NCBI RefSeq assembly: GCF_964213995.1
Contig: NC_135820.1
Span: 34,286,001-34,350,000, forward strand
Direction of reading: 5' to 3'
Length of the DNA stretch: 64,000 nt
Origin: Mustelus asterias
Taxonomy: Eukaryota
Part shown: positions 1-64,000 of the stretch, one piece after another
How the letters are laid out: each line of letters starts with the position of its first letter
Position numbering within the stretch: the first letter of the stretch is position 1
Position numbers and translations under genes: made by a program
Notes under the pieces: model-generated
The model's database searches: none
Seen by the model: the letters and a program-made list of their open reading frames with translations, nothing else
What the model was told of the DNA's origin: nothing

Positions 1-102
1 AGAATGTGCAAACTCCACACAGACAGTGACCCAAGCTGGGAATCGAACCCAGGTCCCTGGAGCTGTGAAGCAGCATTGCTAACCACTGTGCTACCATGCC
101 GC
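1..102 (-). mobile_element. HE1-type tRNA-derived V-SINE, 5' part (cut by the window edge)
   Basis: A/B boxes (GGTAGCACAGTGG, GGTTCGATTCC) and V-core TGTGTGGAGTTTGCAC on the minus strand. Confidence 0.85.
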
Positions 103-819
103 TTTCATCCTTCGTTAGATCCTTCATCAGAACTCAAAAAGCTGTTTCTTGAGCTCATCCAAGTTGTCGGCGGTACTGGGACAATCACTTCACATTGGAA
201 ACAAGTGTGCAAATCGGCAATCTAATGCAGGTTTAATGCTTTATTTTCAACCCCTCCCCACGAAAAACTGAAACAATCTCGCTTTCAGGCACGTGGAAAT
301 TTAAAAGACAATTTATTGAGAGTAAACATACCCTCAAGGCACAGTCAAATCTCAAAGGCTAGGCTCACCCATAACAGAAAACTTCAAGCTTGGTATACAA
401 GTTACTACTAGTTATCACCTAGACTGCTTTGATGTAAACATCCATACCCTCTTTGTAGGTTGCTATATAAAGGACAATATAGCATGTGATACAAAACAGC
501 AATCCATTGAACAGATCGGGTAATATCATAAACTAAAAGAACAAAGGTTAAACCGTTTGTTCACATCTGCTGTTCCTCAAGATGGGTTCCTACCGTAAGC
601 ACACTCTGACCTGTGTTCATTTTATTGTACAACTCCACTGCTGTGTTTTGATGCTCAGCTGTCAGTCTAGCCTGTCCTTGTAATGTCACTGCTTAGGTTC
701 TCCCTGTGCAAAAGCTCCAGTCCAGCTTTCTTTATCGTTTTAAAAATATTGCTTTACATTTACAATGCATTGTGCCCCCTGAGTGTGACCGATGTGTGCT
801 AGATGCAACACTTTATCAA

Positions 820-1132
820 AGAATCCTACAGTGCAGAAGGAGGCCATTCGGCCCATCAAGTCTGCATTGACAATCCCACTCAGACCCTATCCACATAACC
901 CCACCTGTTTACCCTAGGTAGTCCCCCTTACACTAAGGGGCAATTTATTCTGGCCAATCCACTTAACCTGCAAATCTTTGGGCTTGGGAGGAAACCGGAG
1001 TACCCGGAGGAAACCCACGCAGACACAGAGAGAAAGTGCAAACTCCACACAGACAGTGACCTAAGCCAGGAATCAAACCCGGGTCCCTGGCGCTGAGAGG
1101 CAGCAGTGCTAACTACTGTGTCACTGTGCCAC
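820..1132 (-). mobile_element. HE1-type V-SINE, near full length
   Basis: tRNA head, V-core GGGTTTCCTCCGGGTACTCCGGTTTCCTCCC, CR1-like tail. Confidence 0.88.
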
Positions 1133-2559
1133 TGGTGTGTGCACCATTGCGCCCCCCTCGCTGTGCTTTGAAGGATACATTACTTTATAAAGGACAACAA
1201 CAGCAATAGATTGCATTTATATAGTGCCTTTAACATAGTAAAATATACCAAGACAGCAACAGTATCGCAGAGAACATTCATTATAATATTCTGTTATACA
1301 GTACAGTCTCATGTAGTCATGTGTATTCTGTTAAAGTCAAAAAGACTTAACTGTTGTGTGTTCTAGTAGTTAATCTGTAAGATCTCAAGTCAAAAATCTT
1401 AGTTTTATTATATATACAACAATGTCGCACATTTTTGTCCTTCGCACATCAAGCAGCAAACTTGGGCGTTCCATTTACCACACACAAATTCTGCATCGCA
1501 CTTTTAGTTGTCTGTTTCAGACAACAGCTCACAGCTAAGTGAATAAAGATACTATGGGCTAGCATATTGCAACCAGGAAATTGAGAAACTATCAAAGCTG
1601 GACTGTCAACAGTACATTTCCATAGAGTGAGTGTAAACCAATTCATTCAGCCCAAGAACTTTGTTCAGTTGATTTGAGCCTGCACCATCGAACTTTCCCA
1701 AATGTATTTACAGCGAACATAAAACTTCACATAAACAGCTGATAAAAAATTAACCAATTCTTGATTATATAATTGTCGATACTGTGTTATAAATGCCTGC
1801 AAAATGTTTTCTCTGATGTTTATTCTGTGTTACAAACCTGAATATCTGATTAGAGCTTGAATTATCGGTTTGGGATCTGTTTGCAGCATTTAAAATAACT
1901 GGCAGGATTTATTCTAATTGGCTGGATGCCTGTGTTATTTTATGATCCAGATTTCACTTTGGGCTCCCTCCCTTTAGAAATTCCAGCAAGGTCAATTTGA
2001 GTCTCAAGCTAGTGGGGTAGCATTCAGGAACTGGCAGCTGAGGCAGGCTACTTTTTAATAACAGTCTGTAATTGAACTGAATGAATTTTAGTGTTGATTT
2101 GGTATTCATTCGCACAGTTCATCTTGAGCCTCGAGGAGGAACAGAGATTTACAAATGACCTTATGTTCCTTGCTACTTTATTTAGTGAATGCAAATCCCC
2201 AAAGCCAAGTGATAGCCTCCTCATTTGTTGAATTTAAGATGATTAGTCTGCCACTGAGCCTGTAGAGGGAATTCTCCTTGGCAATGTGCAGCGTTGTTTG
2301 TGACTTTCCATAAGTGCATAAGGAGTTTGAACTGAGACCCCAGCAGTTGAAGTTGCCCTGGCTTGCCCCAAATCTAGTTAGCAAAGATCACTGGGTAGTT
2401 CCAGCCAGCTTGTGGGTTTTTCGGTGGCTATTTGGGGGAGTGATGTTTGCAAGGACAGGAAGCCAGGGGACGGGTATTGAGTGGAGAGTTCCAGTAATGA
2501 TTTACAACAAGATTTGGGTGTGATTACCTTTGCCAAATAATGTACAGTACTCTGCTTTG

Positions 2560-3250
2560 GACAAGTGCCGAGGCCCAAGGTTGGTTAGTAGATTGTTTCT
2601 GGTTTTGACTATTGCTGTTTTCTTTTCACATATTCGCAGAAGGACAAAGTCCTATCTAGAGTCACTCTCAAGTATGTTGGGTTGGGATTATGCTTTAGTC
2701 TCTGGCCATCCATGTAGATATGCAGATCTCGTGTGGCACTGGCATTTTTGAGGTGGCTACGCTGGATATGGTTTTAGTGGGGTTCATTGTGAGATGCCAC
2801 GTGCTGCAGTAGTCCAGCAACTTTGTAATGTCTTCATTAAGGATCTAGTCTAGAACACTGAAGGTTAGTGCTTGGTGGCACTATGGACATCATTGGCATG
2901 AATGAACTTGAGGAACGTGGCTGTTGGCAGTATATACGTTGACTAGAATCTGGATTAGCACCAAAGCCTTTGGTAGTTTGTTGGCCTTTGTCCTCCGTGT
3001 ACTACTTCCTTACCCAAGGTTCACTCTGCATTGTCTTTTGAGAAGGAGTGGTTCAACAATTGTCCCAACGCAGGTTGGAAGCATTCTGGACAGCTTTAGG
3101 ATGAAGCCAGTATCCCACACTGTATCTTTGGCAGCGGTGAAGTCCAACAGCACTATGCTTGCCTTCAGGTTCTTTTGGAAGCCATTTTTGATGTGGATGG
3201 TGCGTGCCAGAACTTGATCATATGCTGTGTCCCTTACGGAAACCAGCTAG
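2560..3250 (-). mobile_element. Degenerate Ingi/Vingi-type LINE RT fragment
   Basis: Minus-strand translations AGFRKGHS/DQVLARTIHIKNGFQKNLKASIVLLDFTAAKDTVWDTG and HNPNPTYLRVTLDRTLS. Confidence 0.65.
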
Positions 3251-4450
3251 GTCAACATTAAGGACGGTCTCTACTTCTGGGGATATGCATTGCACGGTAA
3301 CATTTGCTACTGAAGTTTGATTTTAAAATAGTTGAATCTTAATGGATGTATAACTAATTTAACAATGAATGTTCCACTTTAATCAGATTGAATCTTGAGA
3401 AACGAAAGGTACACACCAGATTTATACAGAATAAATTGCAGCTGGTTGCTATCGACATTAAAAAACTAAGAAGCATTGTATGTTTAAACTACATTGTCCA
3501 ATATACAAATAGGTTCCTCCCTGGAACTAATAGCCTCACAGGTCTATTTTATTAATTCAACACTTCATTTTTGCTGAGAATGTTTAGAATTCAAATATCT
3601 ATTTTTCCCTATTTCCTCCCAATTATCTTTCTTTCTGAAGGTAACAAGTCATATTTGGTTTTCGCTGTTGCTGGCTATTATCTGGTACTTTGCTGAAGTA
3701 ATATTTCTTCATGTGAGAGTCCAAACAGAGTCCAACCATGAGAGGCATCAGAGACGAGCCTGATCTATCTATCTTTTTATTGATGGTCATACTTTCCATC
3801 AGCCTTAAACAGATGGAAATCTGGAGTGAGGACTATTCCAATGGTTATTTATTTGTGTCCTTGTGCCTCTTTTCAAATCAGCTGCCTTCAAACAGGCCAA
3901 GGGGCAACAATCACTTTTGGTCCAAGTTAGGGGTCAGTGGTTATGGATGGATTGCCCCTTGTACACCTGACCCAATCATGCTTTCGACTGGAGCATATCT
4001 AGCTAGTTTTCCGCCCACATCCAAGTGAAAATGACCCCTTGGTGGCTTCCTGACTTTTGTGGCCCAGGATTAGACTTCTCTGCCACTGGGGAGGCTGCAG
4101 TATTTTACTTGTTGTAATTCCAGTCCCACCCCAATGTCAACTGCCCTCTAAAATGGCTAATCAACTCCCTATAGTCTCAAGAGTAAGGCCCATCATCACC
4201 GCCAACATCATCACATGTCAATGGAAACTGATCAGTAAATACCAGCCTTGCCAGTTAGTCACTTCATTAAAAATATTGTTTGAATGTGAAAAGTAGCTGG
4301 GGTCAGTTGTATGTTTGTCTAGGGGTATTGGACTCTGTAGGGAAAATGATATGTATTTGTTTTATCCAGCCCTAAGGAAATCTGATTCTCGGTGCAGTCA
4401 GGTGTAGTGTTTGGTGGAATAACACAGCGATCCTTTCTTTTCCCCAACAG

Positions 4451-4648
4451 ATTTCAGTACAGAGGTTCGAACACAATCAGATGCACCCCTTCCATTGGGT
4501 CAAAGAGCTGATAAAATCTCACCATCACCTACTACTCGTTTACCAACCAGTGACTCCTCCACATCAGAACATCACCAAAAGAGGTTTGCTGCACGGTTGC
4601 TGGATCTCAACAGTGATCTGTTACATTCAGGAGTTGCTTGTTTACCAG
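4451..4648 (+). CDS. RhoGEF exon A (phase 1/1) ...FSTEVRTQSDAPL...LLDLNSDLLHSGVACLPG
   Basis: Acceptor tttctttttccccaacAG, donor CCAG|gtaccc; ends in the conserved LLxSGxxxLPG motif at the start of the Sec14-like region. Confidence 0.8.
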
Positions 4649-5832
4649 GTACCCTTCATTCCAGTCAAACTATCAGCAATAAATGCAAAAGCACAGGGAA
4701 ACTGGGTCTGAATTTTCCAGCAAATCTCAGGATAACACGGGTGTCCTGAGCCTGCGCCCATCAGGGTGTTTTTCACTCCGTCCTTTGGAGAGGCGGCCAC
4801 TTCTGCATCACCATCAATCAGGATAGTGGGATCCTGAGATGGGAGACTCTGAGAGCCTGCAGCATATGCCGGCCAGCTGGCAGCCCCACTAGGAAAAGTG
4901 AATGCTGCTGATGTAGGTCGAGGAGTGTGAGGGCATGGCAAGGTGGAGGTGCTCTCTGAATAGTTTGGCAAAGTTAAAACTGAATAATGCCCACAACTGT
5001 CAGGCCACCACTGTGGATGGGGCAGGATTGCTTGTGGCTGTGACAGCAGCCCTCTGATCAGAGCAGCAATGCTACAGGGTGAGTCATAGGAGGTGTTTAT
5101 AGCCCCCTGGCCTTCCTTGGGGTGGCTACCTCAGTTAGCTGCCAGGCTGCAGCCTCATTGGGTGGCCCATCTGAATCCGGAAGGTCTGGGCGGCTTCAGC
5201 AATTTGCACCCAAGTAGGCACTTAAGTTTCCTAATTGTCTACCCACTGCTGTTGGGCAGGTAACTAGTGCCAGTTTAACTAACCCCTGGCAAGATCACCC
5301 AGAGGCAAGAATGTATCAAGGAGACAATGTAATTCATATTTTCTCATTTTGCACCCAACCTTTCCTCCAAAGTCCCTTCGAGAATTTAGCCCAGAGTCCT
5401 ATGTATGATAACATGTTCAGAATAACATGAAGAACATTGAAGGCATTATTTTCTAAAATTAACAGTGTTGGAGCCAGAAGTTCTCAAGCCCAGTGCATTT
5501 TTAAATCTCTAAGGCATATGCCATCTCTCTAAATATCAAGAAAATGCTATTCAACAAACACTGAGCAAAATTAGTTCATAGATTATTCACTTTTGATAAC
5601 TCTGGGAGTTGTTACAGTGCAGTAAAATTAGCAGATGCAAAATGCATTTCATAATTGTAGCCCAATGATTGAAATATGCTCCTAGATATTTTATTATAAA
5701 AATACAGCTGAGGGATTAACAGAGAATGATAGTGAATGGTTATTTTTCAGACAAGAGTGGGGTATACAGTGATGTTCTTCAATGGTCCACCGCTCTTTTT
5801 GATACTCTGTTCACCAGATTGATTCCAAGGTT

Positions 5833-5976
5833 NNNNNNNNNNNNNNNNNNNNNNNNNNNNNNNNNNNNNNNNNNNNNNNNNNNNNNNNNNNNNNNNNNNN
5901 NNNNNNNNNNNNNNNNNNNNNNNNNNNNNNNNNNNNNNNNNNNNNNNNNNNNNNNNNNNNNNNNNNNNNNNNNNNN
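5833..5976. other. Assembly gap (144 N)
   Basis: Run of N. Confidence 1.
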
Positions 5977-6089
5977 GCTGTCCTGGGTGTATCCTGCCTG
6001 ATGCCGATGTCCGTCGAGATAGGCTCTGACTCCCCATGACCCTGAATCAGAGTAAGCGGTTCAGTGAAGTGAAGTGAAGTGAAACAGAA

Positions 6090-7800
6090 AAGATTCTAAG
6101 AGGGTCAGAGATGATGAGAAATTGCAGGACAACTTGAGAAGGTTGTTAGAAAGCAGGTAGCACTTTTAATTTTATAAAGAAGAGTACAGATTACAAAAGC
6201 AAGGAGCTTATGTTAAAGCTTTATAAAATGCTGGTTAGACCTCAGCTTGAGTATTGTGTTAAATTCAGAGCACCACACTGTAGGAAGATTGCCAATGGAC
6301 TTTTGGATGGCCTGCAGCATTCCACTCCCCTCCCCCGCACCCCACCCCTCCCCGCACCCTCCATGGCATCTCCCACCACGGCAGGTCTGAAAAATCCCGA
6401 CCCAGGTTCCAGACCTTGATCAGTTCCCGGTAAAAGACCTGCAAAGATGTATGGGACTCCCCAGATTTATAAACCAGAGTTGTGTGTCATAGTTGAAGCT
6501 GTGCAGCTGACTGATGGAAGGAATGTGTTACCAGTATACACCATCTAGGAGGGGGTGTGTTGGTAATTCTGCTTGGACTGAAGGCAAAATGTCACCACTA
6601 GGAGTGAAGAAACGCCAGAGCCAGATTGTCTTCCCTAAGCGGGATTTCAGTGCCTCAGCAGAGATCCAGAGCACACTTTTGTCCAGGTAGAAATTTAGTG
6701 TCTCCTATAACTTGATGACAAAACTCGGGGAGGAAGCAAAGTGACCAACTGATACTACAGCTAACGTGATGTGAGAATAAACCTTTTCACACAGCGGGTG
6801 GTTCAGGTCTGAAACGCACTGCATAGAAGTATGGTGGAGGCAGGTTCAATCAGGACATTCAAGTGGATATTAAATGATGAACCAATGTGCAGGGATATGG
6901 GGGAAAAGCAGGGAATACTGAATTGGAGAGCTGATGCAGACACAATGGGCAGGATTTTATGGTCTCGCTGTTTCCAAAACTGTAAAATCCCGCCAGAGGT
7001 CAGCAGAACTTTCCATGGTCTGCCCCTCAACCACTCCGATTCCTGTGGCGGGCAGGATGGCAAAATTCCTGCCAGTGGGTCAAATTGCCCTTTCTTCGCT
7101 GTAACAATTCTATGATTCGATGAACATGGCAGCCACTAGTTGATTTATGAGCAGCGATCTTGCAACCCAGAAATAAATCCTCTCTTCCACACTCTGTGAA
7201 TCAACTTTCAGTCAGTTGATGCAGAGATGCAGATAATCAAACATGTGCTTCCTCACAGTGAGACATTGCAAATGTCAACTCTACAACAAATGCCTCTTGT
7301 TAAGTGTACAATTGTCCAATGAGTGTCCCACCTGTACACACTTAACCTTAATTCATATTAACATTAGAATGTGCGCAGGGGAGATTGACCAGAATGGGAA
7401 CAAGGCTGAAGGACTTCAGTTATGTGGTGAGACATAAGAATCTGGGGTTGTCCTCCTAAGAGCAGAGACGGTCAGGAGGAGATTTGACATCAATGTGTAA
7501 AATCATGAATGGTTTTGATTGAGTAAATAGGGAGGTGACATTAACCAGAGGAAGCAGATTTGAGGTGATTGAGAAGCAGGTGGCATGAGGAATGTTTTTT
7601 TTTCATAGAAAGTTGGTATCTGGAACTGTGCTGCCAGAAAGGATGCTGGGAGCAGATTCAGGAGAGAATTGGATAAATACTTGAAGGGAAAAAGTACAGG
7701 ACTCGTAGGAAAGAGAGGCAGTGAGATTAATTGGACAGCTTTACCAGGATGATGGACTGAATGGCCTCCTGTGCTGTATCATTTTATGATTCAATGATAT
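6090..7800 (+). mobile_element. Patchwork of decayed CR1 3' fragments with inserted MITEs
   Basis: LYKMLVRPQLEYCV (6210-6260), FTQRVV...VEAGSI (6785-6860) and a second CR1 3' end at 7370-7795. Confidence 0.7.
6947..7073. mobile_element. MITE with GGCAGGATTTT/AAAATTCCTGCC TIRs
   Basis: Imperfect terminal inverted repeats; interrupts a CR1 3' UTR. Confidence 0.65.
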
Positions 7801-8916
7801 GTTTTTTGGAGTTTTCTTTTTGTGGTTATGTCTTCTAGAAAGGAAATTCAGGCTGAGGATCTTGATAGTAGTGGGCAGTGGTACTGGAGAAAGAGCAAGT
7901 CGGAGTAACCTTGCCTTGATGGTGTCGAAGCAGATTGTCCATTACTGCGCTGGGATATCATGTCAGGCCCCAACATTTACACCATCCTTATCACTGGTGG
8001 CCTTGCATATTGGGAAAATGATATGAATTGTTCACCATTAATTACAAAGGCACTGTTTGTAACGTATTGAAGATGCTGACTATTCCAGGAAGTTTAATAA
8101 GTCCTTTTTTAAAAAGCTCTGCTGATTTCCACCAACCTGCTTCAGTTGAAGTAGCTCAGTGTTGAGATTAAGGATACAACTGTTAACATGTGGGATAGAC
8201 GGTTGCTAACTGGAGATCAGGGCAGAGCACCTGGGGTGGGCTGGCGGGCAAGGGGATGAGAAAACAAGTGGCTTGATGGGATAGGCACCATGCCCTTTGC
8301 TATCTGCCTCCACTGGGATTCTTACCAATGGTGAGTTGGTGATGTGGGGTGGGGTGGAAGGTGGTGGGTGGGGAGGGCTGTCCTACCTGCTCTTAGGCCA
8401 ACTGAGGCCCTTAATGATCACTCAAAGGCCTCTGCCTGCCATTGTTCGTAGTTTATGATGCCCACCCCATGTAATAAGGCTGCCAGGTAAACGCTAGTGG
8501 TCTGGCTGCAGACTGAGGATCAACCCCTTCTATTCAGAGATTCTGTGCCCAATAGAGGCAACCCCCAATGGTGATCACTGCCCCCTTCTTCCTCACTGGT
8601 CAACCCGTCATGGCCCTTACATCGTCTTGTTGGGGCCTGCCTGACTGACCCTCACTTAACCTGGGAGTCATGGCCTCCAGTTCGTGGGGAACTGGCTGTG
8701 GACTGCAGATATGCCTGCAATCTAAGTGGTTATAAAATTAGCTGAGGATTTCCTGGGCAGACTTTTCCCTGACTTTTCAGCCTTTGTTTGGCCTTTCTGT
8801 GTTTTTAAAATATGCTGGTGACTAACCATTTTCATTACATACCTCCCCCACATATAACAGATAAATCACATTAACACCAATATATCTGCTATAAACTATT
8901 GGGACTGTGGCAGGTT

Positions 8917-9121
8917 ATCGTAGAATCACTACAGTGCAGAAGGAGGCCATTTGGCCCATTGAGCCTGCACCAACAACAATCGTACCCAGGCCCTATCCCT
9001 GTAACCCCACATATTTACTCTGCTAGTCCCCCTGACACTAAGGGGCAATTTAGCTTGGCCAATCAACCTAACCCACACATCTTTGGAGTGTGGGAGGAAA
9101 CTGGAGCACCCGGAGGAAACC
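8917..9121 (-). mobile_element. HE1-type V-SINE, 3' part
   Basis: Tail and V-core match the other copies. Confidence 0.85.
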
Positions 9122-9508
9122 ATCCATGCTAAAGTACTAAGATAATTTTCCAAATTTGATACTGAGTAGTTTAGTTAATTCCATAGACATTAAAAATACG
9201 TATGTGTGAAAACGGCACTAAAGCTGATCCAGTAACAAAATGGTTAGGAAGTTGATAAATTACATTTTACTTCTGTGAATTGTGGAAATGCCATCTCCTC
9301 TCAACATGATAGCAAATCAGAGAAAGATTCTCATTCTGTGACTGGGCATCATAGAAGATATGAAGAAATTTCTCATTCAGTGACTGGAGCTTACATTTTA
9401 AATATATATAGTATTAAGCAAGTGCCAAAGTGGTTTAATAAGAGAGCTGGGTGAATGGTGCACCAAGTGCCTATTAAATAACTTTACATTCTTTTCTGAT
9501 CTTTCCAG

Positions 9509-9632
9509 GAAGCAGGGATAAGGCAGGGAGAGCTGTGTTACAAGTCTGCAACGATAACTGGCTTTTACAGAGTCCAAGCTGCACCAGTGATGACCTTGCC
9601 AGACTCCTCCTGTACTTGTACAGCATCCCCAG
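9509..9632 (+). CDS. RhoGEF exon B (G)SRDKAGRAVLQVCNDNW...LARLLLYLYSIP(R)
   Basis: Acceptor ctttccAG, donor AG|gtgaaa; phase 1/2; Trio/Kalirin-like Sec14 motif GxRDxxGR. Confidence 0.9.
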
Positions 9633-10319
9633 GTGAAACTTTCCTTCTCTATTGTTGCCTGATGTCAGGAAACCATTGCAAACTTTGAGGGACCGCACGT
9701 TTTTCAGCTCTTGTTTGACTTTTGCAAGAAATAAAGGCTGATTCTCTACTGGACAGATTGCAAACAGATTGGTGCATTTAATAGCAGGAAAATCACATCT
9801 AGTCAAAACAGTGGTAATGTGCTGGCCAGCCAAGAAACAATCCAGCTCCACTCAGACTTGGCTGGACTGTTCAGACCAGGCAGGAAATGAGCTTTAATCA
9901 ACTTGGCTTGGCTGGATTTCGATCCTTGCTTTAAAAAGAATGCTCTATGGTTCAAGAAGTTCAATGCTGAAACAATGAGAAACTCAAAGCTGAGGCATGT
10001 TATCATTTGTTCTGTTGACTTAGAACTCAGCACCTCCAATGCTTGGTCGTGAAGAACAGGATCATGCTAGCACACAGCCGGGCTAGTAATCTAGAAGCTT
10101 GGAATAATGCTCTGGTGACTTGAGTTCAGATCCCACCATGCAGCTTGGGGAATTAAAAAAGTTACTTAATAAAATCTGTAATTAAAAAAGCTAATTTAAT
10201 TAATGATGGTTATAAAATGTCCAGGTTGTTGTAAAAATCTCTTTGACTCATGAAGGTGCTTTAGGTAAGGAAATCTGCCATCCTTCCTTGACTTGATCTA
10301 CATATAACTGTCATGGCTA

Positions 10320-11440
10320 CTCAGTTCCAGACCTCATTACAGCCCTTGTCTAAAAGAGCTCAGTTTAAGTGGTGAGATGAGAATGACTGCCTTTGCTATG
10401 AAGATAGCATTTGACTGAGCGTGGCATTAAGGTGCACTGGCAAAATTGAAGTCAATGTGAATGAGTGGGAGAACACTCCACTGGTTGGAGCCATACCTAG
10501 CACAATGAAGATGTTTATGGTGGTTGGAGATCAATCATCTCAGTCTCAGGACATCACTGCAGAAGTTCTAGGTCCTAGGACCTAGGACCAACCATCTTCA
10601 GCTGCTTCATCAGTGAACCTCGTTCCATCATAAGGTCAGAATTAGTGGGGACCTTTGCTGATGATTTCACAATGTTATGATCAGATACTGAAACAGTCCA
10701 TGCCACAGCACGACCTGGACAACGTTAAGTTTGGGCTGAAAGTGGCAAGTAACATTCACACTACATAATGACACTTTCTAATAAGAAATAATCCAACTAT
10801 CTCTCCTTACCGTTCAACAATACCATTATTGAATCCCCCACCAGCAACATCCTCACAATTGACCTGGCATTGAATTGGACTATATAATCACAGGCCACAA
10901 GCGCAGGTCAGAGGCTGGCAATTTTGCAGAGAGCAAATCACATCCTGATTCCCCAGAGCCTGTCCACCATCAACAAGGCACATGTCAACAGTGTGATGGA
11001 ATACTCTCCGCTTGCCTGAATGAGTGCAGCTCCAACAACACTCAAGCTCGACACCCATGCAAGACAAAGCAGCCTGCATAACAAGCACCCAATTAACGAC
11101 CTCTAATATTCACTCCTTCCACCACTGATTCAGCTCTGTACTGTACTGTACAGAACAGGCACTGCGGCAACTCGTCACAGCACTTTTCAAACCCATAACC
11201 CTTCTACCATCCAGAAGGATAAAGGCGGCTGATGCATAGGAACACCATCTGCAAGCTATCCTCCAAGCCACACATCATCCTGACTCAACTATATCACCGT
11301 TCCCTCACCATCATTGGGTCAAAATCCTGGAACTCCCTCCCTAACAGTAGGTGTACCTGCTCGAGATGGCCCACAGTGGTTCAAAAAGACAGCTCACCAC
11401 AATTCTCAAGAACACTTAGGGATGAGCAGGAAATGCTGAC
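10320..11440 (+). mobile_element. Decayed L2/CR1-group LINE (second family) RT C-terminus and 3' UTR
   Basis: FADD-like GACCTTTGCTGATGAT and the SVMEYSP block; same family at 17265-17900 and 50520-51055. Confidence 0.65.
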
Positions 11441-11839
11441 TTTTTTAGATTATTTGAAACATGAAAACATTAAGCTGTCCGCGCACTAGGCCTGACTACT
11501 GGGATATAGTGGGTATTCAGTACAGTAAGGCAGTCAGTGGCAGAGTGGGGTTCTACTTTATATAAAGCAGACTTTGTGTTATCATTTCATTCAGTTAGAG
11601 GAAAAGTGATCTTTGTAAATACTATCAAAATGATGCAGAAAGCTGGTAAAATTGCATTGATCCTGATGTGCCAACTTTATTCAGTATCTTTCTCTAAGTG
11701 TCCAATTGCTCCAGTTATCTGTTGTCTGTGCCATTGTTGGCAATGTGCAAGTCAAAAATTAACTGTTTAGCAGTGCCACCTAATGGCAATAAAGTTCTAA
11801 TTTGCAACATAGTTTCCCATTCGAAAGTAAAGGCAGACT

Positions 11840-12215
11840 CGTATTTCTATATGTCTTTCACAGCCATGGGATGTCTCAAAACACTTAACAGTCAACCAAG
11901 TATTTTTAAAGCATAGTCACTCCTGTAATGAAGGCAAACAAGGCAGCAAAGTCCCTCAAACAGCAATGTGATAATGGTCAGATTATCGTTTTAGTGATAT
12001 TTGTTGATAGTTAAATATTGGCCAGGACACTGGAGAGAACCGCTCGACTTATCTTTGAAACTGTGCCCCGGGTGTTTTATTGCCTCATCCGAAAACAGCA
12101 CCTCGAGCATACAGCAATCCTTCAATACCACACTGAGGTGTCAGCCTGGATTACCCAAGTTGCTAGAGTGAGACTTGAAACCAGCCTCCTGAGTTAGAGG
12201 CGAGAGTTATACCAG
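11840..12215 (-). mobile_element. Deu-domain SINE (SacSINE1/AmnSINE1-like), decayed
   Basis: AAACAGCAATGTGATAATG...AAATATTGGCCAGGACAC...CTCATCCGAAA core recalled from the Deu domain. Confidence 0.6.
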
Positions 12216-12916
12216 AGACCATAAAATCATTTCCTATAACTTATCCAGTCAACAGCAACATTCTTAAGCTGTCAGGTATATTTTTATATGTATTTGTCCA
12301 TGGGATTTGGTTGTGCTGACATGGTGATATATATTAACCACCCTTGCTTGATACGAAAAGGTGGAAATAAGCCATTTCCTTGAACTACTGCAGTGTCTCT
12401 GGTTGATGAAGCTGTCACACCAGTATTAGGCAGAGAATTTTAGGATTTTGATCCAGTGACAATAAAGAAACCATCACAAGTGCCCATCAAGGTGATGTGT
12501 GTCTTGAAGCTGATGGTGTTCTAATTTCTTTTATTCATTCCTGGGACATGGGCATTGCTGGCTAGCCAGCATTTTATTGCCCATCCCTCGTTGCCCTTGA
12601 ACTGAAATGCTTGTTAGGCCATTTCAGAAGGCAGTTAAGAGTCAACCATATTGCTGTAGCTCTGGAGTCACATTAGTCACAAAATTAACTAACAGTTGAA
12701 AAACAAGAGGGTGAAAATTTCTGCTATTAATTGTGAAGGGGACAGATTCGTGAAAGGGTTCCCACACATATATTTGGGCATCGTACCTCACTTCAATCTT
12801 TTGGGCACCCGTGGTTAATTATTCCAATGATTATAAATAGTAAACAAAAGCTGAAGTGAAAATTTAATTGTTCAGCAAAGATTCTTTAATTTTATTCTTA
12901 ACCTTTCTTATCATAG

Positions 12917-13010
12917 GAAGGAAGTTCGGGATCTGGGATTAACAATCGTTGTAGATGCCCGGAGACGTCCACCTCATGTTGCATTGTTTAAAGCTTTTGG
13001 ATCTCTTCAG
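12917..13010 (+). CDS. RhoGEF exon C KEVRDLGLTIVVDARRRPPHVALFKAFGSLQ
   Basis: Acceptor tcatAG, donor CAG|gtgaat; phase 2/0; GLTIVVDAR motif. Confidence 0.9.
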
Positions 13011-13669
13011 GTGAATATGGATAAAATTGGATACGGAATGTCCCCAGGACATTTTTAAAGACCCACTTCCCCTTCTCATCATTGTTATGAGCATACAAAT
13101 TATGACAGACAGGAAACTAGCCCATTCATCCTGACTCACAGAACAATGCCTCACAATGTATACACTGCTCCTCCTCACACGCAAAACAGGTGATCTCCTG
13201 GGACAGGTAAAGTACACCAATGAATTTTGGGGGAAAGAAAATCTGGAAAATTCGTTTCCAACTCGAGATGATTGAAACCTAGTCCAAGAGATCACTCTGG
13301 CCTTGTTCTACATTACAGCAGGTTTGCCTATTGTATGAGGTGCTTTAAAATCCAGCCAGAAACTATTCCAGTTCTGGCATGAAGCGATTCGCGGCATCTC
13401 GGTTCATTACACATCCTAATCCACAAATCCATTACTCTCTGAACAAAGAAGCATCTTCTCCTAACATCTAACCTAGTTGCCCTTTACACCACTTGGGATT
13501 CTGATTGCTGGTCCTCCCTGGTTTATTTATTTGAAGCTATTTGTCCACCCAAACACTATCCTATCTCTTCTTTATCTTAGAAATCTGAAACAAATTGAGG
13601 TAACTTTCATCATTTCTATTTGAAGACACCACTTACCTAAGTCAAAGGTTCCCAACAGTTGGGTCTGGT

Positions 13670-14190
13670 ATGATTTGATTTGATTTAATTTGATTTATTA
13701 TTGTCACATGTATTAGTATACAGTGAAAAGTACTGTTTTTTATGCGCTAAACGGACATAGGGAAGGAAAGGAGAGAGTGCAGAATGTAGTGTTACAGTCA
13801 TAGTTAGGGTGTCGAGAAAGATCAACTTAGTGAGAGGTAGGTCCATTCAAAAGTCTGATGGCAGCAGGGCAGAAGCCGTTTTTGAGTTGGTTGGTACATG
13901 TTCTCAGACTTTTGTATCTTTTTCCCAATGGAAGAAGGTGGAAGAGAGTATGTCCGGGGTGCGTGGGGTCCTTGATTATGCTGGCTGATTTTCCAAGGCA
14001 GCGGGAAGTGTAGACAGAGTCAATGGATGGGAGGCTGGTTTGCGTGATGGACTGGGCTTTGTTCACAACCCTTTGTAGCTTATTGCGGTCTTGGACAGAG
14101 CTGGAGTTGTGATATAACTGGAAAGAAAACTTTCTATGGTGCATCTGTAGGAGTTGGTGAGAGTTGTAGCGGGCATGCTAAATTTCTTTT
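13670..14190 (-). mobile_element. Rex1/Babar-type LINE 3' fragment
   Basis: LQRVVNKAQSIT...DPTHPGHTLFHLLPLGKRYKSL C-terminal RT block; (TCAAA)n tail. Confidence 0.8.
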
Positions 14191-15258
14191 GTCTTCTTTG
14201 ACACTTCTATGTACCAAGATTTGTCACCAAATTTGCCTTCCCCAATTACTCACCCAGCTTCCCACATCACAGTTTCAAAATTCATTTTTTAAGTGCATTT
14301 GCTATATAGGAAGCAAAAATCATTTGTTGGGTATAGGTGCTGAATTCCAATCCGCCACATCTCACTTGAATCTTCCAGGCACCTTTTGCCTTGTACATCA
14401 TTTCACTAATCTTCATTCAAGTCTGTTCTTCCTCCGTGTAGCAGTGTGAATAATACATAAAATTGGTCAAAATGTGTTACAGAGAAAACTGGCAGAGAGA
14501 AAGAAATCAGGAAAGCAGAGGAACACTGACAGCGTAAACAAAGTAACTGCGAAAATCAATAAGGATCAGAAGACAGGAAAATAGAAATGAAAGAAATAGA
14601 AGGCTGAATTGTATGGGGGCAAGACGGAGGCGGGCAGGCATGAAGATTTGTATGGCCGAATGTTTACCAGCATCATCGGATCCCCAAGTCATCTCCCCAA
14701 AGGCGGAATGAGGGCCAGAATGGCTACCCTCTGCAACTGGTGGCTATTGCCAATTAAAGGAAATTAATGGCCTAATAAGACCTATTGGCAGAGGCTGACT
14801 AGAAATTTTCAGTCAGCCTACAGGTTCCTCGATACATCCGAGACTAGGCCAGCTGCCTGGAGGTGACCTGCCAGCACCAGACCAGGGGGCCAGCACAGAA
14901 GTCAGGCTTTGTGGTCTTCCCTACCTGCCTGGCCACAGCTGCAGCTGTAGGTCACCCCATGGAGGGGCTCTCCCTCCACAATGGTGGCCCGGCAACTGAG
15001 CCCATTAATTATTTCAAAACTTAGAAGAGTTGGCTCAGAGGGCACCTGAGGTTGGAGGTTTCCCTCCCTCCCCCGCCTTCTCTTGCCTGAACTACAGGCA
15101 AGTTGCAGTAAAGATAAATTGGATAGCATGTCCATAACAGAATCTGTCTTGTTTTCCTTCTAAACAGAAAGTCAATTAGGCCAGCTTTTTTGTTTCTGTG
15201 TGATCCTCACAGTCTGATTTTCCTCTCAGTGTTCCACAGAGATGAAGCTTTTCATTGA

Positions 15259-15924
15259 AACATAGAAGGAGGCCATTCGGCCCATCGAGCCTGCACTGAC
15301 TACAATCCCACCCAGGCCCTATCCCCAAAACCCCACATTTTACCCTGTTAATCCCTCTAACATACACACCCCGAGACACTAAAAGGCAATTTAGCATGGC
15401 CAATCAACCTAACATGCACATCTTTGGACTGTGGGAAGAAACTGGAGCACCCGAAGGAAACCCAAACAGACACGGGGAGAATGGGTGGCACGGTAGCACA
15501 GTGGTTAGCACTGCTGCTTCACAGCTCCAGGGACCTGGGTTCGATTCCCTGCTCAGGTCACTGTCTGTGTGGAGTTTGCACATTCTCCTCGTGTCTGCGT
15601 GGGTTTCCTCCGGGTGCTCCGGTTTCCTCCCACAGTCCAAAGATGTGCGGGTTAGGTTGATTGGCCATACTAAAATTGCCCCTTAGTGTCCTGAGATGTG
15701 TAGGTTAGACGGATTAGCGGGTAAAATATGTGGGGTTAGGGCCTGGGTGGGATTGTGGTCGGTGCAGACTCGATGGGCTGAATGGCCTCTTCCTGCACTG
15801 TAGGGTTTCTATGATTTCTATGAATGTGCAAACTCCACACAGGCAGTGACCCAAGCCAGGAATTGAACCAAGGCCCCTGGAGCTGTGAGGCAGCAGTTCT
15901 AACCACCATGCCACCATGCCACCC
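15259..15924 (-). mobile_element. HE1-type V-SINE split by an antiparallel HE1 copy
   Basis: Outer halves 15259-15483 and 15822-15924 are contiguous in the consensus. Confidence 0.85.
15484..15821 (+). mobile_element. Full-length HE1-type V-SINE, nested, TSD GAATG
   Basis: Complete head, core and tail; GAATG at 15479-15483 and 15822-15826. Confidence 0.9.
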
Positions 15925-16111
15925 CATGCAGTAAAAATGAATCCTACCCTACTCAGGAAATATTTCAGCAGCAACCAAGGGCCAAACGAAACTGAATATT
16001 TGACAATCTAAGTTGAGTTTGTTTATACTTGTTAATATTAAAGTGGTGCTCTGAATATATGTTGTATTGATGTTTCCATTACGTCAATCAGTATATTGTT
16101 CAATTCTGCAG

Positions 16112-16198
16112 GAACATGCTCCCCACTCCATTCATTGTGTCCTGGTATTGACAGACAAGGAGGCAACTCTCAAACTGGAGAAATGTCCAGGAGTATCT
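16112..16198 (+). CDS. RhoGEF exon D EHAPHSIHCVLVLTDKEATLKLEKCPGVS
   Basis: Acceptor ttctgcAG, donor gtaagt; 87 nt, phase 0/0. Confidence 0.85.
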
Positions 16199-16869
16199 GT
16201 AAGTGCTGTTTAAACTACTTGAGAAATCCAAGTAGAATGGTAAACTAATTTTAACTTGACTTCTCCTGTGAAAGAATGTTTCTTTAAAATGAAAATGGTA
16301 TTTATTAGTTCCTCATGGAGCAGGAATATTGGCGTTTTGTGCTTTCCATTTACATATTTCTACCCTTCATTCAGGAGTTGATCCGAGTTGGGCAATAGTC
16401 ACTCACCATGTTACTCGAAACTAGCTTGGCATCATGGCAATGATATTTTTGTGCCAACTTCTCTACCCCTACCCTTCAATGCATCCCAGCAATCATCAGG
16501 ACTGAGTTGAGCAATACAACTGAAAACTGTCTAGGAAAGGGTGCTTGAAGCAAGGGTTAGGACTTAAAGGAGGACGCCAAATGGTATATTTTGCTACAAT
16601 AACATTAGAATACAATGCTGCAGATGCCAACAACATGAAGTTAAGGCAGAAAATACTGGCTCAGCAAGCTCGGCAGCAGCTGTGGAGGGAGGAAAATGGA
16701 GTTAACATTTCAGGCCGATGGCCTTTCATCAGAGCTGGATTTCAAGATGTAAGAGGTAGAGGCAGGGAAAGTATGATTGGCTATTAGACAAGAGAGACAG
16801 AAGGGTTGATGGGGTGCAAGGGAAAAGGAGAGAGCAACAGAACAAATAAAAGTTGCCTCTAAATGTAAA

Positions 16870-17240
16870 TGATAAAATGCCTACGGTCGGTGAGCCAAGC
16901 CTCATTGTCATATAAGAAGAGTGGTGTGACAAAAACAACATTGTCCTTTGTCCTGTAATAGAGATCCCTGTTGCAAAGGTCTGGCTATGCAATGTTTGGA
17001 TGGCTTTGCTGACACAGTTGGTTCTCTGCTTGTTCTCCTCTTTGATGGTGGTCTTTTGAGAAAGATAGCTGCCGAGATATGGGAACAGAGAGAGAGAGAG
17101 AGAGATGGCAGTGAGACTGATTGTGTCATCCAGCAGAGGCACTCTGACGCTGTGGAATTTTCCATCAGTGTTTCTCCCAAGATGCTCAAAGTGGGAAGAC
17201 AGTTGAATGAACTCCAGCAGCTGATTTCTCGAGCACCGCA
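16870..17240 (-). mobile_element. RTE-clade LINE fragment containing an (AG)n microsatellite
   Basis: FPYLGSYLSQKTTIKEENKQRTNCVSKA resembles the RTE F-YLGS...EI-RI-AS-AF block. Confidence 0.6.
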
Positions 17241-17264
17241 ACAATAATGGTATAGAATCGGCTC

Positions 17265-17900
17265 AATCACTGATTCCCACTATCAACATCCTGGGGATCA
17301 CTGCACCAATGATATAACTACTGTGCCTACAACAGCAAGTCAAAGGATGGGAATTCTAGTACAGCACCTGCCTCTGCAAAACCTGCCTACAATCTATAAG
17401 GTACAAGTCAGGAGTGTGATGGAATATTCTCCATATGCCTGGATGGGTGTAGCTCCAACAACTGTCAAGAAACGTTTCACCATCCAGAACAAAGCAGCCC
17501 ACTTGATAGGCATCTTTTCCAATACTTTCAACACTCACTCCCTCCTCCGACACACAGTGGCAGTAGTGTATACCTCTACAGGATGCACTGAGGGAACTCA
17601 ACTCCGACAGCATCTTCCAAACACTTGATCTCCACCAAATAGAAGCACAAGGGCAGCAGCACATGGGAACAGAACCACCTGGAAGTTCCCCTCCAAGCCA
17701 CTCACCACCCTGACTTGGAAATATATGGCCGTCCCTTCACTGTCTCTGGGTCAAAATCTTGAAACTCCCTTCCTAACAACACTGTGGGTGTAACTACACC
17801 ACATAGACTGCAGCGGTTCAAGAAGACAGCTCATCACCACCTTCACAAGGGCAATTAGGGATGGACAATAAATGGGAGCGATGCTCAGATCCCATGAACG
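17265..17900 (+). mobile_element. L2/CR1-group LINE 3' fragment (tail GGGCAATTAGGGATGG)
   Basis: TIYKVQVRSVMEYSPYAWMG...IQNKAAHLIG. Confidence 0.75.
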
Positions 17901-18335
17901 AAGAAATCAAAAGAAGATTCATTTCAATGGGCTCCATCTTGAAGTCCCATTTAATTTCTCTTCATTCCCGCCTATTTTTGAAATTGGGTAATTGGAAAAT
18001 GTAAGGGAAGGATAATTGGGACATTTCATCTTCTCAAGAAATGTCTGTCATTTGTCATGCATTTACAGCATTGCACAGACATTTAGGTATTTTGTTCTAT
18101 TTGATTGAACACAATGAAAGCATATCCATTTGGAATCTCGTGTGTCTGTAACCCCTGATGATCCTGTCATTAATTTAAATTGATGAAATCTCAGTGTTTG
18201 TGGACCCACTACTTCCCAGCTCAGTCCAGGTTAAGGAATTGGTCTTTATAGGATTAAGACATTCTCTTTAATCTTTAGCTGTTCTTTAGTGTATAACTTC
18301 TACTTATATGATGCATATTGTTTTTGCTTTATCAG

Positions 18336-18452
18336 ATTGAAGTTTTGACTTCCTGGAAAGCCATGCATAAGTTCATTGACAGCAACCAGCTAACTGAGAA
18401 TCTTGAGGGCAGATTTCCTTACAATCACTCTGAGTGGATTCAATTCCGTACG
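18336..18452 (+). CDS. RhoGEF exon E IEVLTSWKAMHKFIDSNQLTENLEGRFPYNHSEWIQFRT
   Basis: Acceptor ttttgctttatcAG, donor gtcagt; conserved QLTxxLxGxFPYxHxxW motif at the end of the Sec14-like region. Confidence 0.92.
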
Positions 18453-20689
18453 GTCAGTAATACATCACTAAGAAACTTTATTACTCTCAATAGATCACAA
18501 AAACATAGATTATGTTACATTTTTGTATTCATATCAATCATTCCAAAACAATGATAAATATATTTCTTTTATTGATTGCACCTCTTTAGATGTGAAACCC
18601 TATTGTTTGAATCATAATTCAGTTAATTATGTACCATTGGCACATCACTTATACTTCTTATGTTGTCCAAATTGGGCCTGCATTGGGTTGGTTAGTCTGG
18701 ACCATGAAGGATCATGGGTGAATATGTGAGGAATGTTTGTCGACCTGGGGTGCAAAAGGCCATACAGAGTAACATCTTTGGAACAAGATGACTTTTTTTT
18801 TCTTGGAATGTGGGAGTCATAGATAAGGTTATATTTATAACTCATCCCTAATTGTATGAGGATGTGGGTCTTCTCGTTGAACAAATGCAGTCCTCAAATT
18901 GACTCCTGCAATAGTATTAGGCAAACAGTTGTATAATTCTGACCCAGGGACACAAAGTGCAGTGATGTGGGCCCAAGCCGGGCTGGTGCGTGACTTGGAG
19001 TGGAGGCTGGAGTTGTGATCTTTCCATAACATTGCCACACTTATTCTTCTTGGTGGTAAATGCTGCAGAAGAGACAGGTGATTGTGTGCTGGAAGGGCAG
19101 TGTTTCCCTCATAATATCCTCCAGTTTCTGGCTAAGAGCTTTCCCTGCCAAGGTGGCCACAGGAAGTGACATGAAAGACTGATGAGGAATTGGTGCAATG
19201 AGGATCAACTGTGCAGCCTTCTCAGACTGTATAAGCAGAGTACTGATTTCTGACATGGGAAGCCCATTGGTGAATGAGAGGAGGGCTACCCTGAGGGGTG
19301 GGGTGGGGGGATACATTAGGTATTGATTTCCTTTTTTTTGTTTTGGTGTGTGTCTGAAGACCTGTAAATAAACAATCACCTTTTATATTGTATCTGGACA
19401 ACTGTGAGCTATTGAACTGGGAGAACACCCACCCCATCTAACGTAATCCCCAGTCCCTGGAGACATTGCATAGCCATTGACTTGATTTTTCTTTCTGGGC
19501 TGGGAGGGCTCAGGGTTGACCTATTCATTATTGTGCACTTAGTTTATATCCTGCTTTCGTAGCCATGGTGTAAATATAGGCCTAGTTGATTCTCTGTTGA
19601 ACCTCCCGGGGAGGATCTATCGTCTAAAAATGAATTAATTGGTCATGGATTACATTGTGTCTGTGGCACCTTGCTATGTAGAAATTTTCTATCTATTTGC
19701 CGATAAAATGACAGTGTCTATAGTTTACAAACAATTTGTTCAGTGTGAATAGCTTTTGAACAGCCTGGGAACGTGAAAGGAACTATATATAATTTGAAAT
19801 GATGGTTACCAGAGCAATGAGGCAACACAAAACCTTAGAGAATTGCCCAATTACACTGTAGACTATATCACTGAACCACATCGTTTCTGTACCCTCCAAT
19901 TCACTTCCACAATGCCTCTCCTGAGAAATGCTGTGGAAATGTAAAGGCTTTTCTGTCAACTTAAAAAAAAAATCTTGTTCAGAAAAGGCAGTTTTTCCTG
20001 AATGTTCAGATTTATAGAGGATCTTGACATGAAGTGCAGATAGCCACATGGGAAATATCATTTTGTGGTAATGACAGAGACCTTGCTCAAAAAAAACCTG
20101 GACACAACACTAAATATTCCTAGGTTTTTCTTCTGAGGTCAGGAGCTTGGAGAACTTCCAGGCCCCAACCCGAAACTGAGATGGAATCAAACATTCTTTT
20201 TGGTGCCTCGCCACTTAATGGCGAGTTAAGGATGGCACATAAGGCTGGAGGATCTATTGAAGACCTTCCAGCAATACTGGAGAGAGAGTGAGAGATGGGG
20301 TGTCTCTGTCTCAGCGCAGAAGAGGCCACAGCTGCCAGGTCATCCTTGTGGAGAATAAGCCCCTCCACAGGGCAGCCTGAGGTCATGGTTGGAGCCATCA
20401 TGGTATGGTGACTGTGGGAGGGATGGTTTAAGGATCTCTGCTGGCTCTATCACCGGGGTGCACTCTTCTCTGACTGACTGTGCTTTGGCCATCGCAGCCA
20501 AGTCTGCCAAGTGAAACATTCCAGTTGTCATGGGAGAGGTGCCTACATCTTCATTGGCTATCCACTGCTTGTAGCTGGGTCACCGCTTTGTCCTCACCCA
20601 AAATTAGAACCAAAGGTTGGCAGGCACGATAAATGCCTTTACAGAGGAGATGATGGAGGGTACAGTCAAGGTTCATTCCTATGAAAGAA

Positions 20690-21530
20690 AAATGGATGCA
20701 GCAGCCAAAGCCCAGAGCTCCCTGGATGATGAAAGAGACAGTAAAGAGGATATATCAGGTTGAAAATGCAAAAAGAATCAAGCTGAATAGAGAAAATTCA
20801 GAGGGGAAGTGAAAAAAGAAATTGAGAGGCAATGAAGGAATGTGAGGAAAGGCTGACAACCAATTGAAAAGGGAATAAAAAGTAAGGAGTTGTCAGAGGA
20901 GGAGTGGGACTGCTTATCGATGGAAAAGGGATCTACGCATGGAAGCAGATGGGTGGCTGAGAAACTAAATGAGTGTTTTGCTCCTGTTTGTACAAAGGAA
21001 GAAGATACTGCCCAAGTCATAGTGAGAGAAGGTGGTTGAAACACTGGATGGGCTAACAATTGATAAAAGAGGAAAAATGAGAAAGGCTAGCTGTACTTAA
21101 AGTTGCTAAGTCAACAGGGCCTGGTCAGATGCATCTGAGGATGCTCAGGGAAGTAAATGTGGAAATTGTGGAAGCATTGCCATAATCTTCTAATTCTCCT
21201 TAGACACAGGAGTTTTGCCAGAAAAATGAGAGAATTGCAACGTTACATCTTTGTTCAGAGAAGGATTTTAGGGTGAACCCAGTAACTATAAGCCAGTTGG
21301 TTTAATCTCAGTGGTGAGGAAGTTTATCATCTGGGACAAAGTTAACAGTCACTTGGAGCAGCATGGATTCATTAAAGAGAAACAGCATGCATTTGTTACA
21401 GGCAAATCATGTTCAGCTAATCTGAATGAGTTTTTTGACAGGGTAACGGAGAGGGTTGATGTCGGTAGTACAGTTGTTATGGTGTACAAGGACTTCCAAA
21501 AGACATTTGATAAATGTCACTCAATGCCAT
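20690..21530 (+). mobile_element. Decayed CR1 ORF2 fragment
   Basis: QHAFVTGKSC...FFDRVTERVD...DFQKTFDK. Confidence 0.75.
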
Positions 21531-21869
21531 TTGAGGAAGATAGCCAGCCATGATCTAAGTGAATGGCAGAGCAGGCCGATATGTCGGCTTCCCTCAGAAG
21601 TCCCAGTGTACTAACTTTGTGGGAATTGCCCAAGAAGTCTGACCTTCCAAAAGCAATTCCCCTGCTCTTCCTGAAAAAGTCTCCAACCCTGAGTTAGAGT
21701 CAACGACTTCGAATAGTTCCAACATACTTCACTTAATAGTTACCCAGGAAATGTTAGATAGAAAAATCCTAGTCTAACTCACTTACCTTAGACTCTACTT
21801 CCTTACCCACCTACATATTCACTCAGGAACTCAGACACTCAAATGCTACCACACCAAAAAGCAGTTTAA

Positions 21870-22276
21870 ATGTTCCAGATTTTCAGTGTGTTATTAGTGA
21901 ACACTTATCAAAATAGGACAGTTGGTGCTGCAAAGAGAGGGGTGGCTTGGATTGTGTCCTCCATCCCCAGTGATCCAGTGCTACAAGGAAGCAGTTGGAT
22001 TGAAGTACGCTTCGTATTTCTGAAAAAACCAGGATCAGAAGTCCCAACCAGAAATGTGGAGTTCTGGTGGGGTGCAGGAAAGCAGCAATCTGAGGGTGTC
22101 TGCTGCCTCTCGGAAGATCTGGACCATTGAGCATTGCAATTATATTGAGGCATCTCAGAATGCAGCATGGAGAAATGTTGAATTTGATTGCACTTTCTGC
22201 AATGTTAAATTTGAAATGTTTTTAGTATTTGTTTTATTTTACAAATTTTATGAACCAAGTATACTGAGGAAAAAAG
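21870..22276 (+). mobile_element. Possible Tx1/L1-type LINE 3' end
   Basis: T-rich 3' UTR ending in TTTTATGAACCAAGTATA...AAAAAA; heavily decayed. Confidence 0.35.
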
Positions 22277-24260
22277 TCTGTTGGTGAGGCAGGATGGGGC
22301 TGCTTTCAATACAGAGTTATGAAGCTGTGGTATGATGACGCTATTTATAGCAGTGACCATGTCGGCTAGGTTTAGTTCAAGGAACAGGGGAACAAGGGAT
22401 ATGGGAACACAACTGGCCATTTGGGATTAAGACAACTGCTGCCTTGGAAAGTAAACACCAAGGCGAGTTGTGCTAAGCAAACAGCCCCTGCATTGTAATT
22501 CTATAGAAGACTGAATCTTTAAAGCTTATCTTGTGTCCTTGGCTTATGAAACCTTCACGCAAGTGAAAATATCAATATAATGTTGAGAAGCAAAAGCTAT
22601 ATACTTTACCACCCATACTTTTTCATACAGGTTGTTATTTGGCAGGAGATACAATTGCAACAATTTGTTGATAATTGTTAGTGATCCACATCATGGAGGA
22701 AATTGCAATTTTACAGTATTGAATCTTCAATATAATGATGCCAGATGTTTCTATTCCATCATACGGAGTGCAACAGTTTGCACGAATAAATGTTTATTGA
22801 ATCAAATAGCTACAGGGTAATGGTTTTAATAGAGTTCTTGTAATTAATGCCAGTACAATACCTTTCAGTAATGCAGCCGGGTGTCAAAAGCGTCAGTACA
22901 ACAGTGCCAGATGTTGTCGCTTCATCATGTTGAATGCACTAGAATCTCTATGAATAAACATGCCCTGGAAAATATAATGCCACTGCCATCCCCTGCTTTA
23001 CTCATATTCAAATCCTCACTGTGATGAAAGATTCAAATGCCAGGGGACATGAGAATAAAATTAATCAGTTGATGGAAGAAAAGCCATGCGTAACTTTTTC
23101 ATGTGAATAGTTACAACATTGTGAAAAGATTTCAGAGACTTTATGGAACTGAAAGACATTCCTGCTCCTTTTATGATCAATTTGATCTCCCAGACTAGTT
23201 TTGAGGTATTTTCCTTCTGACCGATGCACCTATTCCTCCCCACCCATTATTGTCAGTGTTTTTCCTTTTTTCCTACCTGCCACAGATAGTTTATTCCTAT
23301 GGGGGTGGGGTGGGTCTAGAAGGATTCAATTATAATGCAACAAACATGGTGAGAATGGGGCAGAATTGATGAGTCAAATGATCTTTTCCTGAGAAAACGA
23401 CAAAAGAAAGGCCATTTGACCAGTTGAAGTACAACCCTTCTAACTCTTCTCTGACAGAAACAGCAGCTCATTTTGATCATCTCCAATGTCAGAAACTTTA
23501 CTGTCAAGCTGAAGGATTTGTTCCAAACATTCAGCACGGAGTAACAACACTTTTTTTCAAACATCTGTTTTCAAACCACTTCAGTCCAATTTCAATCTCT
23601 TGGCTCTACTTTTCCAACTTGAAGTAATCTTGTGGACTTGTCCAATCTTTACCAATAGATATTTAATACGTCAGTGAGACCTCCCTTAAGTCCCTCTAAT
23701 CTTACTTTATATTTCAATTTCTTTTTTATGTGGAAACGGTTATATTGCTCTTTTTGGCATGTAACCAAAATTCAACACTCTATTCCCAGTGTGGTCCGAC
23801 CAATGTATTTAAGTGTTCCAGTATAACTTTATTGCCCTACTATATAATCCAGTCACATCGTCATGAGGCTGAAAGTGATGAGGTAACTACCAATCTCAAG
23901 TTCTTAGTACATCTCTCTGTAAACTCACTCCCATTTGGAGTATACTTGAGTTATATAGATATATTTTAAATAATGGGCAATACTTTATATTTACCCCTGT
24001 TCAAATTTCCAGTTGTCTTGTTGCCAGCAAATTTGATAAACCTACCTCAAGAATATAATTATTTATTGTGGGTTGGGGCAACAGAGTTTCAGAAAGTGAC
24101 TCTTGTTCTGCTTTGAACACATTATGTTATTTGACCTTTATGCCACTATTAACACTTGCTTTACTCTTTAACACTATCATTGCCATTCCCTTTGTCTTGT
24201 GTCCATGACATCTTTGTCATTTAATTTCTACTGACCCCCAACCAATCCCTGCCATATTTT

Positions 24261-24543
24261 AAAGTTTGAAGTTTAATTATTAGTCACAAGTAGGCTGCAA
24301 TGAAGTTACTTGAAAATCCCTTAGTCACCACACTCCGGCGGCTGTTTGGAGGGAAAATTTAGCATGGCTAATGCACCGAACCAGCACGTCTTTCAGATTG
24401 TGGGAGGAAACCGGAGCACCCGGAAGAAACCCACGGGGACAATGTGCAGACTCCACACAGTCAGTGACCCAAGCTGGGAAACGAACCAGGGTCCCTGGCA
24501 CTGTGAGGCAGCTGTGTTAACCAATGTGCCACTGTGCTGCCAC
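24261..24543 (-). mobile_element. V-SINE with alternative (non-CR1) tail
   Basis: HE1-like head and core followed by a GGTGACTAAGGGATTT...CTTGTGACTAATAA tail. Confidence 0.8.
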
Positions 24544-24650
24544 CAATACCTGCTGTGCCTGCTCTTCAACCCACTCTTCAAAAGCATAAAATCCATCACA
24601 TTTCCAGCTCTCTTCAGCTCTGAAGAAGAGTTATACAGACTCAACATTTA

Positions 24651-24926
24651 GGCTGGAATTCTCCATTTCTGCCAGTGGGAATGGAGAACTTAGAATCATA
24701 GAATCCCTACAGTGCAGAAGGAGGCCATTTAGCCCATTGAGCCTGCACCGACAACAATCCCAACCAGGCCCTATCCCTGTAACCCCAAGTAACCTTTGTT
24801 AGCCCCCCTCACACTAAGGGGCAATACACCATGGCCAATCCACCTAACTGGCACACAGCCAAATCTCCATTCACTGCAGAGAATCTTGAGAATCCCAGCC
24901 ACAGACAAACTCAGGGAATTCCGGCC
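24651..24926. mobile_element. MITE (GGCTGGAATTC/GAATTCCGGCC TIR) containing an HE1 3' fragment, inside a Penelope-like terminal repeat
   Basis: TIRs flanked by TA; inverted homolog at ~44872-45007. Confidence 0.6.
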
Positions 24927-26133
24927 TAACTCTGTTTTCCTCTCCACAGAAGTTGCCAGACCTGTTGAGTTTTTTCCCCAGCATTTTCTATTTTTATTTC
25001 CCCAACATTTCCTATTTTTATTTCAGCATCGCAGGTCTAACTGCAATGGAATCTCACCTAACCCCAGTCTGAGGTGCTTCCTGTCCTGGGTCCCACTGCT
25101 TTTTTTTATTAGCTAAGTTCTGATCTAGTTGCTGTGGAGGTAGCACAGACATACACTAATATGCTGAAGAAGTAGATTGTTCATACATTAAAGCATTAGA
25201 GAGATCATACGCTTGTATAATAATGCTTGTTGGTATATTAGCATGTTACAGAATTAATGCAGGGACGCAGTAACAAGGGTAACATTCTAGCTTACTACTG
25301 CACTAAAGGGTAAAGCTTTAAAAGTCCTTGTAATAAATAGCTGAAATATTCAAAGGACCGACTGACATCAACCCCTGAATTCTAACCAGGCACTTTTGGG
25401 CCAAGATTTAATGGAGAGTTGGCAGCTCTGCCTCTGCCAGCCCTGGAAGCTGTAACTCCATTTTACAGTGTTCAGATAATTAGTTGCCTGCGCCAGTGGC
25501 TTGCACAGCACTGAGGCAGAATGTCATACCTCCTAGAACAGTGGGCCAATGAAAAGGCTGGCTGCTCCTCAGTCTCAGCAGCACCACGAGGCCAGGTGGC
25601 CACATTGACACTGCAGAAGGCCCAGGATCAGAGGCATTACAGAACAATTGGAAGGGAAATGAGTGTGGTGGGCTCGCCAGGGCCCGTGAGGCAGGACCTG
25701 GTGAAGGGAGTGGGGGTCCAACTCAAGGCGGTAGGGGAACATTTCAGCCCTTGCTGCTGAGAGCTCTCCATGGGGCTCGAGTGCCTGATCAGAAGGACAC
25801 CCCACCTAGCCTGCAAGAAGGCCATCAGGGGATACCTGGTGGCCTCACCGTTTGGTAAGATGCCACCCATCTCTAATAAAACACAAGCAGCAGTGGGAAG
25901 AGACCCTTAAGTGGCATTTAACTGGCCACTTAAGGACCTCAACTGGTCAGAGTGTGGGAGGGCTCCTACCATCTCTCTTGATGCTGATATCAGGCATCCA
26001 ACCGACTGGAAACATCAAATGAATGAATTCACATTCTTCTAAAAATTGACAGTATTGAGTTTCTGCCACCAGGTGTCAGTCTTGTACTTTGTTATCCTGG
26101 TCAAAACCTTCCATCCTCGTTTGTGGCTGGGGT

Positions 26134-26420
26134 CATAGAATCCGTAGAATCATATAGTGCAGAAGGAGGCCATTCAGCCCATCGAGTCTGCACTGACGAC
26201 AATCTCACTCTATGGCCCTATCTCCATAATCCCATGCATTTACCTTGCCAGCCCTCCTGACAATAAGGGCAATTTTTTAGCATGGCCAATCCACCTAACC
26301 CGCACATCTTTGGAGTGTGGGAGGAAACCGGAGCATCCGGAGGAAACCCACGCAGATACGGGGAGAACGTGCAACTCCACACAGACAGTGACCCAAGCCG
26401 GGAATCAAACCCAGGTCCCG
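26134..26420 (-). mobile_element. HE1-type V-SINE (5' truncated)
   Basis: V-core and tail. Confidence 0.85.
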
Positions 26421-26439
26421 GAAAGGCAGGGATTGATTG

Positions 26440-27400
26440 GATATAGAATGGTGGGAGTTCCTGTCTGACTAATTTAATAACTTTTTTGAAAAGTTAACTA
26501 AATACATTAATGTGGGTAGTGCAGTCGATGTGGTTTACATGGACTTCAGTAAGGCCTTTGACAAGGTCCCACATGGAAGGATGGTCCAAAATGTCCCTTT
26601 GTTCCTCAATACTCCTGAGGGACTGACCTTTCATTGTATATATCCTACCTTTACTAGACCTCCCAAAATGCAAGTCCATAGATCCATGAAGGTGGCAGCA
26701 CAGGTAGATAGGGTGGTGATGAAGGCATATGGAATGATTGCCTTCATTAGCCATGGCATAGAATATAGGAAGAAATCTCACAACACCAGGTTAAAGTCCA
26801 ACAGGTTTATTTGATAGCAAAAGCCACTAGCTTTCGAAGCGCTACTCCTTCTTTATAAAACTTTATAAAACTTTATAAAACATTGGTTAGGCCACAGATG
26901 GAGTATTGTGTGCAATTCTGGTCACCACACTATCAGAAGGACATGAGGGTACAGAGGAAATTCACCAGGATGTTGTCTGGGATGGCAAGTTTCAGCTCTG
27001 AGAAGAGACTGGATAGGCTGGGTTTGTTTTCCCTGGAGCAGAGGAGGCTGAGGGGGAATCTGATAGAGGTATACAAAATTATGAGAGGCATAGATTGGGT
27101 AGCTTATAAGAAATTTTTCCCCATGGCAGAGGTGTCTAAGACCAGAGGGCATAGATCTAAGGTGAGGAGTCAGTAGTCTCGAGGGGATCTGAGGAAAAAT
27201 GTTTTCACCCAGAGGGGATGGAAACATGGAATGCGCTGCCTGAGAAGGTGGTGGAGGCAGGTACTCTCGCAATATTTAAGAAGCATCTGGATGAGCACTG
27301 GGAGTGCTGGTAAATGGGATTAGTATAGATTGGTATTTAATGGTCGGCATGGACATAGTGGGCCAAAAGGCTGTTTCTGTGCAATATGACTCTGTGACTT
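26440..27400 (+). mobile_element. Rearranged CR1 3' fragment
   Basis: DFSKAFDKVPHG and VRPQMEYCVQFW...; internal inversion and a (CTTTATAAAA)3 repeat. Confidence 0.8.
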
Positions 27401-27671
27401 CAGAGAGAGAATCCGGTCGCTGCCTCCCACACTTATTAAAAACAAAATCACTCTAACCCCTCCACTAATGCAGGGGCATTAACTTGTTCTAGGGCCCAAA
27501 ATTCCACTCGACGATAAGCAGGCAAAAGTTTGCAGCTCTCTTTAACTTTCTTCAAGTGTAATATTTAAAGGATTGTTAAATAAGAGGTAAAGGAGGCTGA
27601 TTGAATTTTACACTTGGCTCCATTTACAAAGGATATTTGTTGAATATAAATTGTACTTTTTGTTGTTACAG

Positions 27672-27770
27672 AAACTGGAGTTGTTTGTCACAAACTGCAG
27701 AGAAGCTTCCACTTTGTTGCTGGACACCATTAGAACATTTGAATTTGACAAAACCGGTATCAGCGCACAG
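27672..27770 (+). CDS. RhoGEF exon F KLELFVTNCREASTLLLDTIRTFEFDKTGISAQ
   Basis: Acceptor ttgttacAG, donor CAG|gtacat; 99 nt, phase 0/0. Confidence 0.85.
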
Positions 27771-28651
27771 GTACATATCAAACAAAAGACAAAAATGGAC
27801 TAGGAATGTGCCAGAAAATAAAAAAAAGAGGAAGTAGAGATAACATGATTACAAAACTCTCTGACATATTCTTCAAAATGCTGACAAACGTATTTGGATC
27901 TAACATGAAAATATGAGCAATTGATGGAAATGGTTCAAAAATGCATGGAGCTATTTCACTTCTACATGAGTAGATATAATCATTGACCAGTCAGCCGTAG
28001 GTAAATGATGATGGAGTCAGGCTTGTGCAAATCAGGCAATGTAATGATAACGAAACATCTTCCTAGAGGGAAGGTTGATGATCAGTTGTTGTAATTACCT
28101 GAGCATTACAGCCAGGTGTAAAACCAGTTTTGTGGATCAAGTATCCTTCCAAAGCTGTCTGATGTTCATATATAATTGATTCAAGCTGAAACTGTACCTC
28201 AATGTTTGGGTGAAAATTGGTTCCAATGTTAACTTGTTGGACTCCGTTTTTCAGACTGAGGAATTCAAACCACTCGTCAACCTTTTAATGAAGACGTTAA
28301 CTTACTGAAGTAAACAGTTTCACACCTGTATTAAAATAGTATCTGAAAGAAAGTTGTACAAATAAATTGTTACCTGCTTGTGATGGTTTTGTGAATAATT
28401 GTGGTAACCCAAGAGGATCTTACTGTTGACATATTAAGAACATAAAAACTTGGAGTAGCAGTAGTCAATTCAACCCCTGAACCTGCTCTGCCATTCAATA
28501 GGATCACAGCTGATCTCATCTTGGCCTCAACTCTACTTTCCTGCCCATTCCCCATAACTCTTCAACACATTACTAATTTAAAAATCTGTCTATCTCCTCA
28601 AATTTACTCAAAGGCCTGGTATCTACTGCATTCTGAGGTAGTGAATTCCAC

Positions 28652-29045
28652 GGGGGAGGCAATCGCCTAGTGGTATTATCGCTAGACTATAAATCCAGAA
28701 ACTCAGCTAATGATCTGGGGACCCGTGTTCGAATTCTGCCACGGCAGGTGGTGGATTTTGAATTCAATAAATGATATCTGGAATTAAGAATTCACTGATA
28801 ACCATGAAATCGTTGTCGATTGTTGGAAAAACTCATCCAGTTCACTAATGTCCTTCCGGGAAGGAAATCTGCCGTTCTGACCTGGTCTCACCTACATGTG
28901 ACTCCAGAGCCACAGCAAATGTGGTTGACTCTCAAATGCCCTCTGAAATGGCCTAGCAAGCCATTCAGTTGTCACCACCACCTCCTCAAGGGCAACTAGG
29001 GATGGGCAATAAGCTAGGGACGCCCATGTCCCACGGCTGAATTAA
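28652..29045 (+). mobile_element. tRNA-derived SINE family 2 (tail shared with the L2/CR1-group LINE), nested in a minus-strand CR1 3' end (28433-29200)
   Basis: A box CCTAGTGG, B box GTTCGAATT; tail GGGCAACTAGGGATGGGCAATAA. Confidence 0.8.
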
Positions 29046-29505
29046 AAACAGATTCATGACCCTTTGAGAGAAGTAATTTCTCCTCATGCCTATTTTAAAT
29101 CTGCTACCTCTTATCTTAAAACTCTGACCTCTCATTCTAGAAAACCTAAATCTTCTCCAGCCTTTATGTTCTCTTTTAGATTTTGTACATTGATCCTTCC
29201 CTCTGTGTGTTTGCATTAAGTTAGGAATTTTAACATTTCTCCCACCAGTTCGCCGAGGAGCGGAGAGAAAGTTGAAGTACCGGTAGCATTTGAACAAATA
29301 TCGATCATAGATCGCCTTCACTAATTGCAAACTGAGTTGTGCAGGGACAATTACTTTATTAACACATCTCAATTGCCCTTTTGCCAGCCTGCAATATTAT
29401 CAAAGATCTTCTATTCTGTTTGTAAGCTTGATGTGCCCATAGTATTATCGCTTTTTGACAATCTCCATTCTGCAGCTGCAATTTTATCTTTAATTTTGTT
29501 TTAAG

Positions 29506-29654
29506 GAAGTGATTGATTGCATCAGTAAGCACAAGCTGACGATGAAACATGTTCTGCAAGATGCCCGATTAGTTACTTTACAGTTGGAAGGTGGAGCAAT
29601 TCTTGCCAGGCTCAAGAAAGAGGAATCTAGATTCAGCTTCTCTGAGGATTACAG
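29506..29654 (+). CDS. RhoGEF exon G EVIDCISKHKLTMKHVLQDARLVTLQLEGGAILARLKKEE...SEDY(R)
   Basis: Acceptor ttttgttttaAG, donor AG|gtagga; LxLEGGxxLARL family motif; phase 0/2. Confidence 0.92.
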
Positions 29655-31381
29655 GTAGGAACCTAACAATTTAAGGATGTTTATTGATTATAATTTTTGC
29701 CAAGGCATCTATTGTATTGACATCAATACAATTATCAGCTGCATAGTCATTGTTTGAAACTACTAACAAACAATGAATTAATGCAGAGAATATTCAGGTA
29801 GTGTACAACACCTCCACTGCCACTGAAACCTTCATTTCCACTTTCATCACTTCTATGTTAGATTTAACATATACTCCTTGCTAAGTTCCAGGTTTTTTAT
29901 GCTACATTGTTTCAATCTGAACACAACTGTGGCAGCCACGTTCTACTCCATACCTATTTACCTATCACCTCTCATCTGGATGGTCTCTACCTATCTCTCA
30001 ATCTTCAAAGAATTGGTTTGAAAATCTGACTTGTTTATAAATTTCTCCACAGCCTCACCTCTACCCCCTCCCCCATCCCTCTGCAGCCTGAATGTCTCAG
30101 CTAGCTCTCCCTGCTTTTCTCACTCTAACCTAGTGAGCGATGACCAGGCCTACAGGCAATATAACGCCGCCCTTCGGAATTCCTTTCCTAATCTCCTCCA
30201 CCTCACTCACACACATTCGATTTACAAAACCCTCCTCAAAATCCAAACTTCATACACATATTCAGTTACTTCCACTAATTTTAGCTCCATTTTGTAAAAT
30301 CTTTTTGATGAAGTGTAACAGGATTATTTTTGCCAGGCTTAAGGCTTTATATAAGTATACCAAAGATAATTACATTCTCAGTGAGTTAACTCCATCTGCC
30401 ATTTATCCTTTCTTACTCACTTGCATTTGCCTTTTACCCTTGGTGCTTCCTGTGCCTATTGTGTTCCATGATTCCTCTGGAGTGCTCGCTGTTCTTCCTG
30501 CTTTGTTCTTTCTTATTGAATCTTCCACAATGTTGCTGATCTATCTGTCCCTTAGTCTGCAACTGTACTCATGGTGGTCTGTTCAGTCCTATTATCAGTG
30601 AAAAGGATTGATAGTAGGCCATTGGGTTGTTCCACCGATGCTGTGCTCTCCAACCAGTGTAGAAAATAGATTAGTTGGTAGCGTGAGGCAATTCCATTTC
30701 CCAGCATTGCCTCTCAGCCTTTCTAGATTAGGTTTGTGAGACCAGAAGCAGGAAAAAACAAAGATTTATCCAGGCAGATCACTCTGGAGAGAGATTCAGA
30801 GGGACATCAGGGAGATAAGTGTGGAGAAGGGCATTAACCATCTCCACCATCTCTCCCCCCCCCCCCACCCACCTCACACCCCCCATTTTTCTTTTTACAT
30901 TTCACTTTATGGTCCATACCTCAGGGAAAATGTGACTCCAAACAGAGTAAGAACATGAGAATTTTAATGTTGCAATGTTTAGATGAGAAGAATTCCATTT
31001 GTAATCCCCCCCATTCACCAATAAGTCAGAAACATCCATCCTTTATTGGTGAAATGAGTTAATAATATGGGAGTAAAGTAAAGTTTATTTATTAGTCACA
31101 AGTAGGCTTACATTCACATTGCAATGAAGTTACTGTAAAAATCCCCTAGTTGCAGAGGATTTCGCATAAAAAAGATGATTTGAAATAAAACCCAATCAAA
31201 GTAGGTGATCAGCTGCTTGAAGTGTTATCCTCTTCTTCCAGATGCACACTTACTTATTCCCCTCCTTTAGCTGAGAGTGTTGGCCAATGGACTACTCCAG
31301 GGCCACACCAACAATCCACAGCTTTGTTTGTCAGCTGTTATGACCTTTTTGACCTGGGAGTACCTATCCACTATATACAGA

Positions 31382-31745
31382 TGGGAGGTGATGGCCTAGT
31401 GGTATTATGGCTAGACTACTAATCCAGAAACTCAACTAATGCTCTGGGGACTCAGGTTTGAATCCCGCCATGGCAGATGGTGGAATTTAAATTCAATGAA
31501 AAAAAATCTGGAATTAAGAATCCACTGATAACCATGAAGCCATTTTCGATTGTCAGAAAAACTCATCTGGTTCACTAATGTCCTTTAGGGAAGAAAATCT
31601 GCTGTCCTTACCTGGTCTGGCCTACATGTGACTCCAGAGCCACAGCAATGTGGCTGACTCTTAACTGCCCTCCAAGAGCAACTAGGGATGGGCAATAAAT
31701 GCTGGCCAGCCAGCGACACCCATATCCCATCAATGAATAATTTTT
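31382..31745 (+). mobile_element. tRNA-derived SINE family 2
   Basis: Colinear with 28652-29045. Confidence 0.82.
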
Positions 31746-32489
31746 AAAAACCATCGCACCTGTCACAGGTTGTATATCTACGCAGTCTATTCTGATGTTG
31801 TGTGGTTTTGAACAGTAACTTCTTAATAAACCACTTGTGATTTCTTGATCCTTTTTGGGTATCTGTGACTTTTGATTGCATCACTCATCTCCCGCTCCCC
31901 CCATTAAGGCTTCTGACCTCACACCCAACATCCGTGGGACTGGAGCACCCATGCCCCTGGATTTGGGGTTGGATTCCCCTCTCCTGCAATTCATCACTCC
32001 CTCTCCTGGGATTGATCCCTTGATCCTTGGAACACAGACGTAACTTTGTCCTCTGACCTTCTCCACAGTGTTCTCCAATTAGCTGGAAGTCTAGCTTGCT
32101 AATCAGGAAGGGGTCCGGGCATGGTATTCATCATTGACGTCATTTGCATGCTGTACTCCACTGAGTGTGGGTGGGGGAAGTCCTGAATTCCAGATCCCCT
32201 GTGCTCTGTCAGGTCCCCCCCCCACCCTCACCCTCAATTTCCAGGAGGTCAGGTAAAGTACCCTCCCAACCCCAAACTTTCTACAAAGCAGACATGGTTT
32301 TTTCACTATATCATCCGCCAGCCAGTGAAATGTGGAGTAACTTGGTACTTGGACATGTTTTCATGTTTACTAAGCTCTTGCTGGTTGTTTAGCATACAAC
32401 CTCTTTTCCCACACTAATAACTGTAAATGTATATGACTTAAAGCTTCTCACTTGCAGGATTTATAAACTTTCATCCTGTTTATTTGCAG

Positions 32490-32628
32490 GGACACCATTG
32501 ATTCCGTAACATGTCTCTACAATATGCTGGAGGAGAATGTCCATACTCTAGTAATGAGGTCCAATCATTGTCTGCAGCATCTAGAGTTCTTGCAGGATTT
32601 GAGGAGACTGGAGGAGAGATTCAAACAG
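32490..32628 (+). CDS. RhoGEF exon H DTIDSVTCLYNMLEENVHTLVMRSNHCLQHLEFL...RFKQ
   Basis: Acceptor tatttgcAG, donor CAG|gtttga; phase 2/0; spectrin-like repeat. Confidence 0.9.
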
Positions 32629-33206
32629 GTTTGAGATTAATTTATTCAAGGCAGTGTTCAGCAAGATAATAAGACTTGAGGACTAGTGTTCTTTTATCTG
32701 ATTGTGGTTTTAATTATCGGGGTATCATTTGTATGCTTACATGTTAATGTAACAGCCAGTGTAGTAGCAAGAATAGTGTTTTTTAGGTGTATCTATTTCT
32801 CATCAATGAATACACATTATTGTGAAGGGAGTTAACCATGTGTTTGTTAGCTAGTTTTGACTCTTGTTAAAATATGTTTTACTGTAAGTACACCCAAAGT
32901 AACTTCTAATATTCCTGTATTAATTCCATATTATTTAACCCTTATCCTTTCAGGCAACAGCACCCCAGAATGGGGAATTTCTTTTCCTGAATTGTAACAA
33001 AACCAATGTAGCAAATTTCATAGAGATGACTGATTTGATGGATGAAGGGAAAACAATAGACGTGGGGCTGGATTTTCTTGGGCTTCCCACTGGCAGGATC
33101 TTCTGGTCCCACCGATGGTGACTGGTCCTTGCATCAGGTTCCCCAACGGCACAGGCAGTGAGCAATGCAAAACCCCGTTGACATCGTCTTTTTGTTCTTT
33201 CTACAG

Positions 33207-33329
33207 CAAAGCAATTGGCTTCTTAATGAAGGTGAATCGTATTTGCAGGATTTAATTACAAATGGAGATTCACTCGATACCATGCAACAAAAACAGCATA
33301 AGTTTTCTGGATTCTTTATGCTGGCCACA
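33207..33329 (+). CDS. RhoGEF exon I QSNWLLNEGESYLQDL...FSGFFMLAT
   Basis: Acceptor ttctttctacAG, donor gtaagt; 123 nt, phase 0/0; spectrin-like W residue. Confidence 0.88.
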
Positions 33330-34178
33330 GTAAGTTATATTTAGCATTGCTTCAATTGACTGTACCCATATGTTTTATTGTGTAATTGTAATGTCCTAAC
33401 TATGTGGGGGGGTTGTGGGTTTTAAAGAAAAAGATATGGTTTGCACAGGTGGATTCAAAATAATAACAGATTTATTTCAGGAGCTGTTGCCTGTGCAGTG
33501 TAGGAAATGAAACTAAAAAACTGCCTATGTAACATCCAATTACATCACCATTAAATCATATGACTGGCTCTTAAAACAATCATAAAACCACTTAAATATA
33601 GAACAACAGTAGACATTTGATTAAACTCTTAAATATTGAGTTCTTCTTCTCCAATCAGAAGGTGCAAATGTCTGGCCTTGAAATGGGTTAACACCTGAAT
33701 AAAAATGAATACTAGTTTATAACAATCATGTAATGTTGTTATAGAAGTAGCACCAATCAGAAAATATACCCCGGTATGTGTTCACTGAATAGCTTCTTAA
33801 AATCATGCATTTTTAGTTATTAAACTAAAGAGATAATCCTCAATATGACAGATGTTCATGGGGTTACTCCATATATGGACAAGTTTGATTCCATTTGTTG
33901 TTTAAAATATAAGCAGCTACTGTCAGTTTATGTGCACAGTACATAGAAAAACGTATTATACAATAAATATTCCTTGAATAGCCACACTACCAAGAAGCAA
34001 TGCAAACAGCAGGATAGGAAATGAGAACTATCTGATTAAATGGACTGTTAACCGGATCCAAGCTGGCTGGTGAGGCTGAAACCAAGATCTAGAGCTTTTC
34101 TTTACTGAGAGTTTATTGACTTGTTCAACCTCAGCATTCTTCCCATTATACCCAATGTCTCAGCTCTCTCCTATCTAT

Positions 34179-37100
34179 ACAGTATGTAATGGAACCTACA
34201 AGGGAGCAAGCTATTCTAGAACTGGTCCTGTGTAATGAGATGGGAATAATTAATGATCTTGCAGTTAGGGATCTTATTGGAAGAAGCGATCACAGTATGG
34301 TTAAATTTAAAATACAGATGGATCGATAGAAGGTAAAATCCAATATCAGTGTCTTGTGCTTAAACAAAGGAGACTACAAAGGAATGAGGGAGGAGTTGGC
34401 TAAAGTAGACTGGGAGCAAAAACTTTATGGTGAGACAATTGAAGAACAGTGGAGGACTTTCAAAGTGATCTTTCACAGTGCTCAGCAAAAGTATATTCCA
34501 ATGATAAGGAAGGACTGTAGAAAAAGAGATAATCAGGATATCTAAGGAAATAAAGGAGAGTATCAAATTGAAAGAAAATGCATTCAAAGTGGCAAAGATT
34601 AGGGGAACCTAGAGGATTGGGAAATTTTTAAAGGTCAGCAGAAAGCCACGAAAAAAGCTATAAAGAAAAGTAAGATTGATTATGAGAGTAAACTAGCTCA
34701 GAATATAAAAAGAGATAGCAAAGGTTTCTACAAATATATAAAATGAAAAACAGCGGCTGAAGTAAACATTGGTCCTTTAGAGGACGAGAAGGGGGATGTA
34801 ATAACTGGAAATGAGAAAATGGCTGAAGCATTGAACAGATATTTTGTGTTGGTCTTCACAGTGGAAGACACAAATAACATGCCAAAAATTGATGACAGGA
34901 AGGCTATGGCAAATGAGAACCTAGAAATTATCATTATCACAAAAGAGATAGTGTTGGGCAAGTTAATGGGGCTAAAGGTGTTCATGGGGTTGGATGGAAA
35001 ATTTTCGGACTGGAGGCAGGTTGCTAGCGGAGTGCCACAGGGATCGGTGCTTGGTCCTCTGCTCTTTGTGATTTTTATTAATGACTTAGAGGAGGGGGCT
35101 GAAGGGTGGATCAGTAAATTTGCTGATGACACCAAGATTGGTGGAGTAGTGGATGAGGTGGAGGGCTGTTGTAGGCTGCAAAGAGACATAGATAGGATGC
35201 AAAGCTGGGCTGAAAAATGGCAAATGGAGTTTAACCCTGATAAATGTGAGGTGATTCATTTTGGTAGGACTAATTTAAATGTGGATTACAGGGTCAAAGG
35301 TAGGGTTCTGAAGACTGTGGAGGAACAGAGAGATCTTGGGGTCCATATCCACAGATCTCTAAAGGTTGCCACTCAAGTGGATAGAGCTGTGAAGAAGGCA
35401 TATAGTGTGTTAGCTTTTATTAACAGGGGGTTGGAGTTTAAGAGCCGTGGGGTTATGCTGCAACTGTACAGGACCTTGGTGAGACCGCATTTGGAATATT
35501 GCGTGCAGTTCTGGTCACCTCACTATAAGAAGGATGTGGAAGCGCTGGAAAGAGTGCAGAGGAGATTTACCAGGATGCTGCCTGGTTTGGAGTGTCGGTC
35601 TTATGAGGAAAGGTTGAGGGAGCTGGGGCTGTTCTCTTTGGAGCGGAGGAGATTGAGGGGAGACTTAATAGAGGTTTATAAAATGATGAAGGGGATAGAT
35701 CGAGTGAACGTTCAAAGACTATTTCCTCGGGTGGATGGAGCTATTACAAGGGGGCATAACTATAGGGTTCATGGTGGGAGATATCGGAAGGATATCAGAG
35801 GTAGGTTCTTCACGCAGAGAGTGGTTGGGGTGTGGAATGGACTGCCTGCAGTGATAGTGGAGTCAGACACTTTAGGAACATTTAAGCGGTTATTGGATAG
35901 GCACATGGAGCACACCAGGATGGTAGGGAGTGGGATAGCTTGATCTTGGTTTCAGATGAAGGTCGGCACAACATCATGGGCCGAAGGGCCTGTTCTGTGC
36001 TGTAATGTTCTATGTTCTATGTTCTAAGTCTCCTGGTCCTAATGGAATGCATCCCAGGATACTAAAAGAGATGGAGGGAGAAATAGCAAATGCACTAGTG
36101 GTAATTTACCAAAATTCGCTGGTCTCTGGGGTGGTTCCCGCAGATTGGAAAACAGCAAATGTGACGCCACTGTTTAAAAAAGGAGGTAGACAAAAGGCAG
36201 GTAACTATAGGCCGGTTAAATTAACTTCTGTAGTAGGGAAAATGCTTAAATCTATCATCAAGAAAGAAATAGCGAGACATCTGGATATAAATTGTCCCAT
36301 TGGTAAGACGCAGCATGGGTTCATGAAGGGAAGGTCATGTTTGACTAATTTGGTGGAATTCTTTGAGAACATTACAATGGGGACCTGTGGATGTGGGGTA
36401 TCTGGATTTCCAGAAGGCATTTGACAAGGTGCCGCATGAAAGACTGCTGCATAAGATAAAGGTGCACAGTGTTACGGGTAATGTATTAGCATGGATAGAG
36501 GATTGGTTAACTAGCAGAAAGCAAAGAGTGGGGGTAAATGGGTGTTTTTCTGGTTGGCGATCAGTGACTAGTGGTGTGCCTCAGGGATCAATATTTATGA
36601 TTTACATAGATGATTTGGATGGGGACCAAGTGTAGTTTGTCAAAATTCGCAGATGACACTATGATCAAAGTGGCGGAGCAAAGTGTGCCGAGGATGCTGA
36701 AAGTCTGCAAAGGGAGATAGATAGTCTAAGCGAGTGGGCGAGGGTCTGGCAGATGGAGTATAATGTTGGTAAATGTGAGGTCATCCATTTTGGTAGGAAT
36801 AACAGCAAAATTGACTATTATTTAAATGGTAAAAAATTGCAGCATGCTGCTGTGCAGAGGGACCTGGGTGTCCTTGTGCAGGAATCTCAAGGAGTTGGTT
36901 TGCAGGTGCAGCAGGTAATTAAGAAGGCAAATGGAACTTTGTCTTTTATTGTGAGAGGGATGGAGTTTAAAAACAGTGAGGTTATGTTGCAGCTGTATAA
37001 GGTGCTGGTAAGGCCACACCTGGAGTACTGTGTACAGTTTTGGTCTCCTTACTTGAGAAAGGATATAGTGGCACTGGAGGGGTGCAGAGGAGATTCACTA

Positions 37101-37588
37101 GGTTGATTCCGGAGTTGAGAGGGTTGGCTTATGAGGAGAGACTGAGTAGACTGGGGCTATACTCATTGGAATTCAGAAGAATGAGGGGAGATCGCATAGA
37201 AACATATAGGATTATGAAGGGAATAGATAGGATCGAAGCAGGGAAGTTGTTTCCACTGGCGGGTGAAACTAGAACTAGGGGGCGTAGCCTCAAAATAAGG
37301 GGAAGCAGATTTAGGACTGAGTTGAGGAGGAACTTCTTCACGCAAAGGGTTGTGAATCTGTGGAATTCCCTGCCCAGTGAAGCAGTTGAGGCTACCTCAT
37401 TGAATGTTTTTAAGGCAAGGATAGATACATTTTTGAACAGTAAAGGAATTAAGGGTTATGGTGAGCAGACGAGTAAGTGGGGCTGAGTCCATGAAAAGAT
37501 CAGCCATGATCCTATTGAATGGCGGAGCAGGCACGAGGGGCCAGATGGCCTACTCCTGCTCCTAGTTCTTACGATCTTATGTTCTTAT
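34179..37588 (+). mobile_element. Older 5'-truncated CR1 LINE (ORF2 broken by stops and frameshifts), interrupted by a younger CR1
   Basis: EPTREQAILELVLCN, KSPGPNGMHPRILKE, FDKVPH and RPHLEYCVQFW pieces in several frames; 3' tail tcttatgttcttat. Confidence 0.92.
34981..36026 (+). mobile_element. Young 5'-truncated CR1 LINE nested in the older CR1
   Basis: Uninterrupted RT C-terminus (SGVPQGSVLGP...FADD...WNGLP) with its own (TGTTCTA)n tail; the host motif LKV|(D)KSPG is split around it. Confidence 0.9.
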
Positions 37589-38711
37589 ATGCTCTTTTTA
37601 AGAAACGGATGAACCTGTACTTAATTATAAATGTACATGTTATGTGTGCCCTGCCCCGAAGTAGCCCCTTGGCCCGTTGTCAGCTGATGCTTCATCCTGA
37701 GCTCTTGGCAGTTTTTGTCAGTGCTGGTTACCATTGCCTTCCACACTCCGGGAAGGAGGTAGGCCCCAATTCTATCTCTGCCGGTATAGGAATCGAACCT
37801 GCACTGTAGGCATTATTATACAAATTAGGGGCAGGAGTAGGCCACTCAGCCCTTCATACCTGCTCTGAACTGTGTGCTAGCCATCTAGCAACTTGGCTAA
37901 ACTATCCCTGACCCCCTATTTATATCTGTTTCAACTTTAACTATGTAATTAACATTAACAATCCTTAACAATGGAATTGATAAGACTCTGTTGATGGTCT
38001 GTGGTCGAGGCCAGGAAATAAATTACAATTTGTGAGACCTTCCATGATGTTATGATATTCTAATGGGCAGTAACCACAGAAAATCCTAAAAAAAAATAAA
38101 CCCACTGTTTGTTTCATGTATATTTTAACTCACTTGGTGGAAAAAAAATCAAAATTCTTGTTGGTTCTTGTATTCACAATATTAAAAAAGTCAATGAAAT
38201 GATCAAAATTAGTGTTAGGAACCCATTATTGATAAAATCAGATATAGGCAGACTTTATGTAATAACTCAACTTTGTTGTAGGAATGTTTGAGCTGATCTG
38301 TGGTTCTGTGCACATTGCATTCAATCCGTCTCCAATGTTAAGACTGATTTCAGTTACTTTAATCACTCACTCCCTGAGTTACAAGTAGCTTGTCAATGAG
38401 TGGATGAATAACAGCTATGTGTAAGGTGTTAAGAATGTGGCTGAAAATTTAATAATGGCACAAAATGAATGGAGGGCACAGGGCAAAATAATGTTTAGTA
38501 AAACTAAAGTTTTGTTCTAAGCTTTTGCATTCTGGCCTTACAACTCTCTGCCTCTCTAGCTTTAGCTGTTCCTTTAAGGACACTTCTAAAAAAAAACCTG
38601 CCTCCCCTGTTCTAAGAACATAAGAACATAAGAAATAGGAGCAAGAGTAGGCCATCTAGCCCCTCGAGCCTGCCCCGCCATTCAATAAGATCATGGCTGA
38701 TCTGACGTGGA

Positions 38712-41700
38712 TCAGTACCACTTACCCGCCTGATCCCCATAACCCTTAATTCCCTTACCGATCAGGAATCCATCCATCCCCGCTTTAAACATATTCAGCG
38801 AGGTAGCCTCCACCACCTCAGTGGGCAGAGAATTCCAGAGATTCACCACCCTCTGGGAGAAGACGTTCCTCCTCAACTCTGTCTTAAACCGACCCCCCTT
38901 TATTTTGAGGCTGTGTCCTCTAGTTTTAACTTCCTTACTAAGTGGAAAGAATCTCTCCGCCTCCACCCTATCCAGCCCCCGCATTATCTTATAAGTCTCC
39001 ATAAGATCCCCCCTCATCCTTCTAAACTCCAACGAGTACAAACCCAATCTCCTCAGCCTCTCCTCATAATCCAAACCCCTCATCTCCGGTATCAACCTGG
39101 TGAACCTTCTCTGCACTCCCTCCAATGCCAATATATCCTTCCTCATATAAGGGGACCAATACTGCACACAGTATTCCAGCTGCGGCCTCACCAATGCCCT
39201 GTACAGGTGCATCAAGACATCCCTGCTTTTATATTCTATCCCCTTCGCAATATAGGCCAACATCCCATTTGCCTTCTTGATCACCTGTTGTACCTGCAGA
39301 CTGGGCTTTTGCGTCTCATGCACAAGGACCCCCAGGTCCCTTTGCACGGTAGCATGTTTTAATTTGTTTCCATTGAGATAGTAATCCCATTTGTTATTAT
39401 TTCCTCCAAAGTGTATAACCTCGCATTTCTCAACGTTATACTCCATTTGCCATATCCTCGCCCACTCACTCAGCCTGTCCAAATCTCTCTGCAGATCTTC
39501 TCCGTCCTCCACACGATTCACTTTTCCACTTATCTTTGTGTCGTCTGCAAACTTCGTTACCCTACACTCCGTCCCCTCCTCCAGATCATCTATATAAATG
39601 GTAAATAGTTGCGGCCCGAGTACCGATCCCTGCGGCACGCCACTAGTTACCTTCCTCCAACCGGAAAAACACCCATTTATTCCGACTCTTTGCTTCCTGT
39701 CGGATAGCCAGTCCCCAATCCACTTTAACACACTACCCCCAACTCCGTGTGCCCTAATCTTCTTCAGTAGCCTTTTATGGGGCACCTTATCAAACGCCTT
39801 TTGGAAATCCAAAAACACCGCATCCACCGGTTCTCCTCCATCAACCGCCCTAGTCACATCTTCATAAAAATCCAACATGTTTGTCAAGCACGACTTTCCC
39901 CTCATGAATCCATGCTGCGTCTGATTGATCGAACCATTTCTATCCAGATGCCCTGCTATCTCCTCTTTAATAATGGATTCCAGCATTTTCCCTACTACAG
40001 ACGTTAAGCTGACCGGCCTATAGTTACCCGCCTTTTGTCTCCTTCCTTTTTTAAACAGCGGCGTAACATTAGCCGTTTTCCAATCAACCGGCACTACCCC
40101 AGAATGCAACGAGTTTTGATAAATAATCACTAACGCATCCACTATTACCTCTGACATTTCTTTCAATACCCTGGGATGCATTCCATCCGGACCCGGGGAC
40201 TTATCCACCTTCAGTCCCATTAGTCTACCCAGCACTGCCTCTCTGGTAACATTAATTGTATTAAGTATTTCTCCTGCTGCCAACCCTCTATCGTTAATAT
40301 TTGGCAAACTATTTGTGTCCTCCACCGTGAAGACCGACACAAAAAACTTATTTAAAGACTCAGCCATATCCTCATTTCCCACTATTAACTCCCCCCTCTC
40401 GTCCTCCAAGGGTCCAACATTCACTCTAGCCACTCTATTCCTTTTTATATATTTATAAAAACTTTTACTATCATTTTTTATATTAATTGCTAGCCGAGCT
40501 TCATAGTCTATCCTTCCTTTCTTTATCGCTTTCTTAGTCTCTCTTTGTTGTTTCTTAAATTTTTCCCAATCACTTGTTTCTCCACTATTTTTGGCCACTC
40601 TGTACGCAGCTGTTTTTATTTTAATACTCTCCTTTATTTCCTTCGTTATCCACGGCTGGTTCTCCCTTTTCTTACAATCCTTGTTTTTTGCTGGAATATA
40701 TTTTTGCTGAGAACTGAAAAGGATCTCTTTAAAAATCCTCCACTGTTCCTCAGCTATCCTACCTGCCAGCCTGCTCTCCCAGTCTACCTTAGCCAATTCA
40801 TCCCTCATCCTATCATATTTCCCTCTGTTCAAACAGAGGACACTGGTTTGGGACCAAACTTTCTCCTCTTCCATCTGAATCAGAAATTCGACCATATTGT
40901 GGTCACTAGACCCAAGAGGGTCCTTCACAATAAGATCCTTAATTCTACCTACCTCGTTACACAATACCAGATCCAAAATAGCTCGTTCCCTCGTCGGTTC
41001 CGTAACATGCTGTTCAAGGAAACTATCCCGACAGCATTCTAAGAACTCTTCCTCCATTCCACCCTTACCGACTTGAGTCTGCCAGTCAATGTGCATGTTG
41101 AAGTCCCCCATGATTATTGCCGTTCCGTTTTTACACGCATCCCTTATCTGCTTGTTTATAGCCCTCCCTACCTCAACATTATTATTTGGGGGCCTATATA
41201 CCACACCTACTAGTGTCTTTCTCCCTCTACTATTCCTCATCTCTACCCATAATGATTCCACGTTTTGTTCCTCAGAGCCTATGTCATCCCTCAGTACTAC
41301 CCTGATATTATCTCTTATTAATAGCGCGACCCCACCAACTTTTCCTTCCTGTCTATTCTTCCTAAACGCCTGATACCCCTGGATATTCATCTCCCAGTCC
41401 TGGTCACCTTTCAGCCACGTTTCTGTAATGGCCACTAGATCGTACCCACTCGTGCTGATTTGCACCATCAACTCATTTACCTTGTTCCGAATGCTTCGTG
41501 CATTCAGGCAAAGTGTCCTTATTCCAGCTTTTATCTGGACCCGCTTTGATGAGTCGCGAACACCCTCTCCCTCTACTCCCTTATCTAAATTACCGCCTTC
41601 ATTCACTTGCACCCTCTCCTCTACCATTAATTTTGTAATTCCCCTTACCCCTGCATCCTCCACCCCATCAATTAGTTCCTTGATCCTAGTCAACTCTTCT

Positions 41701-41717
41701 AGCTCCCCTCCCCCCAA
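38712..41717 (-). CDS. CR1 LINE ORF2: APE endonuclease + reverse transcriptase
   Basis: 1001 aa with no stop; LNARSI, ITETWL, MGDFN, SDHN (endonuclease); QHGF, FDKVPH, GVPQGSVLGP, FADD (RT). Confidence 0.97.
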   Translation of the reverse strand: MGGGELEELTRIKELIDGVEDAGVRGITKLMVEERVQVNEGGNLDKGVEGEGVRDSSKRVQIKAGIRTLCLNARSIRNKVNELMVQISTSGYDLVAITETWLKGDQDWEMNIQGYQAFRKNRQEGKVGGVALLIRDNIRVVLRDDIGSEEQNVESLWVEMRNSRGRKTLVGVVYRPPNNNVEVGRAINKQIRDACKNGTAIIMGDFNMHIDWQTQVGKGGMEEEFLECCRDSFLEQHVTEPTRERAILDLVLCNEVGRIKDLIVKDPLGSSDHNMVEFLIQMEEEKVWSQTSVLCLNRGKYDRMRDELAKVDWESRLAGRIAEEQWRIFKEILFSSQQKYIPAKNKDCKKRENQPWITKEIKESIKIKTAAYRVAKNSGETSDWEKFKKQQRETKKAIKKGRIDYEARLAINIKNDSKSFYKYIKRNRVARVNVGPLEDERGELIVGNEDMAESLNKFFVSVFTVEDTNSLPNINDRGLAAGEILNTINVTREAVLGRLMGLKVDKSPGPDGMHPRVLKEMSEVIVDALVIIYQNSLHSGVVPVDWKTANVTPLFKKGRRQKAGNYRPVSLTSVVGKMLESIIKEEIAGHLDRNGSINQTQHGFMRGKSCLTNMLDFYEDVTRAVDGGEPVDAVFLDFQKAFDKVPHKRLLKKIRAHGVGGSVLKWIGDWLSDRKQRVGINGCFSGWRKVTSGVPQGSVLGPQLFTIYIDDLEEGTECRVTKFADDTKISGKVNRVEDGEDLQRDLDRLSEWARIWQMEYNVEKCEVIHFGGNNNKWDYYLNGNKLKHATVQRDLGVLVHETQKPSLQVQQVIKKANGMLAYIAKGIEYKSRDVLMHLYRALVRPQLEYCVQYWSPYMRKDILALEGVQRRFTRLIPEMRGLDYEERLRRLGLYSLEFRRMRGDLMETYKIMRGLDRVEAERFFPLSKEVKTRGHSLKIKGGRFKTELRRNVFSQRVVNLWNSLPTEVVEATSLNMFKAGMDGFLIGKGIKGYGDQAGKWY

Positions 41718-41722
41718 CCTAT

Positions 41723-42652
41723 CTAGTTTAAATTCTCCCCAGTAACCTTAGCCAACCTACCGGCCAGGATATTGGTCCCCGTGTGATTCAAGTTCCACCC
41801 GTTTTTTGTATACAGATCACCCCTGCCCCTAAAGAGGTCCCAATGGTCCAGGAACCTGAATCCCTGCCCCCTGCACCAGTCCCTCAGCCACACATTCATC
41901 TTCCACCTCACTCCATTCCTGCCCTCACCTTCCCGTGGCACAGGCAGTAATCCTGAGATTACTACCTTTGCTTTCCTCTTTCTCAGCTGTCTCCCTAATT
42001 CCCTGTACTCCCTTTTCATGACCCCTTCTCCCTTCCTACCCACATCAGCGGTACCAATATGTACCGCTACCTCAGGCTCCTCTCCCTCCCACCTCAGGAT
42101 TTCCGGGACGCGACTAGCGACATCCTGGATCCCGGCCCCAGGGAGGCAGACCACCATGCGAGAATCCCGCCTACCTCCGCAGAAACGCCTGTCTGTCCCC
42201 TTCACCATCGAGTCCCCGATTAATACCGCCTTCCTCCTCTTTTCCTTAGCCCTCTGAGTTACAGGGCTGGACTCCACTGCGGAGACACGGCCACTGCTGC
42301 TTCCCCCAGGCGGGCTGTCCCCCCCAGCAGTACTCAAGCAAGAGTACTTGTTGTGCAGGGGCAAATCCACTGGGGTGCTCTCAACCACCCTAGCCTTACC
42401 CTTCCTGGCCATCACCCACTTGGCCTCCTCCCGTTGCCCTGGTGTGACCACCTGATGATAGCTCTTGTCTATCACCTCCTCATTCTCCCTCATCAGCCTA
42501 AGATCCTCGAGCTGCAGTTCCAGCTCCCTAACACGGTCCCTCAGGAACCGCAGCTCGACACACCCCTCACAGATGTGGATGTCTGGGAGGCCAGATGCCT
42601 CCAGGACCTCCCACATCCTACACTGGGAACAACACACTGGTTTCACACTCAT
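41723..42652 (-). CDS. CR1 LINE ORF1: N-terminal Zn-finger/leucine zipper + SGNH esterase
   Basis: ATG at 42652; CxxC...CxxC, coiled coil LRDRVRELELQL, IGDS, CLPGA, HIGT and LNHTG esterase blocks. Confidence 0.93.
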   Translation of the reverse strand: MSVKPVCCSQCRMWEVLEASGLPDIHICEGCVELRFLRDRVRELELQLEDLRLMRENEEVIDKSYHQVVTPGQREEAKWVMARKGKARVVESTPVDLPLHNKYSCLSTAGGDSPPGGSSSGRVSAVESSPVTQRAKEKRRKAVLIGDSMVKGTDRRFCGGRRDSRMVVCLPGAGIQDVASRVPEILRWEGEEPEVAVHIGTADVGRKGEGVMKREYRELGRQLRKRKAKVVISGLLPVPREGEGRNGVRWKMNVWLRDWCRGQGFRFLDHWDLFRGRGDLYTKNGWNLNHTGTNILAGRLAKVTGENLN

Positions 42653-42983
42653 ACTGGACACTTTATGTCAAGTAAGACAGTGAAAAGTTAATAAGAGTGT
42701 AAGGAAACAAAAACTCACCCCTGCTCGTCCAAGCCCTGTGAGCCAAAGCCCTGACAGCTCACTCAACTTCCCACTCACTCTGCCGCCCGCTACGATGCTG
42801 CCCGCTGTATACTTTGGTGCGCTTTTAAACCCTCCAAAAACTTCCCCAGGCCTCTCCTGGCCCGACTTCCGGTTTTGAAAAAAACCTCCGATTTTAAACC
42901 CAAAATTAACTGAAAAAATAAATAATTAATTAAAGTCAGAAAACCCACTCTCTTACCCTCAGCCTGCTCCTGGGAACAAATCC

Positions 42984-43768
42984 CTGATATTAACAACTGA
43001 TATTAAACCCAAACAACTGAGATTAAACCCAAACAACTGGGATTAAACCCAAACAACTGATATTAAACCCAGAACAACTGAGACTAAACCCAGAACAACT
43101 GATATTAAACCCAAACAACTGAGATTAAACCCAAAACAACTGAGATTAAACCTAAACAACTGATATTAAACCCAAACAACTGAGATTAAACCCAGAACAA
43201 CTGATATTAAACCCAAACAACTGATATTAAACCCAAACAACTGAGATTAAATCCAAACAACTGATATTAAACCCAAACAACTGAGATTAAACCCAAACAA
43301 CTGATATTAAATCCAAACAACTGAGATTAAACCCAAACAACTGAGATTAAACCCAAACAACTGAGATTAAACCCAAACAACTGAGATTAAATCCAAACAA
43401 CTGAGATTAAATCCAAACAACTGAGATTAAACCCAAACCACTGAGATTAAATCCAAACAACTGAGATTAAACCCACAACAACTGGGTTTAAACCCAAACA
43501 ACTGAGATTCAATCCAAACAACTGAGATTAAACCCACAACAACTGAGATTAAATCCAAACAACTGAGATTCAATCCAAACAACTGAGATTAAACCCACAA
43601 CAACTGAGATTAAATCCAAACAACTGAGATTAAACCCACAACAACTGAGATTAAACCCAAACAACTGAGATTAAATCCAAACAACTGAGATTAAACCCAC
43701 AACAACTGGGATTAAACCCAAACAACTGAGATTCAATCCAAACAACTGAGATTAAACCCACAACAACT
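42984..43768. repeat. Minisatellite, ~39 copies of a 20-21 bp unit (CTGAGATTAAACCCAAACAA)
   Basis: Direct head-to-tail units with few variants (GAT/TAT, CCC/TCC, CCCACAAC). Confidence 0.97.
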
Positions 43769-43927
43769 TTCTAATAGCTCCTTATGCAGCTTGGTGCCAA
43801 ACTTTTAACGATACTCTTGTGGAGTGTCTTGGCTCATTAAAGGTGCTATGTAAATGCAGTTGTTCACCTCGAGTCCTACAATTAGTCATCTTTTATTCCT
43901 TAATTTCCCCGCAATTGTTCATTACAG

Positions 43928-44119
43928 CAGGAACACAAAAAGGGCTTGGAGCTGTTGAAAGAAGCAAAGCAGCTGGATGGTTTTTCGTATCCTGAGTTTG
44001 CAGCGTTCGGAGATATGGTGGAAAATTTCAAACTACGGCTGAACAATTTTCACATTCGAGCTCAGAGACGTCAGGTGGAACTGGAGGCTCTAGTTAACTT
44101 ATACAGCTACTGTGATAAG
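43928..44119 (+). CDS. RhoGEF exon J QEHKKGLELLKEAKQL...LVNLYSYCDK
   Basis: Tandem acceptor tacAGcAG (start 43928 or 43931), donor AAG|gtttgc; phase 0/0. Confidence 0.88.
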
Positions 44120-45581
44120 GTTTGCATCAAGACCATCGTAACTCGAAGAACTATAAAATAAATGGCTTATTCACGAGATTTCTTCATGTGATGTTAAAAA
44201 TTGCATGAGTTAGATAAAGTATAATAAAATCCATAATTACCATTCCACAATTTTCCTTGCCAGGACTGACTGGCACTCCAGAGTAAAAGACTTTCGAGCA
44301 GCTACACTGAGGTCTAACCAACATATATGCTGGAATTTTACCGCCTCACCTACCCGAGGCTTGTAAGATCCCACCCAAGACCAACGGAGGATGCTGTTCT
44401 GCGAGCCTCGCCCACCCCGATTCCAGGGCAGTGTGCCGGTAAACCTCCAGCCATAGAATTGAAGAGGGTTGACCTGTTTGGAAGTTTATGAGTCCAAGTA
44501 ACTGTTAATTTTGTCCCGGATTATCATTGCAACCAACTTTCACCTGATGTTAATCTGACTGGCTGTAGTTGTTGGATTTATTCTGACACCCCAGTTGAAT
44601 TCAACTCTCCCATCCCGGAATGCCTCTAATTGGGTGTCACTGCTTCCCTCTGGGCCATTTGGGTCATTTACATTCAAATATTGCTTGGGAATTCAACCAG
44701 GAGTTGGGTTTGAGCCTCGCTTTGAGAAGCCATTCCACAGAAACACTTGAGAAATGGAGTGACTTTTACCTCCTTTCTCTGATGTTTCCATGAACCTCTT
44801 GTCAAAGATAAATTCAACATTTTGGGGGAATCCCCACATGATAACTGGAGCAGGTCTACCTGTTAGCTTGTGGCAGGGATTCTCTGACCTCGTCCGTGGC
44901 TGGGATTCTCCAGTCCTGCTGCTGTGAATGGAGATTTGGCTGAATGCCAAATTCTCCATTTTCACTGGCAGTGATGGTGGAGTGAATGAGAGTGGAGAAT
45001 TTTGGCCTGCATGTTTTGTTTCCTCCAAAATGTGGTGGATAAGGGAAGTGACAACCCTATGTTACGTGTTTAAAATCCACGTTCCTCGGACAAAGGATGT
45101 CCAAAGATGTTAGGTGGATTGGCCATGGTAAATTGCCCCGTCGTGTCAGGGGGACTAGCTAGGGTAAATGTATGGGGTTATGGGGATAGGGCTTAAGTGG
45201 TATGATGGTCGGTGCAGATTGGATGGGCCGAATGGCCTCCTTCTGCTCTGTAGGATTCTATGATTCTAAATACACAAATAGCCAATAGAAGCCCAAGGAA
45301 AACAGTTAAAGATATAGGTTTGGTAACTTTGTTCTGCATGGTAAAGGTATATTCAATATAAATAACAGAAAATGCTGGAAGCATGCAACAGGTCAGTCAG
45401 TAACTGTGCAGAGAGCAAATAAATTCGCTTCTTCAAACCTGATCATCTGCTTCTTCCACAGTTATTCACTAATGTGCTGTTTGTTTCCAGTATTTACTCT
45501 TTTTTTCCTTTTAGAATTCCGGCATCTGCAGTATTTTCTTTTTTAACGAACATTCATTGCATGTTTTTCCTCTTTCGTTAG

Positions 45582-46408
45582 GCCACAAAGTTTGCCGAGG
45601 ATTGTAAATATTACTTGAACCAGTCAGGAACATGCAACGAAACAATGTTGGATTATCTTGAGAGTTATCATCAGAGGTTTGCAGAGTACTCCGTGGAAAG
45701 ATTCCGCCAGGTGAAGAGCCAGGTTCATAGCCTAAACAGTACTAAAGGGATGAAGATGTGGAACGTGACCTGGCTGAGGTGTCAGGAGGTCCGGCAACTC
45801 CTGGAGGAAAAGCTGGAATTTTGTCGGAAGACCCTGAAAGCTGTTACAACTCCATCATTGGACATCAATGGAGAGACAAAGGGCACTGTTCAGAAGGACG
45901 ATAAAGATATTGTCACAAGTAGCTCTCATGTGTGTGGGAGCTCTCGGCCTGAAGATGATGTAATGTGTCAAAGAAAGGAAAATTGCAAGCCTTTGCCTCC
46001 CAGGAACATTCAGAGTCGTAAAGAAAACACGACAAATAATCCAAACAGAGCACCTGCAAACTCTTCAACATTTAACTGGCCCCTGTGGCTGCATTCAGGT
46101 GAGGTTTCCAGCGACAAGAGCAGCTCACAGATTTGTTCTCTCCCTTCGTATTCTGATCATGTCTTCTCTCCTCCCATTCGACACAAAAGTTATCCTTCGA
46201 AGAAGATTCTGCAGGCAGCACAAGGTTTTCAGTTGTCCCGGCATGCAAGCTTCTGCTCTGAAGACAAAGGCCCAAGGCATACTCCAATGAACAGAAATAG
46301 CAGTGGCGTTACTGCAGCTATGAGTCCTGACCTAAGTAGAGTTCCAGGGCCAAGCTCAGAACATGGGACAATGCAGGAATTGAAGAAGAAAACAAAGAGA
46401 AATTCCTA
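45582..46408 (+). CDS. RhoGEF exon K (827 nt): end of spectrin-like region plus Ser/Pro-rich linker
   Basis: Acceptor tcgttAG, donor TA|gtaagg; open for 275 codons (ORF 45615-46409 frame); phase 2 joins the T of the next exon to give TAT. Confidence 0.85.
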
Positions 46409-46650
46409 GTAAGGATATTAACTCCTTTCCATTATATGTTAATATAAGAAACCAGTACATTTTTGTTCCCTGAGGTGAACTTTGGGACAATTACATTTCA
46501 ACTCCTCAATTCCCAAATCATATCTACCCCTAAAAGGCACAAATCTGGAGTGTTGTGCTGTCCACTCACTTGGATGGGTGCAATTGCTGCAACAATGAAA
46601 AAGCCTTCAGAACAAAGCAGTTCACTTGATGGGCACCATATTTGCCAGCT

Positions 46651-46981
46651 TCATAGAATCATAGAATCCCTACAGTGCAGAAGGAGGCCATTCAGCCCAT
46701 CAAGTCTACACCAACTTTCAGAGCATCTTATCCAGGCCCAACCCCCTGGAACCTCACATATTAACTCCACTAATCCCCCAACCTACATATCTTGGGACAC
46801 TAAGGGGCAATTTAGCATAGCTAATCCACCTAACCTGTGCATCTTTGGACTGTGGGAGGAAACCCACGCTGACACAGGGAGATTGTGCAAACTCTACACA
46901 GACAGTCACCCAAGGCTGGAATCAAACCCGGGTCCCTGGCACCCTGAGGCAGCAGTGCTAACCAATGTGCTGCCATGCTGT
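46651..46981 (-). mobile_element. HE1-type V-SINE
   Basis: Head, core and tail present. Confidence 0.85.
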
Positions 46982-48537
46982 CCAAATATTCATCTGGACC
47001 TCTACCCACTGTGGTGAGAAAAGGGATGTGGAACCAGTGTGACTGGATCCCCGTCCCTAACTCCTCTGCCAGATCCCTAGATAATCAGATGGCAGAAGTT
47101 TCTTGCCAATTTGGAGTTGAATTGGTGGGATGCACAGATGTACCCTTTCAGGACCTCAGACATTGGCCCAAGTTCATAATTTCTTGAGGAGAGCCTCTGT
47201 TTTTTGTTCCCACGGGTATGTCTGCAACTGTAGGGGAAGAAATCAGAAACTCTGGTATGTCGGGCATGGGGGGATTTATTTGGCAAATATCTCCTGGAAA
47301 TCAAATGAAAACTGCTCCTGATGCCTCCCTTTGTGAGGTGGTTATATTCTTAGTTGGGATCCAGGTCATGAACCCAGCTTGAATTGTTCTGGTGCAGTAT
47401 GCCTTGTTCTCACCAGATGTGAACATTATGTCAGTCTCAGTGTGGGAATACAGGAACTTACAACACATTCAAGTCTTGATCTAATTTTCAACCATTCCGC
47501 TGAAAGCTACAGCAGAATCGCTGGAGGGGCATGAAATTTTGCAACTTACTTCAACTCCTTACTTACTTTTCTACTATTTATTTTTCCATCACTCTTTGTT
47601 TATCTTCCATTCTGTTCCTCCCTCTCTCACTCCTTATGCCTCCTAGACATTCTTCTGCTTCATATCTGATGAACGGTCATCCAGACTTGAACCCTTAGCT
47701 CTATTTTCTTTTCACAGATGCTGCCAGACCTGCTGAGATTTTCCAGCATTTTCTGTTTTTTGTTTCTTCTGCTTCAAGTTGTGTCAGCATCATAGACTGA
47801 AATCTGCATTCCGCCAACATTTTACGAATGTGGTTAACAATGTGATAATGACCAATCTTAGCTGCTTCTGCTTCTGTTTGCATGCTCGAACAGATTTTGT
47901 CAACTCTCATTGGCACAGGCAGCCTTCTTTCAATTTTTAAAGGACCAGGGATTTAAATAACTTCATTGAGTTTTTTTACTTAAATCTCACTGACACAGAC
48001 GAGCTGTTTTTTTAAAATTTTCCCAGGCAGGAGACTTAAAAACTTTATATCATGACAGTGCTACAGACCTTATCCATCCTTCAAAAGCATTTATGACTAC
48101 TCTGCAAATTGGTAAGGCTGATACTGCAGGTTAAGGTCCTTGCTACTTTGAAAATTAGCACGAGTTCAAATACTGCTGCCGAATTCTGGTTTCCGTCATG
48201 TGAAATTAATACCCCGCACCTTTTCCCAGTAGGTGACAATAGGATCAGTCAGAAATGGGGGTGGGACCTCTGGGTCACACCCATCATTTGGGAGCTCTGT
48301 AGAGTCTTCATGACCCTGTGAATCCAGTCTGAAATACTCAAAATGTGAAGATTTTCACCTCCCTGGCAATAACATTTTGCATTTTAAAATGTACATGCTG
48401 AATAATGAAATCCTAGTTGGCAATTAATATGTTGATCCATAAATATGTTAATGTTTTTTTAAGTCGTAAGAATAATTGTTAATAAGGTTTTCTTTAGGCT
48501 TATTTTTGTTTTCTGTTTGTTCCTTCTTAATTCCAAG

Positions 48538-48790
48538 TAATAAACTGCAGCACATTATGGAAGAGTTATTAATTACGGAGAGAGAGTATGTCCGCTCCCT
48601 TGGTTATGTCGTTAAACACTACTTCCCTGAGATGGAGCGCATGGACCTCCCCCAGGATCTGCGGGGACAACGAGGGGTTATCTTTGGAAACCTGGAGAAG
48701 CTATATGATTTCCACAGCCATTACTTTCTGAAAGAGTTGGAGGGCTGTGCAAGGGAGCCCATCAGAGTTGGACGCTGCTTCCTTAAACAT
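48538..48790 (+). CDS. RhoGEF exon L, DH domain start NKLQHIMEELLITEREYVRSL...GRCFLKH
   Basis: Acceptor ttccaAG, donor CAT|gtgcgt; canonical DH CR1 motif. Confidence 0.95.
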
Positions 48791-48959
48791 GTGCGTTGGT
48801 AACAAGATTTATTTTATCTTAGTTTCTGTACTAGCAGGCTTCCCCTGGCATTATTTATCAGCATGAACATTATGGACAGGATTATTTGGTCCTACCATCT
48901 GCCCCCGAGACCAGAAATCCCTGCCCGAGGTCAACGAACCTTTCAATAGCCTGTCAAAT

Positions 48960-49264
48960 GGGTGGCACGGTGGCACACTGCCTCACTACACCAGGGAATC
49001 AGGCTCAATTCCGGCCTTGGGTGACTATGTGGAGTTTGCACATTCTCCCTTTGTCTGCGTGGGTTTCCTCCTGGCACTCTGGTTTCCTTCCACACTCCAA
49101 AGATGTGTGGGTTAGGTGGATTGGCCACACTAAATTGCCCCTTAGTGTCAGGGAGACTAGCAGGGTAAATGCATGGTGTTATGGGAATAGGGCCTGGTGG
49201 GATTGTGGTTGGTGCAGGCTTGTTGAGCTGAATGGTGTCCTTCTGCACTGTAGGGATTCTATGA
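48960..49264 (+). mobile_element. HE1-type V-SINE inserted in a MITE (~48875-49300)
   Basis: V-core and CR1-like tail; MITE halves on both sides. Confidence 0.82.
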
Positions 49265-49765
49265 AATCTTCTGCCCCACAGGCTGGGCTGGAAAATTTAC
49301 TCTTCACCCTAGTTCTATATTCTTCCATTTCTTTTTTGTTATATATGCATCAAGTCTCCTTAAATGCATTAGTACTATTATTTCAAAGCTCTAGGTTTTC
49401 CCCATTTCCTTTCATGTTTTAGTTTTATTTTGGCTTATGTAGCTCTCTCTGATTCACATTGCGGCTACGATGTCTTGCCAGCTCTGTGCCCTGAACAATT
49501 TCCCATTGTAACAAATTACAGCAGTGCTGTCAGCAGGAAAAACTCAGGAAATCTTTAGTAATCTTATTGCTTAATTTGCCTCCATGAAGTGACTCTTGCC
49601 TTGAATCTCTAATTCTAGGTAAAAATAAAGCCTTGTTTTATTTGGAAACAAAACTGTTATTCATTTGATTATGACATTCAGAACGAAATGCAAAATAGAG
49701 CAAATGAGTCAAAAGTGATTTTTTTGTTCTTGACAAGAGTTTTCACCTACTCTCTTTCATTCCAG

Positions 49766-49855
49766 AAGGATCAGTTTGATCTGTATGCGTTGTACAGCAA
49801 GAACAAGCCACAATCCGATTTCCTACTCAGCAACCACGGCAACAGCTTCTTCAGA
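49766..49855 (+). CDS. RhoGEF exon M KDQFDLYALYSKNKPQSDFLLSNHGNSFFR (DH)
   Basis: Acceptor ttcattccAG, donor gtatgt; YxxYSKNKP motif. Confidence 0.95.
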
Positions 49856-50018
49856 GTATGTGGTTCAATTATCTGTGCAGTTGTGTAGGACCCTTATATT
49901 ACCGAGACACTCACTGCTTTCAGCCTTCTGGCCAGGTCTCCCGGAGATAACTCAAAGCAATATCCAGGCTGACACACTTCCTTGTGTTGACTGGAGACAG
50001 CGATTCAAAATTTCTCTC

Positions 50019-50333
50019 TTTTTTTTTAATACTTTTTCAATTCAATCAAATCAAATCCAATTCAGAGTCTCAACAAGTTGAGACATTTCCGATCCAGGCT
50101 GACAAGACAGGGCGGGTGACTAAGCCACCCTGTCCTGGGCCTGATCTACATGAGTCAAGCTGATTGGAGAAGCGGGAGGATCCTCCTCCAAGACTTGAGC
50201 TCATTTGCATCTTAGCCAAAAGGCCGAGATGCCGCTTTTAAAAATTGCTTCATATGAAACATATGAAGCCTCAGCGTAACCTCATGACCTCAACCAAGTG
50301 CAGATCCGATACTACACTTGATCTTAGCCAAAA
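50019..50333 (-). mobile_element. U2 snRNA-headed SINE-like element (two U2 5' segments, hairpins, A-rich tail)
   Basis: 50308-50333 = U2 nt 15-40 and 50209-50229 = U2 nt 7-27 (minus strand); A9 tail at 50019-50027. Confidence 0.7.
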
Positions 50334-51661
50334 TCCAATTTTGCTTCCAAACATGGGAGAAACCAAGTTTAAATTTCTCAGCTCCACGCTCCTGACAAGT
50401 GTTTCAAGTTGGTGCATCACACCAGTCTGATGGAAATTAAACATCCCGCTATAGTATCCCAGTAATACTTCCAGGAGCATCAATTTTGATTTTTCTATAT
50501 ATGTACAAATGAAAGTTGTTGGCTGTCTGAGAGATCGATTGGCACCTCCATCCACAAACATTCACTCCCTCCACTGCCGGTGCACAGTAGCAGCAGTGTT
50601 CCACCTAAAAGATGCACTCTTTAGGAACTCAGCAAGGAAAAGCAATAAAACTGGGAAATACTGGTCCAATCTGGTCTTATGTACCTTAAACGAGACACCA
50701 GTAAAAACTGGGAAATAAAAATACTGGTCCAAACTCTAAGGTGCTGTACCCACCTTCCAAACTCATGATCACTACCATCTAGAAGGACAAGGGCAACAGA
50801 TATATGGGAATACCAACTCCTGCAAGTTCCTCTCCAAGTCACTCACCATCTTGACTTGGAAATATATCGCTGTTCCTTCATTGAGTTAAAATCCTGGAAT
50901 TCCCTCCCTAACAGCACTGTGGATATACCTACATGACATGGACTGCAACAGTTCAAAAATGCAACTCACCAACCACTACCTTCTCATGCACAATTAGAGA
51001 TGGGCAATAAATGCTGGATTTGTCACTGAAGCCCATGTCCGTTCAATGAATGAAAAAAAATTGGAGATAAGATGAGCAAAACCCATTTCACTTAGGATTT
51101 TTGTGAGGTTTCCTGTTTGGGAAATAAAGGAGTAATGCTGATTTTATTTTTTCATTCTTTAATTATTCCTTCCACTTTTACCAAGGCTTTTTCTGAGCAC
51201 CAGATCTGCACCCAGAATTTTGCTAATCCCATTGAGAAATTATTTATTGGAATATATCGGATAGCAGTCTGAAAATGACTTGTACACTATGGGGAAGGAT
51301 TTATAAAGGTTTCTTTGATTGCCTTTTCAGTTTCTGATAAACAATTAGGTGAAGTTCTCAACACAGGTTTAATGTATTGTTTCGCTAGTTTTATTCTCAG
51401 AACTTAGTTCACACCAGATATTTTGTGTCCGTGTGTTGGTACCTCAGAAGGTCGGAGAGAGTAAAACATCCCAATGTATCGATCAGCAAGAAAAAAACTT
51501 GCATTATGAAGTATTTCAACACATCGCTTAGAATTGCCCCATGACATTTTCCATGCTGTGGCCAATCCCTCCTTCCTTCAATTGAAAAGGAAGGCAATGA
51601 GAAAAATAATAATCTGGCAGTCATGTGCAAATATTTGACTTGAGATGACAATACTCTACAG

Positions 51662-52134
51662 GTGGGATTTTCCAGTCCTTCCTGCAGGCTTCCTGAGGGA
51701 TCATCTTGTCCTGCCTGATGCGCGATTGATTCACACGGGAGACAAGGTCGTACCCAGGAATAAAGGCTTTTATTCACAACAAGAATAGAGCACACTGCTT
51801 AACAATACTATCCCAGACTAAGGGCTACTAGGAAGTAGCAGTAACCTTTATACCCCTGTAAGAAGGCGGAGCCAAATGGAGTGTACCACAGAACAATGCC
51901 AACAGGTGGAACACCCCAACCCTAACCCCAACAGCAACAGGAGTAACATATGTACAAGTACCCATAGTGGTAACCATCTATGGTTCACCACACTGCCGAA
52001 GGAAGCCAATGTGGTGGGTTCCCCGGCAGACATAGACCGTAGACATCAGCAAGACCAGAAGGTCCTGCTGGTGGCCAATGGTGAGCCGTCTCCACCACTA
52101 GAAAACATGCAGCGGCGAAGCTGGAAAATCCCAC
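51662..52134. mobile_element. MITE (14-bp TIR GTGGGATTTTCCAG/CTGGAAAATCCCAC) interrupted by the solo LTR
   Basis: Perfect terminal inverted repeats; internal similarity to the other MITE copies in the window. Confidence 0.7.
51716..51992 (-). mobile_element. Solo LTR of a related Gypsy subfamily
   Basis: Minus-strand ends TGTGGTGAACCA...CGCGCATCA match the full element; shares AATAAAAGCC; perfect TSD CTGCC (51711-51715, 51993-51997). Confidence 0.9.
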
Positions 52135-52727
52135 TTTTGTCTCCCGTGATCAGAGGGGATTTGGTGCGGAAGTAGAATGTTTTCTATAGCAACTGGAATA
52201 ATATTATCAACACTTTATTTTCCAATGTGCATCAGAAGAGAGTGCTGAATAGCAGAGTGGAGGGCTTAAATAAAGTCATTTCATTGCATAATGGCAAAAC
52301 ATGTCTGCATTGTATAGAATTTAGCTCAAAATTTTGAGCATGAGCCACGAACATATCATGGTCAGGAACACTCAATTTCCTTTAAAATGGGGAAACCTCA
52401 AGAGTACAATGGACTAAGTTTTCTATTACATCATAACCTGAATGGGACCTTGTTACTTCACTGGCGGGAGAGGGGGGTTGGGGGGAGGAATATCGGAAAA
52501 TGAGACCTTGCCAACAAGATTCCTGTTTTCCAGCACTTGCGCCCACATTGCCATTTGTACAAAATCTACCCCCACTCCCCACCGCAGTCTGAGTAAAATT
52601 CACTGGATGGGTATTCAAAACATTCAAAATCTCCCGTGACAACGTTCGAACGCTACTATCTGAAAATCTGCCCCGACAAATTCATGCAATGAAATGGTTT
52701 AAACCTGCTTCCTTTCCCTCGGCACAG

Positions 52728-52952
52728 ACCAAACAGCTGGAATTGGGTGACAAGATGGACCTGGCATCCTACCTACTGAAGCCTATTCAGAGAATCAGCA
52801 AGTACAACTTATTGCTGAGGGATATGTTCAAAGCGTGCAGCACAGCCCAGGAGAAAGAGTGCAAGGATATCCAGGCAGCCCATCAGATTGTGTGTTTCCA
52901 GCTACGCCATGGAAATGATTTGCTTGCAATGGATGCTATACAGGAGTGTGAT
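52728..52952 (+). CDS. RhoGEF exon N TKQLELGDKMDLASYLLKPIQRISKY...HGNDLLAMDAIQECD (DH end)
   Basis: Acceptor ggcacAG, donor gtgagt; DH CR3 motif. Confidence 0.95.
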
Positions 52953-53378
52953 GTGAGTGGAGATTCACTTTAGAATGGTGAAGTTTCATACGCTGTTTTT
53001 GTTTAAATTTAGAAACCATGTTCTTATCACTTATTCTACTAAGAGGAATACTATGAACGTCTCAAAAAGATTATCACTTCCTCTGTAAATTATGACAATT
53101 CCAAATTCCTCAGTATTTCAAAATTGTGAGACATCTGATTTATCAATAATGCAAGGGTACAATATGATTATTCGCAATACTATGTCATCTGGATAGGATG
53201 ATATATTTTAGGTTGTCACTTCACATTTTTCTATTATTTGCTGGAATAGGTTGAGGGCTCTCACACATGCAAATGTCTATAACCTTGTCCATGTAACCAT
53301 CCTTCACAAGTGAGCAATGAAAGTAAGTTTCAATGGTGAGGGTGGCATAGCCAAACTCAATGTTGTCCTCCCCCAATA

Positions 53379-53785
53379 TTTGATTTGATTTATTATTGAC
53401 ACATGTAGTAGTATACAGTGAAGAGTATTGTTTCTTGCATGCTATACAGACAAAGCATACCGTTCATAGAGAAGGAAAGGAGAGTGCAGAATGAAGTGTT
53501 ACAGTCATAATTAAGGTGTAGGGAAAGATCAATTTAGTGCGAGGTAGGTCCATTCAAAAGTCTGATGGCAGCAGGGAAGAAGCTGTTCTTGAGTCAGTTG
53601 GTACGTGACCTCAGACTTTTGTATCTTTTTCCCAAAGGAAGAAGGCAGAAGAGAGAATGTCCAGGGTGTGTGGCGTCCTTAATTATGCTGGCTGCTTTTC
53701 TGAGGCAGCAGAATGTATAGATAGAGTCAATGGATGGGAGGCTGGTTTGTATGACGGATTGGACTACATTCGTGACCGTTTGTGG
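53379..53785 (-). mobile_element. Rex1/Babar-type LINE 3' fragment
   Basis: Colinear with 13670-14190; LPSIDSIYT...HPGHSLF. Confidence 0.8.
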
Positions 53786-55174
53786 TTTCATGTTTCAATA
53801 CCTACATCTGGGCATTTTTCACGATGGGCAGAATACAATGCTGCCTGAGGGAGTGGGGATTGAGGTGGGTGAGGCTTGAATTGTGCAGGAGGAGCTGAGT
53901 CAATTCTCCAAGGTTGGGATAAAATTATCCTGGCGACGGGGAGGAAGTGGAAGAGTAATACTGACACAATGTGACAAGAAGATAATTTTAATGGTTTTGT
54001 ATTTCATTATTGTTCATAAATGTGGAACTTTTTGCGATTAAATCATATATTTGGATTTAAGTGTGAGGTGCATGAGGATCACAGGCCTTCAGATCGATCC
54101 CCAGCTGTTTATTTCTGGCAGTGAACAGGTGGGTCAGTCTATGAAGGGAAGTGAGGCGCTTGGAGCTGCCTGTCACAACTCAGCCATTTTCTTTGAAGCG
54201 GGGAGCAAAGGCTGTGATTCACTGTGGGAAGAAAGTAAAAATTGGGTGACAACATTAGGATCATTCAATCCATACAAATAAAGGGGACAAGACTAATCTC
54301 AAACTATAACATGAGGGTTGAACACCATGGCGCACCAATTTTCTCACTCTTTCTCATATATTTACAAACATTACAACACAGTGCAATCCCAACATTTGCA
54401 ACTAAGCTGGAAGCTGCCCCCATTGCCTGAGATGATGTTGACCACCATCCTCTGGTTGCCCTCAGCCTGGAGGCCCCAGCATGCTGAGGAGCATCCTGCA
54501 CAGGTGCATCATCTCTGGCCATGGCTAGTCAATGCACTGGGGTCACTACAGAGGGGCCCAGGAGTGGTTGCTCACCTCCAGAGTACCCTGAGAGGTGCAC
54601 CTATAAGTGGCAGGCTCGCACTCCTCCTCCCTCTCAGTGTCCAGTAGTGCTTCTCAGACTACCTGAGGAGGAGGGACACCTTGATTGATGTCTAGGCATG
54701 TTATCCCCCTCTCACTTGGCTATTGCTGGATAGAGATTATGGCTAGTGCAATGGTATATCGGTGGCAGCTATTGTGGTCCACTCAATCTGGCTCTCCATG
54801 ATAGTCACCAATCTGTCCACGTAGAAAGCCGTGCACACAGGTACTTGAGACATGGCAGGACACTTGATCTGGATGGACTTCTCAGGCTCCACACATGGCT
54901 GTGCATTGTGCCTGGCAGCTCTGCCTGAGGTTCTTTTGCTTGTCGCTGCACTTCTTGAAGGTGACCTCTGCAGTGACATGGATCATGGAGCAGGCTGTGT
55001 CACTGGAATATGAGGACACAAAGAATTAGGTTCAGCTTATTCATAAATCCTCTTCCCATCTCTCCCTGCCGAGCATCTTGTGTCTGTCCAAAGCTGACAC
55101 CAAAACTTGAGGCCTCTTCATTCTCTCCCCTCCACAGTCCTACTTTCCAATCACGAGTACCAGGATCCTCTCTG

Positions 55175-55290
55175 CCCTCCAGCCTATTCCACTGCCTCCT
55201 GTTCAGCAGCTGGGAACATCCTAATGTTGGGCACTCCCCCACCCAGCTTTGCTTGTTCTCTGCTGTTGTGTGCCATTTTTGCTTGCAGTC
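55175..55290 (-). mobile_element. Possible PIF/Harbinger Myb/SANT (trihelix) accessory gene remnant
   Basis: AKMAHNSREQAKLGGGVPNIRMFPAAEQEAVE*AG resembles the KTGGG...EE motif of Harbinger DNA-binding proteins. Confidence 0.4.
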
Positions 55291-56644
55291 AGAAGGGCAG
55301 AATGAGTCTCTGCTTAATGGACAAGTAACCCCTTTATCAGCATGCATTCCTCTGACAGGTAATGGGGCCTCCCAAGTTATCCATCCACACTCCCACTCCC
55401 AGAACACTTGCACAACAATGGAACTAAGAGTCCGTATCTTCGATCCCACATGGAGCCACACCTCATGATGTGCCTGTGGAGGGGGATTATATTTCTTTTT
55501 TCCTCCTGTTTTGTCCCTCCCCATGCTGAGACCCATTGCTTATTGCCCTAATGAGAGGCACTTTGTTCTAATGACAATGGATGGGATTTTCAGCCCCCAC
55601 CCCCCTGCCACAGGCATGTTTTGTGCTGGTGGAGGCCTTTGGCCAGTGCTGAAATTTTCCGGTCCTGTTGCTGTCAATGAATTGTTCTGTTGTTCACACC
55701 CTCTGCCACTGGGTAACATGCAGTGGGGGATGGGGGTGGGGGTGGTGGGGTGGGGGGGTGGAGGGGGGGTGGGCGGGAGGGGGGGGTCAGCAGGACCAGA
55801 AGATCCCACTGGCGGGAAAGGCTGGAAAGTTTTGGCCACTATGTTACTGACCCTGGATAAAAGCAAATTATTGTGGATGCTGGAATCTGAAACCAAAAGA
55901 GAAAATGCTGGAAAATCTCAGTAGGTCTGGCAGCATCTGTAAGGAGAGAAAAGAGCTGACGTTTCGAGTCCAGATGACCCTTTGTCAAAGCAATGTTACA
56001 GACTCTGATGATGTGGAGAAGGTTGTTGACCCATTTTTCACATTGCATCCAGGTGTATCTATGGACCCAAGGCTCCTCGCCTCCACTGCAATCTCTGTCC
56101 ACGCTGTCTTAGTCAGCTGGGAGAGTCTCTCAATACCATCTGTGGAGAAGGGCAGCAATGAATTTGGGCGTTTGGTGACAAAGAGGAAGGTCGAGTCAGG
56201 AGGGTTACTAATGAGTTAGATTCCTTTCAGCCTCTGTAACACCAAAACTGTTGCCTTGTAGTCATTGCAGAAATGTCAGTGTGTCGCTTAAAAATGGCAC
56301 CCGGACATTCGATCCCATCAAGTAATGGAAGGTCCAATACTTCCCTTTCGCCCCTGCTGCCTAATTGGTGGGCTTCATGCCTCTACTGCGTTTATTGGCT
56401 GTCCACCCCATAATTGTGGTTAACCAGCGATTCCCTTCGCTATGGGTAATGCCGCTTTACATCTGGGTCTGCTGCCAGGATCCACGCTGGCACAATTAAA
56501 TTCCACCCTGTGAATAACCATCAAGATTGAGGATCATACCTGACTCTCCTTTTTTGAGTGTGTTGTGTTCATCTGAGCTGATATCCACTGGCTTAGCACA
56601 AACCAGAGAACTTTTATGATCTGTAATTTTCTGTCTTTTTTAAA

Positions 56645-56957
56645 AATCATACAGTGCAGAAGGAGGCCACTCGGCCCATCGAGTCCACACTGACCACAAT
56701 CCCACCCAGGCCCCACCCCCACAACCCTATACATTCACTCTAGCCAGTCCCCCTGACATCAAGGGGCAACTAAACATGGCCAATCCACCTAACCCGCACA
56801 TCTTTGGAGTGTGGGAGGAAACCGGAGCACCCGGAGGAAACCCACGCAGACACGAGGAGAATGTGCAAACTCCACACAGACATTGACTTAAGCTGGGAAC
56901 GGAACCTCGGTCCCTGGCGCTGTGAGGCGGCAGTGCTAACCACTGTGCCACCGTGCC
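56645..56957 (-). mobile_element. HE1-type V-SINE, near full length
   Basis: Head, core and tail present. Confidence 0.88.
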
Positions 56958-57291
56958 GAAACTCACTAGAGCCTGCACAGTTGTCATTAACCCACAGGGA
57001 GTTCCCATCTATTTCGTTTATCAGTTCAATTTAAGTGTTCATAACAGCACCATGGCAGCCCTGAGTACATCTTCATATCTTCTCAAACTTGCTAGAAGCT
57101 ATTTTGAAATCACACCACTCTTACCAATTTTCCATTTTGTCCAAATTTTAAACAGCTGATTGATTGTCAGAGCAAGTCACAAACCGGAAAATCCAGCAGC
57201 AACTACAATGGAATGACCTCATTTTTCTGCTTGAATTAATCAATTCTTGCAACATGGAACAGAGTGCTAATGCCAAACATCTTGTTCCTAG

Positions 57292-57462
57292 GTGAACCTA
57301 AAGGAGCAGGGCCAGTTGTTACGTCAAGATGAATTTGTTGTATGGTGCGGGCGAAGGAAATGGTACAGACACATCTTCCTCTTTGACGAACTCATACTCT
57401 TCAGCAAGACCAGAAAAGCAGAAGGAAGCAATGGCATCTATATTTATAAACAGTCCTTTAAG
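57292..57462 (+). CDS. RhoGEF exon O VNLKEQGQLLRQDEF...YIYKQSFK (PH domain first half)
   Basis: Acceptor ttgttcctAG, donor AAG|gtagag; RHIFLFDELILFSK PH motif. Confidence 0.95.
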
Positions 57463-58136
57463 GTAGAGTTTGTACATTTTCTAGTCTTCTCAACTATACT
57501 GTTTGATGGAAATAAGATATATTTAATAGAATATCAAATATTCTGCTTAATATTAGATGGCCCAATTGGGAATTTTTGCATCTGGGACGACATATAAACT
57601 GTGTGAGGATATTGTGAAGATAGCCTATGAATTAGCTTGAACCTTTAGGTAGCCTTTTCAATACATTAGCATGAAAGCTTTAATTAACAAGCAAAGTTAT
57701 GATGTTATAACACCACTACTTATCTCATGCTTGTATATTTGTGTTTAACCTATTTTCCTGCAAGACCTTTAGAGTTTTTAAAGACTTTAAACTATCTGGC
57801 TGGAATAAAATTATTTTGATAAAGTACTGTTAAAGGCATTAATTAAATTATGGCAAACTTATAATTAGTTAATATTGGCTAAATTCTATTGCCTTTTCTC
57901 TTGAGAAGTTGAATGTTATGTTTTATTGCAGGTACAGCAGGTTAGGTTGATTTTTGGGGGGCTGAGTTAGAACCATTGCAATTTAAGTTTAGTTTCTGTA
58001 AGCAAGGATAAGGTCAGAGTGTAAGGCGCATGCTCATTTCAACATTAGATCAATTAGTAGCTTTCTCGGTTTTTACAGATTGTTCTAGCTGCATCTGTAA
58101 CAAAATGGTGGCTGATACTACAACCTAATGGGCCTG

Positions 58137-58389
58137 TGTGGTGAACCATCGTTGGTTGCCACTGTGGGGGTTGTATAATGTTGTTGGGTTAGGGTGTTTA
58201 CCTGTGGTAGATGTTGTTATGGCACATCCCGGTCGGGCCCCGCCTCCTGGGGAGAGGTATAAGACCCTCTGCTCCGGCGGGACCCCTCCAGTCTGAACTG
58301 GTGTACTCGTGTTAGTTAGTTCCATTGTTTGCTAATAAAAGCCTTCAATAGCTGAAGCCTTGTTCCACGTGCTTGATTGTCGCGCATCA
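58137..58389 (+). repeat. 5' LTR (GC box ~58238, TATAAGA 58258-58264, AATAAA 58334-58339)
   Basis: Direct repeat of 62471-62723. Confidence 0.97.
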
Positions 58390-58431
58390 ATTTTATTAGC
58401 AAACATAAAACTCTCAACAGTAAAAGGGAGT

Positions 58432-61400
58432 ATGGAACAAATATTAAAACCAGAACGTCTGGCGCTGGACCCACGTGCGGTCGGTGCCGCTAACACCTTC
58501 GACCACTGGTGGAAGTGTTTCGAAGACTACCTGGCAGCCTCTGTAGCTGTTACTACAGACGATGACAAACTCCAGGTCCTCCACGCGAGGGTAAGCGACA
58601 CGATTTATCTTGCGATTCGTGCGGCCACCACTTACCCGAGGGCCATCGAGCTCTTGAAGAAACGATATACGAGACCACCCAACGAGATACACGCTCGTTA
58701 CCTCCTCGCTACACGACGTCGGCAGTCGGGCGAAACCATGGAGGACTACGCCAATGAGCTCTTGCAGCTTGCCAGGGGTTGCGATTGTAAAGATGTGTCA
58801 GCAGAGCAATATATGTACGACCTCGCTCGAGATGCGTTCGTAGCAGGGGTAGGGTCCTCGTACATCCGGCTTAAGTTATTAGAGAAAGGGAACCTCAACT
58901 TGACCCAAGCGATGGAGATGGCTGAGATGCTGGAAGCAGCGTCGAAAAGCTTGGCTCTGTACCCCGAAGACCACGCGGAGACAACGTGGCAAGAGCAAGC
59001 ACAAATCCCTCCTCGCCCCACGGGCTCGCGCTCCCATATCGATCCGACGACGGCGGCAGCTCCAGGCGGCCAGCGATGCTATTTTTGCGGCGGGGCCAAG
59101 CATTCACGGCAGCAGTGTCCTGCAAAAACGGCAATCTGCAGCCAGTGTGGTAAAAAGGGCCACTATGCTAAAGTTTGCAGGTCGAAGCCCAAAAACGGCA
59201 GTGCAGCCTGTGACCCTCCAGAGCGGAGACAATCTCCTTCGGCGTCGCAGTACCCACGAGGTCCGACCACATGCGAATCCAGGACGGCGCCATCGTGGCT
59301 GACGGAGGAGGAGGAAGACCACCAGGAGTCGCTACGTTTGGCGCCCTCACCCACGTGCGATTCATGGGGGCGGCCATCATGGTCAACGACGACTAGGAGC
59401 GACCAGCAGGGGTCCTCAGCATCAACCTCGGCTGCATGCAGTGACGCCCGGGGGCCAACGGTGGCGTCGATCTCTCTGGACCAGACAAAGCATCACAGGC
59501 TTGATAATTCCATGATGAACATCAAGGTAAATGGTCGTACTGTGTATTGTCTGTTTGACAGTGGGAGCACCGAGAGTTTTATTCACCCTGACACTGCAAA
59601 AAGGTGTGGACTCCGGGTTCTACCTGCCAAACAGACAATTTCCATGGCATCACGGTCCCGGTCTGTACCGATCCAAGGACGTTGTATGGTAACCCTAGAG
59701 GTACAGGGCACAATTTACGAGCAATACAGGCTCCTTGTGTTACCGCACCTTTGTGCACCAATTCTCCTCGGACTAAATTTTATGGTCCACATGAAGAGTG
59801 TGATCCTACAGTACGGTGGGCCACTCCCTTCACTGGCAGTAGGGAATCAGCCGCAGCCTCCAAATTGCCCAAAGCGCCCCGCATGCAATCTCTCCACACT
59901 AAAAATCACCACACCTTCTTTATTTAAGAATCTGGTACCAGGCTGCAAGCCCATTGCTACTAAGAGTAGGCGTTACAGCGCTGAAGACCGGATCTTTATC
60001 AGATCTGAGGTTCAGCGGCTCCTCAAGGAAGGGATCATACAGGCCAGTGCTAGTCCGTGGAGAGCGCAGGTCGTGGTGGTTAAAAGCGGGAACAAACCTC
60101 GGATGGTCATCGACTACAGTCAGACCATTAACCGTTATACGCAGCTGGATGCGTATCCTCTCCCGCGCATTTCTGATATGGTCAATCAGATTGCGCAGTA
60201 CCGGGTGTTCTCTACCATAGACCTTAAGTCCGCCTACCATCAACTCCCCATCCGCCCAGAGGACCGACAATACACGGCTTTTGAGGCGGATGGTCGTCTA
60301 TACCATTTTCTCAGGGTTCCATTTGGTGTCACCAATGGGGTCTCGGTCTTCCAGCGTGCTATGGACCGAATGGTGGACCAGAACGGGTTGCGGGCTACCT
60401 TCCCGTACCTGGATAACGTCACCATCTGCGGCCATGACCAGCAGGACCATGACACGAATCTCCAACACTTTCTGCGCACTGCATCTCGCCTGAATCTGAC
60501 CTATAACAGGGAGAAGTGCGTATTCCGTACGCGCAGGTTAGCTATCCTTGGATACGTGGTGGAAAACGGGGTCATTGGCCCTGATCCAGATCGTATGCGC
60601 CCCCTTACTGAACTTCCCTTGCCCGCTAGCACAAAAGCACTGAGGAGATGCCTCGGCTTCTTTTCGTATTATGCGCAGTGGGTCCCCAACTACGCGGACA
60701 AAGCTCGTCCGCTCATCAAGTCCACGACCCTCCCACTCACGCCGGAGGCCCAATTGGCCTTCAAGGCTTTGAAAAGCGACATTGCGAAAGCCACGATGCA
60801 CGCGGTGGATGAATCCATCCCTTTCCAGGTGGAAAGTGATGCATCTGATTTCGCCCTAGCCGCCACACTAAACCAGGCAGGCAGGCCCGTTGCGTTCTTT
60901 TCCCGCACCCTTCAAGGCCCCGAAATTCGGCACTCAGCGGTGGAGAAGGAGGCTCAGGCCATTGTGGAGGCCATCAGACACTGGCGCCATTACCTGGCGG
61001 GGAAGCGGTTCACCCTGATCACGGATCAACGATCCGTGGCGTTTATGTTCAGTAACACGCAGAGGGGCAAGATCAAGAACGATAAGATCTTGCGGTGGAG
61101 AATTGAGCTCTCCACCTATAATTACGATATTATGTATCGTCCAGGGAAGCTCAATGAGCCCTCGGATGCCCTCTTGCGCGGAACATGCGCCATCATGCAG
61201 GAGGACCGCTTGAAGGCCCTCCACAATGACCTGTGTCATCCTGGAGTCACCCGACTCTACCACTTCGTAAAAGCCCGCAACCTGCCCTACTCGGTGGAGG
61301 ATGTCAGGTCAGTGACGAGAAGCTGTCGGATTTGCGCGGAATGCAAACCGCACTTTTATCGACCGGACCGGGCACAATTGGTCAAGGCCACTCGCCCCTT

Positions 61401-61452
61401 CGAGAGGCTGAGTGTGGATTTTAAGGGCCCCCTTCCCTCAACGGACCGGAAT
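58432..61452 (+). CDS. Gypsy gag-pol polyprotein (Gag with two CCHC knuckles, protease LFDSGS, RT, RNase H, integrase Zn finger)
   Basis: Single frame from ATG 58432; CYFCGGAKHSRQQC, CSQCGKKGHYAKVC, PFG, YLDN, SDASD, HPG...CRIC motifs; frame breaks at ~61452. Confidence 0.93.
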
Positions 61453-62407
61453 TGTCTATTTTCTCAATATAATAGACAAGTACTCCCGGTTCCCGTTTGT
61501 TGTCCCCTGTGCGGACATGTCGACTGCCACAGTGATTAAGGCATTCAGTGATCTTTTTACCCTGTTCGGGTACCCCTGCTACATACATAGCGACAGGGGC
61601 TCGTCGTTCATGAGTAACGACTTGAGGCAATTCCTGCTCTCATACGGGATTGCCTCTAGTAGAACCACGAGCTACAACCCTCGGGGTAACGGACAGGTGG
61701 AGAGGGAGAATGCTACAGTCTGGAAGGCTGTCCTACTGGCGCTGAAATCCAGGGGCCTTCCAGTCTCCCGTTGGCAGGAGGTCCTTCCAAATGCGCTTCA
61801 TTCCATCCGCTCCCTCCTGTGTACGGCAACCAATGCTACTCCCCACGAGAGGATGTTCTCATTCCCTCGGAAGTCGTCCTCGGGGATCTCCTTACCAGCC
61901 TGGTTGACGTACCCAGGACCCGTCCTTCTGCGGCGACATGTGAGGGCCCGCAAGTCCGACCCCTTGGTCGAACCGGTCCAACTCCTCCACGCCAACCCTC
62001 AGTATGCCTATGTAGCATATCCTGACGGGCGAGAGGACACAGTCTCGATTCGAGACCTGGCGCCCGCAGGGGACGTAGCAACTCCTGTCGCTCCCATACC
62101 CCCTGTCACGAATCCCCTATCACTTATTTCTTCCCCAGACGTGGCGCGGTCAGCACCGGGACCAGTGCATAACAGTTATACTCCCATGTACAGCTTGCCT
62201 GAGACTTGGAGATCGGCGCCACCACAGAAGGTTCCAGGATCCCCTGCACCATCGCCTCACCAGGGTCAACCGGCCCGGGAGTCCTCGAGGGGACAGCCGG
62301 ACGCTGTTTTGGAGAGAACGCCACCGCAAGCACCTGCTCCGGTGTCGCAACCGGTGTTGAGGAGATCACAGCGACGGTGCGGTCCTCCAGACCGTCTGGA
62401 CTTGTGA
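61453..62407 (+). CDS. Gypsy integrase core and C-terminus (after a +1 frameshift)
   Basis: YSRFPF, IHSDRGSSF, YNPRGNGQVERENA DDE motifs and terminal LRRSQR...PPDRL; frame is +1 relative to upstream pol. Confidence 0.9.
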
Positions 62408-62470
62408 ATTTTGTACATATGTGACCTGTTTTCGCACCCCGCTGGCCTTTGTTTTTAAAGGAGGGGTGAA

Positions 62471-62723
62471 TGTGGTGAACCATCGTTGGTTGCCACTGTG
62501 GGGGTTGTATAATGTTGTTGGGTTAGGGTGTTTACCTGTGGTAGATGTTGTTATGGCACATCCCGGTCGGGCCCCGCCTCCTGGGGAGAGGTATAAGACC
62601 CTCTGCTCCGGCGGGACCCCTCCAGTCTGAACTGGTGTACTCGTGTTAGTTAGTTCCATTGTTTGCTAATAAAAGCCTTCAATAGCTGAAGCCTTGTTCC
62701 ACGTGCTTGATTGTCACGCATCA
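62471..62723 (+). repeat. 3' LTR (AATAAA 62668-62673)
   Basis: Identical to the 5' LTR except A62716 vs G58382. Confidence 0.97.
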
Positions 62724-62782
62724 GCCTGCACTGCACAAAACAACATATATTAGCAGACCTACCACACACTTCTCATATATTG

Positions 62783-63075
62783 GGGTAGCATGTTGGCACA
62801 GTGGTTAGCATTGCTGCCTCAGCACCAGGGACCCAAGTTTGATTCCCAGCTTGGGTGATTGTGCAGAGTCTGCACGTTCTCCCTGTTTCTGTGTGGGTTT
62901 CCTCTGGGTGCTCCGGTTTCTTCCCACAGTCCAAAAGACATGCTAAATTCTCCCTCAGTGTACCTGAACAGGTGCAGGAGTGTGGTGACTAGGGAAATTT
63001 CACAATAACTTATTTGCAGTGTTAATGTAAGCCTACTTGTGACACTAATACATAAACTTTAAACTTTTAAAACTT
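62783..63075 (+). mobile_element. V-SINE with alternative tail ending in (AAACTTT)n
   Basis: tRNA head and V-core followed by the GTGACTAGGGAAATTTCACA tail. Confidence 0.8.
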
Positions 63076-63585
63076 TGAAACACTTGAAAACTTTAACATA
63101 ACACCTATAGTAACATGAAGCATGCAATATATTCTTCTTCTTGCCTATCTATAACCTATATGACACCATCTCTTCAGCATCCACTTGAGTAGAATCTAAA
63201 AGTGGAAAGGGGTTGTATGGGTGGAGTAAGAGTCATCCATTTTCCAAGTAAAATTAATACTCGAGTAAAATTAGTTGCTGACTCTTTCAAAAAATGTGGA
63301 GATGTGTGGCTTTTGCTACCAAATAAACCTGTTGGACTTTAACCTGGTGTTGTTAAACTTCTTACTGTCTTTCAAAAAAGACAGCACTGTGGCATTATGG
63401 GCTGAATGGCCTCCTGCTGTGCTGTCAGATGCTATGAAGTTTAGCTGTGCTAATATTGTCGACTTTAAGGGTCACAAGTTTCATTGCTCAACAAATATAG
63501 ACCCAGTCAGTTGGAGTTTAATTGTTTTCGCTCAGTGAACTTTGCTGTTTGGAATACATTTGTCAGTCTCAAGTTGCAGGACAGA

Positions 63586-63884
63586 AGTAAAGTTTATTTA
63601 TTAGTAACAAGTAGGCTTACATTCACACTGCAATGAAGTTACTGTGAAAATCCCCTAGTCACCACACTCGGGCCCCTATTCGGGTACACTGAGGGAGAAT
63701 TTAGCATGGCCAATGCACACAACCAGCACGACTTTCAGACTGTGGGAGGAAACCAGAGCACCTGGAGGAAACCCACGCAGACACGGGGAGAACATGCAAA
63801 CTCCACACAGACAGTGGCCCAGCCGGGAATCAAACCCAGGTCCCGGGTGTTGTGAGGCAATAGTGCTAACCACTGTGCCACCCA
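63586..63884 (-). mobile_element. V-SINE with alternative tail
   Basis: Inverted copy of the 62783 type. Confidence 0.82.
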
Positions 63885-64000
63885 TAGGGTTTAGGCAGAA
63901 AACATCCAGCACTCTAAGATTGTTATGACCCTGCAACAAAGGATAATGTCTGAATTCTATCCCACACACACAGATGAAGAATATTTTAACAATTCTGTCT

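Follow-up and report, generated by a model that had tools for sequence, protein, structure and literature searches.

The minus strand of the window, a stretch of 64,000 nucleotides from the shark Mustelus asterias (contig NC_135820.1), carries a CR1 LINE with two long open reading frames; all features described below lie on that strand. ORF1 (41723..42652, with its first ATG at 42652, and stop to stop 42667-41723) encodes 309 amino acids that comprise an N-terminal Cys motif, a linker and an SGNH/GDSL esterase domain, and it ends in Leu-Asn-stop. It matches Lipase_GDSL_2 (PF13472, E 4.7e-10) and the ORF1-encoded protein of PDB entry 4c1b (E 6.4e-22), and its SGNH esterase domain, in which the DxxH motif reads NGWN in the window family, marks the element as an esterase-type CR1 LINE. 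ORF2 (38712..41726) lies in the -1 frame and possesses the APE endonuclease and reverse transcriptase typical of CR1 (Exo_endo_phos and RVT_1; PF03372, PF14529, PF00078), with 1004 codons counted from just past the shift site; a Pfam search of the element returned no protease domain. Likewise in agreement with CR1, the 3' UTR (38613..38711) terminates near 38613 in a short tandem repeat of the TATGTTCT type and not in poly(A). The 5' UTR (42653..43768) includes a tandem array of 38 copies of a 20-nt unit at 42992-43768, which is present in some young copies of the element, 8 out of 30 matching to 43389 or beyond, a position near the edge of the loci examined.

The minus-strand 3' end of ORF1 reads GAG AAT TTA AAC TAG and thus contains the slippery heptamer T_TTA_AAC (41726..41732) in phase with the ORF1 codons (X_XXY_YYZ), directly followed by the ORF1 stop (41723..41725), which is TAG here and TAA or TGA in other families. 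The -1 frame is open through the heptamer (stop to stop 41747-38712, 1011 aa) and is closed by an upstream stop at 41748..41750, which is kept in 12/13 families and 135/187 copies. A G-rich tract (41705..41719), a candidate stimulator, begins 6 nt after the heptamer. A first-pass annotation of this DNA had pointed to the heptamer and its phase, the open -1 frame, the G-rich tract some 6 nt downstream, an ATG at 41627 and a predicted fusion product of about 1313 residues, and all of these stand (309 + 1004 = 1313), the ATG being family-specific; it had also placed the upstream closure of the ORF2 frame, which is real, at about 8 codons from the heptamer, where we count 6. By eye, the junctions of the window genome look similar to rows for sharks and rays that the supplement of PMC13343379 labels as CR1.

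Because the window copy contains 7 in-phase X_XXY_YYZ heptamers across about 1310 codons, the presence of one such motif in a single copy counts for little, and the case for a putative frameshift site is one of conservation. TTTAAAC is retained in 176 of the 187 distinct junctions of the genome (169 without re-anchoring on the motif), in 30/30 young copies, and in 30/31 loci that were found by a query not ending in LN. The 13 families all have a fixed TTA and a fixed AAC with a T before them, and this T occurs under five different codons; these families have a common ancestry, with 62-89% nucleotide identity over the 3' 450 nt of ORF1, and are not 13 independent trials. Among the other amino-acid-invariant degenerate codon columns in the same families a single one is fixed and 36/37 vary synonymously. 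Leu is encoded by TTA in 9.8% of cases and Asn by AAC in 49 of 140. The heptamer is conserved beyond the amino-acid constraint, as is characteristic of frameshift sites, and no family has lost it by synonymous changes.

The linker between the ORF1 stop and the start of the endonuclease (41526..41722) is open in the -1 frame. With the stop codon included, it measures 200 nt in the window and 101-251 nt in other families, and each of the modal lengths (101, 110, 113, 116, 122, 125, 131, 134, 161, 173, 176, 200, 227 and 251 nt) keeps ORF2 in -1. Among copies with an endonuclease match, ORF2 is in -1 in 140/179, and the remaining 39 have the appearance of decayed, indel-bearing copies; a variable offset between ORF1 and ORF2, which the first-pass annotation had regarded as damaging to a frameshift, is not what we find. 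In the unfiltered first 30 codons past the ORF1 stop, stops occur in 39 of the 179 copies in the -1 frame, as compared with 147 in frame 0 and 167 in +1.

A conserved U_UUA_AAC with an adjacent stop, and an ORF2 that lies one base back, make it likely, as far as sequences can tell, that a minority of ribosomes slip by -1 and produce an ORF1-ORF2 fusion. U_UUA_AAC is also the -1 frameshift heptamer of coronaviruses. Most ribosomes would terminate at the ORF1 stop and release ORF1p, while those that slip would synthesize an esterase-endonuclease-reverse transcriptase fusion of 1313 aa, and frameshifting would thereby set a fixed excess of ORF1p over the polymerase. Pausing may be caused by the stop codon beside the slippery site together with the G tract, which would then lie at the entrance of the mRNA channel and act either as a two-tier G-quadruplex, weak and present in most families, or as a protein-bound G run. 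The upstream -1 stop would discard ribosomes that had slipped earlier. Comparison among the copies and families lends good support to this reading of the CR1 junction.

The production of ORF2p can have other explanations. On the one hand, translation may end at the ORF1 stop and begin anew in the -1 frame, from an overlapping AUG, a non-AUG codon or a downstream AUG such as the one at 41625..41627, to give a separate ORF2p. Non-AUG reinitiation of ORF2 is known from mammalian L1, and several families have ATT, ATA or GTG as the -1 codon that overlaps the ORF1 stop, but others have GAT, GAA or GTT. A TAATG overlap of stop and start (UAAUG, as in SART1) is present in one lineage only (L031, L035, L038 and L195), while the window copy has TAG AT at the end of its ORF1. 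An open -1 linker is predicted by reinitiation as well, and in-frame ATGs are found in 31/114 intact linkers including that of the window, where the product would be 971 aa. Nevertheless, two ATGs in the ORF1 frame, at 41668 and 41656, come before 41627 in the window, and the nearest relatives L170 and L172 do not possess the 41627 ATG. Because 83/114 intact linkers have no in-frame ATG, ORF2 cannot depend on a start of this kind group-wide, a dependence that the first-pass annotation had considered. The ORF2s of L250 and L266 each extend uninterrupted over 968 aa, and their first Met, at 126, lies beyond the endonuclease motifs N48 and E75. The downstream ORF thus is in -1 and open from the shift site without a start of its own, apart from the 31 linkers with an ATG, as in known frameshift systems. 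An excerpt of a review (PMC3894237) provides the SART1 precedent for reinitiation, but terms reinitiation after a long ORF improbable. Termination-reinitiation also leaves the fixed TTA and AAC with their fixed preceding T unexplained, and we consider it an unlikely source of ORF2p.

The G tract is a candidate second element of the putative frameshift signal. If numbering begins with the stop codon's first base, G occupies +11, +13 to +15 and +18 to +20 in 13/13 families, and third codon positions are among these fixed sites. A two-tier G-quadruplex pattern occurs in 109/187 copies, compared to a background of 7%, and is missing from three families (0/17, 0/9 and 0/25). According to the part of PMC3919603 available to us, G-quadruplexes located 5 nt past UUUAAAC stimulate -1 shifting, with a best spacer of 6-8 nt, but the stimulators described there consist of G3 tracts, unlike the two-tier pattern found here. 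Searches of the junction yielded neither a stem nor a pseudoknot that is conserved (z 0.2-0.6, consensus fold empty), no downstream partner of the G tract shared among 21 long copies, and no convincing match to Rfam, with a single one at chance level. The stimulator role that the first-pass annotation had suggested for the tract is supported in part only, by its nucleotide-level fixation, with no conserved structure found. Several candidates were set aside: a local hairpin with a TTCAG/CTGAA-type stem, seen by eye, occurs in a few families only and is not general, and the recurring upstream partner sites of the G tract, near -425 and -650, probably represent coding patches rich in C. A TURBS-like role of the UGGGA within the tract was rejected, since this motif follows the stop and is missing in the window family.

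On the other hand, the block of heptamer, stop and G tract might constitute another RNA or DNA signal, such as an IRES-like element, a binding site for ORF1p or a host protein, or a splice signal, and ORF2 might be translated from a message that is spliced or that ribosomes enter internally. A G tract that is fixed at third codon positions without a conserved fold is indeed what a protein-binding site would look like, and an IRES-like entry of ribosomes has been suggested for the ORF2 of LINEs (PMC3894237, in excerpt). We nevertheless regard this explanation as highly improbable, given that the heptamer fits X_XXY_YYZ exactly and in phase, that distant relatives appear to exchange it for other slippery-compatible ends, and that the donor-like GT is changed to GA or AT in several families; no joints were seen in the contigs of 4 runs at 80% likeness, which is at most a weak argument, and no evidence on splicing or expression, as the RNA status of these runs is a guess.

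The proposed frameshift site is found beyond sharks. Consensus rows labelled crocodilian, coelacanth, chimaera and bowfin in PMC13343379 have the same heptamer and stop, and 17/23 matches of TTTAAACTA in its supplement lie at an ORF1 end, judged by inspection. LN forms the C-terminus of 31/43 ORF1 homologues, and a snake, turtles, lizards and an eel are among the named relatives that end in this way. At the protein level, 22/39 de-replicated ORF1 C-termini are compatible with X_XXY_YYZ (18 xLN, 3 QGN and 1 SKN) as against 24/468 internal positions, the profile that ranked distant ORF1s having been built from LN-ending proteins and being biased towards LN; the remaining 17/39 are incompatible with any heptamer. 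The preceding residue provides a weak test on proteins (18/18 against a background of 0.85). Metagenome and viral contigs yielded no DNA of non-shark relatives, and two matches in prokaryote-labelled genome contigs (25% identity over about 210 aa and 55% over 20 aa) were too weak and were set aside. That the heptamer is a mere by-product of shared ancestry or of an esterase C-terminus that needs Leu-Asn is hardly credible, for although the families are related and the window copy has its 7 chance heptamers, such a constraint would not fix codons where 36 of 37 comparable columns vary, LN keeps its place at the very end although anything from 25 to 39 residues may separate it from the DxxH motif, many related esterases are without LN, and no route to the production of ORF2 would be provided.

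For the -1 frameshift at the CR1 junction we lean, with some reserve, towards a wider reading: esterase-type CR1s across jawed vertebrates, and probably distant relatives too, may for >400 million years have produced the polymerase in the form of a Gag-Pol-like fusion. Within this reading, and with the same slight preference, the stop-adjacent slippery site would be driven by the fixed G run, as a G-quadruplex or protein-bound, and not by a pseudoknot, the conserved upstream -1 stop would serve as a filter, and the sites of the distant relatives would be G_GGA_AAC or A_AAA_AAC. If ribosomes do slip at the junction, the CR1 polymerase would bear the ORF1 esterase module at its N-terminus, the ratio of ORF1p to ORF2p would be set as in retroviruses, and the fixed G run would be a candidate for a natural frameshift stimulator other than a pseudoknot. 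ORF2 annotations beginning at the first Met would be truncated, and the expression of an active CR1 would require keeping the junction. On the wider reading, the N-terminus of ORF2p would be misannotated in the retrotransposon that predominates in birds, reptiles and sharks. CR1-group elements are described as dominating among the retrotransposons of most vertebrate species (PMC13343379, in excerpt), and the mode of LINE ORF2 translation is termed an open question in the portion of the review PMC3894237 at hand; this question can be tested directly, given a site of 7 nt whose position is fixed.

The element closely resembles the esterase-type vertebrate CR1 LINEs (PMC13343379, PMC3905857), which have the same SGNH esterase ORF1 and APE-RT ORF2 and whose published consensus rows show the identical heptamer and stop. 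The word 'frameshift' is missing from the main text of both papers, and a literature search at the title and abstract level found no description of a CR1 frameshift, with an older mention being possible; the putative recoding signal is an addition to what is known of these elements. With the coupling in SART1 and the reinitiation in L1, CR1 shares a bicistronic LINE message, an ORF2 right after ORF1 and, in one lineage, a TAATG, but most CR1 families are without an AUG at the stop and keep a heptamer that the SART1 and L1 mechanisms do not need. In many LTR elements of animals, pol lies in the -1 frame and sites of the X_XXY_YYZ type are present (PMC5009743, in excerpt). CR1 resembles these and viral gag-pol sites in its in-phase heptamer, its second ORF in -1 and the G-rich sequence at a 6-nt spacer, and differs from them in that no conserved pseudoknot or hairpin was found, there is no protease, and the stop directly follows the heptamer. 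A precedent is given by the Dictyostelium elements TRE5-A and TRE3-A, APE-type non-LTR elements like CR1 though of another clade and another host, both of which need a -1 frameshift for the translation of ORF2 according to a statement in the available part of a review (PMC5911963), from which the likeness is drawn.

The CR1 copy under study lies on the minus strand, where its ORF1 (309 aa), which encodes an esterase of the SGNH type, akin to PDB 4c1b, and has its closest named relatives in rays and sharks, ends GAG AAT TTA AAC TAG, with the heptamer TTTAAAC (41732-41726) in X_XXY_YYZ phase with the ORF1 codons. ORF2 encodes an APE endonuclease and a reverse transcriptase, and runs from stop to stop over 41747-38712 of the same strand, one base back from ORF1. 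This arrangement is as described in the first-pass annotation, which had proposed a -1 ribosomal frameshift fusing both ORFs; its fusion length of about 1313 aa was recovered on recomputation (309 + 1004 = 1313 predicted residues, and 971 for a product from the ATG at 41627). A single heptamer is little proof, because this copy contains seven in-phase X_XXY_YYZ heptamers. Each of the 30 young copies retrieved retains TTTAAAC, with the ORF1 stop lost in one and reading TAA in another: the junction between the ORFs is the state of the whole family and no mutation private to this copy.

The 3.68 Gb genome was searched with six diverged ORF1 proteins and, additionally, one distant annelid-labelled protein whose C-terminus is not LN; 80 loci spanning different identity bands were hand-picked from the match lists of those queries and added, and 215 loci with 187 distinct junctions were analysed. 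When the ORF1 end is located solely by extrapolating the protein alignment, 169 of the 187 have TTTAAAC there; letting the anchor move by a few bases raises this to 176. Of the remaining 11, five read TTTAAAT, which is itself slippery, four are further one-letter variants and two lack the motif. Among loci from the annelid query it occurs in 30 of 31 distinct loci. Clustering at 10% gave 18 groups, of which 13 have at least three copies (the "families" below); their representatives, in an earlier subset of loci, share 62-89% identity across the 3' end of ORF1. The last two ORF1 codons are TTA and AAC in all 13 families, whereas among the other degenerate columns with an invariant amino acid in ORF1 and endonuclease 36 of 37 vary synonymously, including all eight six-fold columns; this is a matched-background comparison and not 13 independent trials, as the families share ancestry. 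The preceding codon is GGT, AGT, GAT, TGT or ACT, its final T present in every family; TTA makes up 9.8% of Leu codons in the analysed windows, and the stop that follows may be TAA, TAG or TGA. Conservation thus exceeds the amino-acid constraint, and a synonymous change destroying the heptamer was sought and found in none of the 13 families. Esterase CR1 LINEs carry a real, deeply conserved signal of the recoding type.

Six codons upstream of the heptamer, a -1-frame stop (41750-41748, minus strand) persists in 12 of 13 families owing to an invariant Ala GCT codon, which is the sole fixed background codon, and a TGA stands at the matching place in crocodilian-labelled consensus rows of the visible part of the PMC13343379 supplement; we infer a functional role for this stop. 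The window family also has a second in-phase heptamer, A_AAA_AAC (41807-41801, minus strand), 25 codons upstream, where a -1 slip would terminate at that same stop.

The -1 offset of ORF2 proved fixed. Among 179 junctions with an endonuclease match, 140 are in the -1 frame, 23 in +1 and 16 in 0; the off-frame ones mostly lie 1-2 bases away from the modal length of their family, often within the G run, a pattern expected of decay. The modal linker length (from ORF1 stop to endonuclease start) puts ORF2 in -1 in every family that has such a mode, at 101-251 nt; one three-copy family is too decayed for a mode. With no openness filter, 39 copies meet a stop within the first 30 codons past the ORF1 stop in -1; the corresponding numbers are 147 for frame 0 and 167 for +1. 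In two loci, L170 and L172, the linker contains a vestigial first endonuclease start and still preserves the -1 frame.

We consider it very probable from these sequence comparisons that a minority of ribosomes would slip by -1 on U_UUA_AAC and then translate linker, endonuclease and reverse transcriptase, while the majority would terminate at the ORF1 stop. The in-frame ATG at 41627, which the first-pass annotation had named as a caveat, holds for the window family (30 of 30 young copies), but is missing from L170 and L172, both with the endonuclease type of the window copy, and no in-frame ATG precedes the endonuclease in 83 of 114 intact linkers; none occurs in any intact copy of six families, and two well-sampled families always have one. 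Two ORF1-frame ATGs lie ahead of the 41627 ATG in the window copy, and only 8 of 187 junctions have a -1 ATG within the short overlap upstream. In L250 and L266, 968 codons are open from the heptamer and the first Met, at 126, lies beyond two conserved motifs, at Asn 48 and Glu 75, which we take to be catalytic, so that an AUG-initiated product would be without both. Production of ORF2 by termination and reinitiation accounts for the open linker, yet leaves the fixed heptamer unexplained, and is unlikely. That the conserved block is a signal of another kind fits worse than -1 frameshifting and is quite improbable. A mere constraint on the heptamer fits worse as well and can hardly be credited.

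For -1 frameshifting, stimulation is the least certain step. The G tract beginning 6 nt after the heptamer, the stimulator originally suggested, has G fixed at +11, +13 to +15 and +18 to +20 in 13 of 13 families, third positions included (GGG accounts for 110 of 280 background Gly codons), but neither a hairpin nor a consensus fold was found at the junction, nor a shared downstream partner of the tract in 21 long copies; an Rfam search of the junction gave no convincing match. Binding of a protein to the G run is the alternative to a G4, and a stop adjoining a slippery site may contribute to stimulation. Nowhere in the element is G4 propensity higher than in the tract, which ranks within the top 4% of windows for 19 of 21 long copies; a fold with a G4 there is predicted for 12 of the 21. 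A two-tier G4 pattern starting 5-9 nt past the heptamer is present in 109 of 187 copies, the background rate being 7%, with zero copies in three families. According to the accessible part of PMC3919603, G4s after UUUAAAC stimulate -1 shifting with an optimum at 6-8 nt, and these are made of G3 tracts; taken with the family distribution, this makes a weak G4 plausible as stimulator in most families.

Among 43 close ORF1 homologues, 31 end in LN, one in IN and one in LNLNG, and the 10 that end elsewhere look truncated or mispredicted. The DxxH motif is present in 92 of 148 profile matches, 45 of them ending in LN (named sources include a snake, snapping turtles, a lizard, the Komodo dragon and an eel), nine in GN (all QGN) and three in KN; at the protein level QGN is compatible with G_GGA_AAC and SKN with A_AAA_AAC. 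C-termini encodable by X_XXY_YYZ number 22 of 39 after de-replication versus 24 of 468 internal positions, where the profile favours LN. One homologue (P0023; 51% identity, GLN end) bears the source name Pseudomonas aeruginosa SGNH hydrolase, and is likely host DNA inside a bacterial assembly. DNA from other taxa came from consensus rows of the PMC13343379 supplement, about 400 letters of each being visible: 17 of 23 TTTAAACTA matches lie, by our reading, at the ORF1 end (rows labelled AllMis, CroPor, LatCha, CalMil, AmiCal, AquCat, AldAff, HypSab, PriPec, ScyCan and SquAca). An independent esterase-motif anchor placed the heptamer in 7 of 7 rows with a visible end, one further row ending early. 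In these visible portions AllMis rows have the G tract in the shark register, and some SquAca rows do not.

In the young window family the esterase DxxH reads NGWN (about 41803-41789, minus strand), other families keeping D..H; at least 140 of 150 scored matches reach the top score and are 100% identical across the final 100 aa, and the family spread recently with an esterase that is probably inactive. Its ORF1 groups with loci L173 and L170 and its endonuclease with L170, L037 and L149, four of the endonuclease rows being long-branched, probably from frameshifts, and the family looks chimeric. The element's 5' end holds a 20-nt tandem array of 38 copies (42992-43768), which some young copies also have; 7 of 30 start at 42713-42714. 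The element probably lies antisense within an intron of a plus-strand host gene, presumably RhoGEF-like, whose exon-like pieces (57292-57594, 43904-44161 and 45582-46409) encode an SOS1/NGEF-like PH domain. Two older 5'-truncated CR1 ORF2 fragments (34144-35943 and 36020-37587, plus strand) stand tail to tail with it. A young gypsy-type LTR retrotransposon (58137-62723, plus strand; LTRs 99.6% identical) encodes protease, RT, RNase H and an integrase split across two frames near 61412-61539.

The conserved CR1 signal makes the open question of ORF2 translation directly testable. In the literature searched we found no description of a CR1 frameshift, and older papers could mention one. The term 'CR1' never occurs in the first 300,000 of the 449,034 characters of the Atkins review, a portion that mentions HeT-A among non-LTR elements, and 'frameshift' is absent from the main text of each of three papers, PMC13343379, PMC3905857 and PMC2881922. 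The accessible part of a review of LINE protein biogenesis (PMC3894237) gives UAAUG coupling, reinitiation and IRES as routes, and is likewise free of the word 'frameshift'. Frameshifting by -1 is itself a familiar mechanism, with a single stated precedent among LINEs, Dictyostelium TRE5-A and TRE3-A, which require it for ORF2 according to the part available of a further review (PMC5911963). SART1 has a stop-start overlap, and one CR1 lineage here has a SART1-like counterpart, TAATG, in which the heptamer is also retained.

Follow-up and report, generated by a model that had tools for sequence, protein, structure and literature searches.

In the papers searched, the SINEU families of short retroposons are reported from crocodilians only (PMC4494074). 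SINEU-1E and SINEU-1F have a unique body that is preceded by two pieces of U2 origin, SINEU-1 copies are flanked by target site duplications (TSDs) of about 10 bp, all SINEU groups have a poly(A) tail, and some Tx1-Mar LINEs likewise bear U1 or U2 heads; the transcription of SINEU and the repeated gain of snRNA heads are left there as open questions. U2 sequence is further associated with Keno (Tx1 clade) and Utopia (RLE clade), two U2-targeting LINEs which are followed by U2 from nt 39 (PMC4640811), and snRNA chimeras are known to arise by template switching with L1, L2 and RTE LINEs, including triple chimeras, most of them involving U6 or U6atac (PMC4476161). Searches of the literature listed no U2-headed SINE from sharks or rays, although such a family may already be entered in Repbase or Dfam, and the 12 of 24 supplements covered of the whale shark paper PMC8455134 contain nothing relevant.

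In the window, i.e., the whole 64-kb stretch of DNA analysed here, the minus strand of an elasmobranch intron carries an element with two U2 5′ pieces. Its parts and surroundings, in the order in which the minus strand is read and followed by the two host exons, are:

50371..50379, either strand: 5′ copy of candidate TSD 2, which implies a 37-nt non-U2 5′ extension
50331..50340, either strand: 5′ copy of candidate TSD 1, sharing 3 bases of microhomology with the start of the U2 match
50308..50333, minus strand: U2 head 1, U2 snRNA nt 15-40, 26 of 26 bases identical (Rfam and a human U2 line, compared by eye)
50278..50303, minus strand: anti-U2 arm, pairing with U2 nt 18-22 and 25-36 of head 1
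head 1 plus anti-U2 arm, minus strand: hairpin H1, 17 pairs, 5 of them G.U
50247..50269, minus strand: hairpin H2, a perfect 10 bp, placed by cmscan on stem 65-87 of the U2 model
50240..50245, minus strand: A-U5 run, a possible degenerate Sm-like site without the closing G
50202..50232, minus strand: U2 head 2, U2 nt 4-33, 28 of 30 positions matching plus one inserted G
50207-50232, minus strand: hairpin H3, U2 stem I of head 2, lengthened by 3 pairs
50203-50210, minus strand: octamer, formed from altered U2 nt 26-32 within head 2
50150..50204, minus strand: hairpin H4, 20 pairs, containing the palindrome, CCAAT and TGACTCA
50089..50148, minus strand: hairpin H5, a 13-bp core with an outer stem, containing the GC box
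50067..50084, minus strand: hairpin H6, two 8-bp arms separated by 2 nt
50053..50062, either strand: 3′ copy of candidate TSD 1, 10 bp
50019..50052, minus strand: degenerate TTTGA/ATTGA repeats ending in A9, which count as flank with TSD 1 and as tail with TSD 2
50008..50016, either strand: 3′ copy of candidate TSD 2, 9 bp, 2 nt past A9
49769..49855, plus strand: presumed host gene, upstream exon with 29 open codons ahead of a GT donor (about 49856)
within 52593-52970 (about 52.7 kb), plus strand: RhoGEF-domain exon that follows in the presumed host gene

Like SINEU-1, and especially 1E and 1F, the element is short and non-coding, with two U2 5′ pieces before a body of unknown origin. It also shares with SINEU-1, as described in PMC4494074, oligo-T inside the element and the lack of a Pol III promoter; its candidate TSDs and probable 5′ truncation would likewise match the TSDs of about 10 bp and the frequent 5′ truncation of SINEU-1. 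Unlike SINEU-1, -2 and -3, it resides in an elasmobranch and not in a crocodilian, and a poly(A) tail is uncertain here; in addition, the main text of PMC4494074, as far as available, mentions neither an anti-U2 arm nor a hairpin series for SINEU-1. A possible parallel with SINEU-3 is that remodelling of a U2 5′ half gave rise to the 5′ module. Whereas SINEU-3 comprises 32 bp and 83 bp of U2 and about 40 unique bases, two 5′ pieces and a unique body of about 140 nt are present here. The element would work like SINEU-1E/1F but stands apart from SINEU-1, -2 and -3 by its host.

The likeness to Keno and Utopia is confined to the U2 5′ sequence stopping near their insertion site at nt 38/39. In contrast to both, the element has two heads, no open reading frame for an endonuclease or reverse transcriptase (RT) and no U2 from nt 39 downstream, its first head runs to nt 40, and it does not lie in a U2 gene; an insertion of the Keno/Utopia type is therefore not supported, the original prediction having named a non-autonomous derivative of a U2-targeting LINE as one of two possibilities. 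With the snRNA/LINE chimeric retrocopies of PMC4476161 it has in common an snRNA 5′ piece joined to other sequence and flanking by a duplication (a candidate here), but the snRNA is U2 and not U6, and the sequence joined to it matches the head in structure and is not recognisable as the end of a LINE.

With respect to the U2 pieces themselves, positions 15-40 of the Rfam U2 model (RF00004) correspond letter for letter to 50333-50308, so that the assignment of U2 nt 15-40 to 50308-50333 made beforehand holds exactly, and four of the six bases following nt 40 also agree with U2. Since U2 nt 1-14 are missing, head 1 is probably 5′-truncated. Rfam positions 7-26 match 50229-50210 in head 2, while its full extent (nt 4-33) comes from a comparison by eye with the human U2 line in PMC4640811 S1. 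For this second piece, U2 nt 7-27 running into an octamer had been proposed; 50209-50229 is indeed U2-like, but the piece is longer and the octamer lies inside it. Exact matches of 26 nt and 21 nt are expected by chance 6e-11 and 3e-8 times per window, respectively, and apart from two chance 11-mers no other U2 piece occurs elsewhere in the 64 kb. Judged by these matches, both U2 pieces are genuine. When searched with cmscan, 50233-50333 aligns to positions 15-100 of the U2 model (30.4 bits, with an E of 4.8e-5 when 101 nt are searched). This best score does not reach the Rfam U2 gathering score of 46, a match to a full-length U2 snRNA gene is absent, and at gathering scores Rfam finds nothing in the whole window. 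The A-U5 run lies at most 3 nt from the place that the A-U5 of Rfam U2 would occupy in a collinear continuation of head 1 (probability by chance about 0.005, post hoc, the place in the model coming from a hand count).

On the minus strand, 50063-50333 forms six hairpins next to one another (-121.2 kcal/mol, z -8.41), with none of 200 shuffles being as good, in agreement with the view of a structured element taken at the outset; the hairpins at 50247-50269 and 50067-50084, the long imperfect stem at 50091-50146 and the palindrome, a perfect 12-bp one at 50175-50186, are all present as they had been described. Mean pair probabilities per hairpin range from 0.92 to 1.0, and over 470 tiles on two strands only one locus is more structured than the element. 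This is a closely spaced inverted pair of the window's common short repeat at 15264-15924 (about 15.4 kb), which has the most stable fold of all. The plus strand of 50063-50333 also folds well (-100.4 kcal/mol, z -5.88, 0 of 200 shuffles as good). After correction for base skew, the strand asymmetry of the whole element is unexceptional (residual z 1.08, with 27% of 234 tiles showing one as large), and G.U and A.C oppositions number 11:4 (p 0.06); therefore the orientation of the element rests on the sense of the U2 pieces and on H1. H6 might be regarded as a candidate 3′ recognition stem-loop.

A structural feature that had escaped the original prediction is the wobble-rich anti-U2 arm just downstream of head 1. 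H1 has a folding energy of -22.7 kcal/mol as compared to a mean of -7.8 when real 30-nt control tiles are joined to the head, of which 0 of 4,239 fold as low, and a 12-bp helix is formed in 4 of 4,250 tiles. Its stability differs between the strands (-20.3 kcal/mol on minus vs -7.4 on plus). Counted in a strand-neutral manner, the arm and the head show 15 Watson-Crick pairs, 6 G.U, 0 A.C and 3 other oppositions (one-sided 1/64 by arithmetic), as compared to 569 G.U and 611 A.C, and thus no wobble bias, over the 43 alignments of the window's DNA-level inverted repeats. All 9 departures from complementarity fall on the arm side while the U2 side is identical to U2 at 26 of 26 positions, a distribution with p of about 0.002 by arithmetic if one assumes a perfect inverted copy at the start and equal drift thereafter. 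As the departures are all on one side, the arm seems to have changed while the U2 opposite it stayed constant, the head being either constrained or renewed from cellular U2. If the equivalent of nt 4-14 is added in front, pairing extends from -37.5 to -45.6 kcal/mol, and with a longer head the arm could pair as far as nt 11-16, which suggests that head 1 is longer in the full element.

In H1, nt 33-36 of the branch-point recognition sequence are buried, together with eight of nt 19-28, and the changes in head 2 add 3 pairs to stem I, lowering H3 from -7.4 to -14.5 kcal/mol. From the modelled pairing we infer that both heads would be disarmed, head 1 by the arm and head 2 by its lengthened stem I, and the tuning of H1 and H3 implies a long-selected master RNA and not a one-off join. 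With its U2 pieces locked in this way, a transcript would be unlikely to act as U2 in splicing or to interfere with it, and if so the element would illustrate how a parasite may contain the active part of a spliceosomal RNA and yet leave splicing unharmed. Between head 2 and the arm, pairing is unremarkable (-18.5 vs a mean of -11.7 kcal/mol, sd 3.9).

As for the ends, the original prediction saw no clear TSD; two candidate direct repeats, of 10 bp and 9 bp, have since been found, both post hoc. Repeats as good as candidate TSD 1 turn up in 13 of 3,420 real tiles and, after shuffling, in 44 of 5,000 sequences (p 0.004-0.009, post hoc); this candidate suggests ends at 50063 and 50333, with an insert of 50063-50330 that lacks poly(A) and lies in a degenerate TTTGA tract. 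Candidate TSD 2 is only slightly inferior (33 of 3,416 real tiles, 84 of 5,000 shuffles; p to about 0.017, post hoc), so that the element measures 271-350 bp depending on the ends chosen, and both could be true if the master copy was transcribed with its flanks. The A9 noted beforehand is present at 50019-50027, at the end of the 50019-50062 stretch, within the bounds of TSD 2 and outside those of TSD 1; of the (TTTGA)n reported next to it the tract as such exists, but only two of its units are perfect and the others are degenerate. A dispersed repeat family (13672-14076 and 53378-53783) ends in an ATTTG-type microsatellite resembling this tract, and one idea is that the TTTGA stretch could be a remnant of such a repeat, 18 of 19 bases matching within the microsatellite. 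An exact 13-bp direct repeat, possibly due to chance, connects the downstream flank (49962-49974) with the element body (50092-50104); its length is reached in 2 of 2,000 shuffles but in 7 of about 420 real tiles. Decayed tandem copies were sought on either side, and the similarity is significant neither upstream (161 of 2,000 shuffles, 84 of 1,318 tiles) nor downstream (407 of 2,000 shuffles, 393 of 1,318 tiles). A CpG age signal is absent, 26% of 470 tiles being as high.

The presumed host gene has a RhoGEF-domain exon, and the element lies antisense in its intron, 160-210 nt from the upstream exon. On the plus strand, 50308-50333 supplies the host pre-mRNA with a perfect 26-nt complement of U2 that includes the branch-point pairing region and has little shielding in this orientation. 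Binding of U2 or a cryptic branch site could result, as holds for any antisense intronic U2 fragment. Self-comparison of the 64-kb window gives no second copy of the element, and none was found in phages and plasmids or by protein searches with chance reading frames, all of them weak routes as the collections are not shark genomes; a single GTDB match, in pattern only, was judged to be chance. The element is non-coding, with only short chance frames, for which protein searches gave no homologue (including a 46-aa frame), and with no RT similarity at the locus. A tRNA head was not found by ARAGORN, nor was there an Rfam match to tRNA, 5S or 7SL at E<=10, and runs of T4 and T5 occur inside the element. 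Neither rough descriptors nor Rfam over 49800-50600 gave a ribozyme core of the HDV-like or hammerhead kind, one HDV fragment being at chance level (E 9.2).

The suggestion that the element possibly carries its own promoter motifs is a weak one, although all of the motifs are present and their cluster is unusual. CCAAT, TGACTCA and the GC box occur once each in the element, where 0.74, 0.038 and 0.038 copies, respectively, would be expected per 271 nt (0.017 for the octamer), and the four occur together in none of the 930 other tiles, the motifs having been chosen post hoc. An snRNA-type promoter acting in the 3′ direction would also be conceivable: ahead of the TSD 1 end, the octamer lies at a distance of about 140 nt and a TCACC, a 5-nt match to the PSE consensus, at about 57 nt. 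Against a promoter role, the octamer is altered U2, the motifs sit mostly in stems, and in vertebrates the promoters of snRNA genes precede the transcribed sequence, PMC4494074 reporting no internal one. It is thus doubtful that the motifs act as an internal promoter.

Taken together, the locus would on balance be explained best as a SINEU-like, LINE-mobilised and Pol II-transcribed short U2-headed retroposon, and hence as a candidate family seen as a single copy in 64 kb. In this respect the original prediction of an snRNA-derived SINE stands for the snRNA head, the short, non-coding and structured nature, the elasmobranch host and the SINEU-1E/1F layout, whereas the family is putative, one copy having been seen. 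Such an element would have grown as U2 5′ pieces were added one after another, head 2 being the older and altered one and head 1 the newer and unaltered one. A master copy would be transcribed by Pol II from a flanking promoter, and a LINE, most likely of the L1/Tx1 group by analogy with PMC4494074, would have copied the element in by target-primed reverse transcription, which would leave a 5′-truncated head and a 9-10 bp duplication; the 3′ hairpins would stabilise the RNA or bind the LINE protein. If true, SINEU-like elements arose or persisted outside archosaurs, and intact copies would allow the questions of SINEU transcription and head gain to be tested.

A non-autonomous derivative of a Tx1-clade LINE with U2 heads, in which the 5′ and 3′ UTRs are fused and which is moved by its parent, would account for the same heads but is unlikely, as the window contains no sequence of a parent LINE and the junction geometry of Keno and Utopia is not observed. 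Quite unlikely, too, is a one-off chimeric retrocopy generated by two template switches between U2 fragments and another structured RNA. The single copy in the window speaks for it, as does the occurrence of template-switch snRNA chimeras with L1, L2 and RTE, triple ones included (PMC4476161). However, these chimeras are mostly of U6 or U6atac, and a one-off event would yield neither an arm whose fit to the head involves 6 G.U and 0 A.C nor the stem-extending changes in head 2. If the locus were such a single chimera, it would be of little interest.

That the element is instead a functional single-locus ncRNA gene, i.e., a remodelled U2 variant or decoy antisense to the host gene with a diverged U2 5′ half as its 5′ module, would be in line with the cmscan alignment of 50233-50333 to U2 model positions 15-100 with H2 on stem 65-87, with the near-collinearity of A-U5 and the Sm site and with the intact hairpins. 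Yet the U2 score is below gathering, U2 nt 1-14 are absent at the 5′ end, the Sm-like site lacks its G and the candidate TSDs point to an insertion, which together render this account very unlikely. Hardly probable either is a non-autonomous DNA element (Helitron/Helentron-like or a MITE) with captured U2 pieces, whose hairpins would act in single-stranded DNA. Short-spaced hairpin arms and perfect palindromes are more typical of DNA elements, and here the H6 arms are only 2 nt apart and a perfect 12-bp palindrome is present; G.T wobble, moreover, occurs in single-stranded DNA too. On the other hand, no terminal or subterminal inverted repeat joins the ends of 50063-50333, the two strands fold nearly alike as DNA (-52.9 vs -49.5), and Helitrons are not known to make TSDs. 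Finally, the plus strand might encode an intronic guide RNA of the C/D or scaRNA type that directs modification of U2 through two U2-complementary stretches. This would fit the intronic location, the plus strand being sense to the host gene and the two stretches themselves. But there is no CUGA box after either stretch and no C box, no guide family covers the U2 pieces at a meaningful Rfam score, and H1 and H3 favour the minus strand, leaving this last account largely refuted and its probability minimal.

If the element is indeed a SINEU-like retroposon, the arm may have a further role, namely to dock cellular U2 in trans so that copies acquire a fresh head, although we consider this rather improbable. 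A free arm would bind U2 nt ~11-36 in trans and thereby place U2 nt 37-46 beside the 5′ end of the template, onto which the reverse transcriptase would jump and write a new head. With docking of this kind, both the identity of head 1 to U2 and the confinement of the 9 departures to the arm would be accounted for. The arm could also sequester U2 in cells. If true, this would provide a mechanism for the recurrent 5′ addition of U1 and U2 pieces in SINEU and the present element would belong to an independent elasmobranch family of snRNA-headed retroposons.

Among the other repeats of the window, which contains one assembly gap (5833-5976, 144 N), the recognisable LINEs are of the CR1/L2 type and have no sequence in common with the element, and no Tx1/L1 partner was found. 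An apparently intact copy on the minus strand (38715-42667) encodes an ORF1 of 314 aa with an esterase domain and an ORF2 of 1,011 aa with endonuclease and RT, and among 30 matches to its ORF1 all 11 named ones are from rays, skates or sharks. Just upstream of it is a 20-bp tandem array of about 38 copies (42992-43768), and two older broken LINE pieces of CR1/L2 kind on the plus strand (34144-37587) lie tail to tail with it, about 1 kb apart. An abundant short repeat, found at 48957-49269 and about 10 other places, resembles the shark V-SINE HE1. A Gypsy-type LTR retrotransposon on the plus strand (58137-62723) encodes protease, RT, RNase H and integrase in two reading frames; it has no clear TSD at its ends and looks recent, its LTRs being identical at 252 of 253 bases.

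Follow-up and report, generated by a model that had tools for sequence, protein, structure and literature searches.

Reverse transcription of the fission-yeast element Tf1 is initiated by self-priming (PMC4600332, PMC5341516, 10.1101/2022.12.06.519325). In the parts of the literature examined, Tf1 is the one element for which self-priming is proven, and the trait is taken to characterise the Tf1/sushi chromoviruses; Tf1, Tf2, Tj1, Tosmo and the Tf1/sushi group as a whole are classed as chromoviruses (PMC4600332, PMC5341516, 10.1101/2022.12.06.519325, PMC11042837). In plants, the Tcn1 (gypsy) and TAR (copia) lineages are predicted to self-prime, by the rule that a complement of at least 10 nt starts 0-5 nt after the LTR, and the copia lineage Bianca is primed by a half tRNA (sections of PMC6317226). 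The Cigr-1 clade and the Mag branch of Gypsy are named in PMC6238403, in the available portion of which priming is not mentioned.

We analysed 64,000 nt of Mustelus asterias DNA (NC_135820.1, positions 34,286,001 to 34,350,000; in the following called the window), which contain a Gypsy element at 58137-62723. With the Tf1/sushi group, as portrayed in the portions of those papers at hand, it shares the Ty3/Gypsy affiliation, the lack of a tRNA primer binding site (PBS) and post-LTR bases complementary to R, and here as there a cut would be needed to free a 3′ OH. LTRs, a 5-bp target site duplication (TSD), a polypurine tract and the domain order PR-RT-RH-IN place it in Ty3/Gypsy; it is single-ORF and chromodomain-free. 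The element is young, and its two LTRs (58137-58389 and 62471-62723) differ at 1 of 253 positions. The LTR end was set at the CA at 58389 because the TSD GCCTG is found on both flanks. In this copy the gag-pol frame is broken within the integrase. The features, all on the plus strand, are the following.

58132-58136, +: left TSD GCCTG, flanking the 5′ LTR
58137-58389, +: 5′ LTR, 253 bp, TG...CA, from LTR comparison
58258-58263, +: predicted TATA box TATAAG, from the sequence and the TATA-initiator spacing across loci
58288-58294, +: initiator CCAGTCT with predicted start at A 58290; motif kept across families and matched by three sister-family fold-backs
58319-58325, +: 5′ strand of a predicted second helix pairing with the gag start codon, from the predicted fold
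58326-58340, +: putative self-primer segment in R, complementary to the PBS, from complementarity and covariation; likely cut at 58340/58341
58334-58339, +: AATAAA poly(A) hexamer within the stem
58341-58390, +: loop of 49 nt, made up of distal R and U5, and the 1-nt spacer; together the predicted template for minus-strand strong-stop DNA of 50 nt
58391-58405, +: PBS without tRNA signature, from complementarity and the TGG and tRNA comparisons
58432-61539, +: gag-pol frame with Gag (two CCHC knuckles), protease, RT (YLDN), RNase H and integrase zinc finger
61412-62407, +: integrase core and C-terminus in another frame, without chromodomain
62457-62470, +: polypurine tract, the same motif as in relatives
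62471-62723, +: 3′ LTR, with its copy of the pairing segment at 62660-62674
62724-62728, +: right TSD GCCTG, flanking the 3′ LTR

The RT catalytic motif of this young family, at 60408-60419, reads YLDN and not YxDD, and YxDN is present in 40 of the 70 rows of our RT-RNase H tree. Loss of the second aspartate cripples other RTs, so that an active lineage with YxDN is odd. The element apparently lies in sense orientation in an intron, after two host frames (52593-52973 and 57292-57597) that resemble DH and PH domain exons of a Rho GEF, presumably a PLEKHG4-like one. Elsewhere in the window, two CR1-type LINE copies lie in opposite orientation at 34179-41013, with arms ~78% complementary. In the minus-strand LINE, a frame at 38712-41747 is open for 1011 aa, and an esterase-like frame (41723-42667) lies upstream of it; directly upstream of this LINE is a tandem array with a period of 20-21 nt (42971-43821).

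A sequence-only reading of the locus had claimed that an exact complement of the element's own poly(A)-signal region takes the place of the tRNA PBS. This was borne out: no TGG is found at the PBS position, a single A (58390) separates the LTR from the PBS, and 58391-58405 is the exact 15-nt reverse complement of 58326-58340 (TGTTTGCTAATAAAA), with no extension of the pairing on either side. Of 20,000 dinucleotide-shuffled LTRs, none contained a complement of more than 13 nt to the 21-nt stretch that follows the LTR. The hairpin is also confined to the 5′ LTR, as had been stated, the PBS following this LTR alone. In the predicted fold, host DNA beyond the 3′ LTR (62745-62755) pairs partially with the 3′ copy of the primer segment, probably by chance. 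The element conforms to the self-priming rule used for Tcn1 and TAR, which belong to other lineages and hosts and for which the consulted sections of PMC6317226 mention no link to a poly(A) signal.

The window's own family yielded 2,115 first-look candidates; the 40 that were scored are 99-100% identical, and the exact 15-mer is present in 29 of 30 fetched loci of this family. Protein relatives bear names from rays, Trichinella and an isopod. The genome was further searched with three diverged Gag stretches, which led to families at 51-68% Gag identity. Full-length relatives, with LTR ends and 5-bp TSDs confirmed, have the polypurine motif in common. An LTR end is present in 145 of 146 distinct loci, 53 of which belong to the window's own cluster and are therefore not independent. 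The best stem starts 1 nt past the LTR in 141 of the 145 loci; its end reads AATAAAA in 124 and ATTAAAA in 11. At one locus (L172) the 3′ LTR breaks off within the pairing segment, directly before ATAAAA. Genome-wide, the LTR-PBS junction motif occurs 12,647 times, against 312 for a reversed control. A viral scan found no relatives, and a metagenome scan with one RT query gave only 7 distant elements at 27-32% identity.

Covariation was analysed in 151 loci from 19 LTR clusters, comprising the 145 loci without L141 (stem out of register), five ordinary elements and two loci from outside this genome (L128 and L129); L075, which has no LTR end, had likewise been left out. Over these loci, Watson-Crick pairing amounts to 91-99% at positions 0 to -13 and to 12% at -15, and two to four pair types occur among the 19 clusters at positions -5, -7 to -10, -12 and -13. 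When each cluster was represented by a randomly drawn copy, a mean of 148.5 of 152 cells at the variable positions (-5 to -12) were Watson-Crick pairs. Permuting the PBS among clusters gave 96.9 ± 5.2 of 152, and 0 of 20,000 permutations reached the observed score, a result that is not a strict probability as the clusters are related. In all 19 clusters the two strands vary in concert, the A(A/T)TAAA hexamer region forms the end of the stem and the loop length stays at 48-54 nt. The complementarity between the post-LTR PBS and R is a real, conserved feature; the compensatory change by which the sequence-only reading had proposed to judge its claim is present across the 19 clusters, and the complementarity is kept in relatives.

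The two outside loci came from a scan of prokaryote genomes that gave five loci, three of them without a usable junction. Their RT-RNase H sequences are 69% and 64% identical, and stem and spacer are kept with other letters, around loops of 49 and 50 nt. Both are whole animal-type retrotransposons on circular single-LTR contigs in bacterial metagenome bins, and represent contamination of those bins. The LTR of L128 is only ~120 bp long and has no evident TATA box.

A TGG follows the LTR in 0 of the 145 loci, which sets the lineage apart from tRNA-primed elements; of 5 Mag-like elements retrieved from the genome, 4 do have one. Host tRNA-Ile genes have 9 nt (TGCTAATAA) in common with the window element's pairing segment. 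Together with the Bianca precedent, as given in the available part of PMC6317226, this match could suggest Bianca-like priming by a half tRNA-Ile(AAU) produced by cleavage in the anticodon loop, with the LTR match as a secondary feature. However, 9 nt are reached in 4 of 15 family representatives and 3-7 nt in the others, and the element's own LTR pairs better in all 15; the family variants already contradict this explanation, and we regard it as extremely improbable. A tRNA complement kept across the lineage, as in Bianca-type elements, was not found with tRNA-Ile, the one tRNA compared. A host-RNA primer in general is disfavoured because the PBS tracks the element's own LTR from family to family. 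Self-priming without a tRNA, which the sequence-only reading had proposed, is well supported by the compensatory change, the fixed register at the LTR end and the fold-back insertions described below, and we consider it very likely.

The position of the pairing strand within the transcript was predicted from promoter motifs. A TATA box lies 30-35 nt ahead of a YYAGT initiator in 134 of the 145 loci, the distance from the predicted start to the stem end is 50-55 nt in 130 and 74-75 nt in three, and the loop measures 48-53 nt in 144. The window transcript is predicted to start at A 58290, which would place the pairing strand 36 nt inside the RNA, close to the ~40 nt estimated earlier; the conserved TATA-initiator pair and three fold-backs that end at the matching initiator base agree with this internal location. 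According to the predicted fold, the gag start codon pairs with the bases that directly precede the stem. Such an AUG helix with at least 6 pairs is possible in 12 of the 19 cluster representatives (five were left unscored, and the count has no shuffle control), shows a compensating change between families and has only 4 bp in L128 and L129. At another locus, L232, the leader is replaced by a 24-nt inverted R, joined to the gag AUG via AUG-helix homology. The fold of the whole leader is unexceptional (z -1.85), and the three-duplex pretzel of Tf1 is absent from the predicted fold of the window copy, the one sequence folded.

Several of these properties separate the element from the Tf1/sushi group, as far as the accessible parts of the Tf1 literature describe it. 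The PBS is complementary to the element's own LTR as in that group; however, the Tf1/sushi primer is the very 5′ end of the RNA, coincident with the transcription start, whereas the primer of the window element would lie ~35 nt inside, judging from the predicted start. Its stem ends in the poly(A) hexamer, unlike that of Tf1/sushi. The Tf1 pretzel makes use of the LTR downstream of the primer, whereas the second helix predicted here would use upstream sequence and cover the AUG. Finally, Tf1/sushi elements carry a chromodomain at the integrase C-terminus, but none is present in 32 of 32 proteins of the window lineage: Pfam Chromo gave no match at E 0.05 in these proteins, nor at E 0.001 in the window integrase frame. 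The element is thus predicted to work like Tf1 and yet to fall outside Tf1/sushi by its internal primer, the lack of a pretzel and the lack of a chromodomain.

In a quick RT-RNase H tree built without named Tf1/sushi references, the 59 relatives form one long branch (SH-aLRT 100), apart from Mag-like and fungal-type rows. A sushi-like control was sought in this genome: profile PF16297 gave 0 matches, the control itself being silent, and PF00385 gave 17 matches, among which no Tf1/sushi element was identified. The one PF00385 match whose frames were read, L279, was rejected as a sushi-like element, being a CHD-like host exon. Cigr-1 is a short, single-ORF animal element with a Mag-like two-knuckle Gag and an LTR of ~250 bp. 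Going by this description, the window element resembles Cigr-1 and the Mag branch in its short single ORF, two-knuckle Gag and LTR length; the Mag-like elements of this genome, however, form a separate branch and have a TGG PBS, unlike the window lineage.

In HIV-1, which uses a tRNA primer, the 5′ poly(A) hexamer is held in a hairpin stem that lies within R and occurs at both RNA ends. The window stem likewise holds the 5′ hexamer, but its partner strand is the PBS, which makes it specific for the 5′ end. The chances appear about even that this stem hides the 5′ hexamer from the cleavage machinery; masking is a reasonable second role since families differ at the hexamer only between the two canonical forms and since the stem is confined to the 5′ end. 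A search for poly(A)-tailed retrocopies found 0. One might go further and suppose that the hairpin is purely regulatory, hiding the 5′ poly(A) signal and the AUG, and that something else, such as a protein, a poly(A) tail or some host RNA, is the primer. The confinement of hexamer variants to AATAAA and ATTAAA and the second helix on the AUG would agree with this. Masking does not require, however, a start 1 nt past the CA end used by integrase, the register seen in nearly all loci, and no other PBS is found at that place; changes that differ from family to family at eight positions could not be matched by a host RNA, and the fold-back junctions link the hexamer end to the antisense LTR end. 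We consider a solely regulatory role improbable.

With moderate confidence, we propose instead that the 15 post-LTR bases pair with the hexamer-ended LTR segment and that this segment primes after a cut behind AATAAAA in the 5′ copy. Transcription would start at the predicted site, 58290; 58326-58340 would pair with the PBS over the 50-nt loop, and 58319-58325 with the gag AUG. The RNase H of the RT would, by analogy with Tf1, cut at 58340/58341 and leave a capped primer of ~51 nt with its last 13-16 nt on the PBS. RT would then copy the 50-nt strong-stop DNA and jump to the 3′ end via the sequence from the hexamer to the poly(A) site. In a last step the plus strand would copy the primer and thereby rewrite the PBS from the LTR, which would keep the two in step. 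For this, plus-strand synthesis would need to stop after ~15 nt of the 51-nt primer, and the model specifies no stop signal.

A genome search with a pattern of LTR end plus inverted R gave 65 matches, against 1 for the reverse-pattern control. Fifty-five are fold-backs in which the LTR end is followed by 1 nt and the inverted R, set against ~12,600 LTR-PBS junctions in the genome; the other ten were discarded (3 non-element, 6 ordinary elements, and L237, whose naturally longer stem makes it ambiguous). The window's own family contributed no clear fold-back, its 2 matches being one deletion and one ambiguous case. Every fold-back links the antisense LTR end to the end of the hexamer, the primer-product junction expected from self-priming. 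Sixteen of them form complete palindromes whose two U3 ends are each bordered by the 5-bp TSD (exact in 15, one mismatch in the other); two of the 16 may be copies of a single event. Because the TSD lies outside both U3 ends, these palindromes formed before integration and were inserted by integrase. Palindromes alone cannot name the primer, since complementary PBS and R would let DNA intermediates fold back anyway.

Mini-elements 400-600 bp long, palindromic and flanked by a 5-bp TSD, with U3 at both ends (L202, L204, L210, L211, L215, L217, L218, L233, L235, L239, L242, L247, L251 and L256) imply the integration of DNA with two left ends; their arms show more divergence in U3 than in R. Extra arm divergence in the first 15 nt of the palindromes was not seen in 19 loci (1.1%, versus 1.6% and 3.0% further out).

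The ends of the arms bear on the origin of the primer. Six inverted arms end within R or at its edge, three of them at the predicted start site (L199, L201, L231); these three stops all belong to one sister family and share 4-7 nt of microhomology with the acceptor. Of 6 switches to element-internal sequence, 5 lie within R. In seven insertions with a single LTR, AATAAAA is immediately followed by an antisense copy of the LTR end, 6-31 nt long; the LTR then resumes at the next base in six and at +6 in one. Among 19 shortened forward arms, 8 begin at -11 to +1. The binomial figures attached to these counts used position windows that were set with the data in view. A capped 5′ fragment and a template cut behind the hexamer, as in Tf1, would account for the start-site stops, the +1 inserts and the -11 to +1 cluster; on a cut by RNase H the inserts bear indirectly.

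Other arms count against the 5′ copy. About 40 of the 55 inverted arms reach the U3 start, and three continue into the polypurine tract and integrase (L212, L238, L255). Palindrome arms differ at subfamily-type positions in L251, L212 and L202/L203, so that two molecules were involved. The forward arms of L255 and L258 start near the predicted cap, as expected of an uncut template, and in the L180 haplotype the primer and U5 markers are those of one subfamily, the remainder being that of a second. All this would be accommodated if the 3′ copy primed, its RNA end being cut or trimmed to AATAAAA (62674) and pairing with the PBS of the same or a second packaged RNA; strong-stop DNA would then run ~100 nt to the cap and jump by the 35-nt leader, which would thereby have a role. 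However, the hairpin at the 5′ end, being local, should be the first to form, no PBS accompanies the 3′ LTR, and the stops, inserts and -11 to +1 cluster fit the cut 5′ copy. U3-ended arms are also expected with plus-strand strong-stop DNA as template, the supporting arms and L180 also fit transfer of a copied primer onto another plus-sense molecule, and plus-strand copying of a primer from the 3′ end would have no natural stop. We judge priming from the 3′ copy unlikely, though it deserves serious consideration. On the suggestion, already made from the sequence, that the pairing strand could come from the 3′ R, the evidence leans to the 5′ copy, and the cut 5′ copy is the favoured candidate primer.

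Marker linkage was followed in two families. In family B, an indel at the R start tracks a U3 marker with r2 0.90, versus 0.41-0.44 for U5 markers (43 copies), a weak result that speaks for the 5′ copy; family A is uninformative, its R having no marker. L183, considered as a read-through, was left uncounted, as microhomology with inverted pol explains it equally well.

The literature searched, outside subscription papers, Repbase Reports and GyDB, yielded no account of an animal Gypsy element that self-primes and is not a chromovirus, and it is possible that the priming of this lineage has been noticed before. The present analysis contributes a 50 + 50 nt geometry, footprints of the start and cut sites, the AUG helix and palindromes flanked by TSDs. 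Tentatively, these features could describe a widespread animal Gypsy lineage that self-primes apart from Tf1/sushi, in which one RNA switch would do three jobs: a stem hiding the poly(A) signal, a helix hiding the AUG, and a single cut behind AAUAAAA that frees a capped 51-nt primer and severs the hexamer from the downstream element. Fold-back errors of this process would give rise to the two-U3 palindromes inserted by integrase.

If true, this would be a second solution to self-priming, in a chromodomain-free animal lineage with more than 12,000 junctions in one genome and with the primer inside R in a fixed 50 + 50 nt geometry. Silencing by tRNA fragments would not be able to reach such a lineage, and its elements will be missed by annotation tools that require a tRNA PBS. 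From the fold-back insertions, both the intermediates of reverse transcription and the start site can be read in the genome, and the initiation of reverse transcription would be tied to the old problem of how LTR elements ignore their 5′ poly(A) signal.
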